The notes: generated from the letters alone by a model not told the origin. DNA of 64,000 nucleotides from Candidatus Bathyarchaeia archaeon (GCA_049969855.1 JBMFOB010000001.1:1-64000), one strand, 5' to 3'. Counted from the first letter of the stretch, positions 1 to 64,000 are shown. Program-made: numbers and translations.

Positions 1-657
1 GTTGAAGACCCAACGAGATTCGGCATAGCAGTACTAGATGAAAAAGACAACGTCGTCAAACTAATCGAAAAACCAAAAACTCCGCCAAGCAACCTAGCCC
101 TAGTAGGCGTTTACATTTTCTCAAACAAAATCCACAAAGCCATAGAACGAATAAAACCTTCATGGCGAGGAGAACTAGAAATAACAGACGCCATACAAGA
201 AATGGTAAACCAAGGCTGGAAAGTGAAAGCTGAAAAACTTGACACTTGGTGGCTTGACACAGGCAAAAAAGACGACATATTATACGCTAACGCCAAAATC
301 CTAGACGAATACATAAAACAGGAAATAAAAGGCGAAACTATAGAAAGCAAAATTGAAGGAAGAGCCACAATACAAAAAGGCGCAAAAATAATAAACAGCA
401 CAATAAGGGGACCCGCCATAATAGGCGAAAACTGCACAATCCAAAACTCATTCATAGGGCCATACACAAGCATAGGAAACAACACAACCATAACAGAAAG
501 CTCAATCGAATACAGCGTAATCCTAGAAAACACCCAAATCAAAAACATAGACCACCTAGAAGAAAGCCTCATAGGCAGAAACGCAAAAGTAACAAAAAAC
601 AGCAGAAAAGGAACCATAAAACTTCACATAGGAGACTACTCAGAAGTCGAAGTCTAA
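1..657 (+). CDS. rmlA: Glucose-1-phosphate thymidylyltransferase (archaeal long form), 5'-truncated by window edge
   Basis: Frame open from base 1: VEDPTRFGIAVLDEKDNVVKLIEKPKTPPSNLALVGVYIF...RGELEITDAIQ...WWLDTGK, followed by hexapeptide LbH repeats; sits in an rml cluster. Confidence 0.9.
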   Translation, partial: VEDPTRFGIAVLDEKDNVVKLIEKPKTPPSNLALVGVYIFSNKIHKAIERIKPSWRGELEITDAIQEMVNQGWKVKAEKLDTWWLDTGKKDDILYANAKILDEYIKQEIKGETIESKIEGRATIQKGAKIINSTIRGPAIIGENCTIQNSFIGPYTSIGNNTTITESSIEYSVILENTQIKNIDHLEESLIGRNAKVTKNSRKGTIKLHIGDYSEVEV

Positions 658-677
658 ACCAAGAAAAAGGTAATAAA

Positions 678-929
678 ATGAAAAAAATGGTGAAGTTTAC
701 TCCACACGCTAAAGAAAAACTTAGAAGACTAATAAAATTACAGGTCACTAAACAAAAAGTCATTGAAGCCATTGAAAACCCCGAAATCCTCACAGCAGGC
801 TATTTCGGACGGAAAATTGCTCAATCAAAACTTACACCCGAACTAGTATTAAGAGTCGTCTATGAAGAAATAGATAATAAGCTCTGGATAATAACAATTT
901 ATCCAGCTAAGAGGGAAAGGTACATATGA
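678..929 (+). CDS. DUF4258-like (RelE-fold) putative toxin
   Basis: 83 aa, FTPHAKEKL...LRVVYE...IITIYP pattern; overlaps downstream partner gene by 4 nt. Confidence 0.7.
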   Translation: MKKMVKFTPHAKEKLRRLIKLQVTKQKVIEAIENPEILTAGYFGRKIAQSKLTPELVLRVVYEEIDNKLWIITIYPAKRERYI

Positions 930-1147
930 AAATAACTTATGATGGAGTCGGCGACACACTGAGCATCCTCATAAAAAAAGAACAAATAGCCTATGGAGAA
1001 GAACATGGACCCGTCATTGTAAACTACAACGAAAAGGGGAAACCCGTTGAAATTGAAATACTAAATGCCAGCAAATTCTTAGGCGAATTTTTATCAACCA
1101 TCATCAAAGCAAAAGCCGGAGAAAAACAATTAGAAATAACCGCATGA
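926..1147 (+). CDS. DUF2283-family putative antitoxin
   Basis: MKITYD..GDTLSI...G.PVEIEILNAS pattern typical of DUF2283. Confidence 0.75.
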   Translation: MKITYDGVGDTLSILIKKEQIAYGEEHGPVIVNYNEKGKPVEIEILNASKFLGEFLSTIIKAKAGEKQLEITA

Positions 1148-1236
1148 AACAGCCAACCTTAAACAAAAATGGATAAGAGACAAATCTTTTATAACATAGC
1201 CCAAGAAAACCTATCCATAACCATAGAGGTACAAAT

Positions 1237-1752
1237 ATGAAAGAATATTCGCTTAAAGGAGTAAAAGTTCAAGAAATAAACATAATACCAGACGAAAGAG
1301 GCTTTTTCGCAGAAGCCCTAAGGCAAGACTGGAAAGACCTAATCGAAGAAGAATGGATAGTGCAGACAAATATAAGCTACAGCTATCCAAACATCGTCAG
1401 AGCATGGCACAAACATGAAAAAGGACAAGTGGATTACTTCCTCGTTTTAAAAGGCGCTATGAAAATCTGTGCTTATGAGGAGGAAACTGGGAAGATGGTT
1501 GAGATCATAGCCAGCGGAGAAAAACCCTCCATAGTGCGAATACCTGGAAAATACTTGCATGGAACCAAAACAGTCAGCAACACGCCTTCCCTAACGGTGT
1601 ATTTTGTCACAAAACTTTATGATTACAAGAACCCAGATGAAAAACGCAGGCCATGGAACGACCCAAAAATAATCCCAACAGAAATAAACGGCAAAAAAGA
1701 TGACCCAAGAGTCGGCAAACCATGGGACTGGTTCCAACCACCACACAAATAG
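1237..1752 (+). CDS. rmlC: dTDP-4-dehydrorhamnose 3,5-epimerase family (cupin)
   Basis: DERGFFAE, QTNISYS, RAWHKH, IPGKYLHG motifs. Confidence 0.88.
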   Translation: MKEYSLKGVKVQEINIIPDERGFFAEALRQDWKDLIEEEWIVQTNISYSYPNIVRAWHKHEKGQVDYFLVLKGAMKICAYEEETGKMVEIIASGEKPSIVRIPGKYLHGTKTVSNTPSLTVYFVTKLYDYKNPDEKRRPWNDPKIIPTEINGKKDDPRVGKPWDWFQPPHK

Positions 1753-1764
1753 GAGAAACAAACC

Positions 1765-2781
1765 TTGAAAGTATTAGTAACGGGTGGAGCAGGCTATATC
1801 GGTTCTATTCTTTCTCGACTTCTACTTGAGAAAGGCTACGATGTAACGTGTTTAGACAGACTATTTTTCGGAACAGACCCTATTAAAGATATAATGGACA
1901 AAATAAAACTAGTCAAAGATGACGTTAGATGGTTTAAGCCTGAAATCTTGAAGGGCATAGATGCAGTGTTTGATTTGGCTTCTCTTTCAAATGACCCAAG
2001 CGGAGAACTTGACCCTCAAAAAACTTTGGAGATAAACTATAAGGGAAGAGTGAGAGTAGCCAAGCTTTCGAAAAAACATGGAGTAGCCAGATATGTTTTA
2101 GCTAGCACATGCAGCGTTTACGGATTTCAGGAAGGCATTTTAACAGAAGAATCTAAGCTTAATCCACTAACAACGTATGCAAAGGCTAACGCACTCGCAG
2201 AAAAAGAAATCCTACCATTAGCAAGCAAGTCCTTTACAGTAACCGCCTTAAGACAAGCCACAGTTTATGGTTTTTCTCCAAGAATGAGGTTTGATTTGGC
2301 GATAAACGGCATGGTTCTGGGCTTCTTCAAAAATGGTAAAATACCAATAATGAGAGATGGCAAACAATGGCGCCCCTTCATCCACGTGAAAGATACATCA
2401 AATGCCTTCATCACCGTTTTGGAAGCAGACCAAGACCTTGTCAACAACCAAATTTTTAATGTTGGCAGTGATGAACAAAATGTTCAAATCTTCGATTTAG
2501 CAAAGCTTGTGGCGGAATCCATTAACTTGCCATTTAATTATGAGTGGTACGGTTCACCAGACACCAGAAGCTACAGAGTAAGCTTCAACAAAATAAAGGA
2601 AACATTAAACTTCAAGCCTCAATACACGCCAAAACATGGAGCAAAAGAAGTTTTCGACGCTCTAAAAGAAGGAAAATTAAACGCTGACGACCCAAGAACG
2701 ATAACGGTCAAATGGTACAAGCATCTGCTTGAAACTCACGCATTCATAAAGGACATCGAGATTAAAGGAGCAATCTTATGA
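1765..2781 (+). CDS. NAD-dependent nucleotide-sugar epimerase/dehydratase (extended SDR)
   Basis: TGGAGYIGS Rossmann motif, STCSVYG, WRPFIHVKD. Confidence 0.88.
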   Translation: MKVLVTGGAGYIGSILSRLLLEKGYDVTCLDRLFFGTDPIKDIMDKIKLVKDDVRWFKPEILKGIDAVFDLASLSNDPSGELDPQKTLEINYKGRVRVAKLSKKHGVARYVLASTCSVYGFQEGILTEESKLNPLTTYAKANALAEKEILPLASKSFTVTALRQATVYGFSPRMRFDLAINGMVLGFFKNGKIPIMRDGKQWRPFIHVKDTSNAFITVLEADQDLVNNQIFNVGSDEQNVQIFDLAKLVAESINLPFNYEWYGSPDTRSYRVSFNKIKETLNFKPQYTPKHGAKEVFDALKEGKLNADDPRTITVKWYKHLLETHAFIKDIEIKGAIL

Positions 2782-3641
2782 AAATAGTTGTCATAGGCTC
2801 AACAGGACAACTTGGCACAGACCTTATGAAAGCGTTAAAACAGGAACATGAAACAATAGGCTTAACACACCAAGACATAGAAGTGACCGATTATAATTCA
2901 TGCCAAATCTTGAAGAAACATCGCCCAGATGTTATTGTAAATACGGCTGCATTCCACAAAACCGACCAATGCGAAGAAGAACCCATAAAAACCTTTACAG
3001 TAAACGCCATAGGAGCAAAAAACATAGCTACAATATCAAAAGAAATTGAAGCAACAACCATATTCATAAGCACAGACTACGTCTTCGACGGCTCCAAAAG
3101 TGAGCCATACACAGAAGACGACCTTCCAAATCCAATTAACACTTATGGAATTTCAAAACTTGCCGGCGAACTCTACACAAAACAAAACCCTAAACATTAC
3201 ATCATCAGAGTTGCAAGCTTATTCGGTGTGGCTGGAGCCAGCGGCAAAGGCGGAAACTTTATCGAAACAATGATAGCTAAAGCCAAGAAAAATGAATCAA
3301 TAAGTGTTGTAGATGACATGTGGATGAGCCCAACATACACAAAAGACGCAGCCTCAACCGTAAAAAAGATAATAGAAGCAAAACTTCCTTTCGGAACATA
3401 CCACGCAACAAACCATGGCTACTGCACATGGTTCCAATTCGCAAAAGAAATATTCAAAATCACAAACCTAAACCCAACTCTAACACCTATCAAAACTAAC
3501 CAGCTTCAAATGAAAGCAAATAGACCACAATTTTCACCATTAAAAAGCATAAAACTTCCAAAATACGGCATAAAAATGAGAGATTGGAAAGAAGCCCTCT
3601 ATGACTACTTAGTTGAGAAAGGTCATATAAGCCCAAAGTGA
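2778..3641 (+). CDS. rmlD: dTDP-4-dehydrorhamnose reductase
   Basis: GSTGQLG, ISTDYVFDG, YGISK, SPTY motifs. Confidence 0.92.
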   Translation: MKIVVIGSTGQLGTDLMKALKQEHETIGLTHQDIEVTDYNSCQILKKHRPDVIVNTAAFHKTDQCEEEPIKTFTVNAIGAKNIATISKEIEATTIFISTDYVFDGSKSEPYTEDDLPNPINTYGISKLAGELYTKQNPKHYIIRVASLFGVAGASGKGGNFIETMIAKAKKNESISVVDDMWMSPTYTKDAASTVKKIIEAKLPFGTYHATNHGYCTWFQFAKEIFKITNLNPTLTPIKTNQLQMKANRPQFSPLKSIKLPKYGIKMRDWKEALYDYLVEKGHISPK

Positions 3642-3670
3642 ATAACTATTTCATGTAAGGTGAAAACAAG

Positions 3671-4606
3671 TTGCACATTGCCCAAATCGGAACAGGACGC
3701 GTAGGACGCCCCACAGCCTATACTATCATGTGCGCAGAACTTGCAGACACCATAACAGTATGTGATACGAAACCTGGGCTTGCCGCAGCCTTCGCCGAAG
3801 AGCTGAAACATGTCACAGCAAGTTTAGGGTTGGATGTAGAAATAAACGCTTGCGAAAAAGACGAGGAAGTTACAGGAGCCGACATTATTCTAATATCAGC
3901 TGGAGAACCCAGAATCCCAGGAGTTAAAATGACTAGGCGAGACTTAGCAGTGCAAAACGCAAAAATAGTGAAGCATATCGCCGAAGTCACATCTCCAAAT
4001 AATCCAAGCGCAAAATACATTGTGATAACAAATCCCGTTGATGCAATGGCAATGGTTTGCAAGAAATATTCAAAGGCTCAATTCGTAATAAGCACTGGAA
4101 CAAACCTTGAATCCCTAAGATTTCGATCTAAATTGGCAGCAACATTAGAAGCACCAGTGTCCAAGGTTCAAGGGTGGGTTGGAGGAGAACACGGAGATGC
4201 CGCAGTTATCCTTTGGACCACAACAAAAGTGGATGGTCTTCCAGTGGAAAGGTATGCTAAGTCAAAAAACAAAGTTTTGCGCAAAGACGAAGTAGAGTCT
4301 TACATGAAGACTATATCAAAGTTTGTGATCGACAACATTGGAGGCACAGAGTATGGTCCCGCAGCATCCTTCAGAGATATTGTTAGAGCTATGGTAAAAA
4401 ATACGAGGGAAATCGTTTCTGTGGCAACTCCCATGAAGTTTGAGGGAATACCCGAACCAGTATTTGTTGGAACACCTGTAAAGCTTGGGCACTCCATTGG
4501 TCCTTCTTTATATGATATCCTTTCAAGCGAAGAAAAGAAGGGGATAGAGGAAGCGGCGAAGGCAATTTATCAAACATACCAAGTCGCAATTGAAAACATG
4601 GAATAA
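3671..4606 (+). CDS. Lactate/malate dehydrogenase family protein
   Basis: IGTGRVG, AGEPRIPG..TRRDL, TNPVD, GEHGD motifs. Confidence 0.85.
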   Translation: MHIAQIGTGRVGRPTAYTIMCAELADTITVCDTKPGLAAAFAEELKHVTASLGLDVEINACEKDEEVTGADIILISAGEPRIPGVKMTRRDLAVQNAKIVKHIAEVTSPNNPSAKYIVITNPVDAMAMVCKKYSKAQFVISTGTNLESLRFRSKLAATLEAPVSKVQGWVGGEHGDAAVILWTTTKVDGLPVERYAKSKNKVLRKDEVESYMKTISKFVIDNIGGTEYGPAASFRDIVRAMVKNTREIVSVATPMKFEGIPEPVFVGTPVKLGHSIGPSLYDILSSEEKKGIEEAAKAIYQTYQVAIENME

Positions 4607-4741
4607 AAACTACACTGTATTGCCATCATTTTTTATTTGCCAGTTTTTTATTGAATGCTAAGTGTTTTGAAACATCTGCTTCCCATATAATATTAAATAC
4701 CAAAAAATAGTATCCATGAACCAGCAAATAAAGGTGAACAA

Positions 4742-6226
4742 TTGACAAAAAACGAAATAAGACTGGAATACACGGGTTTCATCATATTTGCTGCTCAATT
4801 GCTCAGCGTAGGGACAGGTTTCCTTTTCCAGCTCATGATAACCCGTGTAACCAATCCAGCTGAATATGGCGTATGGTCAAATGTCAGTAAGGACGTATTA
4901 CCATATTTTACATTGATGGCTGGAGTGCTCCCCTTTTGGGCGTTAAGATTTACAGCGAGAGGAAAAGAGGGCGCAGTGAAAACGGGAATTATTGCAAACT
5001 TAACCATTTCATTAATTGCTGCCTCCGTGTACGCTCTATTGGTTCCGTTTATTGTTTCTATGCTCAATGTTGAGGAACACTTTTTCCTATATTTTGTAGC
5101 CACTACACAAATAGTGGAAATTTATGCTATAACCGCTTTTGAACAATGTCTTCAAGCGAAGAAACCGCATGTAATAGGGTATGGAGTGCTTTTAAGAGAA
5201 TTGTCCAAGATTTCTTTGGGTTATCTTTTTATAAATAGGCTTTACCTTCACGACCCCCTTTTTGGAGCCATGCTCAGCCTCATACTGGCATATACTATCC
5301 AATCAATGTATTATTTTAAGCTGTTGTCAAATGACTTAAAGCAGAAATTTCAGCGAAATTACTTGAAAGAGTGGCTGAAAGGTTCCGTCGTAAACATATA
5401 TAACGCTGTCGGCAACCAAATAGCATCCTTCATATTCATAATGTTATTTGTTTATGGCGGAGATATAGCGCGCGGTGATTACGGCGCCGCCTCACTAATA
5501 GCAACAATAATTAATTACTCTTCATATCTGGCTTTTGCTTTGTATCCGAAGTTGCTTGCTGAAGGAAAACATGAAGATGTAACATCGTCAATGAAAATTG
5601 TTTTCATGTTTGCTTTGCCCATGGCTGCTGGTGCAATGGTGCTTTCGGATTCCTATTTGACGATTCTAGGTTCTGATTATAGTGTAGCCACGCCAGTTTT
5701 GATTGTGCTTGCAATAGATGCGCTAGTGGCGACTATATCGGGAATATACAATACTGTGCTTATTGGATTTGAAAAAGTTGATGAAAAAGCGAAAATTTCA
5801 TTCAAAGAATTGTTAAAAAGCCGGTTGTTCATTGCGTTCTCTTTGCCCTATCTTCATTCAGCAATAACTATTCCAACAACATTCTATATGCTGACAACAT
5901 ACGTTCAAAATGACCCGTTGAAAGCTGCACTTTATGTGAGCGCCATTAATTCTGCTGCTCGTTTCGTCATGTTTCTCATTCAGTATGTTATTGTCCGCAG
6001 AATTGTTAGAATAGAAGTTCCATGGCGGAATATCGCAAAATATATTTTTGCTTCAGTTTTAATGGCGATAGCCCTATTTTTGCTTCCACATCCAACAACT
6101 ATAATGTTAACTTTTGTTGTGACAGCGATTGGTGGAATACTTTACTTGGTAGTGCTAATGGCTATTGATAGAGAAGCAAGAATTCTGGTTTCAAGAATAT
6201 TACAGATGATTAAAATTAAAGGTTAA
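4742..6226 (+). CDS. Polysaccharide/oligosaccharide flippase-like MOP-superfamily membrane protein
   Basis: 494 aa with about 12-14 hydrophobic segments; close to rml genes. Confidence 0.65.
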   Translation: MTKNEIRLEYTGFIIFAAQLLSVGTGFLFQLMITRVTNPAEYGVWSNVSKDVLPYFTLMAGVLPFWALRFTARGKEGAVKTGIIANLTISLIAASVYALLVPFIVSMLNVEEHFFLYFVATTQIVEIYAITAFEQCLQAKKPHVIGYGVLLRELSKISLGYLFINRLYLHDPLFGAMLSLILAYTIQSMYYFKLLSNDLKQKFQRNYLKEWLKGSVVNIYNAVGNQIASFIFIMLFVYGGDIARGDYGAASLIATIINYSSYLAFALYPKLLAEGKHEDVTSSMKIVFMFALPMAAGAMVLSDSYLTILGSDYSVATPVLIVLAIDALVATISGIYNTVLIGFEKVDEKAKISFKELLKSRLFIAFSLPYLHSAITIPTTFYMLTTYVQNDPLKAALYVSAINSAARFVMFLIQYVIVRRIVRIEVPWRNIAKYIFASVLMAIALFLLPHPTTIMLTFVVTAIGGILYLVVLMAIDREARILVSRILQMIKIKG

Positions 6227-7092
6227 GCGTTGTTGTTCCAAAGTTCGATGAAAAGAGTTTTTAAGGCTTTTACAAAAGCTTCGTAGTTTGTCCATAAGGC
6301 GGCTACCTTCTTTTTCCCATTGTCTTTTCTGATAAGCAAAAGCAGTTGGTCGTCTACGAGTATAAAAGTTGGAAGTTCTTCAGAGTTAGAAAGGGAATAC
6401 TTAGACTTTTTCACCTTCACTTTTTCGATGAAAAAGCAGCTTTTTGGAGAATAGTTGGTCAATAAGTGCACGTTTATGTTTTCCTTTGACATGGTTTCAA
6501 GTTTGTCTAGAAGCCCTGAATGGTAAAAGTTTGCGATGTCATGCTCAGAGGCGAAGACGAAAACTTCCTTTTCAGCATTATTTAGTATTTCATCCGCTTT
6601 CAAATTGATTTGTTCTTCGCCTTCTAACACTTGGAATACTTCTTTTCTTTCAGATTCTGTTTCTGGTTTTGGAAGGGAAAGCCAAAGGTCAACCAAGTTT
6701 CCCTTTTTCTTTTCTAAGAGACTTATTTTCATTTTTTTAGTTTCAATAAGTATGTCCAATGCCTTTTCAAACGGTGTGGCAATAAATTTTAAAGGTTTCT
6801 CAAAAACGGAGGAGATTAACCCCTTTTTCTCTAAATCACGCAAAATTCTGTAAGTTTCAGTTCTGTGAAGGGATAAAGCCTCAGAAATTTCACTTGCTTT
6901 GTGTTCGTTTGTTCTTGCAAGGTAAATGTAAACTTTTATCTCGTTCTTTGATAATCCAAGCCTATAAAGTGCCTTCTCAATGGTTTCTAAGGATTTTGGC
7001 GGTCCAGTATCTGCTTTTACGAATCGCCACATCCCTGAATTTTCATCGTATAGTTTTACGATGTTTTGGGGTTTGTCAACAGATAGTTCCAT
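6223..7092 (-). CDS. TrmB-family transcriptional regulator
   Basis: LGLSKNEIKVYIYL...ASEISEALSLHRTETYRILRDLEKKGLI wHTH followed by effector-binding domain. Confidence 0.88.
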   Translation of the reverse strand: MELSVDKPQNIVKLYDENSGMWRFVKADTGPPKSLETIEKALYRLGLSKNEIKVYIYLARTNEHKASEISEALSLHRTETYRILRDLEKKGLISSVFEKPLKFIATPFEKALDILIETKKMKISLLEKKKGNLVDLWLSLPKPETESERKEVFQVLEGEEQINLKADEILNNAEKEVFVFASEHDIANFYHSGLLDKLETMSKENINVHLLTNYSPKSCFFIEKVKVKKSKYSLSNSEELPTFILVDDQLLLLIRKDNGKKKVAALWTNYEAFVKALKTLFIELWNNNA

Positions 7093-7276
7093 TTTGACCC
7101 TCTAACAGCCTTGCTCCTTATTCAGACTCCGAGTTAGAATCGTTCTACTCAAGCGCTATATTTTATACTTCTGAATTCGAAATCTGAATCTAAAATCAAC
7201 ATTCCAAAGTTTTTAAGCAACAAAGTATAAACCAATAAAACAGCAGACACGCCATATTCCATGAGGGGAAGGGAGA

Positions 7277-7750
7277 ATGCAAAGTAAACAAGGCTCTGCA
7301 TTATGCTTCAAACATTTTCTATTACCAAGAAAAAACCATTGGCTAAAAAGAACAGCATTACTTTTTGCCTTCATAATGTTCGATTATTTAGTAACACTTG
7401 CCTATTGCCGCATCCCTCAAGAAGAAGCCAATCCATATGCAAGAGCTTTTATGGAAAATTTCGGCATCCCCTTTGGATTGACACTTTTTGTTTTGGCGGC
7501 TAACTTGCCAATTTACATGATTTTAAGCCTAGATTCTCATGTTATAAAGTTTCCATTTAAAATGGCTGTCACCATTGAAACTTTGGTTGACGTTGTGTTT
7601 GCATGGTTTGTTGCTGGACTGCATTTCAGTGGCGGTTCAAGTTGGGTTTGGTTCGCTCCAGATTGGACACGACAGACTTTCGGCGCTCTTTTGTATTTAC
7701 TCATGGCTTTCCTAATTGTTAAACCTCACAAACCAGCCTACGCCATCTAA
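7277..7750 (+). CDS. Small multi-pass membrane protein (DUF5658-like)
   Basis: About 4 TM segments with D..T and EANP motif. Confidence 0.55.
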   Translation: MQSKQGSALCFKHFLLPRKNHWLKRTALLFAFIMFDYLVTLAYCRIPQEEANPYARAFMENFGIPFGLTLFVLAANLPIYMILSLDSHVIKFPFKMAVTIETLVDVVFAWFVAGLHFSGGSSWVWFAPDWTRQTFGALLYLLMAFLIVKPHKPAYAI

Positions 7751-7853
7751 TAACCTGGTTAGTGTGTAACAGTTCACAACATACTAACTCTATTATCTTT
7801 TAACATTTGATTACTCTGCAGAGTTCATTATCGAAGAACATGGGAGATTCTAT

Positions 7854-8531
7854 ATGGAAGCCAAAAACGTAAAACCTAAAACAAGCACAGAACAAGCGCA
7901 AGCGCCACCGCCAAAACAAGAAAGCCAAAGTGAGGTTGTTGAAGAAACATACTTTTTCCATCCTGTCCAGTTATCAGAAGAAAGCGAAGAAATTTTAGAC
8001 GAGAAAGAAATAGAAAAGTCTAAAGTTGAAATTGAACAGAAACTTCAGGAATTTCTGAAGAGCATAAGTGAAGAAACGTTACAGCTAAGCGAGTTTCTGA
8101 TTGAAGAGAAAACCCTAATCAATGAGCTTTGCGTGTCTATTAAGCATATTCTCAAAAAACTTAATGTTTCCTTTAACATTCCTCCACAAAACATACCCTT
8201 CAGAAAGAAGATTAAAAAAGTAATTTTGAACGAAGAGGGACACTTAATACTTGTTCATGAAAAGGGCGAAGTTAACTCGGCTTTTCTGGCAGAGTATCCG
8301 CCTGAAATTGTTATGGCTGTGCTATGGGTTATATTGCCAGAGCTGGCGAAAGTTATAATGCTGTATAGGAAGAAAATAAGCACAAGAGTCAACTTCTTTG
8401 GAAAACTAAAGAAAGAACTAAAAGGCGTTGCAAAGGCTATAGTTGGAGGCAAAGAGGAAACCGCCACTTCAAGCGAAGAACACACCATGGATGTTGTGAA
8501 AGAATCCGTAACGACAGAAAATCAAAGCTAA
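7854..8531 (+). CDS. Hypothetical protein, coiled-coil rich
   Basis: 225-aa ORF with normal composition; no recognised motif. Confidence 0.7.
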   Translation: MEAKNVKPKTSTEQAQAPPPKQESQSEVVEETYFFHPVQLSEESEEILDEKEIEKSKVEIEQKLQEFLKSISEETLQLSEFLIEEKTLINELCVSIKHILKKLNVSFNIPPQNIPFRKKIKKVILNEEGHLILVHEKGEVNSAFLAEYPPEIVMAVLWVILPELAKVIMLYRKKISTRVNFFGKLKKELKGVAKAIVGGKEETATSSEEHTMDVVKESVTTENQS

Positions 8532-8536
8532 ACTCT

Positions 8537-9091
8537 TTGCTGGTGCTGTTTTTGAATGGATTTTTAACTGAAATCCGAACTTTCTATTCGCTTAAAGAAA
8601 TAAGAGAAATAGTAGAAGCTGGAATAAGCCAACATAAGTTATTGCTTGAGGACTACAGTCAATGGTTAGGAAGCCTTCTAAGAAATCCAGAATCATCAAA
8701 GAATCAAGAGCAAACGAAAAAAATTGCTGAACTTCAAAAGGTTCTGAGGACTGGAGGCAGAAAAGGAAATAGAAAAGAAGAGAAAAAAACTGGCATTTCC
8801 ACAGAATGGGTCCAGTTTAAAGACATTATGCTCTCTGCAGATGCATTAGGAGAGGCTGAAGTTCTCTTCGAAGCTATTGAAGGGTTAAAAAACAAGATCG
8901 ACAGGTTGGAGAAAGCAAAAAACTCGATAATCGATTTAGAACGTTATGGTTTGGGAAAAGAGTTGCTTTACATAGCCTTCATACGTGATGGAGTGCCGGA
9001 GAAAATAGTTTTCAAACCAAAGAAAGGCTTTGGTGTTCCCGAAAAATTCGAGTTCGAAGCAGACTTCTCAGTTGCAGAACAAACTTCCTAG
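8537..9091 (+). CDS. Hypothetical protein, coiled-coil
   Basis: 184-aa ORF directly downstream of the previous gene; start codon uncertain. Confidence 0.65.
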   Translation: MLVLFLNGFLTEIRTFYSLKEIREIVEAGISQHKLLLEDYSQWLGSLLRNPESSKNQEQTKKIAELQKVLRTGGRKGNRKEEKKTGISTEWVQFKDIMLSADALGEAEVLFEAIEGLKNKIDRLEKAKNSIIDLERYGLGKELLYIAFIRDGVPEKIVFKPKKGFGVPEKFEFEADFSVAEQTS

Positions 9092-9118
9092 AAAAGGTTC
9101 ACACGCACGCACCGCATT

Positions 9119-10843
9119 CTAACCGACACTGTATTCTATGAACGCCTTAGTGAATTTCTTCATCAAATCATAAGGACTTTCCACAACACAATTTGTGCGA
9201 ATATATTCTTTAACAGCACGGCTTTGCACACCAATACCTATTACGCCGACGCCCATACGTTCAATTTTTTTAATATTCTCCTTCAACTTTTCTTCAGCGC
9301 CTTCATATCCCGATGGGAAAAAATCTGAAACAACAACCAGAACTCTCGCCTCTTCTAACCGTTTAGTTAAAGCTTGGGCAGCAAGCAAAACAGCATCTGG
9401 AAGATATGTCAAGCCTCCATGGGTTAATCCGCCTATTCTCGCTTTAACTTGCGCATTAAACCTTTCAGAGAAGTCTTTAATGACGTAAAATTTGTTGTTG
9501 AAAGCATACATGCCCCAAGAGTTCTGGTTGAGTATTAGCATTTTTGCAACTTCAGCCAAGCATAAGGCTATGCCGCGAACTTCGCCTTTAAACATGTTTA
9601 GGCTGTGGCTTGCATCTATAAGTATGGACCATGCGTCTTCTCTTGTTTGAAGTTCCTCTCGAACAAAAATATCGGTTCGCTGGCTTTTGCTTGCAATAAC
9701 TTGTATTGCTTCCTGCAAATCCACAAATCCGCTTTCTTGCCTAAAATCTTCGCCCCCAACATTTTTTAAAAGTCTTAACTGATACATTATGCGCCTTATA
9801 GGACCGCCCAAAATTTCCCTTCTTCTCTGAAACTCTGCATAATCTTCAACTGGAAACTCGAAATCCTCAAATGGAGAATCCTTTCCAATTTGAGCATAAT
9901 CCTTCAAAATTTTCAACATGAAATTTTCCTGCTCCTGCCATGCCACCAAAACTTGATTGGCTTCGCTTTCCTTCAAACTTTGCAGAACGGCTTCATTTTT
10001 AATTTTAGAGTTAAGGGCGTTTAATGCGTCTGTTAGAATTGGTTGCATTTCCTCTTCCTTAGGTATGTGATGCTCATAGAAAAGGTCGTTTGTTCCGTGA
10101 CATTCTACGTATAAAAGCGAGGGAACCTCAAAGGTTTCTCCATAAACCGCTAAGGCATCGTAAATTTTGTTGGCAGCATCTATCTTGTTGTCGAGTGTTG
10201 GATTTTCTCCTATCCAGCGGAGAATGGACGTTATTGCATTAACGTCTGTAAGCATATCATCCGCCAATTTTCCCTTAACTTTTCCAACAATACATTCTTG
10301 AAGTATTGAAGCCATAACCCTTGAAATTTTGTTTGGAAGTTTATCAACGTCCCTCATAAGAAGAAAGGAGATGGCATTAGCGTAGGCTATTTCGGGAACC
10401 ATCCATTCAAATGACCGCTTAAAATGCTCATTCACTATGGCATCTTCAATTAGGCTAATAACAAAAGTTGATAAATTATGAGACTTTCCTCTCGCCCACT
10501 TTGAATATACCGAAAAGTCTGACAAATGCGAATGCATAGCCAAATGATAAACTGACGATTTGAATAAATACCAAATTATTTTCTTATGTGTCGAATCTTG
10601 AAGGTTAAATTTTAACCCTTGAAAATAAACGCATTTCTCGCCTAACTTTTTAGGTTTAACTAAGTGAAGAACAAACCCTCTGCTGTCCTTCCCTAAGTAG
10701 GGATATCTGAGGTCATCATGTAAAAGAATTTTCATTTCACCATGTGTCTTTTTTGTTATTTGAGAAGCAGCGGACCATGCGAAATCAAAAAAGTTCAATG
10801 CACAACCCATGCTTTTGTTATGCGCCAAAAACAGACTCGACAA
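9119..10843 (-). CDS. VWA-domain protein (NorD/CbbO-like MoxR partner)
   Basis: C-terminal VWA with MIDAS ILIDASHS, GLT, VVSDFFP; N-terminal LIEDA motif; follows MoxR ATPase. Confidence 0.82.
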   Translation of the reverse strand: MSSLFLAHNKSMGCALNFFDFAWSAASQITKKTHGEMKILLHDDLRYPYLGKDSRGFVLHLVKPKKLGEKCVYFQGLKFNLQDSTHKKIIWYLFKSSVYHLAMHSHLSDFSVYSKWARGKSHNLSTFVISLIEDAIVNEHFKRSFEWMVPEIAYANAISFLLMRDVDKLPNKISRVMASILQECIVGKVKGKLADDMLTDVNAITSILRWIGENPTLDNKIDAANKIYDALAVYGETFEVPSLLYVECHGTNDLFYEHHIPKEEEMQPILTDALNALNSKIKNEAVLQSLKESEANQVLVAWQEQENFMLKILKDYAQIGKDSPFEDFEFPVEDYAEFQRRREILGGPIRRIMYQLRLLKNVGGEDFRQESGFVDLQEAIQVIASKSQRTDIFVREELQTREDAWSILIDASHSLNMFKGEVRGIALCLAEVAKMLILNQNSWGMYAFNNKFYVIKDFSERFNAQVKARIGGLTHGGLTYLPDAVLLAAQALTKRLEEARVLVVVSDFFPSGYEGAEEKLKENIKKIERMGVGVIGIGVQSRAVKEYIRTNCVVESPYDLMKKFTKAFIEYSVG

Positions 10844-11867
10844 TCCGTTTAACAGCAGCCTGCACTTCTACATCATCGCTTGTTGTTCCAACTATTGTTT
10901 CAACAGCCGCCTCTATGGGTCCGCATCCATCAGCAATTAAAGTTGCCCAGTTAATCAAATCTCCAGGCGATGGCCCATAGGGTAAGTCGCCGTTTTTGTA
11001 TTGTCTTCTAAGCTCTGCGCCTACCTGAACTATTTTTTTGGATGTTTTTTCGTCTAGGCCGCTTCTTTTCATTATTAGTTCAACTTCGTCGGGGGAGATT
11101 TTTTCGCCTACGCTTAGGTAGTCAAAGTTTATCCAAACAGACATGCGTCGCCTTAAGGCGGCGTTTAATGGTTTTGTTCCAACGAATTCTGCTGAGAAAG
11201 GGTTCATTGAAATTACTAGGTAACCGTAAGGGTGCCTATTCACTATTTCGTTGTCTTTTTCTGTTAAAACAATATGTCCACGGGTGTCCAGAACTGGGTT
11301 TAATCTTGAGGCTATGTCTTGTTTCATCATGTTTGCTTCGTCCAAGTATAGTAAGCCGCCATTTCTGCACCACATTACTATTTGTCCGTCAATCCAGTTT
11401 TCCTTTCCAAGACCAATATATCTTCCGAACAAATCGTAAGCTGAAGTCTGCAAACCACAGTTTATTTCCCACATTGGTAATCCACAAAGTTCCGCAATCA
11501 AATACACAACGTGAGTTTTGCCAGTTCCACTGGGTCCAATTAAGGCGCATTGTTTGAAATAGTAGAGGGCTCGAACTATTCTTTCAACGTAGTTGAAGCC
11601 TCTGTCTATGTATTCTGGAGTGTTTCGCGGTATAAGTGTGCGCACAGATTCTGGGAATAAGAATCCAGGGTGCAAGTCATACTTTTCGATTCTATATTTT
11701 CTTCGAAGCTCCGTGTGTGTATGGGAGCTTACGTTGGCTGTTTTTGTTATTGAAACTGATAAGCGTGTGTCTTTTACTTCGGTTTTTATTTGTTCTTCTA
11801 CAACATAGGCAGTTTCGCCTTTCTGTTTTTTTCCGCCTTGGAATCCGAATCCGACAGCTTCTGCCAC
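10818..11867 (-). CDS. MoxR-family AAA+ ATPase (CbbQ/NirQ/NorQ/GvpN type)
   Basis: Walker A GPSGTGKT, Walker B LYLDEAN, SMNP, LNAALRRR. Confidence 0.9.
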   Translation of the reverse strand: MAEAVGFGFQGGKKQKGETAYVVEEQIKTEVKDTRLSVSITKTANVSSHTHTELRRKYRIEKYDLHPGFLFPESVRTLIPRNTPEYIDRGFNYVERIVRALYYFKQCALIGPSGTGKTHVVYLIAELCGLPMWEINCGLQTSAYDLFGRYIGLGKENWIDGQIVMWCRNGGLLYLDEANMMKQDIASRLNPVLDTRGHIVLTEKDNEIVNRHPYGYLVISMNPFSAEFVGTKPLNAALRRRMSVWINFDYLSVGEKISPDEVELIMKRSGLDEKTSKKIVQVGAELRRQYKNGDLPYGPSPGDLINWATLIADGCGPIEAAVETIVGTTSDDVEVQAAVKRIVESVFGA

Positions 11868-12003
11868 GATTGGCTTGTCTTTTAACTTTTGTTTTGAGTC
11901 TACCAGAATGGTTCCTCCGGAGGAGTGTTCTATGAGTGTTATCCGCAGATTTTGATTTAAATCTTACTACTTGAGATTCAATACATTGGATTACTCCTAA
12001 CAA

Positions 12004-12273
12004 TTACAATAAAAGATCAGTCAAAACACTTTGTAGCGCATTTTTATCCTTCAAATTTCGAAAAATAGCCTTTCCAGTTCCGTAAAGGCGAAAAGAGACG
12101 TCTTTAAATTTTAATTCGAAAATTATGGTTGAAATTGACTTTTCTATTTTTGCTTTTTTTAGAATTTTGTTTATGGCTTCATCTTTTTTGTCATACTTTA
12201 ATATGACTATGAAATCTTTCTCTTCGCCGCATGTTTCTTCAATTCTAGCAACGTAATCTTCTAATGCGACCAT
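12004..12273 (-). CDS. Small protein resembling the C-terminal domain of MoeB/ThiF
   Basis: EETCG and FRLYGTGKAIFRN recall the MoeB C-terminal domain; translationally coupled to sufS. Confidence 0.5.
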   Translation of the reverse strand: MVALEDYVARIEETCGEEKDFIVILKYDKKDEAINKILKKAKIEKSISTIIFELKFKDVSFRLYGTGKAIFRNLKDKNALQSVLTDLLL

Positions 12274-13508
12274 TAAATCTGCTCTATCTCCTTCAAAACT
12301 TCAACAAATCTGTCAATTTCTTCGCTGGTGTTATAAATGTAAAAGCTTGCCCTTGCAGAAGATTTCAGCTTTAACAGTTCGTGTAAGGGCTGAGCGCAGT
12401 GGAAACCGCTTCTAACCATGATGCCATAATTGTCCAAAAACAAGGCAACATCATGCGAGCTTAGACCATCAACACCGAAAGGAATTATCCCACATTTTGT
12501 AGAGGCTTGTTTTGGCCCGTAAATCTCGACTTTTCTGCATTCTTCCATTTTTTGCATTGCATATTTCGTTAACATTTCCTCATGCGCCTTCACATTTTCC
12601 ATGCCTATTTCCCTCAAATATTTTATAGCTTCCATCAGCCCGATGCCTCCGCAAACGTTGGGTGTTCCAGCTTCAAACTTCCATGGCAGAACGTTCCAAG
12701 TTATGGAACAATGTCCTTTCGCAGAATTGAAGGAAACATTTCGTATCATTTCGCCTCCTCCCTGAAAGGGGTCCATGCTTTCGAGGATTTCACGTTTACC
12801 ATACAATACGCCTATGCCTGTTGGTCCCAACATTTTGTGCCCAGAAAAGGCAAGAAAATCTATGTCTAAATCTTTAACATTGACTGGTAAATGGGGAACC
12901 GACTGAGCGCCATCCACTAGGGTTAGAGCATTGTGTTCATGGGCAACTTTTGCAATTTTCTTTACATCATTCACGACGCCGCTCACATTTGAAACATGGC
13001 TTATGCATACAATTTTTGTTTTCTCTGAAATTTTGTTTTCAAAATCATCATAATCTAAGGTTCCGTCCTTCTTCACGTTCACATAAACAACATTGAAGCC
13101 GCGCAGTTTTGAAAGGATTTCCCAAGGAACAAGATTGCTGTGGTGCTCCATCAAGGAGACTATTACTTCATCTTCTTTCGTTAGGTTGCGACATCCCCAA
13201 GAGTATGCTACCAGGTTTATTGCTTCGGTCGTGCCCCTAACAAAAATTGTTTCTTCCATGCCTCGCGCGTTTATGAATTTGGCAACTTCTTCGTGTGCCT
13301 CTTCGTAAAGTTCAGAAGCCTCTTGGGATAATGTGTGGACTGCTCTGTGAACGTTTGCGTTGTGGTTTTCATAAAAGTTTTTAATGGCTTCAATCACTTG
13401 TCTTGGCTTTTGCGAAGTTGCTGCATTATCAAAGTATATTAGGGGATTATTGTTTATTTTCCGCTTTAGAATTGGAAAATCTTCCCGAATTTTGTACGGG
13501 TCCAACAT
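12273..13508 (-). CDS. sufS: SufS-type (group II) cysteine desulfurase
   Basis: YFDNAATSQKP, EHHSN, SGHKMLGPTG (PLP Lys), RSGFHCAQP. Confidence 0.95.
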   Translation of the reverse strand: MLDPYKIREDFPILKRKINNNPLIYFDNAATSQKPRQVIEAIKNFYENHNANVHRAVHTLSQEASELYEEAHEEVAKFINARGMEETIFVRGTTEAINLVAYSWGCRNLTKEDEVIVSLMEHHSNLVPWEILSKLRGFNVVYVNVKKDGTLDYDDFENKISEKTKIVCISHVSNVSGVVNDVKKIAKVAHEHNALTLVDGAQSVPHLPVNVKDLDIDFLAFSGHKMLGPTGIGVLYGKREILESMDPFQGGGEMIRNVSFNSAKGHCSITWNVLPWKFEAGTPNVCGGIGLMEAIKYLREIGMENVKAHEEMLTKYAMQKMEECRKVEIYGPKQASTKCGIIPFGVDGLSSHDVALFLDNYGIMVRSGFHCAQPLHELLKLKSSARASFYIYNTSEEIDRFVEVLKEIEQI

Positions 13509-14009
13509 TCACTTTTCCTCTGATGTTTTCAGTCTTTTTTCGAGGACTCTGGCAAGTTCTTCCTCTTCTAAGGCTTGTTTTTCTTCAAAACTTAATTCTT
13601 CTGGAAGCCAGTGGGGAAAAGCTCCCTTGTTTTTATAGTATTTTCTTATTGCCCTGTGCAGTGCACCAACGGCTAGAACGCCGCAATGAAATTTTATGCT
13701 CGGTAATCCGCCAACGGCTTCTGTCACACTTTTCCATGAGATTTTCCATGCATCTTCCAGTTTGATGCCTTTAATCATTTCTGTGACTATGCTGGATGTT
13801 GCTATGTTTGCGGCGCAGCCGTAACTTTCAAATGAAGCCTTTTCAATAACTTCTTGCTCGTTAATTTTTAAGTAGAATGTTATCATGTCTCCACATGCTG
13901 GGTTTCCAGCAACAGCTATGACTGTTGCATCTTCCATCTTCCCAAGATTTTTCGGATTTCTAAATAATTCAAGAACCTTCGGGTTGTAGGGTAAAGGCAT
14001 CCGCGACAT
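13509..14009 (-). CDS. iscU: IscU/NifU-type Fe-S scaffold protein
   Basis: GNPACGD, GCAANIA, KFHC: three conserved Cys. Confidence 0.92.
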   Translation of the reverse strand: MSRMPLPYNPKVLELFRNPKNLGKMEDATVIAVAGNPACGDMITFYLKINEQEVIEKASFESYGCAANIATSSIVTEMIKGIKLEDAWKISWKSVTEAVGGLPSIKFHCGVLAVGALHRAIRKYYKNKGAFPHWLPEELSFEEKQALEEEELARVLEKRLKTSEEK

Positions 14010-14010
14010 T

Positions 14011-15246
14011 TCACTCCACTCCGGTAGCGCCAGTTATTCCTCTAATTCTTTCCACAGCCTTTGGAATTACTTCTAAAACATAATTTATGTCTTCGCTGGT
14101 GTGATACCTTGTAACCTTCATCAGAATGCTGCCATGCGCTTCGCTGTAAACTCGCCCTATTGCGATAAGAACGTGGCTTGGCTGAAGAATCCTTCTCGTG
14201 CATGCACTCCCACTTGAAACGTAAACGCCATTTAGACTCAGCTCTATTGTTAACGCTTCTCCTTCACATCTTAAAAAGCTAATATTCACATTGTCAGGCG
14301 CCCTTTTATCGCCTCTGGGCCCGTTAAGTCTAACGTCTGTTACCCGCTTGAAAATGCCTTCAATGAGTTGGTCTCGCAGAACCCGCATATGCCTCAAGTT
14401 TTCTTCAAAGTTTTGGAAGGCAAGTTCAGACGCCTTTGCAAAACCAACAATTAAGGGAGTGTTTTCAATTCCAGGCCAAAGCTTCTGAGTCCCAATTTGA
14501 CCCTCCAAAATCCTTTCTAAATTAACGCCTTCCCTAACGTATAAAGCGCCTATCCCCCTTGGTCCCAAAATTTTGTAGCTGCTTATTGTGGCTAAATCCA
14601 CACCTAAAGATTTAATGTCGATGGAGATTTTGCCAAAAGCGTCAGACATATCAGAGTGAAAAATTGTTTCTGGATTTTTGTCCTTTACAATTTTTAGGAC
14701 TTCTTTAATTGATTGTATTGTTCCAATTTCATGATTCACAGCTGACAAGCTTACGAGAATTGTTTCTTTGTCTACGGTTTCCTTTAACTTTTCAAGATTT
14801 ATGAAGCCTTCCTTGTCAACGGGAATTTTTGTTGTGGTAAACCCATATTTTTGGAGCAATTCGGTAGTGGTATGCAAAACGCTTAATGGCTCAATTTCGG
14901 AAATAACAATTTTTTTACCCTTATTTTTCATGGAAAAAGCTGTTCCCAAAAGCGCTAAATTGTTGGCTTCTGTTTCTCCTGGAGTAAAATTAATTTCCTC
15001 AAGGCTTTTGCATCCAAAAAAATTTGCAATCTTTTGTGCAGACTCCATTATTTTTTCGAAGGCTTCCCATCCAGGTTTATGCGTTAATGTTGGGTTGCCA
15101 TATGCGTATTGGTTAAAGTAGGGCAACATTGCCTCAACTATTTCTTTTGGGACTAGGCTTGAATTTTCAACATCTAAGTAAACTTCCCTTTTTAGTCCCT
15201 CGTGCGCTTTGAGGAGTTCTCTAACGTTTTCAATCATGCCCTTCAA
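14011..15246 (-). CDS. iscS: IscS/NifS-like (group I) cysteine desulfurase, divergent
   Basis: GETEANN, NHEIGT, SSYKILGPRG, SSGSACT catalytic loop. Confidence 0.82.
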   Translation of the reverse strand: MKGMIENVRELLKAHEGLKREVYLDVENSSLVPKEIVEAMLPYFNQYAYGNPTLTHKPGWEAFEKIMESAQKIANFFGCKSLEEINFTPGETEANNLALLGTAFSMKNKGKKIVISEIEPLSVLHTTTELLQKYGFTTTKIPVDKEGFINLEKLKETVDKETILVSLSAVNHEIGTIQSIKEVLKIVKDKNPETIFHSDMSDAFGKISIDIKSLGVDLATISSYKILGPRGIGALYVREGVNLERILEGQIGTQKLWPGIENTPLIVGFAKASELAFQNFEENLRHMRVLRDQLIEGIFKRVTDVRLNGPRGDKRAPDNVNISFLRCEGEALTIELSLNGVYVSSGSACTRRILQPSHVLIAIGRVYSEAHGSILMKVTRYHTSEDINYVLEVIPKAVERIRGITGATGVE

Positions 15247-15441
15247 GTCCTTGCTTCACGCTTTAATAGATTCATCTTATAGAAAAAGGTATTTGGTTAA
15301 GCTTTCATGAGCTAGCATACAATTTATGGCTTGTTTTTCAACCAATAGCGATAGCCCCTCTCTAGTTTTTAGGTTTTCAAGTAACGCTTTAAATTGGTGT
15401 TGCGTTTATTGTGCCGTAGAGAAATATATAGGCGTATCCAA

Positions 15442-17673
15442 GTGAAGATTGTAGATTTGCCAATTCCAGAGCCTGTTAAGGAAATTCTAATCAAGTCTGG
15501 AATAGTGGAGCTTTATCCACCACAAGAAGAAGCAATAAAAGCTGGAGCTCTTGAAGGGCGAAACCTTGTTTTGGCAAGTCCCACTGCCTCTGGAAAAACT
15601 TTGGTGGCTGAATTCTGCGCTTTAAAGCATATTCTGAAAAAAAATGGAAAAGTTGTTTATCTTACGCCTTTGAGGGCTTTGGCTAACGAAAAATTTGACG
15701 AATTCAAGAAGTACACTTCCATAAAGAAAGATGATGGCAGACGAGTGCGAATAGGCATAAGCACTGGTGATTTTGACAGCAGCGACCCATGGTTAGAGCG
15801 CTATGACATCATCATTACTACTAATGAGAAGGCTGATTCGCTTTTGAGGCACAGAGCCAAGTGGATGGATGAAATTTCCCTTGTTGTTGCTGATGAAGTT
15901 CACTTGTTAAATGATGCTGAGCGTGGTCCAACCCTTGAGGTGGTTTTGGCGAGGCTTATGCAGATTAATCCAGACATTCAAGTTTTGGCTTTAAGCGCCA
16001 CAATAAATAACGTTGAAGAAATTGCAGAGTGGCTTAAGGCAGACTATGTTACAACAGAGTGGAGACCGATACTTCTGAAAGAAGGCGTTCTATTACACGA
16101 AGAAATTCAGTTTAAGAATGGGGACGCCCGCAAAATAGAAAAAGAAACTAGGAATCCAGCCATAAACTTGGCATTAAACACAGTGAAATCTGGAGGTCAA
16201 GCCTTAATTTTTGCTGCAACCCGCAAAAACGCAGTTATGTTGGCGAAGAAAATTGCGGGCGAAATTGAACAGGCTTTGTCTAAACCAATAAGACGTGCCT
16301 TGGAACACGAAGCAGAAAGAATTTTGGCAGCAGGCGAAAAAACCAGAATAAGCGAGTTGCTTGCTGAACTCATTAAACGCGGCACAGCCTTTCACCATGC
16401 TGGTTTGGGCGGAGCCCACCGCAAATTGATAGAGGATTCATTCCGCGAAGGAAAAATTAAGGTTTTAACTGCAACACCAACATTGGCTTTCGGCGTGAAC
16501 CTTCCAGCAAGAACCGTAGTAATACAAGATTATAGACGCTACGAGCCAGGATATGGCTACTATCCAATAAGCGTTTTAGAATACAAGCAGATGGCTGGCA
16601 GAGCTGGAAGACCCAAATACGACAAGGTCGGCGAAGCCATACTCATAGCCAAAACTGGAGATGAAGCAGACTATTTAATGGAAAGCTACATTTTAGCAAA
16701 GCCAGAGCGAATATGGTCAAGACTTGCTGTTGAAAGAATCTTGAGGTCGCATGTTTTAGCCACAATCGCAGCGGATTTCGCCCACACAGAACGCGGAATA
16801 TACGACTTTTTTGGAAGAACCTTTTATGCGCATCAATATGAAACCAGCGCTATTAAGGGCATAATAGCAAAAATCCTCAAGTACCTTTACGATGAGGAAA
16901 TGATTGAGGTGTCTGGAGAAAACATTTACGCAACAAACTTTGGAAAACGAGTAAGCGAATTATACATTGACCCAGTTTCAGCCGTCATAATAAGAAACGC
17001 CATAAGAAGAAAACCCGCATACATAACAGATTTAAGCCTCCTCCACATGATTGCGCATACGCCAGACATGGGTCCAATAATGAGACCATACGCCAGGGAA
17101 TTGGATACAATAGCCATATTCATGGAAGAACACAAGCCAGAGTTTCTAGTGGAAGTGCCAGACGAATGGGAAGACCGCATAACCTACGAACAATTCTTAG
17201 GCGAAGTAAAAACAGCCCTGGTTCTAAACGCATGGATCGAAGAAATGACAGAAGACGAAATAATCGAAAGATTCAGAACACAACCCGGAGACCTATACAG
17301 AACCATTGAAAACGCCAAATGGCTCCTATACGCAACACATGAGTTGGCATCGCTTTTCGGCAACAAAGAAATCCTACCAAAAACAGCCGAACTCATAGAA
17401 AGAGTTGAAAAAGGAGTGAAAAAAGAACTGCTGCCAATAGTTAAACTTGAAGGAGTTGGCAGAGCCCGCGGACGCATACTCTACAATGCGGGATACAAAA
17501 CAATAGAAGACATAAAACTTGCAGCCATAAAAGATTTAATGAATTTGCCGTTGATAGGACCTAAACTAGCAAAGAAAATTAAGGAACAAGTAGGCGGTTT
17601 CGTGAAGAAGGAAACATGGGAAAAACTTGAAAAAGAAGACGTGTGGAAACAGAAAGCCCTAACAGAATATTAG
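15442..17673 (+). CDS. hel308: Ski2-like DNA helicase Hel308/Hjm
   Basis: LYPPQ, PTASGKT, DEVH, SAT, HHAGL, QMAGRAGRP, C-terminal HhH; GTG at 15442 preferred to the track start at 15394. Confidence 0.93.
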   Translation: MKIVDLPIPEPVKEILIKSGIVELYPPQEEAIKAGALEGRNLVLASPTASGKTLVAEFCALKHILKKNGKVVYLTPLRALANEKFDEFKKYTSIKKDDGRRVRIGISTGDFDSSDPWLERYDIIITTNEKADSLLRHRAKWMDEISLVVADEVHLLNDAERGPTLEVVLARLMQINPDIQVLALSATINNVEEIAEWLKADYVTTEWRPILLKEGVLLHEEIQFKNGDARKIEKETRNPAINLALNTVKSGGQALIFAATRKNAVMLAKKIAGEIEQALSKPIRRALEHEAERILAAGEKTRISELLAELIKRGTAFHHAGLGGAHRKLIEDSFREGKIKVLTATPTLAFGVNLPARTVVIQDYRRYEPGYGYYPISVLEYKQMAGRAGRPKYDKVGEAILIAKTGDEADYLMESYILAKPERIWSRLAVERILRSHVLATIAADFAHTERGIYDFFGRTFYAHQYETSAIKGIIAKILKYLYDEEMIEVSGENIYATNFGKRVSELYIDPVSAVIIRNAIRRKPAYITDLSLLHMIAHTPDMGPIMRPYARELDTIAIFMEEHKPEFLVEVPDEWEDRITYEQFLGEVKTALVLNAWIEEMTEDEIIERFRTQPGDLYRTIENAKWLLYATHELASLFGNKEILPKTAELIERVEKGVKKELLPIVKLEGVGRARGRILYNAGYKTIEDIKLAAIKDLMNLPLIGPKLAKKIKEQVGGFVKKETWEKLEKEDVWKQKALTEY

Positions 17674-19037
17674 GCCAAACCTCTGGATTTACGCTCCTTT
17701 AATGTTTTCTTAACCATCAAACCCACTTGTTTTTTGGCGGTTCCCAAATAATTCTTCGGCTTCAAAGCCTCAGCAATTTCTTTCTCGCTTAATTTGCTAC
17801 GCACAATTTTATCCTCCAAGAGAATTTCCTTAAAATGCCGCTTCTCAGCTTCGCTTTTTATAGTTAACTTTCTTAGAAGCTCGTGGGCTTCTTGGCGGTC
17901 CACGCCCTTCCGTGTTAACGCTATCATAACCGCTTCAGACATGGCACGCCCTTGCGTTAATTCAATGTTTTTCAGCATTCTTTTTTCGTCGACACGCAAA
18001 TTAGCCACAATGTTAGTCATTAAGAAAAGCATGTAATCAACCAAAATGCATGCTTCTGGAATTATGAAACGCTCGGCGGAAGACTGCGTTAAATCCCTTT
18101 CGTGCCAAGTTACAACATTCTCCAAGGCTGGGGTAACAAGGCTTCTAACAATTCTTGATAAACCGCAAACTCTTTCGCATGTTTCTGGGTTCCGTTTATG
18201 AGGCATGGTTGAACTGCCAACTTGTTTTTCGACCTCGAAAGGCTCAAAAAGTTCCCCGATTTCTGGTCTTTGAAGTTCTCGAATTTCTGTGGCAAAATTT
18301 TCAAGGGATGAGGCAATCAAGGCTAAAAGGCATATTAGTTCGGCGTGGCGGTCTCTTTGCACAATCTGCGTTGAAATGTCAGCAGCTTTTAAGCCTAAAC
18401 GTTGCATAACAAGTTCCTGAATTCTCATGGCGTTAGCGCCTAAACCAGCTTGGGTTCCAACAGCCCCACTCATTTTCCCAGCCAAAACCCGCTCCCTACA
18501 TTGCCTAAGTCTTTGAATATGCCGTGAAATTTCGCGCATCCAAACCGCAAACTTGAAGCCTAATGTTATTGGTAAGGCATGTTGACCATGAGTTCTGCCC
18601 ATCATCAAAGTATTTTTATGCTGCAAAGCTTTTTCCATCAAAACCTTTTCAAACTCATCCAATCTTTTCTCAATTAATTCCAAAGCATCCTTCAGCTGAA
18701 GAGCTATGGCGGTGTCCACAATATCATAACTTGTAGCCCCAAGGTGAACGTAAGCGCCGCTTGGTCCACACACTTCTGCTAAGGCTCTAACCAAAGCTGC
18801 AACATCATGCTTTATTTCACGCTCAAACTCCTTTATCTTACCCAACTTAACATGTTCCAAAGAAGCCATAGCCGCAATTTTTTCAGCATCCACTTTCGGT
18901 ATGTTTCCAACTTCAGCATGCGCTAAAGCTAAGGCTGCTTCAACATCAAGCATCTTTTGAACACGTGTTTCCTCTTCGAAGATTTTTCGCATTTCAGCAG
19001 TTCCGTAACGACCAGTGTCAATGGGGAGAATTGGCAA
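17670..19037 (-). CDS. purB: Adenylosuccinate lyase
   Basis: HLGATSYD, GRTHGQHA, GSSTMPHKRNP signature; probable TTG start at 19037. Confidence 0.95.
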   Translation of the reverse strand: MPILPIDTGRYGTAEMRKIFEEETRVQKMLDVEAALALAHAEVGNIPKVDAEKIAAMASLEHVKLGKIKEFEREIKHDVAALVRALAEVCGPSGAYVHLGATSYDIVDTAIALQLKDALELIEKRLDEFEKVLMEKALQHKNTLMMGRTHGQHALPITLGFKFAVWMREISRHIQRLRQCRERVLAGKMSGAVGTQAGLGANAMRIQELVMQRLGLKAADISTQIVQRDRHAELICLLALIASSLENFATEIRELQRPEIGELFEPFEVEKQVGSSTMPHKRNPETCERVCGLSRIVRSLVTPALENVVTWHERDLTQSSAERFIIPEACILVDYMLFLMTNIVANLRVDEKRMLKNIELTQGRAMSEAVMIALTRKGVDRQEAHELLRKLTIKSEAEKRHFKEILLEDKIVRSKLSEKEIAEALKPKNYLGTAKKQVGLMVKKTLKERKSRGLA

Positions 19038-19127
19038 ATTCTTTATCCCTCGCAGAGAAATAAAGCGATTAGAGAATAAATGCCTTACCAAGCAACATGC
19101 CATAACACAAATTGAAGGACTATTAGC

Positions 19128-20579
19128 ATGGGAGCAATAATAGCTGTAATAAATAAGAAGAACGGTAATGCGACTGATGCGGCAGTTGCTATGCTTGAAA
19201 TCCTAAAAAATAATAGCACCGAAGCTTTTGGAATAGCATCACCAAATGCTGTGCAGATAGAAAAATCCGTTGAAGCTTTGCAGAAAAAAAAGATAAAATC
19301 ACCTATAATAATTGGGCATGCTTTCTCAAAAATTTTAGACTCGGACCAGCCCCAACCAGTAATGCTGAAAGATGCAACTTTTGTTTTTGATGGAAGGCTC
19401 TACCAAAATGTTGCAGATGTTTCTGATGTAGATATTGTTGCTGAAAAACTTCAGCAAAAGCGTGAAGAAAACATTAAAACCCTAATTCAAAAAATGGAAG
19501 GAGATTTTGCCCTCGTCGTAGCTGAACCTAAAAGGCTTATTGCGGGAAGAGACGCTTTAGGTCTTCGTCCACTCTATTATGGTGAAAGTGCAAATTATGC
19601 TGCTTTAGCTTCTGAACGCAAAGCCTTATGGAAAATCAGAATAAAAAATGTAGCCTCTTTCCCGCCAGGACATATGGCTTCCATTAATAAACATGGTTTT
19701 AAATTTAAACCAGCAAAAACGCTTGTTTATTCGAAAGCAAAAGACACATCATTGCAAGTAGCGACAAAAAAACTCCAAACTCTCTTACAATATTCGGTTG
19801 AAAAAAGAGTTTCGGGATTAAAGGAAGCCGCAATAGCCTTCTCAGGAGGATTGGACAGCAGCATAATCGCCCTTCTAGCCAAAAATTCAGGAGTAAACGT
19901 TAAATTAATTCATGTAAGCCTAAAAAACCAACCAGAAACTGAAGATGCAGAAAAAGCAGCAGAAGCGCTTGGGCTTCCAATTTACACCTATCTATATGAG
20001 GAGGAAAAGGTGGCGGAAACCCTTCCAAAAGTTCTTTGGCTCATTGAAGAACCAGACCCCTTAAAGGCGAGTATAGGCATCCCATTTTATTGGGTGGCAG
20101 AGAACACTGCAAAAATGAAGTTGACGGTACTATTGGCTGGGCAAGGCGCAGATGAACTTTTCGGAGGCTACAAACGTTATGTGGATGATTATTTACGATA
20201 CGGCAGCGAAAGGGTGCAACAAGAAATTTTTAACGACATTGCTAAGATGCATGAAAACAATTTTGAAAGAGATTTTAAAATCTGCAACTTCTATGATGTG
20301 GAGTTGCGTTTGCCTTTTGCAGCATATTCAATAGCAAAATTTGCCATAACCTTACCAATAGAACTAAAAATCAAGTTTACAGATGAAAAAGCGCGAAAAA
20401 TTGTGCTTAGACACTTAGGAGAAAAAATTGGGCTGCCACCATTCATAGTGAAAAGACAAAAAAGAGCAATACAATACGCAACTGGCGTAAACAAAACCCT
20501 CAAAAAATTAGCCAAGAATGAAGGAATATCTCAAAGAGACTACTTAGAGCGCATGTTCCAAACTATTCTAAAAAGATGA
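19128..20579 (+). CDS. Asparagine synthetase B-like protein
   Basis: RDALGLRPLY, AFSGGLDSS, GQGADELFGGY, LRLPF; lacks the N-terminal Cys. Confidence 0.85.
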   Translation: MGAIIAVINKKNGNATDAAVAMLEILKNNSTEAFGIASPNAVQIEKSVEALQKKKIKSPIIIGHAFSKILDSDQPQPVMLKDATFVFDGRLYQNVADVSDVDIVAEKLQQKREENIKTLIQKMEGDFALVVAEPKRLIAGRDALGLRPLYYGESANYAALASERKALWKIRIKNVASFPPGHMASINKHGFKFKPAKTLVYSKAKDTSLQVATKKLQTLLQYSVEKRVSGLKEAAIAFSGGLDSSIIALLAKNSGVNVKLIHVSLKNQPETEDAEKAAEALGLPIYTYLYEEEKVAETLPKVLWLIEEPDPLKASIGIPFYWVAENTAKMKLTVLLAGQGADELFGGYKRYVDDYLRYGSERVQQEIFNDIAKMHENNFERDFKICNFYDVELRLPFAAYSIAKFAITLPIELKIKFTDEKARKIVLRHLGEKIGLPPFIVKRQKRAIQYATGVNKTLKKLAKNEGISQRDYLERMFQTILKR

Positions 20580-20585
20580 TGAGAC

Positions 20586-21650
20586 ATGAATAAGACTGCG
20601 GTCATATTTTCATCAAAATACTATCAACATAATCCAGGCAGAAGCCACCCGGAATCAGCAAGACGCCTTAAAGCAATAGTCAACGAATTAAAGAAAGGAC
20701 AACTCTCCAGAAGCAAAAATTGGCAGTTTGTGGAACCAGAAAAAGCCAGCATAGAGAATGTTAAATTGGTTCACGAGATAGAATACATCAGATTTATTGA
20801 TGCTGTTTGCAAATCTGGAGGGGGTCTTTTAGATTCGGAAGACACAGTGGCTTCACGGAAAAGTTTTGAGGTTGCGCTTTACGCCGTTGGCGGAACATTG
20901 AAGGCAGTTAACCTTGTCATGGACGGCAAATTTGAAAATGCTTTTGCTGCGGTTCGCCCTCCGGGTCATCACGCTGAAAGATTTCGTGCTTTTGGCTTTT
21001 GCATATTCAACAATGTTGCCATAGCCGCAAAGTTTTTGCTCAAAAAATTCAGTTTAAAAAGAATTTTGATTTTAGATATAGATGCGCATCATGGAAATGG
21101 CACGCAAGAAATTTTCTATGAAACAGACGAAGCCTTATACATAAGCTTGCACCAAGACCCCCGCATTTTTCCAGGGACAGGATTCATAGATGAAGTTGGA
21201 GAAGGCAGAGGCTTAGGCTACAATGTAAATATTCCACTTCCATTCCGAACAGGCGACTACGTATATTTGAGAGCTATAAGAGAGGTTGTTGCGCCAATAA
21301 TAAGAGAATACAAGCCCCAATTCATGCTTGTGTCTGTTGGTTTAGACAGTCACTACGCAGACCCCGTTGGTAATCTTTCCTTGTCAATGTTGTGTTATCA
21401 AGAAGTTTACGAAACAATAGTTAACTTGGCATCAAAACTATGCGACGGTAAGCTCGTGTCAGTTTTAGAAGGAGGCTACAGCCTCAAGTTTGTTGGAAAA
21501 ATAGCCGCAGCAATCGTTGCAAAAATGAGTGGAACCGCTTATACGGTAAATGAAAAGGCTCCAGCAACCAGCAAACATCGTGAAAGGAAAGGCGAGAAAA
21601 TCATAGGAGAAGTGAAAAAAGTTCAGATAAACTTTTGGCATATAAATTAG
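20586..21650 (+). CDS. Histone deacetylase/acetylpolyamine amidohydrolase family
   Basis: HPES..RL, RPPGHHA, GFCIFNN, DIDAHHGNGTQ, LEGGY. Confidence 0.93.
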   Translation: MNKTAVIFSSKYYQHNPGRSHPESARRLKAIVNELKKGQLSRSKNWQFVEPEKASIENVKLVHEIEYIRFIDAVCKSGGGLLDSEDTVASRKSFEVALYAVGGTLKAVNLVMDGKFENAFAAVRPPGHHAERFRAFGFCIFNNVAIAAKFLLKKFSLKRILILDIDAHHGNGTQEIFYETDEALYISLHQDPRIFPGTGFIDEVGEGRGLGYNVNIPLPFRTGDYVYLRAIREVVAPIIREYKPQFMLVSVGLDSHYADPVGNLSLSMLCYQEVYETIVNLASKLCDGKLVSVLEGGYSLKFVGKIAAAIVAKMSGTAYTVNEKAPATSKHRERKGEKIIGEVKKVQINFWHIN

Positions 21651-21686
21651 AAAATTTGAATGGGCATGTTAGAAAGCGTGTGGGGT

Positions 21687-21869
21687 TTATTCTATCACTT
21701 GTATTGCATTTTCTGGACATTGAGCTTCGCATGCTCTACATACCAAGCATTCTTCAGGTTTAACTGGAACAGATTTTCCATCTTTTATTTCGTAAACTCC
21801 TACTGGACATGTGTCAACGCAGGTGCCGCAACCCGTGCATTTATGATTGTCAACTACTATTTTCACCAT
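21687..21869 (-). CDS. 2x[4Fe-4S] ferredoxin
   Basis: CTGCGTCVDTCP and CLVCRACEAQCP. Confidence 0.93.
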   Translation of the reverse strand: MVKIVVDNHKCTGCGTCVDTCPVGVYEIKDGKSVPVKPEECLVCRACEAQCPENAIQVIE

Positions 21870-21937
21870 GCGTGGTCCTCCTCTCTAACTAGATTTTCAT
21901 TGAAAGTTAAGCAGTAGAATAAAAGCGTTTAGGTTCA

Positions 21938-23671
21938 TTAGCGGGTTTCTTCACGTAGTCTTAATAGAATTCCATTAATTGTCGTTTCAACCCGCTCTTT
22001 TCTATGCTGGTAATCAGCCAGAAGCTTTCGGTAAGCTTCCAGCGAAAGTTCGCCTCGGCTGTGGCGAGCCTCTATGCTTCGGCTGCTGGTTTCAACCTCA
22101 TTTATTTCGGTTTCTGCAACCTCAAGCTGTCGCATTAAATCTGCATACAAACCGCCGGCTGCACGCATCCTTTCTTTATATTCTGCCAAACTCTTAGACA
22201 AACTGTTTAGACGTGTTTCTAAAGTTTTTCTCTGCACCTTATACCGGCGTCGAGGAATCTTTCCTCGGCGCACTCTATTTTCAAGAGACTCCAAATCCGA
22301 AACTATTTTTCTCTTTTCCTCATAAGCGTTTACGAAGGATTTAATGTCTTCTGGACGAATCCTTACAGTTGCAGCTGGCAAAGGAGCAGCAACTCGAACA
22401 GCGACTTTAGATTTTTTCCAAACAGCGACAACAGCCAACCCGAAAACTGCCAAAGCCCACATTACCAACGTGGGACGAAAAGATAACCATAAAGGGTTAA
22501 ATTCATACTTGATTTGCAGAACATTCTCTGAAGGGAGAGCACTTTCTAGATAAGTAACGCCTTGTTTATCTATTGTTACAGCCTCTTGGAAAACGCTTCT
22601 CGATATGTAGCAACTACCAATTAAAATATTTTCAGAAGTTACGATTCTTGCACCTTCTGGCAAAGTGAAACCTATTGAAGCTGTCTCAACATAATAATTC
22701 ACGTCTTTGAGTAAAAGTGATGACGCATTGAAATTGTTAGCCCCTTCTTGTGTGTTAATGTAAACTTGGCTAGGCAAAGAATATTTGACAGAAAACCTTG
22801 TAGACTTATAGCTTTCCAACGCCAACGAAAATGTGACTTTATAACTATTCTTTCCAGCATCAACCAATGCAACATCTGACATTTTCCTTCCAAACTGGTC
22901 TTCGGCGATTGGGTTAGAAGCGTTTGGAGGCAAAATCACGTTTACATATGTTATGTTGCCAGGTGATTTGCTTGATATATAATAACTGTCTAAGCCTTCT
23001 ATTTCGCCTAAACCGCCTATTGTAATTTCACGTTTCAACTCTTCAACATCAAACAATTGCAACTTATCACCCGTATAGGAGAAAGTTACATTGGCGGGCG
23101 AATAGGCAAAGGCAGATAACACTCTAGAATAAGTTGATGCGTTGACAACTCCATCGTCTTTTGCGACCATTACATTACTTGCGCCTTCTGGCAAAACAAT
23201 TGCGATACTACAGTTGTCCACGCTTTCTGTAAAAACAGGATAAGCTGGAAAATCTAACGTAAAGTCCGACTGCGAAACTGTGAAAAGATCATTTGAAAGC
23301 AAAAAAGCAACAGTGAACACTTGCGGCGGTCCTTGCGTAAGGTTTACTTCGACACCGTAAAAACCAATTCTATTCTCTAAGGGAACATTAAGTTTTACTG
23401 GAAAAACATTATTTGAGTCATAGGCTACGCATTTGAGGATATGTGAACCGTATTTGTATGGAAATCCCATGAGAAAATTGTTAGGCGCTTGCCCAGCAAA
23501 TTCGATGGTGTCATTTATCAAGATATAGCCATTATACAAAATTTCAACTGTGTGATTAACATTGGCTATACTGCTACCAGTTTGAGCAACCGCCAATTTA
23601 ATGTTCAACGAAAAGAAGGCGATAAAAATTAAAATAGCTGTTATTGCAAGTGCCGAAGATATCTTCTTCAA
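21938..23671 (-). CDS. Ribophorin I (OST1/RPN1)-like single-pass membrane protein with cytosolic coiled-coil
   Basis: Signal peptide, duplicated beta-rich lobes with LPEGA motifs, LPPNASN...DQFG, one TM helix, helical C-terminus; TTG start at 23671 with GGAGG upstream. Confidence 0.62.
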   Translation of the reverse strand: MKKISSALAITAILIFIAFFSLNIKLAVAQTGSSIANVNHTVEILYNGYILINDTIEFAGQAPNNFLMGFPYKYGSHILKCVAYDSNNVFPVKLNVPLENRIGFYGVEVNLTQGPPQVFTVAFLLSNDLFTVSQSDFTLDFPAYPVFTESVDNCSIAIVLPEGASNVMVAKDDGVVNASTYSRVLSAFAYSPANVTFSYTGDKLQLFDVEELKREITIGGLGEIEGLDSYYISSKSPGNITYVNVILPPNASNPIAEDQFGRKMSDVALVDAGKNSYKVTFSLALESYKSTRFSVKYSLPSQVYINTQEGANNFNASSLLLKDVNYYVETASIGFTLPEGARIVTSENILIGSCYISRSVFQEAVTIDKQGVTYLESALPSENVLQIKYEFNPLWLSFRPTLVMWALAVFGLAVVAVWKKSKVAVRVAAPLPAATVRIRPEDIKSFVNAYEEKRKIVSDLESLENRVRRGKIPRRRYKVQRKTLETRLNSLSKSLAEYKERMRAAGGLYADLMRQLEVAETEINEVETSSRSIEARHSRGELSLEAYRKLLADYQHRKERVETTINGILLRLREETR

Positions 23672-23822
23672 ACGATTTCCTCCGCAATGTTCCAAGTTTT
23701 TAGGCTTTTATTTAATAATAAGCCTATTTATTTACTTTTACGGATGACACCACTTTTGTTACGTGCATTTACATTGTGTATAAAGAGAAAGAGCATGTTT
23801 GAGTTGAGGAGGAGGCTTAATA

Positions 23823-24626
23823 TTGCCTTATGACCCTGTTAAAAGGCATTTAGCTATTGAAAAAATAGTAACTCAAGAGGGCTTGCATGGTCAAGAGAAG
23901 AAGTACTATCGTATCAGACCAGCAAGGTGGTATGGCGGAATAGTCACAGCTGACTGTGTTGGTTGTGGTTTATTATGCAAGTTTTGTTGGGTGCAAGACA
24001 AAGTAATGTTTCATCCAGCCGACGTTGGGAAATTCTACTCACCGACAAAAATCGCAGACGATTTGGTCAAATTAGCCCAAAAGTACAAATTAAATCTATT
24101 AAGAGTTAGCGGCGGAGAACCCACATTAGGAAAACAGCATTTACTTCAGCTTCTTGATGCTCTTAAAGGCAAGGGCTTCCGTTTTATACTCGAAACTAAT
24201 GGAATGCTCATAGGGTATGATGAAAACTATTCCACAAGCCTTTCGAAGTATGATTTTGTCCACGTGCGAGTTTCGTTAAAAGGATGCAATGAAGAAGAGT
24301 TTGCCATGTTGACTGGCGCCAAACCCGAAGGATTCAAATTACAGTTAAAAGCCTTGCAAAAGCTAACGGATGCAAGAGTTAGTTGCCACCCTTCAGTTAT
24401 GGCATCATTCTCGCCGAAGAAAAATATCCAAAGATTAACACAAAGACTTAAACAAATCAATCCAAATTTGACTGAAGAATTAGAGATTGAAGAGTTAATT
24501 CTATACCCTCACGTAGTCAGAAGAGTGCGTCTGCATAAACTAAAAATATTATACTGCTTACACGCCGGACAACGTTCCACCAGAAGAAATTTGAAGCGTT
24601 ATCGTTGTTCACCATGTTTGAAATAG
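23823..24626 (+). CDS. Radical SAM protein (probable 1-nt frameshift near the 3' end; likely true stop at 24594)
   Basis: CGLLCKFC, SGGEP, LETNG motifs. Confidence 0.88.
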   Translation: MPYDPVKRHLAIEKIVTQEGLHGQEKKYYRIRPARWYGGIVTADCVGCGLLCKFCWVQDKVMFHPADVGKFYSPTKIADDLVKLAQKYKLNLLRVSGGEPTLGKQHLLQLLDALKGKGFRFILETNGMLIGYDENYSTSLSKYDFVHVRVSLKGCNEEEFAMLTGAKPEGFKLQLKALQKLTDARVSCHPSVMASFSPKKNIQRLTQRLKQINPNLTEELEIEELILYPHVVRRVRLHKLKILYCLHAGQRSTRRNLKRYRCSPCLK

Positions 24627-24973
24627 TAGTTTTCCTCTTTTTTAGGTCCAAAACTTCTTACGCCTTTCTCTCTTAGCTGTCGTCTCAGTTTTTTGGCATA
24701 TTGCTTTTCTATTTCGCCCCTCTTCTCCATATAATCTATTATCTCTTTTGCTTGTTCTTCCGTATCGCATCGCCTAATGAAATCTATTACGTCGGGCATG
24801 TAATGGGCGAATTTTTCAGTAGAAGCATTTTCTCCAGTTTTAATGTCTGTTCGCATAGAGTTTATTGCAACCTTATGTTCATTGGAATCCAATTCCTTGG
24901 CTAAATTCGGAAAAAGTTTTTTGAACGTTTCTTTGTCGAATTCCACAATTGCACCTTCAACTGCGCCCAGCAT
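24599..24973 (-). CDS. DUF2095-family protein
   Basis: FKKLFPNLAKEL...PDVIDFIRRCDTEEQA.EII.Y..KRGEI...GVRSFG.K. Confidence 0.75.
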   Translation of the reverse strand: MLGAVEGAIVEFDKETFKKLFPNLAKELDSNEHKVAINSMRTDIKTGENASTEKFAHYMPDVIDFIRRCDTEEQAKEIIDYMEKRGEIEKQYAKKLRRQLREKGVRSFGPKKEENYYFKHGEQR

Positions 24974-25043
24974 ATCCTACTTTTTAATCTTGGAAAACAA
25001 ATATTTAAGCATCTTTAGAACTGATGATTTGGTCACCAGTTCA

Positions 25044-25658
25044 TTATGGAACAAATCGTTGTGTTGGGTTTTCTTTAAGCAGTTTTTCTAATTCTTGCAA
25101 AGAAAGACCAGTAATTTCATCTCCATATATGTCACATTTTGCTTTACGATGCGCCTCTTCGGGGCTTCGAACAATGACTTCGAATTTTTCCCCATTTGAA
25201 GATTCACAGTATATGTGGAAAGATGTCGCTTTCCTTCCTTGTTCAGTGATGCCAACCCATTCAGTTTTCACTAAGTTAAAACTATTTTGCTCCAAAGATT
25301 TTACAATAACTTTTGGTTCATCATTATACACTATTATATCTATGTCGCTTTGGTGGTGTGCAGTTCCACGCCAAACGCTACCAACAAGAATTGGCGTGTA
25401 TGCTCTTAAAATTTTCATCAACTTTAAAGCTTCCTTTCGCCTCTGAATCAAACGTTCATCTCGTGCCTTGCCCTCGATTTCCTCTGCCAATTTGTCCAGT
25501 TCCTTTGCAACTTCAAGGTTTGTTGGAAGAAACTTAACTCCAAGCGTTTTTGCCGCCTTCTGTTTGGCTTGCTTGTATTCTTTTTCAATCCCAAAGTAAA
25601 GGAGATTAGCGGCTTCTCTTGCAACCTTCGTTCTTAATTCGTTGGAAAGACTGTTCAA
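25044..25658 (-). CDS. Nucleotidyltransferase-domain protein
   Basis: LVGSVWRG...SDIDI Pol-beta NTase motif. Confidence 0.8.
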   Translation of the reverse strand: MNSLSNELRTKVAREAANLLYFGIEKEYKQAKQKAAKTLGVKFLPTNLEVAKELDKLAEEIEGKARDERLIQRRKEALKLMKILRAYTPILVGSVWRGTAHHQSDIDIIVYNDEPKVIVKSLEQNSFNLVKTEWVGITEQGRKATSFHIYCESSNGEKFEVIVRSPEEAHRKAKCDIYGDEITGLSLQELEKLLKENPTQRFVP

Positions 25659-25680
25659 GGGTTCACCAATAAAATCTAGT

Positions 25681-26931
25681 TTAGTGCTTAATTATCTGCT
25701 CGTATAATTCAATTGTTCTTTGTGCTACCTTGTCCCATGTAAACTCGTTTAAAACTCTTTTTCTGCCGTTACTTCCAAGCCATTTCGCTTTCTCAGGAGT
25801 TTCTAAAGCGCTGGTTATTCCCCACGCTATGTCTGCAGGATTATTTGGATTTATGTGAAAACCACACTGTTCTTCACCACATGGAACAACTATCTCTCGC
25901 ATTCCACTTACGCCCGCTGCGCCGACAACAACTGGGCGCTTCATACTCATTGCTTCAAGGGCTACGATTCCGAAGGGTTCGTAGAGGCTTGGGAAAACTG
26001 CAACATCGCAGGCGGCGTAGTGGAGGATGCGCTCTTCTTCTGGGATGAAATCGAAATTAAATTTTACAGTGTCATGCAACCTTATGGTTTTAACCAAGTT
26101 AACCAAGTAATCTTGAAGATCTCCAATGCCTACAATAACCAGTTTTGCTTTGGGTATTTTCTGCAAAACATGAGGCATAGCCATTATCAGTTTGTCAATA
26201 CCCTTAACGCCCACAAGCCTCCCGAGAAAGAGAATCATAGGCTCATCATCTTTTATTCCATAAAAATTTCTTATTTTTTTGACTTGCTCTGCGTTCACGT
26301 TTTCTGGATTATACTTTTGCGGGTCGACACCATTGTAACATACTTGGATTTTGTCTTTTGGGAATCCAAGCTTTATAAGTTCATCTTTCATGGCGTAGGA
26401 GACGGTTATGATTAAGTCGGCTGCTTTAGCGCCATGAAGTTCAATGTTGCTTACAACTTCTGAACCATTTCCAAGAGTTCTTCCTTTTTCTGTAGAATGC
26501 ACATGGAATGCGAAGGGCAGTCCAACCTCTTTTTTGACGGTTATCCCACTTATGGCTGAAAGCCAATCATGCGCAATAACAATGTCATACTTGAAGTTCT
26601 CTTTTTTAATCAGTTCATTAACAAGTTTTGAAGCGCTAAGATAGTTATAAACGAGGATTTTAGAGAAAAGTTGAATGCCTCTGCCCCATTTTTTAACATC
26701 CTCTGCGAGAACATCGGGCAGAGAATCAGAAATGTCAATGTGTAATGGACGGTGAATTTCTATGCCGCGCCAGATTTCCCGTGTTGGAAGACTGCCCGCA
26801 TCATCGTTCATTGTAAAAATTGTCACATCATGGTCCATCAAAACAAACTTTCGTGTAATTTCAGCCGCATACGTCCCTAATCCGCCAACAATTTTTGGCG
26901 GATACTCGTAAACCAACACAGCCATCTTCAT
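25681..26931 (-). CDS. Glycosyltransferase family 4 (glycogen-synthase-like)
   Basis: EYPP..VGGLG, AHDW, GRL...KG, YEPFGIVALEAM. Confidence 0.92.
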   Translation of the reverse strand: MKMAVLVYEYPPKIVGGLGTYAAEITRKFVLMDHDVTIFTMNDDAGSLPTREIWRGIEIHRPLHIDISDSLPDVLAEDVKKWGRGIQLFSKILVYNYLSASKLVNELIKKENFKYDIVIAHDWLSAISGITVKKEVGLPFAFHVHSTEKGRTLGNGSEVVSNIELHGAKAADLIITVSYAMKDELIKLGFPKDKIQVCYNGVDPQKYNPENVNAEQVKKIRNFYGIKDDEPMILFLGRLVGVKGIDKLIMAMPHVLQKIPKAKLVIVGIGDLQDYLVNLVKTIRLHDTVKFNFDFIPEEERILHYAACDVAVFPSLYEPFGIVALEAMSMKRPVVVGAAGVSGMREIVVPCGEEQCGFHINPNNPADIAWGITSALETPEKAKWLGSNGRKRVLNEFTWDKVAQRTIELYEQIIKH

Positions 26932-27127
26932 TTATTTTCCACAGCCTGCCTCTACCTTTAACGGTGCTTATTGCTACTCAAACATCGCTTATTTATGTTT
27001 TCCACTTTAAACGGCACATGTGTTCATTTCACGCTTTTCAAGAGTAAGTTTAACTGTGGTTTGGTTCTAAAAAGGAAAATTTGAAAAACCCAATGAGGTA
27101 TATAATAGCTAAAGGAGCGCAAAATGG

Positions 27128-27682
27128 ATGAGTGTTTCACCTGTTAAAAGGTTAATTCTTGAAACTATGTGGATGCTTAACAAGCCTGCTAAGGCTGCTG
27201 AAATAGCGAAAGAGGCTGGTTTAGGTTTTCCATCCGTTATGATGCACGTAATTGGACTTACACGCATGGGATATGCTGAAACCAATGAGAAAGGGTATTA
27301 TTCCATAACAGAAAAAGGCAAAAAGGCTCTCGGTTTTCCAGAAATAAGCAAGGAGAAAGCTGAAGAGATTTTGGCATATTTGCCAATAGAAAAATCATTC
27401 CATTTTTATGTTGATATTGGAAAACCCTTAAACATTCACGCTGCAAGTCTCCAAGACTTTTGTGACAAAATTTCTAAGATTGATATAAACTCAATAGAAT
27501 TTCACCTTAATCGCGGAGATTTTGAAGCATGGTTTATGGGGCTGGGTGATGTGGAACTGGCAAGAAAGACGCTTCTCCTTAAAGAGCAGAAGATTTTTGG
27601 CGAGGAAATCCGCAAAAGGCTCTATGAAATCGTGAAAAATCGATGCGAAGAGCTAGCAAAAATAAGGAAGCAAGGCTCATAA
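27128..27682 (+). CDS. wHTH + DUF5752-domain protein
   Basis: N-terminal wHTH (YSITEKG); C-terminal F.F...A.SL.DF...SIEFHL.RGDF..W...LGD.ELA. Confidence 0.65.
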   Translation: MSVSPVKRLILETMWMLNKPAKAAEIAKEAGLGFPSVMMHVIGLTRMGYAETNEKGYYSITEKGKKALGFPEISKEKAEEILAYLPIEKSFHFYVDIGKPLNIHAASLQDFCDKISKIDINSIEFHLNRGDFEAWFMGLGDVELARKTLLLKEQKIFGEEIRKRLYEIVKNRCEELAKIRKQGS

Positions 27683-27699
27683 CCAAAAAGGTTTAAAGC

Positions 27700-28830
27700 T
27701 TAGGCTGGCTTAAAGCGTTCCTTAAGTTTCTCCAGAATCTGCTGTAAAGTAGTATACTCCATTTCTTCGGGACCTAGACGGGAAGGCTCAAACTCCCCCA
27801 TACGTCTAAGCATAGAAGCATATTCCAAGGCTTCCTTTCTAGCCAAAGCAAAGGCTGGATCATCAAATAAATCAGCTATCATAGGTTTTCCATCATCTGT
27901 ACTTGCAATTTTTCCATTCGCAACCTGAAAGCCTAACGCAACAATCCTCGGCGGACCATCAAAGAGTGTACATTTCGCATCCTTTAAGCCTACTGGCATT
28001 ATGGGTCCCCAGTGGCTTCCGCGCATCCAACCCTCAACGAGATAGCTGTGCATGAAAGGGGCGAGAATTTCGCCAACAGCTGGCAGTCCATGCTGGGCTC
28101 TTACAATCATGACTGGATCATCTTTTCCAACATATTTTCCAGCAATTTGCGAAAGCCGTGTTACACTGCCCACTGCACATATTAGGTCGTCTCGCGCTCG
28201 CCAAACACGGGAAATCATGTAACGCTGAACCGTTCCAATCAAGGCTATTAATTCGTATATTTCCTCTGGACATTTAAGCACAACACTCTTGTTTTCAATC
28301 GTATCTAAAACTTCAAATTTGAATCCGCCAGCCATGTTTGGGTCTATCACTAATCCTGCCGTATTCATGGGGTCAGCGAAAATGCGGAAAATTGGAAAGT
28401 TAAATGCTCCGCCAGAGGTTTTGTCAGCGGCAAAAACAACTATTGGATCGGAACCTCTTTCTTCTATTTCCATTTCAGCAACGCCTGGACCCATTCCACG
28501 AATGTTTCCGCTGAAAGCAGTTTTTAAAATGTCTTGTCCGGCACCATACAATTTCAATTCCAAAGCCTTATCTGCAGCTTCTCGGAAAGTGTCCCATGCA
28601 AGCTTATGAATGTCAGGATTGGATTCACCCTTTTCATGCACCATAAGCAGTTGAAGGTCATCTCCAACATTGAAAACGTAATAACTATTTATCAAACCCT
28701 CTTCCTTCATCGCCCTAAGATTTTTCTCAGCAACATTAAGAAGCGGTTTCGGAACCACATGATGACCTGCTAAAGAACCTACATCACACTTGATTAGGGA
28801 AACTGTGGTTTTCTTAGGCATATAAATCAC
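27700..28830 (-). CDS. fbp: Fructose-1,6-bisphosphate aldolase/phosphatase (class V FBPase)
   Basis: DVGS..GH, GDD, YGAGQD, YVGKDDP, GWMRGSH, EYTT. Confidence 0.95.
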   Translation of the reverse strand: MIYMPKKTTVSLIKCDVGSLAGHHVVPKPLLNVAEKNLRAMKEEGLINSYYVFNVGDDLQLLMVHEKGESNPDIHKLAWDTFREAADKALELKLYGAGQDILKTAFSGNIRGMGPGVAEMEIEERGSDPIVVFAADKTSGGAFNFPIFRIFADPMNTAGLVIDPNMAGGFKFEVLDTIENKSVVLKCPEEIYELIALIGTVQRYMISRVWRARDDLICAVGSVTRLSQIAGKYVGKDDPVMIVRAQHGLPAVGEILAPFMHSYLVEGWMRGSHWGPIMPVGLKDAKCTLFDGPPRIVALGFQVANGKIASTDDGKPMIADLFDDPAFALARKEALEYASMLRRMGEFEPSRLGPEEMEYTTLQQILEKLKERFKPA

Positions 28831-28946
28831 TTAACCAAGTTTCGGTTTAGAGTTAACCTATAGCTTTTAAAAGACTTACGAAAGAAAACCCAAAAATAAA
28901 CCATACAATAATAAACTTTCAATAACCAAGCAAAGAAGGCGTTATT

Positions 28947-29447
28947 ATGGAGAAGCTGAGGGTCATATCTGTAAAAATACCAGAAGAAGTCTACAAAGAA
29001 ATGCTCTTACGCGTTCCTGAAGGGGAAAGAAGCAACTTTGTCCGCGACGCTATTGCTGAGAAACTTCAAAAAACACCAAAACCAGACAAAATTCTCGAAT
29101 TAGAACAAAGACTTTCAAAAATAGAGAGAGAATTTTCAGAAATAAGAAAGTACCTCGCAGACTTAGAATTATTAACGTATGAAAAGGGAAAAACGAACCC
29201 TCACACGTTTTGTGCAGATGAAACAGACCAAAAAATCATAGACTACCTAATCCACTACAAAGGCGCAACCACCCCAGAATTGGCTGAATACCTAAAAACA
29301 AACAGATGGCTAATCCTAAACAGACTTAGAAAAATAGAAAAAGCATCAAAGAGACAGCTTGGAAGACCCATCATAGAATATTATGCAGGAGAAAAATCTG
29401 GCAAGAAAAAAGCTTGGTGGATAAACGAAGAACTAATCGAAACATAA
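28947..29447 (+). CDS. Ribbon-helix-helix + coiled-coil + wHTH DNA-binding protein
   Basis: VISVKIPEE...RSNFVRDAI RHH; C-terminal ATTPELAEYL HTH. Confidence 0.7.
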   Translation: MEKLRVISVKIPEEVYKEMLLRVPEGERSNFVRDAIAEKLQKTPKPDKILELEQRLSKIEREFSEIRKYLADLELLTYEKGKTNPHTFCADETDQKIIDYLIHYKGATTPELAEYLKTNRWLILNRLRKIEKASKRQLGRPIIEYYAGEKSGKKKAWWINEELIET

Positions 29448-29483
29448 CAACTAATTTTAGACACGTTAACCTATTTCACAAAT

Positions 29484-29604
29484 GGGCCCGTAGCCCAGTA
29501 TGGATCAAGGCGCCGAACCACAATACGCTAAAAGGTGCGCAAGCCTCCGGACGCTTCAGAAGGAAGAAAGCCGGAGAACAGGGGTTCAAATCCCCTCGGG
29601 CCCG
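29484..29604 (+). tRNA. tRNA-Arg(CCG) with two introns (29516-29542 at position 29/30; 29551-29568 at 37/38)
   Basis: Acceptor GGGCCCG/CGGGCCC, T-arm AGGGG-TTCAAAT-CCCCT; removing both inserts gives the anticodon arm CCGGC-CTCCGGA-GCCGG; BHB-like pairings at both inserts. Confidence 0.88.
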
Positions 29605-29640
29605 CTTATAATTCATAATATTTAAGGATGTGCTTTGAGG

Positions 29641-31014
29641 TTAGTGATACATGAGTTTTTCTTCGTATTTTCTGAGGTGTTCGCTGGCTTCGCTTATGTC
29701 CATGAATAGGGCGTCAACTCTTTCCACGTCTTCAAGGGTGACAGATTTGTGTTTCATGGCTGTGGCGTTTTGGGCGGCTAGGCTTAGGAGTTGTACAGCA
29801 TACCTTAGGGAAGATTTTGCTCCAATGTTTGTTAGCCTTTCCAACGCATCGTTTTCTATGGTTACCTTTTCTTCTTTTGCTCTGAGGTTGAGGATTTCTC
29901 TTATGCTTTCTGCATCATACTCATGAGTGGCTATTATTACGGAGCGGTCTAAAAGGTCAAGTGGAAAACCCATGGGACTCTTCACGTCTGTGCCGCGGAT
30001 TGTTGTTACGCCACGGTTGGTTGCCAAAATAATTATTGGAACAAGTTCGCTTTCTAAGGCTCTTCCAAGAAAGCTGAAGGCTTCTAGGTCTAATAGATGG
30101 CTGTCATCGATGAATAGGACGCCTGGGTGTATGAAGGCTTTTCCAGAGTCCACCCATTCCTTTACCTGTTGGTCTACAGCCATCCGCACTTCTGTGTCTA
30201 TTTCCTTTGATTCTGAACCTCCAAAGAATAGGGAGAAAAATCCTCCTGACCGTTGTTTTGCGTTAAGCTCATCTAAATCGGCCAAGGTAAGCGAGTAAAC
30301 AAACTCTTTCTCTTTTAAAACGTCGCCTGTGGGTCTTGGAATTTTTTGGCTGGTGTCCACATCATAGGTTTTGCCTTTTGCGCTTTCTAGGCTTAAACCA
30401 AGGTTTGCCACTCTTCCTGTTTCTGCATCTATCTGGATGACGTGTCCTTCGGTTATTCCTTGCTGAATTATCTGTTGGGCAATTGAGGCTCCTGCTTCGA
30501 TGGTTTTTTCTTGTTTTGTTGTTTTTAATGTTATTCGAACGCTTTCTGGAACCTTTTGGTATGGATTGTAGGGGTGAGCGGTTGTCCGTATGTCTATGCT
30601 CGCAACTTCGCCCTCGTATACTTTGCGCATCTCATGTATCTCAACGCCGATACATTTTCTTATGGCTTCAATTAGAAACTCTGTTTTCTTGCGTTCACTG
30701 CTGTAAATTTCGCTGCCACTCATTTGTATGAATGGAACATTCGGACCTAACTCTCTGGATATGGCAACGGCAATGGCTGTCTTGCCAGTTCCTGGTGGAC
30801 CAGCCAAAATTACGGTTTTTCCGCTTAGTTTACCTTCCTTTATCATTTCAACAACCAAGCCAGCTGCTTCTCTGGCTTTCTCTTGGCCTACCATGCCGTC
30901 TTTAACTTTTATTGCTTTCAGATTTTTATCTAAGCCTAAACCTTTAATGTGGGTGTGGGCTCCCACACGTTCAAAACGGCTGATTTTGGAGGGAACCTCC
31001 TTTATTTCAGCCAT
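29641..31014 (-). CDS. TIP49/RuvB-like (Rvb1/2) AAA+ ATPase
   Basis: HTHIKGLGL, GPPGTGKT, GSEIYS, ILATNRG, P.DLLDR, SLRYAVQL. Confidence 0.93.
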   Translation of the reverse strand: MAEIKEVPSKISRFERVGAHTHIKGLGLDKNLKAIKVKDGMVGQEKAREAAGLVVEMIKEGKLSGKTVILAGPPGTGKTAIAVAISRELGPNVPFIQMSGSEIYSSERKKTEFLIEAIRKCIGVEIHEMRKVYEGEVASIDIRTTAHPYNPYQKVPESVRITLKTTKQEKTIEAGASIAQQIIQQGITEGHVIQIDAETGRVANLGLSLESAKGKTYDVDTSQKIPRPTGDVLKEKEFVYSLTLADLDELNAKQRSGGFFSLFFGGSESKEIDTEVRMAVDQQVKEWVDSGKAFIHPGVLFIDDSHLLDLEAFSFLGRALESELVPIIILATNRGVTTIRGTDVKSPMGFPLDLLDRSVIIATHEYDAESIREILNLRAKEEKVTIENDALERLTNIGAKSSLRYAVQLLSLAAQNATAMKHKSVTLEDVERVDALFMDISEASEHLRKYEEKLMYH

Positions 31015-31048
31015 TTAAAACCCCTCGGCGAAAATATTTTAGAGAAAT

Positions 31049-31900
31049 TTAAAAACTTATCGCTTCCATTCCCTTCAACAATTGGTCTATGTCATTTCCA
31101 ATGTTTTCTCCGTGGTAGCCGCCTTCCAAAACGAAGAACGCAGGCTTTTTCAATGAAGCTATGCGCTTTCCTATTTCCATATAAGTCTTTTCGGTTAAAC
31201 CAAGCGAAGCCAAGTCTCCAGCGTGAGCATCAAATCCAGCGGAAACCGCAACAACCTCAAACCTGTTAATGTCAACTTTGCTTAAGGCTTCATCCAACGT
31301 TTTTAGGTAAACTTCCTCTCCACAATCAGCCCACAACGGAAAGTTTAAACAGTTAGCCTCACAACTGTAGCCCGTTCCAGGATAATGTGGATGCCTATGC
31401 AACGAAACATAAGTTACTTTTGGGTCTCTGGAAAAAATTTCCTGCGTCCCATTTCCATGATGACCGTCAATATCCAAGATTAAGGTTGGCTTATCCAGAT
31501 GCTTTATTGCTATGGCAATGTTATTCAGATAGCAAAAGCCTCTTGTGTATGCACCCATGGCAGCGCCGTTTCTGCCGACATGATGCCCTGGCGGTCTCAT
31601 AAGGGAAAAACCGTTGTTTTCAGCTGCTAAAATGGCTCCACCAGCAGAAAGTCTCGCATATTCGTAAATGTTTTCGTAGGCTGGCGTATCAGCGTCTTCT
31701 ACGAAGCCCTTTTTAAGATTCCAAAGGTATTCGGCATCGTGAACCTTTAACAAGGCTTCTTCTGGCGCTGGTTCTGGCGTTAAAAATTCGTAGCCTTTCT
31801 GTTTCAAGATTTCGTAGGCTTTTCTGACTCTTTCGGGTCCTTCGATGTGAGAGAATCCATAGTTTAAGCATTTTTCTGAAAAGATTATTTTCGTCTTCAT
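31049..31900 (-). CDS. Histone deacetylase-family protein (short form)
   Basis: RPPGHH, GFCYLNN, DIDGHHGNGTQ, SAGFD, LEGGY. Confidence 0.92.
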   Translation of the reverse strand: MKTKIIFSEKCLNYGFSHIEGPERVRKAYEILKQKGYEFLTPEPAPEEALLKVHDAEYLWNLKKGFVEDADTPAYENIYEYARLSAGGAILAAENNGFSLMRPPGHHVGRNGAAMGAYTRGFCYLNNIAIAIKHLDKPTLILDIDGHHGNGTQEIFSRDPKVTYVSLHRHPHYPGTGYSCEANCLNFPLWADCGEEVYLKTLDEALSKVDINRFEVVAVSAGFDAHAGDLASLGLTEKTYMEIGKRIASLKKPAFFVLEGGYHGENIGNDIDQLLKGMEAISF

Positions 31901-32001
31901 TGAACCTTCACATCCTATAAGCGCATAGTTGTTGTTTTCAAATTAAAATATAACCTCAACTCTAAAAGGTTTAGAGTATTCCACAATAAAGATGGAGAAA
32001 T

Positions 32002-33951
32002 ATGGTTTCAGAAAATCCCTTCGCCGTATTCCGCCTTGAGTGTAAAAATGCTTTAGAGGAAGCCCTAAAGAAACTTTTCCCGAAAATCGAAATTGCACGC
32101 TTAACATTGGAAAAACCGCCAAACCCAGATTTCGGTCAGTTAGCTTCTTCTTTATGTTTTGAACTTGCCAAAAGCATCAACGAAAAGCCCGCAGTTTTGG
32201 CTGAACACATAGTGAAAGCCATAGACAAGGCAAAGTTTTCTTTAATTGAGCGTGTTGCTCCAGCAGGAGGCGGTTACATAAACTTTTATGTTGACTTTGC
32301 GAAATTTTCAAGTTTAGTTATTGAATCGGTTGAACAATTTGACAGTGAATATGGTTTTGTTAAAACTGATAAACCCTTGAAAATTATTGTGGAACACACA
32401 AGCGTAAACCCGCTTCATCCCATACACATCGGACAAGCAAGAAACCCAATGTTAGGCGATTCTATTGCACATATGCTTAAAGCCACGGGACACAAGGTTT
32501 TCCGCCACTATTACATCGACGATGTTGGTCGCCAAACAGCAGTCATCGCCTACGGATACAAAAAACTGGGCAAACCCAAACCGGAAGGCAAACCAGACCA
32601 TTTCATTGGAAAAATCTACACCATAACAAGCTGCCTCATCGAAATTAACCGCTTAAAAAAAGAACTTGAAAATGCAAAAAAGGCTTCGCTAACAGAACAA
32701 ATCGCAAAAATTAACAGAGAACTAGACGATTGGATGTCAGTAGCAGTAGAGCTTAAAGAACGTTTCCAAGAGCTTTTCGAGAAGCTTCTGAATGAAGTTG
32801 GCAAGGATGAAGACCCAGAAAACGAGGTTAACAAGCTAAACCGAGCCTATGAAGAAGGAGAGAAAGAAGCTAAAACGCTCATAAGAGAGGTTAGCGAATT
32901 ATGCCTACAAGGTTTTAAGGAAACTTTGGGGCGTGCTGGAGTTTTTTATGATTCTTGGGATTGGGAAAGCGACTTTGTATGGAGCAACCGCGTAGCTGAA
33001 ACCCTTGAAAAACTAAAGAAGACACCTTACGTTTTTGCCTTAGGAGGAGTTTTAGAGTTTGACGCCGAAAAGGCTGCTCAAGAGCTTAACTTGAAACAGA
33101 AACTCGGATTAAGAGAAGATTACGAAGTTCCATCTTTGACGCTTATGCGTGCTGATGGCACAACACTTTATACTACACGCGACATCGCATACACTTTATG
33201 GAAATTCGAAAAGGCGGAAAAATTCATTAATGTCATAGGTATGGAACAAACCCTTGCGCAGTTGCAGTTGAAAATAGCTTTGCACGCTTTGGGTTATGGA
33301 GAGAAAGCGGATAATTTGGTTCACTTTGCTTACAATCTTGTAACTCTTCCAGGCTATAAAATGTCAAGCAGAAGGGGACGCTACATAACCTTTGACGAAG
33401 TTATGGATGAGGCAGTTGAGCGGGCTTACAACGAAGTTTCGAAGCGTTCTCCACAATTGTCCGAAGATGAAAAGAGGAAAATAGCCGAGTTTGTGGGTAT
33501 AGGCGCTGTGCGTTATGCTCTTGTGGAGGTTGATCCATCAAAACCAGTTGTGTTCACATGGGATAGAGTGTTAAATTTCGAAAAAAACAGCGCGCCTTAC
33601 ATTCAATATACTCACGCAAGAGCCTGCAGCATCCTGCGAAAGGCAGCGAGAAAACCTGAAAGCCCAGCTTATGGACTATTAAAGGAGAGAATAGAAAACC
33701 AGATAATTTTGGATTTAGCAAACTTTCCAGAAGTTTTTGTTGAAGCAACCGATTTCCTTAAACCCAACATGATTGCAGAGTTTGCAAACGCCTTAAGCGA
33801 CAAATTTAACACTTTTTACAATGCTTTACCCGTAATAAAGGCTGAACCAAAAGAGCTCAGCGATGCAAGACTTGCACTTGTAGATGCGGTGAGAATTGTT
33901 TTAAGAAATGCGCTTAATCTGCTTGGTATAGTGGCTCCAGAAAAAATGTAG
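32002..33951 (+). CDS. argS: Arginyl-tRNA synthetase
   Basis: EHTSVNP.HPIHIG, KMSSRRG, PYIQY.HAR, C-terminal PEKM. Confidence 0.96.
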   Translation: MVSENPFAVFRLECKNALEEALKKLFPKIEIARLTLEKPPNPDFGQLASSLCFELAKSINEKPAVLAEHIVKAIDKAKFSLIERVAPAGGGYINFYVDFAKFSSLVIESVEQFDSEYGFVKTDKPLKIIVEHTSVNPLHPIHIGQARNPMLGDSIAHMLKATGHKVFRHYYIDDVGRQTAVIAYGYKKLGKPKPEGKPDHFIGKIYTITSCLIEINRLKKELENAKKASLTEQIAKINRELDDWMSVAVELKERFQELFEKLLNEVGKDEDPENEVNKLNRAYEEGEKEAKTLIREVSELCLQGFKETLGRAGVFYDSWDWESDFVWSNRVAETLEKLKKTPYVFALGGVLEFDAEKAAQELNLKQKLGLREDYEVPSLTLMRADGTTLYTTRDIAYTLWKFEKAEKFINVIGMEQTLAQLQLKIALHALGYGEKADNLVHFAYNLVTLPGYKMSSRRGRYITFDEVMDEAVERAYNEVSKRSPQLSEDEKRKIAEFVGIGAVRYALVEVDPSKPVVFTWDRVLNFEKNSAPYIQYTHARACSILRKAARKPESPAYGLLKERIENQIILDLANFPEVFVEATDFLKPNMIAEFANALSDKFNTFYNALPVIKAEPKELSDARLALVDAVRIVLRNALNLLGIVAPEKM

Positions 33952-33955
33952 CAGT

Positions 33956-34636
33956 TTATGGTGCGCCTTCAATTATTGTTGTTGCTGTGCTTGTTCCTAT
34001 GCGGTTTGCTCCAGCCTTGATAAAGGCTACTGCGTCAGCGTATGTTCTTATGCCACCAGCAGCTTTAACACCCATGTCTTCGCCTACAATCTCTCGCATC
34101 AGCCTTACATCTTCAATTGTTGCTCCTTTTCCAAACAAGCCAGTTGACGTTTTAACAAAGTCTGCTCCAGCCTCTTTGACAATTTTGCAAGCAGTTATCT
34201 TTTCATCCCTCGTGAGGTAAGCAGTTTCGATGATTACTTTCACAATTATTTCGTTAGATAGGCGTTTAGCGTCTAAAACAGCCATAATATCTCTTTTAAC
34301 AAAATCATAATCACCAGACTTTAAGGCACTTAAATTAATAACCATGTCCAATTCTTCAGTACCATCCTCCACAGCCTTAACCGCTTCTAAAGCCTTTATT
34401 TCTGGTAGGGAAACGCCGAAGGGAAAGCCAACCGTAGAGCAAACCTTAACATCTGAACCCTTCAGCAATTTTGCTGCAAACCGCACATAAAAGGGGTTAA
34501 CAACTGCGCATCTGAAGCCATACTGTATAGCCTCTTTGCAAAGCCTTTCAATTTCCTCTTTTGTCGCTGTGGCTTTTACATTTGTTGAGTCTATCATTTT
34601 GGCTAATTCTTCTCTTGACAACTTCAACCGCATCAT
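33956..34636 (-). CDS. deoC: Deoxyribose-phosphate aldolase
   Basis: VGFPFG, ELDMV, KVIIET, FVKTSTG, VKAAGGIR, RIGTS. Confidence 0.95.
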   Translation of the reverse strand: MMRLKLSREELAKMIDSTNVKATATKEEIERLCKEAIQYGFRCAVVNPFYVRFAAKLLKGSDVKVCSTVGFPFGVSLPEIKALEAVKAVEDGTEELDMVINLSALKSGDYDFVKRDIMAVLDAKRLSNEIIVKVIIETAYLTRDEKITACKIVKEAGADFVKTSTGLFGKGATIEDVRLMREIVGEDMGVKAAGGIRTYADAVAFIKAGANRIGTSTATTIIEGAP

Positions 34637-34746
34637 CTACCCGCTTTAAACTGGGAACACAAACATTTAGCAGTTTCTTAACGCTGAAGGAGTTTTTGGC
34701 AAAAATTTCTTATACTAGCCTTTTAATCCTAAAAAGGAGGCACAAT

Positions 34747-35808
34747 ATGTCAGGCTCATACTTTGAAAGAAAGGTTGAACCCATCGAAGTTAGAGAAAAG
34801 ACGATATCTGAACTTTTGACGGAAATGAGCAAAACTGCCTATCAAGGTAGAAAACTTGGAGAGGCTGTGGAAGTTTGGGAAGCCATGCTTAAAGAAAAAG
34901 ACTTAACAATAATCATGGGATTTGCGGGTTCCATGAGCACTGCGGGTCAATGGAAAATTGTTAATTGGCTTATAGAAAAACGCTTCATAGACGTTCTAGT
35001 TTCAACAGGAGCAAATGTTTCAGAAGACATAGTGGACGCTATGGGACTTGGTTATTGGCAGGGCACACCTTACGCTAATGATGCTGCGCTTGTGAAAGCT
35101 GACATTAACAGATACTACGATGTTTATGGAAAAGAATCCGATTATAGACAAATGGAAGAACTTATGACCGAATTCATGTTAACGCTGAAAACCAACTTTG
35201 CATACTCATCAATGGAACTGCTTTATCTGTTTGGCAAGTGGCTAAGCAAAAAAGGAATAAAAAGCATAACAGCAGTGGCAGCAGAAAACAATGTCCCAAT
35301 ATTTTGTCCCGCAATAACGGACAGCGCCTACGGAGAAGCCTTCTTAATGGCAAAAAACAAAGGACACAACATTCTGTTAGATCAAGTGAAAGAATTCGAC
35401 CAATTTGTTGGCATAGGCGAAAAAACAAAAGATATAGGAGTCGTCTACATAGGAGGAGGCGTACCAAAAGACTTCACACAACTCATAGCAATATCAGTCT
35501 CGCCAAAAACAATGGACAAAGGCGTGCCCGGAAGAGAAGGCTTCAAACGCAAAAGCGTAAAAGAATACTATTACCCACACAAATATGCCATCCAAATCAC
35601 CACAGATTCCCCACAGTGGGGCGGCTTGTCGGGTTGCACCCTAGAAGAAGCCATAAGCTGGGGTAAAATCCACAGCCAAGGAAAAAGGGTAACTGTTTAC
35701 TGTGACGCAACCATTGCCTTACCACTAATAGCACATGCCCTCAATGAAAAACTAAAAATTAAAAGAAAGGCTCCAGACCTTTCATGGATTTTTAAAAACG
35801 TTTCTTAA
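34747..35808 (+). CDS. Deoxyhypusine synthase-like protein (possible homospermidine synthase)
   Basis: STGAN, GGGVPK, GGLSGC..EEAISWGK; ATG at 34747 with AGGAGG upstream. Confidence 0.87.
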   Translation: MSGSYFERKVEPIEVREKTISELLTEMSKTAYQGRKLGEAVEVWEAMLKEKDLTIIMGFAGSMSTAGQWKIVNWLIEKRFIDVLVSTGANVSEDIVDAMGLGYWQGTPYANDAALVKADINRYYDVYGKESDYRQMEELMTEFMLTLKTNFAYSSMELLYLFGKWLSKKGIKSITAVAAENNVPIFCPAITDSAYGEAFLMAKNKGHNILLDQVKEFDQFVGIGEKTKDIGVVYIGGGVPKDFTQLIAISVSPKTMDKGVPGREGFKRKSVKEYYYPHKYAIQITTDSPQWGGLSGCTLEEAISWGKIHSQGKRVTVYCDATIALPLIAHALNEKLKIKRKAPDLSWIFKNVS

Positions 35809-36735
35809 CTACAACCTTGTTATTAACGAACATACCATAATTGGAAGAATCAGCGAAGCATCACCCTCAACCATAACAGTGTCTGCTTTCTGGCTTATCT
35901 TCCCCCATGAAACCGCTTCTCGAGGTCTTGCGCCAGATAGGCTGCCGTCCCACTCATCAGCAGTACAAACATAAACTGCATAGTCCAATCCCTCTCTGAA
36001 CTGATTCCACCAAAGCGTATGATGCTTCGAAATTCCACCGCCAACAATTAATGCGCCAGTTTTCTTTGCAGTAAAAATAGTTTCGCTGAGTTCGCCAGAA
36101 TCCTTCAACAAGTTAACTTTAAAGTTGTGGTCTTGCGAAAAAAGCCAGAGCTGATAACCAACCGCTCCGTCTGTTATGCCAGGCACATAAACTGGTATGT
36201 TGTTTTTTGCCGCCCAATAAAGGATGGAGTTTTCGTTGCATATGCGTCTTCCAATTTCATGGCATAACTGGCGGGTTGATAATTCTTTGACGCCTTCCTC
36301 CCATAAAGTTTGAAGAAGCTCTTGCATTTTCTTTTCAATTATTATTCCATAACTTTCGTTTGGAACCAAAACATTTCCTAAACGGTTTATCTTTTTCCTA
36401 CGAAGCTCGGCATCGTCCATGAAAAATGAACCTTTATAATAGTTTTTCCAGCTTCTGGCAATATCATGGTCAAGAGTTCCGCAAGTTGTGATTATAACAT
36501 CAACAAGCTTCTCTTTTACAAGCTCCCTCAAAGCGCCTCTCGTTCCAGTGGCAACAAGATTGCCAGTGAAAGAAAGAAACTTTACACATTCACCATCCTT
36601 AATCATTCTTTCTAAAATGTTCACACCGACTGCCAATTTTCCAGCCGTAAAACCCCAAGCGTTATCCATCTGCAAAACAAGGTCGTTTACAGATATTCCC
36701 TTAAAGAGATTATAATCTTCAACCTTCTCCAACAC
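35809..36735 (-). CDS. dys: Deoxyhypusine synthase
   Basis: NRLGNV, PGITDG, GGGISKHH, DGSLSGARPREAVSWGK. Confidence 0.9.
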   Translation of the reverse strand: MLEKVEDYNLFKGISVNDLVLQMDNAWGFTAGKLAVGVNILERMIKDGECVKFLSFTGNLVATGTRGALRELVKEKLVDVIITTCGTLDHDIARSWKNYYKGSFFMDDAELRRKKINRLGNVLVPNESYGIIIEKKMQELLQTLWEEGVKELSTRQLCHEIGRRICNENSILYWAAKNNIPVYVPGITDGAVGYQLWLFSQDHNFKVNLLKDSGELSETIFTAKKTGALIVGGGISKHHTLWWNQFREGLDYAVYVCTADEWDGSLSGARPREAVSWGKISQKADTVMVEGDASLILPIMVCSLITRL

Positions 36736-36802
36736 GCATTCTCATCTCCATAATCAAACTAAATTGTCATGTTAAAGATAAATAACTGTCGAACTTTTGA
36801 GG

Positions 36803-37681
36803 CTAATTAACCAAGTATGCTATGATTTTTTCATATACGTCTCTGTTTCTCAAGTCTTCGTTGCCAGCGTAAATGCTTGGGTTATCATTGACTTCCACCA
36901 CCACATAATTGCCGTTGAATTCTTTTATGTCAACTCCATAAAGCCCACGCCCAACAACTTCACAAGCCTTCAAAGCCGTTTCTTTCAATTTGGTTGGAGC
37001 ATTTTCCCTTTTAAGGGTCACAGTTCTTCCCCAAACAAAGCTTGGTTTGCCCCTCCTTTTTGCGCCGTGTTTCCATCTGCCCTTTGGCACCATGTACTTG
37101 CAAACATACAAAACTTCACCATTTAAGACGCCGACTCTCCAATCGAAAGCTGTTGGCATAAATTTCTGAACCGCCAAAACATCGGATCTCCTGAAAAATC
37201 TCTTCGCAACTTCTCTAAAACTTGTTTCACACGCCACTTTCTCCACATATCTCGAAAAACTTGTGTATGGCGCCTTCACCACAACAGGTCTTCCAAAAGT
37301 TTTGAAAATCTCAACTATCCGCTTATGATGCAGTTCATCCTTGCTTAGGAAAATTGTTGGAATATATGGAACATTATACTTTTTGAAAAGAGAGTACAAG
37401 TGAATCTTGTTTCCACAAATTTGTATGGATTTAGGGTCATCAACCACGTTTAAACCCATCTCCCAAGCAGCCTTAGAAACTATGTAGGCGGTGTAAAGGG
37501 GGTCTGTTGTAGCTCTAATGAAAACAGCGTCGTATTTCGGAATTTCCAACAGGTTTTCTCTAAACAAGAAGTTGAATGCATGACCCATTTTCTCCGCTGC
37601 AACTTTAAAGTTCTGTAACGCCAAAACCTCTTTAGGGTCTGAAAAATTGTATCTTTCAACAAAACATGCTATTCTAGACAA
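36803..37681 (-). CDS. RimK-family ATP-grasp ligase
   Basis: VKAP.TSFS, QKF.PT.FDWRVG, GLYGVDIK, EVNDNPS. Confidence 0.88.
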   Translation of the reverse strand: MSRIACFVERYNFSDPKEVLALQNFKVAAEKMGHAFNFLFRENLLEIPKYDAVFIRATTDPLYTAYIVSKAAWEMGLNVVDDPKSIQICGNKIHLYSLFKKYNVPYIPTIFLSKDELHHKRIVEIFKTFGRPVVVKAPYTSFSRYVEKVACETSFREVAKRFFRRSDVLAVQKFMPTAFDWRVGVLNGEVLYVCKYMVPKGRWKHGAKRRGKPSFVWGRTVTLKRENAPTKLKETALKACEVVGRGLYGVDIKEFNGNYVVVEVNDNPSIYAGNEDLRNRDVYEKIIAYLVN

Positions 37682-38360
37682 TTAAGTGGTCACCATTTTC
37701 AGAAATTCGAGAAATTTCGCCAGAGATCATCCTCAAATCTTGCACAGTTATTTCTTCTCTTTTTAATGGTTGAAGCCCGCACAAATACACTTCCTTTTCG
37801 ACGCATTGCACATGCAATTTGCAAATAGGTATCTTAAACACTTCGTAAACTTTAGCTGAAATTTTCGCTATGTCTAAATCGCATTTTCCAAAGATGGATT
37901 TGAATGATAACATGCTTCCCCTTAGCGGTTGCGCACAAACATCAAATTTGTAGTTCATACCTAAACTTTTCATGGCTCTGTAAAGGGCGCTTCTATTTTT
38001 TGCGATTTTGTACCCATCATAGGAAAATGGGTTGACAGCGAAAATAACAACTGGAAAATTGAACTGAGAAATTATTTGCTTCACCGAATCAGTTACTATG
38101 TAGGGAATTGTTGGAATTCCAGCCTTTGAAGCCCTAAGCAGAAGAAGGGGCGTTCTATAAGCGTCTATAATGTTTTCGCTTGGTGGAATAACAGGATTGC
38201 CTAGAACCTCCGCATGCAGGGAAACGTAATATCCAGTTTTTAAATATCGATAGTCATTGTTTATGTTGAGAGTAAAGTCTTTAACTGACGATTCAAGGAA
38301 GGTCGACGGTTTCATAATAGGCAAGTTTGTCGTTAGGTCGATGTTTGATACGACCAACAC
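37674..38360 (-). CDS. RimK-like ATP-grasp N-terminal (RLAN) domain protein
   Basis: DYRYLKTGYYVSLHAE..G..VIP motif. Confidence 0.8.
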   Translation of the reverse strand: MLVVSNIDLTTNLPIMKPSTFLESSVKDFTLNINNDYRYLKTGYYVSLHAEVLGNPVIPPSENIIDAYRTPLLLLRASKAGIPTIPYIVTDSVKQIISQFNFPVVIFAVNPFSYDGYKIAKNRSALYRAMKSLGMNYKFDVCAQPLRGSMLSFKSIFGKCDLDIAKISAKVYEVFKIPICKLHVQCVEKEVYLCGLQPLKREEITVQDLRMISGEISRISENGDHLIV

Positions 38361-38453
38361 GCATGTAACACCAGATTATTGAATGCTCGGTATTGCTCCA
38401 GTCATATTTAAAATTAACTGTATTCTTATATCCATATTTCAGAACAAAATAGA

Positions 38454-39662
38454 ATGAAAGAGGAACAGTATACGTACAAAACCCTAGAAGTGCTGGGTCC
38501 AGAACACGAATTTTCACTGGTTAACGAAGAATTAAAAGCATTACCAATAGTAGACAAAGTCATAAAAGATTTTCACGGGCGAATTGTAAACTTTGTCGAA
38601 CAATCCGACTTCACCTTTGGAAAGGAACTTCAGCTCCATGTTATGGAAATTAAACCCAACATGCCATTTAAGTCGCCAGAAAAATTCGAAGAAACCATGC
38701 ATCAAGCAGTTTTAACCATTGACGATTTTCTGGAAAGCAAATATGGAGCACATCTCCTCGGAACAGGAATGCATCCTCTACTTACACTTGAAGAAACCAT
38801 GGTTTGGCCTCACCGTCACAGACAGATTTACCAAGCTTACAGCAAAATCTTCAACCTTAAACAGCACGGATGGTTAAACATTCAAAGCTTCCAACTAAAC
38901 ATCCCATACTTTAAGGAGAAACAAGCAATTTTGATGCATAATGTTCTAGCGGAAATCTGCGCATATTTACCAGCAATATCAGCATCATCACCCATATACG
39001 AAGGAAAATTTGGCGCTTACATCGATAACAGATTACACTTTTACATGACAAACCAGGAAGAAGTAAATTCAGTAACCGGAGATGTAATCCCAGAATACGT
39101 ATACTCTTTCAAACAGTACAAAAAAGAGATTATCGAAAAATACTCCACGGAATTAGCCAACAGAGGCGCAGACAAATGTCTTCTTCACAAAGACTGGGTT
39201 AATTCCCGCGGTGCAATTTTCCGATTCGACAGAAAAGCCATTGAAATAAGAATCATGGATGAACAAGAATGCGTCCAATCAGATGTGGCTTTAAGCTGCT
39301 TCATAAGGGCGCTATTAAGAGGATTGATGAAGGGTGAACCAGATCTTTTGCCGCATGAGGTTCTCGTGAAAGACCTTAATTCAGTCATAGCTAATGGATT
39401 AAATGCAAAAGTTTTGCATCCAAAAGGAAAAACTGCTAAACAAGTGTGCGAACACTTTTTCAAAACTGCTTGCGAAAATGCTTCAAAAGAAGAAAAGAAA
39501 TACCTTCCGTTAATACAGAAAAGAATAGAAGGCGGCAACCTTTCAGAGATTATAAAGGAAAGAGTTCAAAGGAAAGCTCAAAAAACAGATTTAAAAGAAG
39601 CCATCGTCAGCGTTTACTCAAATCTGGTAAAAAGCCTTATGAATAATCAACCTTACTTCTAA
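38454..39662 (+). CDS. Glutamate-cysteine ligase (GCS2)-family carboxylate-amine ligase
   Basis: GPEHEF, ELQLHVMEI, GMHP, SASSP, NSRGAI.RFDR.AIEIR..DEQE. Confidence 0.87.
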   Translation: MKEEQYTYKTLEVLGPEHEFSLVNEELKALPIVDKVIKDFHGRIVNFVEQSDFTFGKELQLHVMEIKPNMPFKSPEKFEETMHQAVLTIDDFLESKYGAHLLGTGMHPLLTLEETMVWPHRHRQIYQAYSKIFNLKQHGWLNIQSFQLNIPYFKEKQAILMHNVLAEICAYLPAISASSPIYEGKFGAYIDNRLHFYMTNQEEVNSVTGDVIPEYVYSFKQYKKEIIEKYSTELANRGADKCLLHKDWVNSRGAIFRFDRKAIEIRIMDEQECVQSDVALSCFIRALLRGLMKGEPDLLPHEVLVKDLNSVIANGLNAKVLHPKGKTAKQVCEHFFKTACENASKEEKKYLPLIQKRIEGGNLSEIIKERVQRKAQKTDLKEAIVSVYSNLVKSLMNNQPYF

Positions 39663-39681
39663 ACACTGGAGAACCTACGAT

Positions 39682-40218
39682 ATGACCAGCAAAAGACAAA
39701 ATGACTTTTTTGCCGTTTGCAACAAGTGCAAAATTAGTTGTTGCCAGAACGCAAGACCTCCAATAACAAATGAGCGCAGAAAAATTATAGAAGAATATTT
39801 AAAAGAGCAGAGAATTCCCATCCAAAATCCATTTACCCAAACAATGTACACTTTTCCAAGAGAAGACGCTGAAGGATACTGCGTATTCTATGATAAACAA
39901 ACGAGAAAATGCAAAGTTCATCCAGTAAAACCAGAAACTTGCGTAGCGGGACCAATAACTTTCGACATAAACAAGCAAACCCAAAAAATTGAGTGGTATT
40001 TAAAAATGGAAAAAATATGCCCCCTAGCCGGAGTTCTACACAAAAATAATGAAGTTTTCAAAAACCATTTGGAGTCGGCTAAGAAGGAAATACTTAGGCT
40101 TGTGCATGGGCTTGACACAGAAGACTTGAAGGCTATATTAAGAATAGAAGAACCAGAAACCTTCAAGATTGACGAAGACCCTATTGAAAGCGAAATTCTC
40201 GCTAAGTTACACTGTTAA
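39682..40218 (+). CDS. YkgJ-family cysteine-cluster (CxxCxxCC) protein
   Basis: CNKCKISCC, C.FYD, CKVHPVKPETC..GP. Confidence 0.85.
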   Translation: MTSKRQNDFFAVCNKCKISCCQNARPPITNERRKIIEEYLKEQRIPIQNPFTQTMYTFPREDAEGYCVFYDKQTRKCKVHPVKPETCVAGPITFDINKQTQKIEWYLKMEKICPLAGVLHKNNEVFKNHLESAKKEILRLVHGLDTEDLKAILRIEEPETFKIDEDPIESEILAKLHC

Positions 40219-40329
40219 TCCTCATACAATCTTTCAAAACATTCTTGTAAGCAGAGTTAGCGAAAAACGTTACTTTGCCATTTTAAGTGTGTGTCAAGGG
40301 AAAAGACACGCTAAGTCATTTTAGAAATC

Positions 40330-41685
40330 TTGCAGAGGCTATCAAACTATTCAAGTTTCAAGTTGATAATTTTGAATGGAAAACAATTACGCAAACTCTT
40401 CAACAATGTTTCATTTGCAATTTTATTCTCTATACTATTAAGTCTCTTGTTTTTCGTTTTTCCCTCAGCAACCCAGCAGGAAAACTCTCAAGAAAGAAAT
40501 CCTACATCATACACAATTTTGAATGATGGAAACATCACACATGCCCTAAACGAAAACACAAAAACAATTGAATACTCTTCAACCGACACAGGCGCTGTAA
40601 TAAACGCAGCTTTAGGAACTTTGCCAGATTATGGCGGCAAAATATACATAAAAGCTGGAAACTACTCACTCCTATCAACGATAATTCTAAACAAGCCATG
40701 CATTCTGGAAGGCGAAGGTTCAGGGCGCAGTTACCCAGAAGAAGGCATAACCCAGCTGAATTTTGGAAACACGACTGGAATAAAAATAACTTCAAGCGGC
40801 GTCAGAATAAGTCATCTTCAACTGAGAGGTTATGGGGATACAGCTGTTGCATGTTATGGCATCCACTTAGACGCATCCTCCAACATTTTGAACCAAAACC
40901 TAAACGTTGAAGACGTTATGATAGTGGATACTTATTATGCCATTTACGGAACAGGAGCGCATGACATTTGGGACCTCTATCTATGTGATGTTTACATAAA
41001 CTATTGCAACCAAGGAATAAGAATGGACAAAACAACAGGCGCCGTACAACTTCAAACCAACCACGTCATAATCACCCATGCAAAAAGCGATGCAGTTTAC
41101 TTGACACGTGTGGATGCGGTTATACTTGAATCAATTTATTTTGTTGAACCCGGCGGAAACGGCATAGTTATTGCAAGCTTCGGTTCGTATCCATTGATGA
41201 TTAGAAACTGTCAAATAGACGAATGCCACGAAAACGGCATACTTCTGGCGTTCGAAAATCCATCTTCCTTGTGGCTGACAATAACCGACACACAAATAAA
41301 AGCACACAAATCTGCAATCTACATGCAAAACGCTCAAGACGTAATAATATCAAACTGCAACATCGCCGCCAGCCAACTCAGCACCTCAAACCAAACGATA
41401 ATATACGTTGAAAATGGTTATCGAATACAAATAAACAATTGCCTAATCAAAAACTTAAGCCAACAAACAAGAAACTGCATAGAATTAAAAGACTCAAACT
41501 ACTGCCACATATGCAATTGCCAAGTAGACCATTCCGTTGGCAAAGCAGAAAATGTCGACTTCGCCATAAAAGAAACGGGAACCGACAGCAACAACAACCA
41601 AATAGTCAACAACATATGCGTTGGCGTCTCAAATGGTCCAGCGTACACTTACGGTACAAACTCCATAAACAAAGACAACATTTAA
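40330..41685 (+). CDS. Secreted/anchored right-handed beta-helix (pectin-lyase-like) protein; start uncertain
   Basis: N-terminal TM/signal, INAAL..LP..GGKIYIKAGNY motif, parallel beta-helix repeats (I.NC.I). Confidence 0.75.
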   Translation: MQRLSNYSSFKLIILNGKQLRKLFNNVSFAILFSILLSLLFFVFPSATQQENSQERNPTSYTILNDGNITHALNENTKTIEYSSTDTGAVINAALGTLPDYGGKIYIKAGNYSLLSTIILNKPCILEGEGSGRSYPEEGITQLNFGNTTGIKITSSGVRISHLQLRGYGDTAVACYGIHLDASSNILNQNLNVEDVMIVDTYYAIYGTGAHDIWDLYLCDVYINYCNQGIRMDKTTGAVQLQTNHVIITHAKSDAVYLTRVDAVILESIYFVEPGGNGIVIASFGSYPLMIRNCQIDECHENGILLAFENPSSLWLTITDTQIKAHKSAIYMQNAQDVIISNCNIAASQLSTSNQTIIYVENGYRIQINNCLIKNLSQQTRNCIELKDSNYCHICNCQVDHSVGKAENVDFAIKETGTDSNNNQIVNNICVGVSNGPAYTYGTNSINKDNI

Positions 41686-41728
41686 AGCCCATGCAGCAAG
41701 CCCAGAGAGTTTTAAACCCCCTTTTGTT

Positions 41729-42847
41729 TTAGCGATAAGAATTTAAGAAGCCTTTGAACCGTGACAAACCTTCTTTTAGAACCTCGGTTTTGCATCCATA
41801 ACCAATTCGCAGATACCCTTCCATCCCAAAGCATGAACCTGGAACAAGCAGCGTTCCCCTTTCTCGAATGAGGCGGAGACAAAGATCTTCTGAAGGTATC
41901 TTAAGGTTGTACCGAAGGAAAGCAATGCTTCCTGCTCTTGGAGGAACCCAATCAATTAATGGTTCATCTTCGATCCATTGTGAAAGGATCTCGTAGTTGG
42001 CACGGATAATTTTTAAGCTGCGTTCGTATATTCGGTCTACATGTTTCATGGCGAGAGATGCAAGGGCGTCATCTATTAAACCGTTGCTTATTGTTGTATA
42101 ATCTCTGTGAAGTTTACATTCACCGATTACTTGTTTGTTGGCAGCTATCCATCCTAACCGTAAGCCTGTTAACGAAAAAGCCTTGGAAAAGGATCCAGTT
42201 GCTATGGCTCTCTCGCTGATGTCTACCGCTGAAGGAACAAAATCGTTCGGCTTTATGTAAAGACTCCTATACGTCTCGTCGCAGAGTAAATACGCACCGG
42301 CATCTTCTGCAATGGAACAAATTTTTTTCAAAAGTTTGGCATCGATAAGGCTTCCTGTTGGGTTGTGCGGATTAATGAGTACGATAAGCTTGGTTTTGTC
42401 ATCAACAAGTTCAGATAATTCATTAATGTCTGGTAACCACAGATTTTTCTCGCGTAACTTTAGCAACTTAACTTTGGCACCAAAAGATTTAGCTACACTG
42501 TACAATTGTTGATAGGCGGGGAATATGGAAATAACTGTGTCGCCTGGTTCAACGAGAGTGTAAAAAACAAGAAAATTTGCGCCGATGGCTCCACCAGCAA
42601 TGAGAATGTTCTCAGGTTCCATATGAGCGTACAGATTTGCAATTCCTTGTCGGAGATCGAGAGAACCGTCAACAAAGCCATAGGTTAATTGTGTTCCCTT
42701 AAACTCCTCAAAGAAATTTTCTTTGCCCATAAGAGACAGAAACTCGCTCAACGTGAACGGATCAACACAAGTCTCTGCGAGATTCACCTCCACATCATGT
42801 TCATAAGCCCCTATGAAACGTTCAACCAAAAATGGATCAACCTTCAT
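41729..42847 (-). CDS. Class I/II PLP-dependent aminotransferase
   Basis: NPHNPTG, DETY, SFSKAFSLTGLRLGW. Confidence 0.92.
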   Translation of the reverse strand: MKVDPFLVERFIGAYEHDVEVNLAETCVDPFTLSEFLSLMGKENFFEEFKGTQLTYGFVDGSLDLRQGIANLYAHMEPENILIAGGAIGANFLVFYTLVEPGDTVISIFPAYQQLYSVAKSFGAKVKLLKLREKNLWLPDINELSELVDDKTKLIVLINPHNPTGSLIDAKLLKKICSIAEDAGAYLLCDETYRSLYIKPNDFVPSAVDISERAIATGSFSKAFSLTGLRLGWIAANKQVIGECKLHRDYTTISNGLIDDALASLAMKHVDRIYERSLKIIRANYEILSQWIEDEPLIDWVPPRAGSIAFLRYNLKIPSEDLCLRLIRERGTLLVPGSCFGMEGYLRIGYGCKTEVLKEGLSRFKGFLNSYR

Positions 42848-42942
42848 TACACTCCCTCTATTTGCATAAAATGGAACGATCCTATTACATTTTCTCCTTT
42901 AAGCTTAACATTAACAAAAGTCAAAAAGCATATCGGATATGA

Positions 42943-43018
42943 CGGGCCCGCTGGGATTTGAACCCAGGATCTCCGGCTCCGCAGGCCAGCGTCCTAATCC
43001 TGCCTAGACTACGGGCCC
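42943..43018 (-). tRNA. tRNA-Arg(GCG), intronless
   Basis: Reverse complement folds as GGGCCCG...CTGGC-CTGCGGA-GCCGG...CTGGG-TTCAAAT-CCCAG-CGGGCCCG. Confidence 0.95.
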
Positions 43019-43061
43019 ATAGAACAAATCTGAATATGGTCATAAAAGGGTTTTTAACGCT

Positions 43062-44684
43062 TCAGTGCTTGTTTGATTTTTTAAGGGTTCTTTCAAGAGC
43101 GTCAATCACGTTTTGTTTTCCCATGGCTAGGATGTATGGGCCTAGTCTTGGACCTTGTGGCACGCCTAAGAGGATGGCGTAGAGGGTTTTGAAGAAGTTT
43201 GCTGGTTGTATGCCGTGTTTTTTGGCTGCGTTGAATATGGCGTTTTGGATTTTTTCAGCTTCGTTTTCGGCTTTTAATGTTTCAATTAATTCTTTTATTG
43301 CTTCTTGTTCGTCTTGCGTTAAGGTTGCTGCTGTTTCTTTTATTTCCTCGAAGTCCCTTATCCAGTTAAAGGCATATTCAATGCGCCTTCTCAAGTTTTC
43401 ATCCAAGGTTTGGTCTTTCTGCAAGTAGCCATAGCTTCTGAGTTTTTCAGTTATGAATTCTTCTTCTCGTTCTTTAGGCGCCATTTTAGCCAAGAAAGTT
43501 AGCAGGTTATATGGCACTTTAATGCTTGGCTTTGATGGGGGCTTCATCGCCCAGCAATATTCGTATAAGCCTCGAAGCTTTGCAAGTTCTCTTTCATCTT
43601 TCAGCGTTTTAACTCCGAAGTACAAGTCCTCCAAATAATCAAACTCATTCATGTACGCCGGTATGTCGGTAACATCTAAAGTGCGGGTTCCAACAAACCT
43701 TTTCAGCATTAACAAAAGCAATGATTGAGGTGACCCATAACGGAACCAAACTTGGGGTGTGAAAACGTTTCCTGTAGATTTTGAAATTTTTCGTCCACTT
43801 TTGTCTAGAAACATTTCATACATTGCATGGGAAGGAGGCTCGTAACAGAGTATTTCACGGCAAATTCTATCGTTTATCCGAACAGAATCGGCTATGTCTT
43901 TGCCGTAAGCCTCAAATCTTATGTCAAGAGCCTTCCATCTTGCAGCAAACTCGCCTTTCCATGAAAGCTTACCTTCACCCTTTTTGACGTCTGCCTCGCC
44001 TTTGAAACCGCAACCTTCAATCCATCTGCCTTTAATTTCCATGCCATCACAAACGTAGAGAACCTTGTTTTCCTTTGGCAGAAATTCTAAGGCTTTGGTT
44101 GTGTATATGCGACCGCAATTTTCGCATATTGGAAAATATGGTAAGACTTCTATGTAACGCTCCTGTCCCACCTCTTCCTTGACTATTTCTCCAACTTTTT
44201 TGGCGTTCAAAAGTAAAGCTTCAACTTCTTTATTCAGCATTCCCTTTTCATAAGTTTCCTTTGCAGAAACATAACGATATTCTATGGAGCACTTGTCCAA
44301 AGCCTCAAGCAACAGTGAACTCATATGTTTGCCGTAACTTTCATGACAGTTAAAAGGGTCTGGAATATCAGATACTGGAAAACCTAAATACTTTTCAAGG
44401 GATTTTGGCAAACCAGCGGGAACCTTACGCAATCCATCCTTGTCATCGCAGAAGGCAATTAATTCTGAACGATAATTCTGTTCCCTTAAGGCTAATGTAA
44501 CAGCATAAGAGCGAGCAGCATCACCCAAACTTCCAATGTGAGGGAAACCAGAAGCTCCTAAACCCATCTCGGTTCTTATAAGGTCTAAACTTCTGCCCAG
44601 CTTCCGCTCCCTTTCAATTATTTTTGCAGCCATTTTATCGTACCATGTGCCTCTGCCAATTATTTTCTTGCTCATCATCCTCAT
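43062..44684 (-). CDS. lysS: Class I lysyl-tRNA synthetase
   Basis: SGFPHIGS, C..CG zinc motif, GKL.WK, EAYGKD, KISKSTGN, GPRLG. Confidence 0.95.
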   Translation of the reverse strand: MRMMSKKIIGRGTWYDKMAAKIIERERKLGRSLDLIRTEMGLGASGFPHIGSLGDAARSYAVTLALREQNYRSELIAFCDDKDGLRKVPAGLPKSLEKYLGFPVSDIPDPFNCHESYGKHMSSLLLEALDKCSIEYRYVSAKETYEKGMLNKEVEALLLNAKKVGEIVKEEVGQERYIEVLPYFPICENCGRIYTTKALEFLPKENKVLYVCDGMEIKGRWIEGCGFKGEADVKKGEGKLSWKGEFAARWKALDIRFEAYGKDIADSVRINDRICREILCYEPPSHAMYEMFLDKSGRKISKSTGNVFTPQVWFRYGSPQSLLLLMLKRFVGTRTLDVTDIPAYMNEFDYLEDLYFGVKTLKDERELAKLRGLYEYCWAMKPPSKPSIKVPYNLLTFLAKMAPKEREEEFITEKLRSYGYLQKDQTLDENLRRRIEYAFNWIRDFEEIKETAATLTQDEQEAIKELIETLKAENEAEKIQNAIFNAAKKHGIQPANFFKTLYAILLGVPQGPRLGPYILAMGKQNVIDALERTLKKSNKH

Positions 44685-44821
44685 GCTCTTTTATAGCATA
44701 ATTAAAAAGTAAATAAAAATGTTACAGAAAACAGCACATCTGTTGCTTCTCTTTTGAAGTTAGAATTAACTAAACAATAGACAAATGGTTTGGATGAAAG
44801 ATAAAACTGTTGGAGTGGCTG

Positions 44822-45856
44822 TTACTCGATTTTTGTTCCACAGTTGGGGCAGAACTTAACTCCAGCTTGGACTTCTGTGCCGCATTTTGGACATTTAGTT
44901 GTGGCTTGTAATGGTGTTCCGCAGTTGCTGCAGAATTTCGTTCCAGCAGGGTTGAATGTACCACATTTTGGACACGTAATGCCTACAGCTTGTAGCGGCG
45001 CACCACAGTTGCTGCAGAACTTTGCTGTCTGTGGATTCTGGAAGTTGCATTTTGGACATAAAACCATAGGCACTGCCGGCGCTGGCGCCGCTGCTGGCTG
45101 AAGCACTTGCGGAAGAATCACTGCTCCAGCCCCTACTGCCGCTCCGGGACTCTTTGACAGGCTTTCAGCTGATTTTTGAACTGTTTCCATTCTTAGGACC
45201 TCTGTTGCGCCCACTCCGGTCTTTATGTAGAACAATCTGTCTCTCCACTCTGGGGTTGTGTCTATTCCTTCAAACTTCACATCAATCAGTTCAAGACCTA
45301 TTCGTGAAAAGGCGTCGAAGAGAACGTTTTTTGCAAGTAGGCTTGTTTCGTCAAGTTTGCCGTATACGTCCGCCAGCGAATATTGGCTTAGGGTGTCGAT
45401 GAGTCTTTCGTTAAAGTATCCTCTTAGAAAGTTTTGCAACCCATCCGTAGTGAAGGCTCCTTGTCCGCCAACAACTTCGTTGACGAAAAGGTTTGGTTCT
45501 TCAACTCTGAACCAGAAACCTCCAAAGAACTTTAATGGTGCAAGCTCTTTGGTTTGTCCTTGCGCTCCAAACTTTCCTTGGAACTGTTTTAAAGAGACAA
45601 AGACAATTGTGGCTCTGAAAGGAACCTTGTCAAACCCGGCAATTTTTGAAATTATCTTTGTTAGTAATGGCAGGTTTGCTGTTGTTAAGACGTGGCGTCC
45701 GGCTCTGAAAACATCGTAGGCTTTTCCGTCCCTAAAGAAAACTGCAGCTTCGTATTCGTGAACTATTAAGTTGTCTCCCCATGCAATTTCTTCCACTGGA
45801 TATTTCCAAACTATGTCTCCTTCTCTCGCCCCAACCCATTCAATAACTTTTGGCAC
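44822..45856 (-). CDS. SPFH (band 7)-domain protein with C-terminal tandem double zinc ribbons
   Basis: LIVHEYEAAVFFRDGK..D.F..GRH.LTT.NLP SPFH start; three CPKC...KFC.NCG repeats. Confidence 0.9.
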   Translation of the reverse strand: MPKVIEWVGAREGDIVWKYPVEEIAWGDNLIVHEYEAAVFFRDGKAYDVFRAGRHVLTTANLPLLTKIISKIAGFDKVPFRATIVFVSLKQFQGKFGAQGQTKELAPLKFFGGFWFRVEEPNLFVNEVVGGQGAFTTDGLQNFLRGYFNERLIDTLSQYSLADVYGKLDETSLLAKNVLFDAFSRIGLELIDVKFEGIDTTPEWRDRLFYIKTGVGATEVLRMETVQKSAESLSKSPGAAVGAGAVILPQVLQPAAAPAPAVPMVLCPKCNFQNPQTAKFCSNCGAPLQAVGITCPKCGTFNPAGTKFCSNCGTPLQATTKCPKCGTEVQAGVKFCPNCGTKIE

Positions 45857-45873
45857 CCAAACTTCACCTCCTT

Positions 45874-47106
45874 TTAAATCACTCCTTTAGGAACCCAAGG
45901 TCTTTGACCAGCTATGACGCCCCCATTACATGCGTCAACTATCACGGAAAATGACTTGCCGCCCATACGATATTCTATAAACCACCAAGGTGCATATACA
46001 AGTTCAGGGTCTTCCATAGGATAAGCACCAACACTAAAACGTGAAACAAAAGTGTACCTTGACCTTAACTCTTGAAGGGCTAATCCTTTAGCTTTCTCCT
46101 TAGCCTCTTGAGCGCTTATTTCAACATTAAGCGTTTCTTCTCCTGTTTTCTTGAAAGGCTCCTTCCTATCTAGGGGGATTTTGTAGGCGCCAACATCTGG
46201 TTGATATTGGGCTGCTTTGCGTGCCACAACAAGGACATCCATTGTTTCGTTTACGGAAACTCTCTCAGTTCTGTCTGTTAAAGCCTTCCCAGCTCCTTTT
46301 CCAGCCCCGCCAAAAATGCTCCCGAGGGCTCCTCCTAAAGCTTGCATCGCAACCTCTTGAGCAAGCTGCCCCTTCCTATCCTTCGCTTTCACCAATGCCT
46401 TTTTGCCTTCAAGGTCCCCTTCAAGTTGAACGGTTACAGTCCAATTTGGAACATAGCGAAGGAGAATGGCGCCCCATTCGGCACGTTCAACCATCCCACG
46501 AGTGACAAGGATTCCTTTTGCCACATGGTTTTTTGCTATTTCCAGCGTCTGAGAACCAGTAAGCAGCATTGGAAGCATGCTGCATCTTGGAGGTTGTTCG
46601 CCTGTTGTGTTATTAACGTATCCGCAGTAGTTGCAAACCACGAGAACTTCTTCTGGATTATACGTAAGTGGAGCCCCACAGTGCATGCAAGCCTCAAGTT
46701 TAGGTTTCGGCGTTGGCAGCGGTTGTGGTTGAGTTGGAGTGGGTGCAGCAGTTGGCGGGGTCGGTGAAATTCCGTCTAAACTTTTAGCCATTTCCATGGC
46801 TTCTTGTTTCTCTTGCTCCTTCCACCCGATTAAAGCGCTTGGATTCTCACATGTGTTTGCCAAAGCTTGTTCCACAACATCCATTAGACCCGCTGGTCCG
46901 TCAACTTCAACATACACATCCTCTGGTACGCCTCTAACCTTAATCGTTGCCTTTTCAAAAAACCCCTTTTTTAGCTCAAGCATAAAGCTTCTTTCGCCTG
47001 GAATAATTTTCTTGGTGCTCCACCCGATTTGCTTGAGATATTCTGGCAAAACTTGTTGAAAGTTTGCCATTTTTGCTTCGATTTGGCGATAGCGGGCTAT
47101 GGTCAT
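45874..47106 (-). CDS. Zn-ribbon protein (YdjG-like) with extra N-terminal domain
   Basis: CMHCGAPL...CNYCG, YVPNW, YAPWW..EY...VIVDACNG. Confidence 0.65.
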   Translation of the reverse strand: MTIARYRQIEAKMANFQQVLPEYLKQIGWSTKKIIPGERSFMLELKKGFFEKATIKVRGVPEDVYVEVDGPAGLMDVVEQALANTCENPSALIGWKEQEKQEAMEMAKSLDGISPTPPTAAPTPTQPQPLPTPKPKLEACMHCGAPLTYNPEEVLVVCNYCGYVNNTTGEQPPRCSMLPMLLTGSQTLEIAKNHVAKGILVTRGMVERAEWGAILLRYVPNWTVTVQLEGDLEGKKALVKAKDRKGQLAQEVAMQALGGALGSIFGGAGKGAGKALTDRTERVSVNETMDVLVVARKAAQYQPDVGAYKIPLDRKEPFKKTGEETLNVEISAQEAKEKAKGLALQELRSRYTFVSRFSVGAYPMEDPELVYAPWWFIEYRMGGKSFSVIVDACNGGVIAGQRPWVPKGVI

Positions 47107-47639
47107 CCTCCCAATCCTCTAAGAACCTCTGACCTCTTGTCCACAAGTCCGTCGAGTTCCTCAACCTTTGATATCAACTCGTCCATTGCCGTTCTCCACT
47201 CGTCTTTTCCAGGCTCTAGCTCGTTTACTTTTTCAACATCGGCTTTTATTGCTTCGGCTTTTTCTATCAAACTTAAGTCATGTTCAATAACTGTGTCAAG
47301 TTTGTCCTCTTTAACTTTGATGGCGTCAAACATTCCAGCATATCCAGCAACCGCCCGGTCTATGCGTTGGGTAACCCTATCAATGCGTGATGTAAGCGTG
47401 TCAAATCTAAAAGTGTCTTCATTTGAAAGCTTCTGGATAAGCAGTGGATTTGCGAATTTTCTTCTGAAAGCGGTTTTTGCAGCCTTAAGCCTATTCACAA
47501 CTTCCATTCGCACAAGACGGTCGCTTTCTCTTCTCAACTCTTTCTCTTTGTAGCCTCTGTATCCTGGAATGTAACCCATAATTTTCTCAAGAAGACTTCG
47601 TTCTTTCCGAACTTTCTCCAAATAATCTTTTCCACTCAC
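47103..47639 (-). CDS. All-helical hypothetical protein in SPFH operon
   Basis: IPGYRGYKEKELRRESD.L.R motif; amphipathic helices; 4-nt overlaps with both neighbours. Confidence 0.75.
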   Translation of the reverse strand: MSGKDYLEKVRKERSLLEKIMGYIPGYRGYKEKELRRESDRLVRMEVVNRLKAAKTAFRRKFANPLLIQKLSNEDTFRFDTLTSRIDRVTQRIDRAVAGYAGMFDAIKVKEDKLDTVIEHDLSLIEKAEAIKADVEKVNELEPGKDEWRTAMDELISKVEELDGLVDKRSEVLRGLGG

Positions 47640-47989
47640 TTTTTACTCCTCCAATATGCAACTATACCTATAACAGCAATGACAATTAAAAGTATGCCTA
47701 AAACAACGAAGGAGTTCACCACATTATAGAAGGCTGAAGTTGCTGCAACTGCAAACATTATGACACCCCAAACCAGATAGTAAGTGGCTTCCTTGCCGGC
47801 TATAAAGGAAAAAAGAATTGTATAAACTCCAAGGGGACCAAGCAGCCAAGCGGGAATATTGAAAATATCAAGAGGAATCATGTTCATACCGTAAACCACC
47901 ACCGCTAACCCGATTGATATGACAAGAATAACGAGAGCACCAACATTATAATCGAATACTTTACGTTCAGCTTTCATCTTATTCCTCAA
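47636..47989 (-). CDS. Small 4-TM membrane protein
   Basis: Four hydrophobic segments; operon-coupled. Confidence 0.75.
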   Translation of the reverse strand: MRNKMKAERKVFDYNVGALVILVISIGLAVVVYGMNMIPLDIFNIPAWLLGPLGVYTILFSFIAGKEATYYLVWGVIMFAVAATSAFYNVVNSFVVLGILLIVIAVIGIVAYWRSKK

Positions 47990-48035
47990 GGCATATTTGA
48001 CTTATTATTTTGTAATTGCATCTTTTAAAGTTTCG

Positions 48036-48788
48036 TTACAATATTCCAAAGCCAGCTGAGGGAATGTCGCCTTTTACGACTGCCCCTGTTGCCCCATCTA
48101 TTATTAGCTGGTAAGTTTTGCCCTTATACTCATATTTTATAAACCATATAGGAGCATGAAGGTAAACTGTTTGGCTAACTCTTATTTCGCTTTCAATTTC
48201 AATTATCTTATCCACATCTTGCTGAGCCAAGTACTTATGATGCTCCTCAATTTCTTGTTTCGCTTGCTCCAAAGCCTCATCCTTATCAATTTCACTGTTC
48301 AATGTTCTAGCATAACCCTCAATCTTCCTAAAATCATAAGGAATTTTACCCTCTAAAGGCACATCATATTCCCTTGTTGGAAATTCCGTTGCTTTCCTTG
48401 CCAAAATCAACCAATTATACTCTTTTTTGATTTGACCTTCTTTAATAACGGCTGGCGCTATGCGTTCAAAAATTCCTTTATATTTTGTTTCCGCTTCTGC
48501 CGTTATAATCCAAAATGGTATGTAAATTAAGGATTTTTCTATTATTTTCGATTTTCGAGCAAGGTCTGGAGGCTTTAGAAAGCCCGAGGTCATCCAGCTT
48601 TTTACAACTTCTTCAACTTGCGCTGGGTCATATTTGTTCAGCAGCATTGAATGGTCAAAAGTGAAGGCTTTTCCAGTTTCTATAACAACAGTGTAACCAC
48701 AGTATTTGCATGTCGCTATTATTTCGCCAGGCTCAAAAGATATTGGAGCGCCACAATTTGAACACCTAATTTCTTGAACTATTGCCAT
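48036..48788 (-). CDS. Zn-ribbon protein (YdjG-like)
   Basis: CSNCGAPI...CKYCG, YIPFW, HAPIW..KY.YKG...IDGATG; paralog of 45874-47106. Confidence 0.7.
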   Translation of the reverse strand: MAIVQEIRCSNCGAPISFEPGEIIATCKYCGYTVVIETGKAFTFDHSMLLNKYDPAQVEEVVKSWMTSGFLKPPDLARKSKIIEKSLIYIPFWIITAEAETKYKGIFERIAPAVIKEGQIKKEYNWLILARKATEFPTREYDVPLEGKIPYDFRKIEGYARTLNSEIDKDEALEQAKQEIEEHHKYLAQQDVDKIIEIESEIRVSQTVYLHAPIWFIKYEYKGKTYQLIIDGATGAVVKGDIPSAGFGIL

Positions 48789-48795
48789 CTCTGTT

Positions 48796-50223
48796 TCACG
48801 CTTTCGATTTTTCCCTCTTTACAATTTCTCGAGCCACAAGAACACCAGATGCTGAAGCTTGAACTAAGCCTCTTGTAACACCAGCCCCATCTCCTATAGT
48901 GAAGAGGTTGCGAATTTTCGTTTCTAAACAGCTGCTTAACTGCAGTTTTGAGGAGTAGAATTTTACTTCAACGCCATAAAGAAGGGTGTCTCTGGAGTAA
49001 ATGCCTGGAGCTATTTTATCCAAAGCTTGAAGCATTTCACGAATATCAGAAAGATAGCGATATGGCAAAACAAAGCTTAGGTCGCCGGGCGTGGCGTTTT
49101 TTAATGTGGGGTTGATGACGCTTCTCGATATTCTTTCAGGTGTTGATCTTCTCCCAGCTTCTAAGTCGCCGAGGCGCTGTATTATTACGCCTCCGCTTAG
49201 GAGGTTTGAGAGTCTGGCGAGGTATTTTCCGTAGGCTATTGGTTCTTTGAAGGGTTCTGTGAAGGATGTGCTTACGAGGATGGCGAAGTTCGTGTTTTCT
49301 GTTTTTCTCTCTGCATAACTTTGACCGTTAACTGTTAAAACTCCGTTATAGGATTCTGTTATAACCTCGCCGTATGGCGCAACACAAAAAGTGCGAACTT
49401 GGTCATCGAAATATTTTGAGTAATATATGAGTTTAGGCTCATAAAGAGCGCTTGTTAACTCTTCCATGACTGAGGCTAAAACTTCAACTCTTATTCCAAC
49501 ATCAACGGGATTGTTGAGGGTTTTTAAGCCTAAAGCTTGGGCTTCTGATTGGAGCCATTCAGCCCCGCTTCTTCCCGGCGCAACAATAACATATTTTCCT
49601 AAAAACTTTTCACCATTTACGGTTTCAACACCTTCAACGGTGTCGCCTTTCAATATGAGTCCTTTAACGTCAGTTTTCGGTTTAAACTCAACCTTGCTGG
49701 TTAATTCTTGCCTCATTTTCCTCAAAGTCTGGGCGCATCTTTCTGTGCCCATGTGTCGAATTTTTTGGCGAATAAGCTTCAAACCAGCCAACGACGCTTT
49801 TCGCTCAATTTCTTCTACTTTCTCAACATTCACTCCATAACTATGCTCAGGCGCACCAAACTTTAGGTAAATGGAATCCACATAGTTTACAAGTTCTTCA
49901 AGTTCCTTTGACGAAATATATTGGTTGAGCCAACCGCCAACTTCTGTGGATAAAGTGAGTTTGCCATCACTGAAGGCTCCGGCGCCTCCCCACCCAGATA
50001 AAAGCAGACATGGTTCGCAGTGAACACATTCGAATCCTCGGCTTGCTGGGCATTTGCGTTGGTTAATGTCTGGACCCCTATCCAATATGAGAACGCTCAA
50101 GTTGGTTTTTTCCGTAAGCTCTAAAGCGGAGAATATTCCAGCTGGACCGGCACCGACGATTATTACATCGTATTTCAATGATTTTGTCTCCTGAAACCCA
50201 GAAGTAGATGTGGTAACTTGCAT
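48796..50223 (-). CDS. NAD(P)/FAD-dependent oxidoreductase
   Basis: VGAGPAG, GGAGAFSDGKL, GDGAG.TRGL. Confidence 0.88.
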   Translation of the reverse strand: MQVTTSTSGFQETKSLKYDVIIVGAGPAGIFSALELTEKTNLSVLILDRGPDINQRKCPASRGFECVHCEPCLLLSGWGGAGAFSDGKLTLSTEVGGWLNQYISSKELEELVNYVDSIYLKFGAPEHSYGVNVEKVEEIERKASLAGLKLIRQKIRHMGTERCAQTLRKMRQELTSKVEFKPKTDVKGLILKGDTVEGVETVNGEKFLGKYVIVAPGRSGAEWLQSEAQALGLKTLNNPVDVGIRVEVLASVMEELTSALYEPKLIYYSKYFDDQVRTFCVAPYGEVITESYNGVLTVNGQSYAERKTENTNFAILVSTSFTEPFKEPIAYGKYLARLSNLLSGGVIIQRLGDLEAGRRSTPERISRSVINPTLKNATPGDLSFVLPYRYLSDIREMLQALDKIAPGIYSRDTLLYGVEVKFYSSKLQLSSCLETKIRNLFTIGDGAGVTRGLVQASASGVLVAREIVKREKSKA

Positions 50224-50248
50224 ATATTTTTAGCGAACACAAAATCAT

Positions 50249-50587
50249 TTATTGTGTGTAGGGTATGAGACAGAGAAACTTCACAACTTTCGAGCCAGTA
50301 TTCCTAAACTGATGCTCTTCGTGCGGCGGAATAAAAATGACATCGCCATGCTTAAACTTACGTTCTTCCCCTCCGCTTTGCACTATGCCCTCGCCTTCCA
50401 AAATGAAAACTTCATGCTCCCAAGCATGAGAATGCAAAGGACTGTAACCGCCAGGCTCCATTTCAAAAAGCCTCATAGCAAAGTTCTCAGCGCCAATCTC
50501 TTTTGTTATGAGCCATCTAACCTTCAACTTGAATGTTCCCTTTTCCGCATCCTTCGCTTCCACACTAGTGTAAGGAAAAATTTTCAT
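50249..50587 (-). CDS. Cupin-domain protein
   Basis: HSHAWEHE, IPPHEEH. Confidence 0.88.
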   Translation of the reverse strand: MKIFPYTSVEAKDAEKGTFKLKVRWLITKEIGAENFAMRLFEMEPGGYSPLHSHAWEHEVFILEGEGIVQSGGEERKFKHGDVIFIPPHEEHQFRNTGSKVVKFLCLIPYTQ

Positions 50588-50614
50588 TTAAACCACCTCA
50601 CTTAAGGTTACATA

Positions 50615-50902
50615 TCAATCCTTTATGGCTTCTAAGAGACTCATCACGTTCCACAATTTGACCCGCGTGTAAGGTGGCATGTTAGGATCTTGCAAAATTT
50701 CGTCTAGAATTGATATGGCGTTTGAGGCTCTAACTGCTGGCGTGTACTCTGTTGTCTGCAAGGCATCCATGGAATCTTTGGCAGCTCTTCTAATGTTTCT
50801 AGGCGTTGTATTATCCTCGGAAACTGCTCCCAGCACGGCTAAGGCTTGCTTTATTCTTTCCTCATACTCTTCAAGCTTCTTTTTTCGAACCAATGCTGCC
50901 AC
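50615..50902 (-). CDS. UPF0147 family protein
   Basis: D.TTPRNIRRAA...AISILDEI..DPNMP...R. Confidence 0.88.
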   Translation of the reverse strand: MAALVRKKKLEEYEERIKQALAVLGAVSEDNTTPRNIRRAAKDSMDALQTTEYTPAVRASNAISILDEILQDPNMPPYTRVKLWNVMSLLEAIKD

Positions 50903-50966
50903 CCCTTGCAGTTTTCAATAATAAGTTATTATAGGCTTTTATACTATTCTATTAGAGGTTTAAACC

Positions 50967-51329
50967 TTGCCACAAGAAAAAGACGAAGAAAAACACGTTA
51001 AAAGAATGGCTGACCTACTGCGCCAAGGCTTAACACTCACAGACCTAGCCTGCCCAGCCTGCGCTTCTCCACTTTTTAGATTAAAAAATGGCGACTTATG
51101 GTGTGCAAAATGTGAAAAAAAGGTTATAGTCGTGAAAGAGGGGGAAGAGCCAAAAATAACAAGTTCCATGGTTCTGGACACCATGGAGGCTACACTCCTA
51201 ACAAAAATACAAGAGATACAAAGTAAGATGCAAAGTGAACAAAACATAGAAGAGCTTCAGAAACTCGGCAAGACACTATCTGACTTGTTAGAAAACCTTG
51301 AAAAGATAAGAAAAATGAAAAGGTTTTAG
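50967..51329 (+). CDS. UPF0148 / autoantigen p27-like Zn-ribbon protein
   Basis: MADLLRQG..L....CPAC.SPLF....G...C..C. Confidence 0.85.
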   Translation: MPQEKDEEKHVKRMADLLRQGLTLTDLACPACASPLFRLKNGDLWCAKCEKKVIVVKEGEEPKITSSMVLDTMEATLLTKIQEIQSKMQSEQNIEELQKLGKTLSDLLENLEKIRKMKRF

Positions 51330-51343
51330 GGCGAAAACATAAA

Positions 51344-51844
51344 ATGCTTGGATTTTACGAAAATTTTCCACAAAACATCCACAAAACAACACGCGCCACA
51401 ACTTCACTTTCAAATAAAAAATTACAACAAACACTAATGCGCTTATTCCAAGAAACAAACACTAAAACCTTCAAACTGGAAGAAATCGCAGACCCGTCCA
51501 TTCCTCAATGCACAGTGATTTTTGAGTTTGGCATAGCCGAAGCCAACGCCTTCAACTTTCTAAACCAAGAAGAAACAAACAAAGTGCTGAAAATTATAAA
51601 CAAAAAACCTTTCCAAATAATGGATTTCTTCTGTGCCATACGCTACTACAAGACACAAAATGAAAAAAGAAAACCATTAAAATTTGATTATTACATGATA
51701 CGCTTCACATTTAACAAAAACTACGTGGAAACACAAGTTTTCCACGAAAGAGGACCAAGATACATATCTCCAGATGACGTGACCAATTTCATTTTTGGCA
51801 AAATTAACGATTTCTTTTTAAGAAAAATACTAAAAACCCTCTAA
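51344..51844 (+). CDS. Hypothetical protein
   Basis: 166-aa ORF co-oriented with the upstream gene; no recognised motif. Confidence 0.65.
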   Translation: MLGFYENFPQNIHKTTRATTSLSNKKLQQTLMRLFQETNTKTFKLEEIADPSIPQCTVIFEFGIAEANAFNFLNQEETNKVLKIINKKPFQIMDFFCAIRYYKTQNEKRKPLKFDYYMIRFTFNKNYVETQVFHERGPRYISPDDVTNFIFGKINDFFLRKILKTL

Positions 51845-51851
51845 GCCCTCT

Positions 51852-52454
51852 TTAGCCTCGTTTCTCCAAAAATTTCAAAACAAATGTTAAAATGTCCTCA
51901 GCAACCTCTGTCTTTGATTTGTTTCCATCTATTTTAACAAGCTCCCCACTCTTAACAAAATCCAAATATACTGAGCGCACTTTTTTCTGAGTTTCCAAAT
52001 CCTCCATAACAGATTTTTTTGACTTTAACCTTTTAATCGCAATGTCGGGTTCAACATCAACAAAAATTGCTAAGTCTGGGCGTATCGCATGTTGGTTTAT
52101 CTCTTTAATCCATTTTAAATCAAGTCCTGCAGCGCCTTGATAAGCCAAGGAAGAATAAACGTAACGGTCAGAAACTACAACTTTTTCTTCGTTTAAGGCT
52201 GGAATGATTTCGTTCTTAACATGTTCGAAGCGGTCTGCGGCGAAGAGCAAAGCTTCAACGATGGCTGAAACTCGTTTTTCACCATGTAAACAATACTTTC
52301 TAATGAACCGCCCAATTTTTCCCGAACTTGGCTCCGCCGTATAAACTGCTGCATAACCAATCTTCCTCAACTTTCTAACGAGAAGTTTCGTTTGTGTTGT
52401 TTTTCCGCATCCGTCTAATCCTTCAACACAGATGAAACAGCCTTTCCCTTTCAT
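51852..52454 (-). CDS. tmk: Thymidylate kinase
   Basis: EGLDGCGKTT, LLFAADR, DRY..SSLAYQ. Confidence 0.95.
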   Translation of the reverse strand: MKGKGCFICVEGLDGCGKTTQTKLLVRKLRKIGYAAVYTAEPSSGKIGRFIRKYCLHGEKRVSAIVEALLFAADRFEHVKNEIIPALNEEKVVVSDRYVYSSLAYQGAAGLDLKWIKEINQHAIRPDLAIFVDVEPDIAIKRLKSKKSVMEDLETQKKVRSVYLDFVKSGELVKIDGNKSKTEVAEDILTFVLKFLEKRG

Positions 52455-52540
52455 TCTACCAATCCTTTACCGCCTATAGCATTAGACATTATAAGAGCGA
52501 AGATGCATTAATAATTATTTCAGAAAATGGAGAAAAGACG

Positions 52541-53821
52541 ATGCCAAAAAACCATTGGGGAGAAATAAAAGACCCAGTGCACGGATACGTCTACATAACT
52601 GAAGAGGAAAAAGAAATCATTGATTCCTTTCCCGTACAAAGGTTGCGGAGACTGCGCCAACTGGCAGGAGCAGAATATGTTTATCCAGGAGCAAACCACA
52701 CACGATTTGAACATTCTGTAGGCGTCATGTATTTAGCTGGAAGAGTTGCCGAAAACCCTAACATTTCCCAATATACGAGTCAAGAAGAAAGGGAAAGTAT
52801 TAGAATAGCAGCTTTACTTCATGACGTTGGACACGGTCCGTTTTCTCACGTTTTTGAACATTTACTCGAAAAGGAGTTAGAGAAAACACATGAGGACATG
52901 ACGTATTGGATAATTGCAAACAGCGAATTGAAGGACATAATTAAAAAGTTTGGTTATAACCCAGAAGAAATCGGAAAATTGGCTGTTGGAAGACTTCACA
53001 AACCCCAAAAAGCCTTCCTAGACCAAATAATAAGCAGCGCCGTAGATGTAGACAAACTGGACTTTGTTGTAAGGGATACGCATCACACTGGCGCTGAGTA
53101 TGGCTATGTTGACATTTTCAGACTAATCCACGCCTTAGATGTGCTTGGAGAAAATTTGGCTGTTGATTTAGGAGCACTTTCAGCCCTTGAATCCTTCATA
53201 ATAGCAAGAATAGAATCCTTCAAAAGCATATACTTCCACCGCGTTGGAAGAGCCGCACAGATAATGCTCGCCATGGCTATGGAAAAGGCAAATGCAGAGC
53301 TTGGATTAACCCAATTTAAGTCTCCAGAAGAGTATTTGGCTATGGATGATTACACAGTTTGGACACGGCTCAAAAACTGCAAAAAATCAAGCGAAATCAT
53401 AAAAAACCTCGAAAGACGAAAAATGCTCAAATGTGCCTACGAATGGACTTTTTATGAGAAAGACGTGAAAATTTCAAACATTTTCAGCAAAGAGGCACAC
53501 AGAAAGCAACTTCAAATCGACATCGCAAAAAAGGCAGGAATCGAAACAGAAGCAGTAATAATAGATGTACCCACCGTCCCATCAGTTCCATACCACCATT
53601 CAGTCCTAATGGAACCCATGGAAATTCCAGCCTTCTACAAAACAAGAGAAGGCGAAAAAGTTATGCAACGCCTAAGCGACACCTCAAAAATTTTCGAAGT
53701 CCTAAAAGGATTCATAAACATATTACGCGTTTACACGGACGAAGAAAACCGTGAAAAAGTTAGCACCGCAGCGGCAAAGATTTTAGGTGGAACACCAACA
53801 ACAGCAAGAATATCCTATTAA
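52541..53821 (+). CDS. HD-domain phosphohydrolase (SAMHD1/dNTPase-like)
   Basis: DPVHG, QRLRRLRQL, HTRFEHS, LLHDVGHGPFSH, DVDKLD. Confidence 0.92.
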   Translation: MPKNHWGEIKDPVHGYVYITEEEKEIIDSFPVQRLRRLRQLAGAEYVYPGANHTRFEHSVGVMYLAGRVAENPNISQYTSQEERESIRIAALLHDVGHGPFSHVFEHLLEKELEKTHEDMTYWIIANSELKDIIKKFGYNPEEIGKLAVGRLHKPQKAFLDQIISSAVDVDKLDFVVRDTHHTGAEYGYVDIFRLIHALDVLGENLAVDLGALSALESFIIARIESFKSIYFHRVGRAAQIMLAMAMEKANAELGLTQFKSPEEYLAMDDYTVWTRLKNCKKSSEIIKNLERRKMLKCAYEWTFYEKDVKISNIFSKEAHRKQLQIDIAKKAGIETEAVIIDVPTVPSVPYHHSVLMEPMEIPAFYKTREGEKVMQRLSDTSKIFEVLKGFINILRVYTDEENREKVSTAAAKILGGTPTTARISY

Positions 53822-53831
53822 AGTGCGTGAA

Positions 53832-54260
53832 ATGCAGCCAAAAACACTAAAGGGAAGAAGAATCGTTGAGGGACACTGCAAAGCAGAAGCCCTCGTATCC
53901 AATAAACCAATAAGTTTTCTTGGAGGAGTAGACCCAGCTGACGGAAAAATAATAGAAAGAGACCACGATTTATATGGAGAGTGCATAAAGGATAAGGTTT
54001 TGTGTTTTCCAAATGGACACGGCTCAACAGTCGGTAGCTACGTGTTATATTCCTTAGCTAAGAAAAAATGTGCACCAAAAGCCATAATCAATCAGACCGC
54101 TGACCCTGTTGTTGTGGTTGGAGCCATAATAGCGAACATTCCCATGGTGGACCAAATAGACATTAAACAGATAACAACAGGCGATGTGGTTGAGGTTGAC
54201 GCATATAAGGGCTTTGTTAAAATTTGGAAAGGGAAAGGGGCAAAGCAAGCATGTATTTGA
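53832..54260 (+). CDS. Aconitase X swivel subunit (DUF126); probable mevalonate-5-phosphate dehydratase small subunit
   Basis: ISFLGGVDP..G, GSTVGSY, GAIIA.IP; ATG at 53832. Confidence 0.87.
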   Translation: MQPKTLKGRRIVEGHCKAEALVSNKPISFLGGVDPADGKIIERDHDLYGECIKDKVLCFPNGHGSTVGSYVLYSLAKKKCAPKAIINQTADPVVVVGAIIANIPMVDQIDIKQITTGDVVEVDAYKGFVKIWKGKGAKQACI

Positions 54261-55426
54261 CAAAGGAAGAAGAACACATATACGACGGCGAGTTTGGCTG
54301 GGCAAACGAAATATGCATGAAAATACTTGTCCGTCTGGGCGAACTTTTCAAAGCCTCAAAGCTTATTCCAATAAGTTCCTCCCATGTTTCAGGAGTTTCT
54401 TACAAAACCTTAGGGGATGCACCAACAGAATTCCTGAAAGCTCTGGCGGACGCTGGCGCAAAAGTAAAAGTTAAATCAACACTAAATCCTCAAAGCCTTG
54501 ATTGCGAATTTCTCTGCAAAAGGCTTCCATCCAATTTATGCGAAAAACAGTTGGATGTTCTGAATTATTTTGAGAAGATGGGTTTTACGCAATCATTGAC
54601 ATGCACGCCATACTATTTGGAAAAGCAAAAAAGAGGTGCTCATCTGGCATGGGCTGAATCATCCGCAGTGATTTATGCAAATTCTGTCATTGGAGCATGG
54701 ACAAACCGTGAAGGGGGACCAAGTGCTCTTGCAGCAGCAATAATAGGAAAAACACCAGATTATGGAATACACCAGCCTGAAAATAGACAACCAAAGGTTT
54801 TAGTGAAACTGGAAAAACCATTAACAAAAGAAATAGAGTTTGGCGCCCTGGGAATTTTTCTCGGCGAAATCTTGAAAGACGAAATTCCAATAATACAAGG
54901 TTTACAAAAAGCTTCAAAAGACAACCTAAAACAGTTGGGAGCAGCCCTCGCATCTGCTGGAATGACAAACATGTTCTACCATAAAGACACAAACACAAAA
55001 ATCAGCGAAGTTGAAAAGATAAACGTGCAAGCTGAAGACTTGAAAAGAACCATTGAAAAACTAATCACAACATCCACACAAAAACCAGACCTAATTTTTA
55101 TAGGATGCCCCCACTGTTCCCTAAATGAAATCAGACAAACAGCAGAGTGGATAGGCAATAGAAAAATCAAAAACAAAACAGAATTTTGGGTTTGCACATC
55201 ACACCACATAAAAGAAAAATCCAAAAAATATGTGGAAAAAATAGAAAAAAGCGGAGGTCACGTTCTCACGAACACATGTGCCGTTGTAACATGGACAGAA
55301 AAGCTAGGAATAAAAACAATAATGACAAACTCCGCAAAAACAGCCCATTATGCACCCACACTAAACAAGGCAGAAACAATACTTGCACCACTAAAAGAGT
55401 GCATAAAAAGAGCTTGTATGGGATAA
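54251..55426 (+). CDS. Aconitase X catalytic subunit (DUF521); probable mevalonate-5-phosphate dehydratase large subunit
   Basis: MYLT.EE, TCTPY, WAESSA, TNREGG, GCPHCS, TC.VV, TNSAK. Confidence 0.88.
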   Translation: MYLTKEEEHIYDGEFGWANEICMKILVRLGELFKASKLIPISSSHVSGVSYKTLGDAPTEFLKALADAGAKVKVKSTLNPQSLDCEFLCKRLPSNLCEKQLDVLNYFEKMGFTQSLTCTPYYLEKQKRGAHLAWAESSAVIYANSVIGAWTNREGGPSALAAAIIGKTPDYGIHQPENRQPKVLVKLEKPLTKEIEFGALGIFLGEILKDEIPIIQGLQKASKDNLKQLGAALASAGMTNMFYHKDTNTKISEVEKINVQAEDLKRTIEKLITTSTQKPDLIFIGCPHCSLNEIRQTAEWIGNRKIKNKTEFWVCTSHHIKEKSKKYVEKIEKSGGHVLTNTCAVVTWTEKLGIKTIMTNSAKTAHYAPTLNKAETILAPLKECIKRACMG

Positions 55427-55472
55427 GGTTTATTCGAGTGAAAAAGCATCTTGCATGATGCCACAAAAGAAA

Positions 55473-55547
55473 GCTCCGGTAGTATAGCCCGGTCAAGTAT
55501 TCCGGCCTTTCGAGCCGGAGACGCGGGTCCGAATCCCGCCCGGAGCA
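55473..55547 (+). tRNA. tRNA-Glu(TTC)
   Basis: GCTCCGG/CCGGAGC acceptor, CCGGC-CTTTCGA-GCCGG anticodon arm, GCGGG-TCCGAAT-CCCGC T-arm. Confidence 0.92.
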
Positions 55548-55555
55548 CTCCAAAT
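55534..55555 (+). repeat. att-like core copy 0 (tRNA-Glu 3' end + CAAAT)
   Basis: TCCCGCCCGGAGCACTCCAAAT, identical to 58452-58473. Confidence 0.9.
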
Positions 55556-55691
55556 CTGAGCGTATTTTAGGCGTATTTTGGTTAAAAAAGCTCAATTCGA
55601 GCAGTTTCTAAAAGAGGCTAAAATTAGAACACGAATTTACCGGCAAAAAATAATGCTACTAATAATCTACTATGAACTTTCATAACATAGT

Positions 55692-55967
55692 CTAGCATCG
55701 ATGTGTAGAATTTCTTAATAACTCTTTTGCTTCGCGATAATGGTATAAAAGCAATTTACCTTTCTCTGTTATTTCGTAAACCACACGGTTTTCTTGCTCA
55801 AGTTCCCTTATTAGATCCAACTTCATTAACAAGGTCATGTATTTTTGGAGTTGGCTAAAACTCACATTGGCTCTATACATTATATGCGTTTTTGTAATAG
55901 TCTTTCCTGTTTCAATAGCCTCTAAAATTTGAGCACATATTTCTAAGTGTGATCTTCGCATCGACAT
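55692..55967 (-). CDS. Winged-helix DNA-binding protein (cassette 1)
   Basis: RRSHLEI...IL...TKTHIMYRANVS...Y...L...LI...YEITEKG archaeal wHTH. Confidence 0.85.
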   Translation of the reverse strand: MSMRRSHLEICAQILEAIETGKTITKTHIMYRANVSFSQLQKYMTLLMKLDLIRELEQENRVVYEITEKGKLLLYHYREAKELLRNSTHRC

Positions 55968-56117
55968 TGTTGATTCCTTTTTCTTATAGAAGATAATTCA
56001 TTAACAATATTCTGTAATAGTGTTCCATAATGTTTATTATCAGAAAGCTTCTTTTAAACTTTTGCAGATAGTTCCTGGTCGGGATTATCTGTCAAGGTAC
56101 CATATTAAATATGTTGT

Positions 56118-57164
56118 TTATTTTAACAAGTTCTGAGTTTTTACTCTTAATTCTTTAACTGACAATATTTCTATATCAAACATATCTTTGAAGGAAGTTG
56201 CTCTTTTCTTAGACTCTTCTCCGGCGTATACGTATACATCGCCATCCCTTATCTTCCTTGAGTCCAGAGTTCTATCAAATCCTTGAAACGCCCCGCCCTT
56301 GGAACAAGCATATGCGGCAGCACTTACGATTGGTTCTCCACTAAGATCAGAAATACGTATTCCTTCAATGTCTATAAAAATTATGGGATGTGCAAGAAAG
56401 TTATCTGGAGGAATTTCTTGTTTGCTGTACCATCTAATTTTTGATAAAACTCCTTGATCAAGAAATCTTGTTTCAACAGGAAAATCGTAGTTTCCCCACA
56501 CCTCTTCTATGTTTTCGGGTGTTAGCCACAATTTTCTATCCCAAAGCTTTTTCTCCGTTAAATAAGTCAGCATATCCGCCACAGAAATAAACTCGTTGCA
56601 TTCATCACCCTTTGGATAGATTTTTGGAGTAGTGTGCTCTGTTAAATCGCGCCAAGCTGTAGTTTGTTTACTTGAAAAGCCATCTATTAAGTATATGTTA
56701 GTTTCTGATCGATGCCTGCCACTATACGACCATGCGGTTGTGTAAGAAAACATAGGAGTTAGAGAACGAAGAAATTTCATTGTAGGAATTTCTTCTATGG
56801 GACAACCATACCCTCCAACGGAGACTGATTTTATATCATTAGGTGGAAGGACCACATATGAACAAAAAATACTCTCAATAACATCTTGAAGTTCAGTCAC
56901 TATTTCATCACAAAATCTTATGGCTTTTGCATGACCTATTTCCTTCCATAGGGTGCTATGAGAATAAACAAGCCGTTTTGTTGGGACATTAAATTTCTTT
57001 ATAAGATTTTTCCGCGAATTATGATAATTTGATTTAAAATCTTCTTCTTTTCCGTTCTTAATAATCACGCCAATACCAAGAGGAGTGAAGAAAACTGTTT
57101 CTTTTTGTTCTTCAACTTTCTTCCAACGAGAAAATTCGCCGACATCAAAGGCTGCAATTGTCAT
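56118..57164 (-). CDS. Hypothetical protein, possibly RNase H-fold (DUF3800-like) (cassette 1)
   Basis: Acidic motifs AAFDVGE (N-terminus), LIDG, DE..EFISVADML. Confidence 0.55.
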   Translation of the reverse strand: MTIAAFDVGEFSRWKKVEEQKETVFFTPLGIGVIIKNGKEEDFKSNYHNSRKNLIKKFNVPTKRLVYSHSTLWKEIGHAKAIRFCDEIVTELQDVIESIFCSYVVLPPNDIKSVSVGGYGCPIEEIPTMKFLRSLTPMFSYTTAWSYSGRHRSETNIYLIDGFSSKQTTAWRDLTEHTTPKIYPKGDECNEFISVADMLTYLTEKKLWDRKLWLTPENIEEVWGNYDFPVETRFLDQGVLSKIRWYSKQEIPPDNFLAHPIIFIDIEGIRISDLSGEPIVSAAAYACSKGGAFQGFDRTLDSRKIRDGDVYVYAGEESKKRATSFKDMFDIEILSVKELRVKTQNLLK

Positions 57165-57232
57165 AATTTACATTGAGCTTTCCTTCAAAATAAATTTTTC
57201 ATTATTGAAATGAATGCCCAGTAACAGGGATG

Positions 57233-57346
57233 TTTGAAAACCCAACTGCACTGAGCATATTTTGTGGTAAACTTGAGCGCAAATTCTGCTTCGGACATTC
57301 CAAATTAGAGCTTATTTTAGCCAACAAAGCTCGATTTTGGCAGTTT
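57233..57346 (+). repeat. Degenerate junction repeat copy 1 (right arm + decayed tRNA core + left arm)
   Basis: ATATTTTGTGGTAA..GAGCGC..TTCTGCTTCGGACATT-CCAAATTAGAGCTTATTTTAG (18/21 vs 55550-55570) and AAAGCTCGATTTTGGCAGTTT (17/21 vs 55587-55607). Confidence 0.72.
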
Positions 57347-57424
57347 GTATGCTAGAAGCCCAAATAACAAGACTACAGTAAGCTTTAAGATTTCTATTGT
57401 TGGATTGAATATGGAGGTATTTGA

Positions 57425-58351
57425 ATGGCTGTAAGTAAGCTAAATCGAGTCCCAGTTCGTCAGGTTTGGAAAAATGAAGAAAAAGACTTTACGCCATGGC
57501 TTGCGAAGAATATTGAAATTCTAGGAGAAACTCTTGGAATGCCACTTTCCGTCGTGGAGAAGGAAACTGATGTAGGTGAATCTTTTGAGGCAGATATTCT
57601 TGCGGAAGGTAAGGATGGCATACCAGTGGTAATTGAAAATCAATTTGGGAAGACAGACCATGATCACTTAGGAAAACTAATTACATACTCCACAAACTTG
57701 GAGGCTAAAATAGCTATATGGATATGCGAAAATCCTCAACCAGAGCATGTAGCAGCAATTGATTGGTTAAACAAGAACACTTCAGGCGATATATCCTTTT
57801 ACTTAATCAAACTCGAAGCTTTCCAAATTAATGGTTCTCCGGTGGCACCACATTTTTCTATAATCTCTGAACCAAGCAAAGTAATAAGAGAAGCCGGCGA
57901 AATGAAAGAAGAGCTTGCAGAAAGACATATCAAAAGACTTGAGTTTTGGAGACAACTTTTAGAAAAAAGCAGTCTGGACATCTTCTCAAACGTGTCGCCC
58001 AGCAAGGATCACTGGATAGCAGCAGGCGCTGGTAAAAGCGGGCTCTCATACAATTATGTTATATTAATGAATTCTGCGAGGGTCGAGTTCTACATAAGTA
58101 CACCGGATGCTGCAAAGAATAAGAAAATATTTGACGAGCTGTATAAAAGAAGACAAGAGATTGAAAAAGACTTTGGTGAAGAGTTGGAATGGCAACGTCT
58201 CGATGACAAAACAGCGTCTCGTGTAGCAAAAACAGTTTCGCAAAAAGGATTGATGAATGTGGAGGAGTGGTCAGATATTCAAAGCAAAATGATTGACGCT
58301 ATGCGTAGACTTGAAAAAGCAATAAGCAAGCACATAAAAACAATAGGTTAG
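57425..58351 (+). CDS. NucS-like PD-(D/E)xK nuclease + DUF4268 domain protein (cassette 2)
   Basis: E.DFTPWL, ADILA, VIENQ...TDHDHLGK..TY; C-terminal IE..FG.ELEW.RL..K.ASR. Confidence 0.82.
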   Translation: MAVSKLNRVPVRQVWKNEEKDFTPWLAKNIEILGETLGMPLSVVEKETDVGESFEADILAEGKDGIPVVIENQFGKTDHDHLGKLITYSTNLEAKIAIWICENPQPEHVAAIDWLNKNTSGDISFYLIKLEAFQINGSPVAPHFSIISEPSKVIREAGEMKEELAERHIKRLEFWRQLLEKSSLDIFSNVSPSKDHWIAAGAGKSGLSYNYVILMNSARVEFYISTPDAAKNKKIFDELYKRRQEIEKDFGEELEWQRLDDKTASRVAKTVSQKGLMNVEEWSDIQSKMIDAMRRLEKAISKHIKTIG

Positions 58352-58399
58352 GAACAGAAAAATAGAAAACCCATGAATAATAATATTAAACAATTAGAG

Positions 58400-58488
58400 T
58401 TTCAAACCCCGCAATGCTCAGAGATATTTTACTGGTAATTTCGTGCGCCGTTCCCGCCCGGAGCACTCCAAATTTAGGTTTATTTTAA
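58400..58488 (+). repeat. Junction repeat copy 2 (right arm + perfect 22-bp core + left arm)
   Basis: TTTACTGGTAATTTCGTGCGCCGT-TCCCGCCCGGAGCACTCCAAAT-TTAGGTTTATTTTA. Confidence 0.9.
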
Positions 58489-58531
58489 GCAGGTTTAGTG
58501 GCGAAATCCTCATTTGATTTAGAATTGGATA

Positions 58532-58783
58532 TTAGTAGACACGTTTGCGATGGCCCACAACTAACAAAAATACTTCATTTTTCTTAACTTGATAAAGAAC
58601 TCGGTAATCCCCTATTCTTAAAGAGTAAACGCCTTTCCATTCGCCGCGTAAAGGCTTTCCTACGTAAGGGTTAGTCTTTAATATTTTGATCTCTTGAAGT
58701 ATCCGTACTTGAATTTTTCTGTCTAAAGCTTCAATGTTCTTTAAGAAACGCGGCGTAAACCGAACTTCAAATTTCGCCTTCAA
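58532..58783 (-). CDS. RelE/ParE-family toxin (cassette 3)
   Basis: F.K....L...NPY.GKPLRG...G.YSLRIGDYRVLY....VGHRK.VY. Confidence 0.92.
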   Translation of the reverse strand: MKAKFEVRFTPRFLKNIEALDRKIQVRILQEIKILKTNPYVGKPLRGEWKGVYSLRIGDYRVLYQVKKNEVFLLVVGHRKRVY

Positions 58784-58976
58784 GGTTTAACTCTCTTACA
58801 AGCTCATCCAATGGTTTAGCCTTGCCCTCTTCAACCTCTCTTAAGGCAATCTTCAAATCTTTGACAAGTTTCTTGTCTTGCAGGACTTCAAGAGTTTCTA
58901 ATAGCTCATCCATTAAACTGGCAGCTTTTGTTAGCAGTTCTTTCTCTTCCGCTGTTAAAAGAGGCATACCTCTCAC
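58767..58976 (-). CDS. Antitoxin of RelE pair (cassette 3)
   Basis: Acidic 69 aa, ELLETLEVL.D..L...L..A..EV.EG; overlaps toxin gene upstream. Confidence 0.8.
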   Translation of the reverse strand: MRGMPLLTAEEKELLTKAASLMDELLETLEVLQDKKLVKDLKIALREVEEGKAKPLDELVRELNLEGEI

Positions 58977-59045
58977 AAACCTTCAGAATATAAAATCTCC
59001 GCAGACATTTTAACTCTTACTCTTAAAATCGGATTAGCAAATGTG

Positions 59046-59086
59046 TTTACTGGTAATTTTGTGCGTCGTTTCCGTCCTGGGCACTC
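59046..59086 (+). repeat. Outermost junction repeat copy 3 (right arm + decayed core; attR-like)
   Basis: 35/41 identical to 58428-58468; similarity stops after GCACTC, 5 nt before the thrC stop codon. Confidence 0.85.
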
Positions 59087-59091
59087 TGCTT

Positions 59092-60297
59092 TTATAGTAA
59101 TGTGCTTGCATTTTTTGCCAGCACGGGTATTTCGTTCTTTTTTATATTTATAAGATCAAGGTATTTCATAGCATTACCGGTTAAATACAAAAGCACACTT
59201 TCATTCTTATCAATTGCACCGTCGTTTCCAAGTTTGTTTAATGCTGGGAGGGGTGCGGAGGCTTCTGGACATGCATATATGCCGTTCTTGAGAAAAATTT
59301 TCATCGCGTTGATTATTTCTGTGTCATCTACTGCTACTGCCATGCCCTTCGTTTCCCTTATCGCCCGCAATACAAGATAGCTTGCGTAGGGACGGGGAAC
59401 CCTTAAACCCGCAGCTATAGTTTCAGCGTTTTCCCAAGCTTCTTTCACTTCCGCCTCTCCACTATTATATGCCTTGACTAATGGGGCACAACCAGAAGAT
59501 TGAACTATTATTAGGCGTGGAATCTTTTCCGTCCAGCCGAGCTCAATTAAATCTTTGAAACCTTTCCATAAACCTATGATTCCTTCGCCTCCGCCTGTCG
59601 GGAAAATTATGTTGTCTGGCAGATTCCAATTGAATTGTTCTGCGATTTCAAATGCCATGGCTTTGTAACCTTCGTATCTATATGGTTGCTTGTTAGTTGA
59701 AACGTCCAGCCATCCGTAATCTTTTCCAAATTTTTTCACCATTTCTGCGGCGTCATTTATCAAACCGTCAACAAGGTATACCTTGGCGCCCATGGAAATG
59801 CATTCTTTAATATTGCTTTCCGGCACATCTTTCGGCATAAAAACATAAACTTCCATTCCAGCCTTCGCTCCATAAGCAGCCAAAGCTGCAGCAGCATTTC
59901 CAGCAGACGGAAGGGCAACACGGTTTATGTTTAACTCTTTAAGTTTGGAAACTGCCACAGCCATACCTCTGGCTTTAAAGGTTCCAGTTGGAAGCCGCCC
60001 ATCATCCTTCAAAAACACGTTTGAAACTGCACTGTTATCTTTCCGAAATTGGAGTATAGGCGTATAGGGTTCTCCCAAAGAAACTATATTATCAGGCGAT
60101 GACAGCGGAAGTAATTCTTTGAACTTCCAAAACGTATCTGCTCTATTCTCTAAATCACGTTTAGAAATCTTCTTGGCAATTCTTGATAAATCATATTGGA
60201 ACAGAAGTGCTCCGCCACATTTTGGGCATATTGTTAAAATGTTGTCTGATGGGAAAACTTTTCCACATCTGCTACATTCAGCCCCAAGTATGAACAT
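59092..60297 (-). CDS. thrC: Threonine synthase-family PLP enzyme
   Basis: N-terminal Zn ribbon, PTGTFKARG, SAGNAA, PTGGG, CPEAS, LTGN. Confidence 0.87.
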   Translation of the reverse strand: MFILGAECSRCGKVFPSDNILTICPKCGGALLFQYDLSRIAKKISKRDLENRADTFWKFKELLPLSSPDNIVSLGEPYTPILQFRKDNSAVSNVFLKDDGRLPTGTFKARGMAVAVSKLKELNINRVALPSAGNAAAALAAYGAKAGMEVYVFMPKDVPESNIKECISMGAKVYLVDGLINDAAEMVKKFGKDYGWLDVSTNKQPYRYEGYKAMAFEIAEQFNWNLPDNIIFPTGGGEGIIGLWKGFKDLIELGWTEKIPRLIIVQSSGCAPLVKAYNSGEAEVKEAWENAETIAAGLRVPRPYASYLVLRAIRETKGMAVAVDDTEIINAMKIFLKNGIYACPEASAPLPALNKLGNDGAIDKNESVLLYLTGNAMKYLDLINIKKNEIPVLAKNASTLL

Positions 60298-60436
60298 GTA
60301 TTCTCCCAGTTAATTGTAGAAGAGAAATCCTTTAAGTTTACTGTGAAAAAACGCTTGAACGCTGTGCATATTACATAAGACTCATATAGAAGGTTGTTTT
60401 ATTCGATAAATCTTCAAATCTTTAAAGTGATGAAAA

Positions 60437-61972
60437 ATGATGGAAAAAACGCCATCAAGCTATAAGAAACTAATGGAAAAAGTTAAGGATTTGTTAACTT
60501 TTCAATCAGCCACTGCCATCATCCACTGGGATATGGAGACAATGATGCCGCCGAAGGCTATTGGTCTACGAAGCCAACAATTAGCCCTCCTCAGCCGAAT
60601 TGAACACAGAATGAGCACAGACCCAGAAATAGGTAGATTATTGGAAGAAATCATGCGACCGTCAGAATATGAAAAACTTGACGCTGTCCAAAAGAGAAAT
60701 GTTTACTTGATAAAGAAACAATATGATGAACAGACAAAACTTCCAGAAGAACTTGTTGCAGAAATTGCAAAACAACAAGCCATAACCGTGGACGTATGGA
60801 AAAAAGCCAAAGCAGCAAAAAACTTCTCCATGTTCAAGCCTGAACTTGAAAAACTTGTCGAATTAGAGAAGAAAGCCGCAGAAATTCTGATGAAAGTGAA
60901 AGAAACAGCTACGCCATATGATGCATTAATAGACATTTTTGAACCAAAAATGACAGCCAAAACAATCACGAAAGTTTTCAACGAGCTAAGAGAAGGCTTA
61001 GTTTCATTACTGAAGAAATGTGAAACCGCTCCAAAACAGCCAGACGTAAGCATTCTCAAACGCAAAGTTCCAATAGATGTGCAAAGAAAAATCTCCAAAG
61101 CCCTCGCCGAAACTGTCGGTTACGATATAGAGTCAAGAGAGGCTGGAGGCAGAATAGACGAGACGGAACATCCCTTCACGACAGGTTATTATGACGACGT
61201 GCGAATTACAACACATTATTATGAAGATAACTTCACTTCTTCAATGTTTTCAGTATTACATGAAGCTGGACACGCCCTCTATGAACAAAACTTGAAAAAA
61301 GAATGGATGTTTCAACCTGTTGGAACAAGCTGCTCTTCTGGATTCCACGAATCCCAATCACGTTTTATAGAAAACATAATTGGACGGTCTCGTGAATTTT
61401 GGGTTTATTTCCTACCAAAATTAAAACAAATCACAGGCACCATCCTCTCTGATGTAGATTTAGACACTTTTGTCCACGCCGTCAACCAAGTTAAGCCTTC
61501 TAATATTCGCGTCGAAGCTGATGAGGTAACGTATGGACTCCACATTATCATAAGATTCGCCATGGAACGGGACCTTTTCGCTGATAAAACAATGGTGAAA
61601 GAGCTTCCAGAGATATGGAATCAAAGCTATGAGGAATATTTAGGAGTTAAAATTGAAAATGACTCGGAAGGCGTAATGCAAGACACCCATTGGGCAAGCG
61701 GCTTATACGGTTATTTCCCAAGCTACGCTTTAGGCAATATTTATAGTGGACAAATTCTCGCCGCCATGGAAAAAGACCTCAAAAACTGGAGAAAACAAAT
61801 TGCGAAAGGAAACTTGAAAGAAGTTAAGAGGTGGCTTGTAGAAAATGTTCACGCATATGGAAACCTCTATGACCCAGAAGACCTCATAAGAAAAATCACT
61901 GGAACAGAGCTTAACGTTAAACCATACCTAAACTATTTGAACGAAAAATATTCCAAACTCTACGGTTTTTAA
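60437..61972 (+). CDS. Carboxypeptidase M32 (Taq/Pfu type)
   Basis: HPF, DVRITT, HEAGHALYEQ, HESQS, IRVEADE, QD.HW, YFPSY.LG. Confidence 0.95.
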   Translation: MMEKTPSSYKKLMEKVKDLLTFQSATAIIHWDMETMMPPKAIGLRSQQLALLSRIEHRMSTDPEIGRLLEEIMRPSEYEKLDAVQKRNVYLIKKQYDEQTKLPEELVAEIAKQQAITVDVWKKAKAAKNFSMFKPELEKLVELEKKAAEILMKVKETATPYDALIDIFEPKMTAKTITKVFNELREGLVSLLKKCETAPKQPDVSILKRKVPIDVQRKISKALAETVGYDIESREAGGRIDETEHPFTTGYYDDVRITTHYYEDNFTSSMFSVLHEAGHALYEQNLKKEWMFQPVGTSCSSGFHESQSRFIENIIGRSREFWVYFLPKLKQITGTILSDVDLDTFVHAVNQVKPSNIRVEADEVTYGLHIIIRFAMERDLFADKTMVKELPEIWNQSYEEYLGVKIENDSEGVMQDTHWASGLYGYFPSYALGNIYSGQILAAMEKDLKNWRKQIAKGNLKEVKRWLVENVHAYGNLYDPEDLIRKITGTELNVKPYLNYLNEKYSKLYGF

Positions 61973-62152
61973 TCAATTCTTTCTTTTTATTATGCTTTCA
62001 TAAACTTTTAGGACTATCTCTGCAAGAATCCCGCCAAAAATAAAAAACACGCCAGTCCAACCAATCGTAGCATTATAATAATTGCTTCCATACAAAAACA
62101 AAATGATGCCCACTATAATTATGCATAGACATGCGAAATCTTCCCACGACAC
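61973..62152 (-). CDS. Small 2-TM membrane protein (59 aa; below the ORF-track cutoff)
   Basis: GTG start at 62152: MSWEDFACLCIIIVGIILFLYGSNYYNATIGWTGVFFIFGGILAEIVLKVYESIIKRKN*; fills the intergenic gap. Confidence 0.6.
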   Translation of the reverse strand: MSWEDFACLCIIIVGIILFLYGSNYYNATIGWTGVFFIFGGILAEIVLKVYESIIKRKN

Positions 62153-62377
62153 CTAAACAACTCCTAAGCTGATTTTAAGCCTTTTAAAACGTCAAAGTAT
62201 ATAGACTTACCGATAAAAAGAGGGAAAATTGGAAGTTCGTAAATTATTGAATGTCTAACTCAAAAGAACAAAAATATTACCAGCGCATTGATGGTGAAGA
62301 GGGGACGTGAAACTTCCGACAATATTCGACATCCAACATAAGCGTACAATCCGTTGAAGCGTGTTTACATGATTTAT

Positions 62378-62441
62378 TACCGACAGTTTTATATACAACT
62401 TTCAAAAGATATGCCTGTACGGTGAATTTAAAGTGTCGGAA
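62378..62441 (+). promoter_or_regulatory. Putative TATA box (TTTTATATA, 62387-62395) flanked by CCGACA motifs upstream of fae-hps
   Basis: TACCGACA directly before the TATA box; inverted TGTCGGAA over the start codon. Confidence 0.45.
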
Positions 62442-63890
62442 TATAATTTCAAAAAGCCAGAAACAAGGGAAGAACTTATCAGAGTGTTGACGGATGCTGC
62501 GAGAAGAGAAGTAGAAGCGCGCATCCGCGTAAAGGGAAAACCGACAAAACCTACAGTTTCTGGGACGGCTAAAATTTTGAACATACACAGAGATACGCTT
62601 TACACGTGGCTTAAAGAGTTTAATGTCGATTTTGACGATGTTTGTAAACAACATTCTATGACAGCTCTGTCGGAGACCGCTGAAATGCCTGGAAAATACA
62701 CCTACTTAATTGGCGAAGCCCTTGTCGGAGAAGGCAACGAGGTAGCGCATATCGACCTTTTAATAGGAGATAAGGATGGGCCTGTCGGAGAGGCTTTTGC
62801 GTCAGGCTTGTCTAACCTTTCTGTGGGACATACGCCACTGTTGGCTGTTATAAGGCCGAATCTTCCGCCTAAACCTCACACCTTGCTTGTTCCAAAGGTT
62901 ACGGTTAAACATCTTGAGGATGCAAACAAGATTTTTGGACCCGCACAGGCTGCTGTTGCGAAGGCTGTTGCGGATGCTGTTGAGGAGGGAATAATCCCAA
63001 AAGAGAAGGTGGATGATTGGGTTATAGTTTGCAGTGTTTTTGTGCATCCACAAGCAAGTGATTACCGAAGAATATACCATTACAATTATGGGGCAACCAA
63101 ACTGGCTTTAAAGAGAGCGTTAGCAAAGTATCCGTCACTAGAGAAAGTTTTCTATGACAAAGACAGGGCGAAACATCCAATAATGGGTTTCAGAGTGCCG
63201 AGGCTTTGGAGACCACCATATTTGCAAATATCCTTGGATATACCTGATTTGGATAGAACCAAGAAGATTATAGCTCAAATTCCAAGAAGCGACAGAATAA
63301 TATTGGAGGCTGGAACGCCGCTTATTAAAAGGTATGGAACAAAAGTGATAAGCGACCTTCGAGAAATTGCTAAGGACACATTCGTAATTGCAGACTTGAA
63401 AACCTTAGATGTTGGAAAAGTTGAAGTCGACTTGGCTTATGACGAAACCGCAGACGCAGTGATAGCTGCCGGATTGGCACCCGAAGAGACACTTGACTCT
63501 TTCATCCACGAAGCAAAAAGATTCGGAATATACGCTGCGGTTGACATGTTAAACGTGGAAGACCCCATCAAAAAACTCAAGGCGCTTAAAGAATTTCCCG
63601 ACATAGTCATCATACATAGGGGAATAGACCAAGAAACCGGAATGACCGTCGGATTGAACCGTATAGAAGAACTACGGAAAACATTTAGTGATAAACGATT
63701 CTTAATTGCTGTGGCTGGAGGAATAGTGCCGGAAACCGCAAAGGAAGCCTTGGAAAAGGGCGCAGACATAATAGTTGTCGGAAGATACGTAACCCAATCA
63801 AAGGATATTGAAAGGGCTGTTAGAGACTTTCTTGAGTTAACACCTTCCATGCGGGAAGATGTAGACTTGTTCAGAGTTCATGTAGAGTAG
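62433..63890 (+). CDS. fae-hps: Bifunctional formaldehyde-activating enzyme / 3-hexulose-6-phosphate synthase with N-terminal HTH
   Basis: [39 protein letters not shown] (Fae); [31 protein letters not shown] (Hps). Confidence 0.93.
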
Positions 63891-64000
63891 CCTTTTCTTT
63901 CCCTTTTTACGCGAACACTTTGAAAGCTATATATGAGAGAAGAAAAAGTATACCGGAAATCAAAAATACGAATCCGAAATTGTAAGTCTGGGCAAGAAAA

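Follow-up and report, generated by a model that had tools for sequence, protein, structure and literature searches.

Cis-mobilizable elements (CIMEs), which build up by tandem accretion at tRNA genes, were defined for the ICE/IME islands of streptococci, and in the sections of that work drawn on here they have attL and attR flanks, lack integration and transfer genes, lie in tandem at a tRNA 3′ end and are kin to autonomous elements using the same site (PMC5704250). Tycheposon-type islands of Prochlorococcus grow by successive integrations at one tRNA that push older elements inwards, with partial tRNAs in between, degenerate remnants and adaptive or defence-related cargo; each element brings a tyrosine recombinase of its own, and the pertinent part of the preprint regards pieces without an integrase as remnants (bioRxiv 10.1101/2020.12.28.424599). 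Integrase-less integrated elements are also on record from archaea, where they occupy tRNA genes, sometimes in tandem, and are attributed to integrase loss in the portion of a review concerned with them (PMC8371274). The traits listed for CIMEs recur, and those listed for the Tycheposon islands, the recombinase apart, recur or are suggested, in the window, a 64,000-nucleotide stretch from a Candidatus Bathyarchaeia archaeon (genome G000, contig C1). Here, three non-autonomous integrative cassettes probably stand in tandem behind the 3′ end of tRNA-Glu (positions 55549-59086), with arms of the family of Int-M, our name for a Xer-like tyrosine integrase of 318 aa that has a partner protein of ~180 aa (Table 1).

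The last 17-22 bases of tRNA-Glu are repeated at 57284, 58452 and 59070. As the original prediction had it, the copy at 58452 is perfect (58452-58473, 22 of 22 positions identical to the tRNA end plus CAAAT) and the other two are degenerate: core copy 1 (57282-57300) has 67% identity over 24 nt, and core copy 3 (59070-59086), taken together with its right arm, shares 85% identity with the 58428 copy across 41 nt. The prediction had counted CAAAT as part of the tRNA end; it is element-derived, because the empty site of a congener (G003) reads ...GCACTC followed by TGCTTTTATGG. The last core copy runs, again as predicted, without a left arm into thrC, whose stop codon lies 5 nt beyond it. A right arm of non-tRNA sequence common to the core copies had also been proposed and is borne out: TTTACTGGTAATTTYGTGCG occurs at 58428 and 59046 with no mismatch (0.03 matches expected; at least two matches in none of 100 shuffles), and a third copy at 57260-57279 is weaker (nhmmer profile, E 2e-11). 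The left arm (CACTCCAAAT..TATTTTA) lies at 55546, 57296 and 58464, with no match of any kind in 100 shuffles; it is shared by core copies 0, 1 and 2 as predicted, but its length, put at ~25 bp, is really ~100 bp in the first two units (A and B) and ~41 bp in the third (C). The arms and repeats are thus far beyond chance. Both arms contain an 18-nt, near-palindromic motif M (CACRAAWTTACYRGYAAA), placed in inverted orientation around the tRNA core. The three units, estimated beforehand at about 1.75, 1.17 and 0.62 kb, measure 1750 (A), 1168 (B) and 618 bp (C).

Table 1. Features of the tRNA-Glu to thrC interval and its chromosomal flanks (window coordinates)
Feature	Position	Strand	Evidence	Remark
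AcnX-family gene	54224..55426	+	Pfam AcnX 7e-138; synteny kept in relatives	chromosomal flank upstream of tRNA
tRNA-Glu(UUC)	55473-55547/8	+	ARAGORN; Rfam RF00005, 61.5 bits	integration target
Core copy 0 (TCCCGCCCGGAGCACTC)	55534-55550	+		equals 3′ end of tRNA-Glu
Unit A left arm, ~100 bp	55551..55653	+	nhmmer L-arm profile E 6e-27; pattern match	terminal motif M CACGAATTTACCGGCAAA, 55630-55647
Unit A cargo 1, 91-aa winged-helix protein	55692..55967	-	Pfam HTH_45 3.6e-20; NCBIfam Sso10a family, 77 bits vs cut-off 60	
Unit A cargo 2, 348 aa, N-terminal RNase H-like fold	56118..57164	-	predicted structure comparison	
Unit A right arm (degenerate M, TTTTGTGGTAAACTTGAGCG) and core copy 1 (57282-57300)	57260..57300	+	nhmmer R-arm profile E 2e-11; alignment	
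Unit B left arm	57301..57400	+	nhmmer L-arm profile E 4e-15; 75% identity to unit A arm over 40 nt	
Unit B cargo, 308-aa DUF4268 protein	57425..58351	+	Pfam DUF4268 4e-36; PADLOC PDC-S11 5e-118, full length	
Unit B right arm (M, 58428-58445) and perfect core copy 2 (58452-58468)	58428..58468	+	repeat comparison, pattern, nhmmer	
Unit C short left arm, M-like end TTTAGTGGCGAAA (58494-58506)	58469..58509	+	72% identity to unit A arm over 64 nt; read from sequence	
Unit C RelE/ParE-family toxin, 83 aa	58532..58783	-	Pfam ParE_toxin 1.3e-14; TIGR02385 RelE_StbE, 41 bits vs cut-off 27.9	
Unit C putative antitoxin, 69 aa	58767..58976	-	position; overlaps toxin start	
Unit C right arm (M, 59046-59063) and degenerate core copy 3 (59070-59086)	59046..59086	+	repeat comparison, nhmmer, G003 empty site	outer end of array
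thrC (threonine synthase)	59092..60297	-	NF006050, 491 bits vs cut-off 303	chromosomal flank

The cargo agrees with the earlier description of a winged-helix protein with a putative RNase H-fold protein, a NucS/DUF4268 protein and a RelE toxin-antitoxin (TA) pair. The 348-aa protein of unit A has 68 homologues and no match in local Pfam, PADLOC or NCBIfam; residues 1-213 of its AF2 model (pLDDT 94.6) compare with RNase HII/HIII (VIA Z 9.0-9.3, rmsd 3.3-3.9, 141-162 aligned), and Foldseek matches the protein to 2dff (E 4e-4). The NucS-like N-terminal part of the unit B protein is weak (NucS only at E 0.007), and the putative antitoxin of unit C has no family match in Pfam or NCBIfam, while the toxin-antitoxin pair as such is kept in six other genomes (G002, G004, G022, G076, G095 and G118). 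Calling this cargo defence genes suits unit B, a PDC-S11 candidate, and loosely the TA pair of unit C; unit A has no such assignment, and among relatives the cassettes also carry NosD-like, HtrA/ABC and PQQ-repeat genes. The array and the window lack an integrase, as predicted: none is found by Pfam among the five cargo ORFs, and contig C1 has no PF00589 match, all six matches of the genome lying on other contigs.

Comparison of the tRNA-Glu to thrC interval across relatives, proposed along with the original prediction, shows that the number and content of units vary. The anticipated empty site, tRNA-Glu and then thrC with no arms, is present in G003. In G002 the tRNA is followed by a left arm, the TA pair, a right arm, a perfect core and thrC; G001 has the same layout with the toxin mostly deleted, and in G004 one arm pair encloses the TA pair and a 444-aa gene. 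The unit A left arm adjoins the tRNA in all three. Metagenome contigs include a depth-51 contig of run X1 that joins 55547 to 58535 (the tRNA and then the TA unit) and contigs of runs X3 and X4 that join 55640 to 58536, these joints being those of related strains (about 90-95% identity), and units A and B occur together in runs X2, X3 and X4 (92-96% identity). Neither a circular junction nor single-strain excision is seen in these contigs, which cannot show rare forms. The TA cargo is 85.9% (G002), 84.8% (G004) and 81.8% (G001) identical to that of G000 in congeners, and 87.8% (G095), 87.7% (G076) and 86.2% (G118 and G022) in other genera, whereas the neighbouring acnX drops from 88.8% (G002), 82.8% (G001) and 82.5% (G004) to 74.3% (G095), 74.0% (G022) and 72.4% (G076). 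That the cassette is about equally similar in other genera (86-88%) and congeners (82-86%) while acnX falls from 89% to 72% argues that this small unit moves between lineages.

Beyond this locus, motif M (at most one mismatch) gives 159 matches, spread over 86 of the 201 family genomes, where a reversed control pattern gives 19; in the class, 83 of 301 genomes are matched. Scanning with the arm profiles, a second proposed check, showed arms bounding unrelated small cargo behind tRNA-Leu and tRNA-Glu family-wide. About 20 complete units with a left and a right arm, 0.5-5.3 kb long, lie behind tRNA-Leu(GAG/CAG/UAA) or tRNA-Glu in 14 genomes, and these contain no PF00589 protein and no tblastn match to any of five integrase types. 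The third check, for a co-occurring tyrosine recombinase, led to the Int-M family, which has the arm motif at its own attachment sites. Its layout of tRNA, M, ~180-aa ORF and Int-M is seen at 11 loci (two in G138 and one each in G142, G198, G066, G083, G124, G149, G147, G004 and G063). The cargo-bearing element on contig C1 of G138 is 11.4 kb long and ends, at its far side, in TTTACCGGTAAAGTTGGGTGGGGG-TCCCACCCCCCGCAC, which is M plus core; its right-arm variant is paired with the usual left arm in cassettes of G022 (contig C2). Int-M occurs in 13 of the 201 genomes, and M is matched in 10 of 12 when the window's own genome is excluded. In G000 itself, contig C33 opens, in frame, on the C-terminal 105 residues of an Int-M that is 90% identical to that of G142, this being a contig-edge fragment on a 6-kb contig of a bin with 3.8% contamination and a visible second strain (C34). 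The Int-M loci are at tRNA-Leu, tRNA-Thr and one tRNA without an ARAGORN call, with none found beside tRNA-Glu, and assigning this enzyme to Glu-type cores is therefore an extrapolation. In the autonomous elements M directly follows the tRNA, whereas the cassettes have an extra conserved left-arm spacer of ~85 nt, which is absent from all 11 integrase-bearing loci seen.

The best reading of these sequences is that the units are CIME-like cassettes of the Int-M element family, which would move in trans. In each cassette both halves of an attP-like site are present, but no recombinase: a right arm with M, then about 5-10 nt, a tRNA T-arm mimic and the tRNA-derived core, and a left arm ending in the inverted copy of M. 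Most likely, a circular cassette would recombine its core with the T-loop/3′ end of the tRNA, an Int-M-type integrase coming from an autonomous element, either resident or visiting, and each arrival would regenerate the tRNA and push older units towards thrC. We infer that Int-M is the catalyst, that the intermediates are circular and in what order the units arrived, as well as whatever present-day activity they may have. Two further observations count against this reading: core copy 1, expected to be the youngest, is the most degenerate, and the ends of the indel between G000 and G002 align at the M motifs of the left arms, not at the cores, so that simple serial insertion at the tRNA would need a later 60-bp deletion in the unit C arm, or recombination at M.

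The most serious alternative, though we consider it unlikely, is that the units are inert scars, strict CIMEs left immobile by internal deletion of larger elements of the Int-M or another type, with variation produced by deletion and by homologous recombination between arms. Autonomous, cargo-bearing elements with the same motif and core do exist, as in G138; scars consisting of tRNA, M-core* and left arm in G102 and G069 indicate deletions between M sites; and several cores and arms of the window are degenerate. Integrase loss after integration is also how the archaeal review, in its relevant portion, explains integrase-less elements (PMC8371274), and in G095, a 98% complete genome in which three cassettes occur, none of the three integrase types is found at the search thresholds applied. 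Deletion does not readily account for the ~85-nt spacer, which is common to cassettes whose cargo is unrelated, beside two kinds of tRNA and across many genera, yet is missing from the 11 integrase-bearing loci seen; nor for a TA cassette whose identity does not track host divergence, or for genomes with M so outnumbering those with Int-M (86 against 13).

Turnover without any integrase is improbable in our judgement. The arms would then serve as portable homology and stay put while cargo is swapped by homologous recombination after DNA uptake, a scheme that fits arms 70-95% alike between genomes around unrelated cargo, the G000/G002 difference ending in arms rather than cores, and, in G105, a left arm of Leu type combined with a Glu-like right core, a mixture that indicates recombination between arrays. 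Against it, the empty site of G003 lacks either arm, which means that the tRNA core is needed for the first insertion at least; the arms, at about 40 and 100 bp, are short and have diverged, and a tRNA-derived core ends every unit, as site-specific integration predicts. Very unlikely, and the least probable of the three, is an assembly artefact in which strain variants of a metagenome bin were joined at repeated arms, giving a false array or unit order. In each of the four runs, Logan contigs break off at the left arm and again at core 2, the junction of units B and C (58465-58535) is bridged by none of the listed metagenome contigs, and contig C34 in the bin carries the acnX-tRNA-Glu region of the second strain; however, an X1 contig bridges the tRNA and unit A (55524-55707), a 2786-bp metagenome contig that spans both A and B shows 0 differences, the same two units are linked in the three other runs, and comparable arrays stand on long contigs of G095 (C9, 490 kb), G145 (C33, 508 kb) and G022 (C2, 197 kb).

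As cassettes of the Int-M family, the units agree with CIMEs in being bounded by attL/attR (four core copies with arms, and an empty site in G003), in having no integrase or transfer genes inside, and in sharing att sites with an autonomous element, of which only M and the core are common and not the left-arm spacer. In comparison with CIMEs as presented in the consulted sections (PMC5704250), they are archaeal, far smaller (0.6-1.8 kb) and more numerous than the autonomous elements, share a left-arm spacer unseen in these, and combine one arm set with cores of different tRNAs (Leu, Glu), and no conjugative partner is known. In contrast to the Tycheposon islands, at least in the part of the preprint cited above, integrase-less units are the common form here and have conserved two-sided arms (bioRxiv 10.1101/2020.12.28.424599); nor does the cited portion of the review present the integrase-less archaeal elements as one family of small units sharing conserved arms (PMC8371274). 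The regenerated tRNA and the displaced 3′ fragment at the far end are those of an Islander-type island, but such an island carries its own tyrosine integrase, and none is found inside (Pfam; no PF00589 on C1). Integration at dif by host Xer, as for IMEX, was rejected, since integration is at tRNA 3′ ends and Int-M, patchy in its distribution, scores 173.5 bits against a XerA cut-off of 220 bits. The prediction had likened the array functionally to an integron, an analogy that turns out to be loose: there is an ordered row of small gene cassettes between recombination sites and a presumed tyrosine recombinase, but no adjacent integrase, attI or common promoter (Pc), the row is anchored by a tRNA gene and its cargo is encoded on both strands; the array is not an integron. 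Unlike attC, the junctions are tRNA-derived cores with arms, and the three in the window show no better folding than shuffled sequences (z 0.27, 0.15 and -0.80). MITEs are small non-autonomous IS derivatives; of the parent element they have just the ends, which an enzyme encoded elsewhere recognises, and they outnumber the autonomous form. The units resemble them in these respects but have no transposase or target-site duplication, are site-specific at a tRNA and carry genes; an actual MITE was rejected, as the inverted M motifs flank the junction and not the unit, the unit ends are direct repeats of the core, and G003 shows no duplication beyond the core.

New here are the inverted M in both arms, the empty site and varying occupancy in congeners, the family-wide units and the link to Int-M. 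A broader scheme is tentative, and we would sooner doubt than expect it: class-wide MITE-like mini-cassettes, reduced to a composite attP, would be moved in trans by a rare Int-M into tRNA-Leu, tRNA-Glu and perhaps others, and retargeted by core swap between constant arms, giving a tRNA-anchored gene capture that fills the role of an integron from different parts.

Bathyarchaeia are abundant, uncultured archaea of sediments and hot springs whose means of gene exchange are almost unknown, and the arm-bounded cassettes suggest how they swap toxin-antitoxin and defence-type genes. With a defined junction of right arm, core and left arm (about 150-190 bp), a defined motif, and an integrase candidate plus partner protein, the question becomes testable in vitro, and cassette content can be read from metagenomes. 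Should the units prove mobile, they would account for the differences between strains in TA and defence genes at fixed chromosomal sites, and would provide an archaeal case of integrase-less, tRNA-anchored cassette arrays.

The last 17 bases of the tRNA-Glu gene that anchors the array, referred to as the core, are found in three further copies in the window (see table). One of these is perfect and, with its CAAAT extension, matches at 22 of 22 positions; the other two are degenerate. A 20-nt right arm is located upstream of the perfect and the outermost cores with no mismatches, and a weaker form of it upstream of the core at 57284 was detected with an nhmmer profile (E 2e-11). Two exact matches to the right arm were found in none of 100 shuffles, as was any match to the left arm, which follows core copies 0, 1 and 2. 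The outermost copy has no left arm, and 5 nt further on lies the stop codon of thrC, a genuine threonine synthase gene. The resulting units A, B and C are 1750, 1168 and 618 bp long. A search for the tyrosine recombinase domain (PF00589) found none on the 134-kb contig holding the window, and an Rfam search of 55300-59300 identified the tRNA alone among known RNA families. The repeats, the arms and the lack of a recombinase on the contig therefore bear out the original prediction of an integrase-less array of three units at the tRNA gene. The left arm was correctly placed after copies 0-2 in that prediction but drawn too short, as its length is 41 bp in unit C and ~100 bp in the other two units.

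Coordinates of features in the window, on other contigs (C) of the source bin (G000) and in two loci fetched from other genomes (L)
Feature	Location	Remarks
tRNA-Glu(UUC)	window 55473-55548	array anchor
Gene for 348-aa protein	window 56118-57164	unit A
Degenerate core copy	window 57282-57300	
Perfect core copy	window 58452	
Degenerate core copy	window 59070-59086	outermost
Second acnX-tRNA-Glu locus	G000 C34:3739-5111	outside window
tRNA-Leu(GAG) with left arm	G000 C21:19279-21795	
Junction behind Nuo-like genes	G000 C23:1-4821	
Zn-ribbon integrase locus	G000 C15:1538-6460	
tRNA-Leu(UAG) with integrase gene fragment	G000 C13:21525-23079	
Inverted copy of tRNA-Leu 3' end	G000 C13:22045-22085	
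Unit with Leu-type and Glu-like ends	L075 (G105:C10:37116-42512)	5.2 kb
Homologue of 348-aa protein	L094:3338-5014	no arms

Unit A encodes an Sso10a-family winged-helix protein and a 348-aa protein that has no match in our local copy of Pfam; the family of the latter includes 68 homologues and carries the precomputed Pfam label PF26630. In a confident structural model (pLDDT 94.6), the N-terminus of the 348-aa protein is predicted to form an RNase H-like domain, with VIA Z of 9.0-9.3 against RNase HII/HIII over residues 1-213 and a Foldseek E of 4e-4. A homologue adjoins a small HTH gene without arms in a distant Bathyarchaeota MAG (L094), and the RNase H-fold protein and small HTH gene may be a two-gene module. 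The DUF4268 protein of unit B is a full-length match to the PADLOC candidate system PDC-S11 (5e-118), and unit C contains a RelE/ParE toxin gene with an overlapping small ORF (the TA pair).

Both arms share one 18-nt motif, M, with the consensus CACRAAWTTACYRGYAAA, which is nearly palindromic at its centre (TTACCGGTAA). The right-arm copy of M is oriented towards the core and ends ~5-10 nt short of it; in the left arm, M is inverted and located at the far end. The unit-to-unit junction (right arm-core-left arm, ~95-190 bp) is therefore arranged like an attP site. The right arm between M and the core mimics the 5' strand of the tRNA T-stem (GTGCG ... CCCGC), which makes the T-loop the likely position of crossover, as is usual for tRNA-targeting tyrosine integrases. 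At loci in eight family genomes (L043, L050, L051, L054, L057, L062, L064 and L067), a conserved ...GGCGCCGGGGAAGGGATTTCAG stands upstream of M, in some cases itself preceded by an M-like half-site. These sites have no Rfam match and no tRNA, and may represent another type of attachment site or a variant of the left-arm end.

The source bin consists of 1.28 Mb in 49 contigs, and its nearest named relatives are Bathyarchaeota/Thermoproteota MAGs. We compared the tRNA-Glu-thrC site among four congeners, G001-G004. In G003 the site is empty, with the tRNA 3' end running directly into thrC. G002 has one cassette made up of the left arm, the TA pair, the right arm and a perfect core; the same type of cassette is present in G001 with the toxin largely deleted, and G004 carries the TA pair and a 444-aa gene inside one arm pair. 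The DUF4268 unit has no DNA match by blast in 40 relatives. Contigs of four public sequencing runs show the same polymorphism as the congeners. In the run that best covers the stretch, the tRNA is joined to the TA unit in a related strain of higher abundance, and in two others the left arm is joined to the TA unit. Units A and B occur together in three runs, where the A/B junction is replaced by 146 other letters. Since these contigs come from related strains, they document variation and not excision, and no circles or same-strain excisions were seen among them. Runs X2-X21 hold small shares of the stretch only, and parts of it (for example 58465-58535) have no exact cover among the contigs listed, gaps that are not evidence of absence. 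A second contig of the source bin (C34) carries tRNA-Glu beside acnX, the gene upstream of the array, and is 73% identical over acnX; it stops 74 bp past tRNA-Glu, with different, G+C-rich sequence downstream. This contig is probably from a co-binned related organism, and indicates that the tRNA-Glu site breaks assemblies.

Across the family, M was matched with up to one mismatch in 86 of 201 genomes (159 matches, versus 19 for a reversed control pattern), and in a class-wide sample 83 of 301 genomes had matches as well. Among 30 automatically fetched M loci, 22 have att-like contexts and eight are apparently chance or in-gene matches. Where loci were fetched because of paired hits, arm profiles together with tRNA searches reveal the layout of the window behind tRNA-Leu(GAG, CAG, UAA) and tRNA-Glu: a left arm, small cargo and a right arm whose core matches the tRNA in question, often repeated. 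We identified ~20 complete units of 0.5-5.3 kb in 14 genomes, none of which contains an integrase. The cargo in relatives includes four PIN pairs, a DUF4258/DUF2283 pair, NosD-like proteins, HtrA with an ABC transporter, and a PQQ-repeat protein; a TIR protein adjoins a junction in G069, and the RelE pair of the window recurs at tRNA-Glu in G022, G076, G095 and G118. In the source bin itself, contig C21 carries another left arm behind tRNA-Leu(GAG), followed by genes for a 510-aa Fe-S/CBS protein and Nuo-like proteins, and on C23 a right arm-core-left arm junction, with a degenerate Leu-type core, behind Nuo-like genes. A junction of the C23 type is also found beside the nuo operon in G002 (C22, locus L088). 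Arms may therefore enclose housekeeping genes, perhaps after arrays had rearranged with one another. One unit (L075) has its left arm behind tRNA-Leu(GAG) and a Glu-like core at its right arm, which suggests recombination between arrays at different tRNA genes. At L097 (G102:C3) and at L083 and L084 (G069), tRNA-Leu is directly followed by M and then, without intervening cargo, by another, degenerate core; these 'empty' junctions look like the outcome of deletion between two M sites.

Integrated archaeal elements without an integrase are described as products of gene loss in the part consulted of a review of archaeal tyrosine recombinases (PMC8371274). The ~85-nt left-arm spacer occurs with unrelated cargo and at two kinds of tRNA but in no integrase-bearing locus, which argues that the cassettes propagate as a lineage of their own and not by repeated decay. 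The window's TA cassette shares 86-88% identity with its counterparts in four genomes of other genera, compared with 82-86% in congeners, and over the same genomes the identity of the adjacent acnX drops from 89% to 72%. This comparison points indirectly to movement of the small units. Several findings speak against movement: no circles or same-strain excisions were seen, the candidate integrase described below was not found at tRNA-Glu, G095 has cassettes but none of the integrases searched for, and the difference between G000 and G002 aligns at the left-arm M motifs and not at the cores, so that recombination at M or a later deletion in the arm of unit C must be assumed.

The source bin has six PF00589 matches of four types, and nhmmer arm profiles found neither arm next to any of these loci. 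The Zn-ribbon (C15-type) integrase targets the same tRNA-Leu core and adjoins arrays in G153, G007 and G175, but was rejected as the cognate enzyme because it is too common to discriminate (174 of 201 family genomes, often with at least eight matches) and its elements have no arms. A left arm derived from the 3' end of its gene was also rejected, with one 11-nt match only and 13 of 15 comparisons no better than shuffles. In the source bin, elements on C15 and C36 encode this type (419 and 372 aa; mutual identity 43%), with large replication-type ORFs alongside. The copy on C15 adjoins a tRNA-Leu(UAA) gene whose intron hides it from ARAGORN unless intron mode is used, and a search for a far-end att site in the 6.3 kb of this element found none. 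The C13-type integrase has a patchy distribution, occurring in 34 of 201 genomes and often in broken form. It is not discriminating either, with M matches in 19 of the 33 carriers other than the source bin. On C13, part of an integrase gene of the Zn-ribbon type comes after tRNA-Leu(UAG), and next an inverted copy of the tRNA-Leu 3' end is located 42 bp before this third-type, 318-aa integrase. Int-M, a type recognized via the motif scan, is rare (13 of 201 genomes), with M matches in 10 of the 12 carriers other than the source bin. In 11 loci, the tRNA 3' end is directly followed by M, a ~180-aa ORF with no family match and a 318-aa Xer-like integrase on the same strand. Its targets are tRNA-Leu(GAG, CAG, UAG, UAA), one tRNA uncalled by ARAGORN and, in a subgroup with 55-60% identity, tRNA-Thr(CGU). 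The 11.4-kb element in G138 has M behind the tRNA and ends on the right with M, a T-arm mimic and a tRNA-Leu core, so that M flanks its attachment site on either side. Cassettes in G022 (C2) combine this right-arm variant with the usual cassette left arm. In the source bin, C33 opens in frame with the last 105 residues of an Int-M 90% identical to that of G142; the assembly contains neither the remainder of this gene nor tRNA-Leu(CAG). Int-M was not found at any tRNA-Glu, and none of the tested integrase types was found in G095, which carries three cassettes. Int-M is a newly identified candidate integrase family for the cassettes.

Features that define integrons, MITEs and Xer-exploiting elements are lacking in the array; Int-M scores 173.5 bits against the XerA model cut-off of 220. 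The array is not an integron, and the likeness to one originally proposed is loose, as there is no recombinase on the contig and a fold test found no attC-like folding at the window junctions. The accessible text on tycheposon tRNA-anchored islands (bioRxiv 10.1101/2020.12.28.424599) describes stacked elements as in the array, and the definition of CIMEs and tandem accretion, as available in part (PMC5704250), describes this array. Literature represented largely by listings and abstracts contained no account of cassettes of this kind, either for Bathyarchaeia or for other archaea. The array is a real, well-delimited set of non-autonomous integrative cassettes that would move in trans, and is an archaeal variant of the known CIME-type arrangement.
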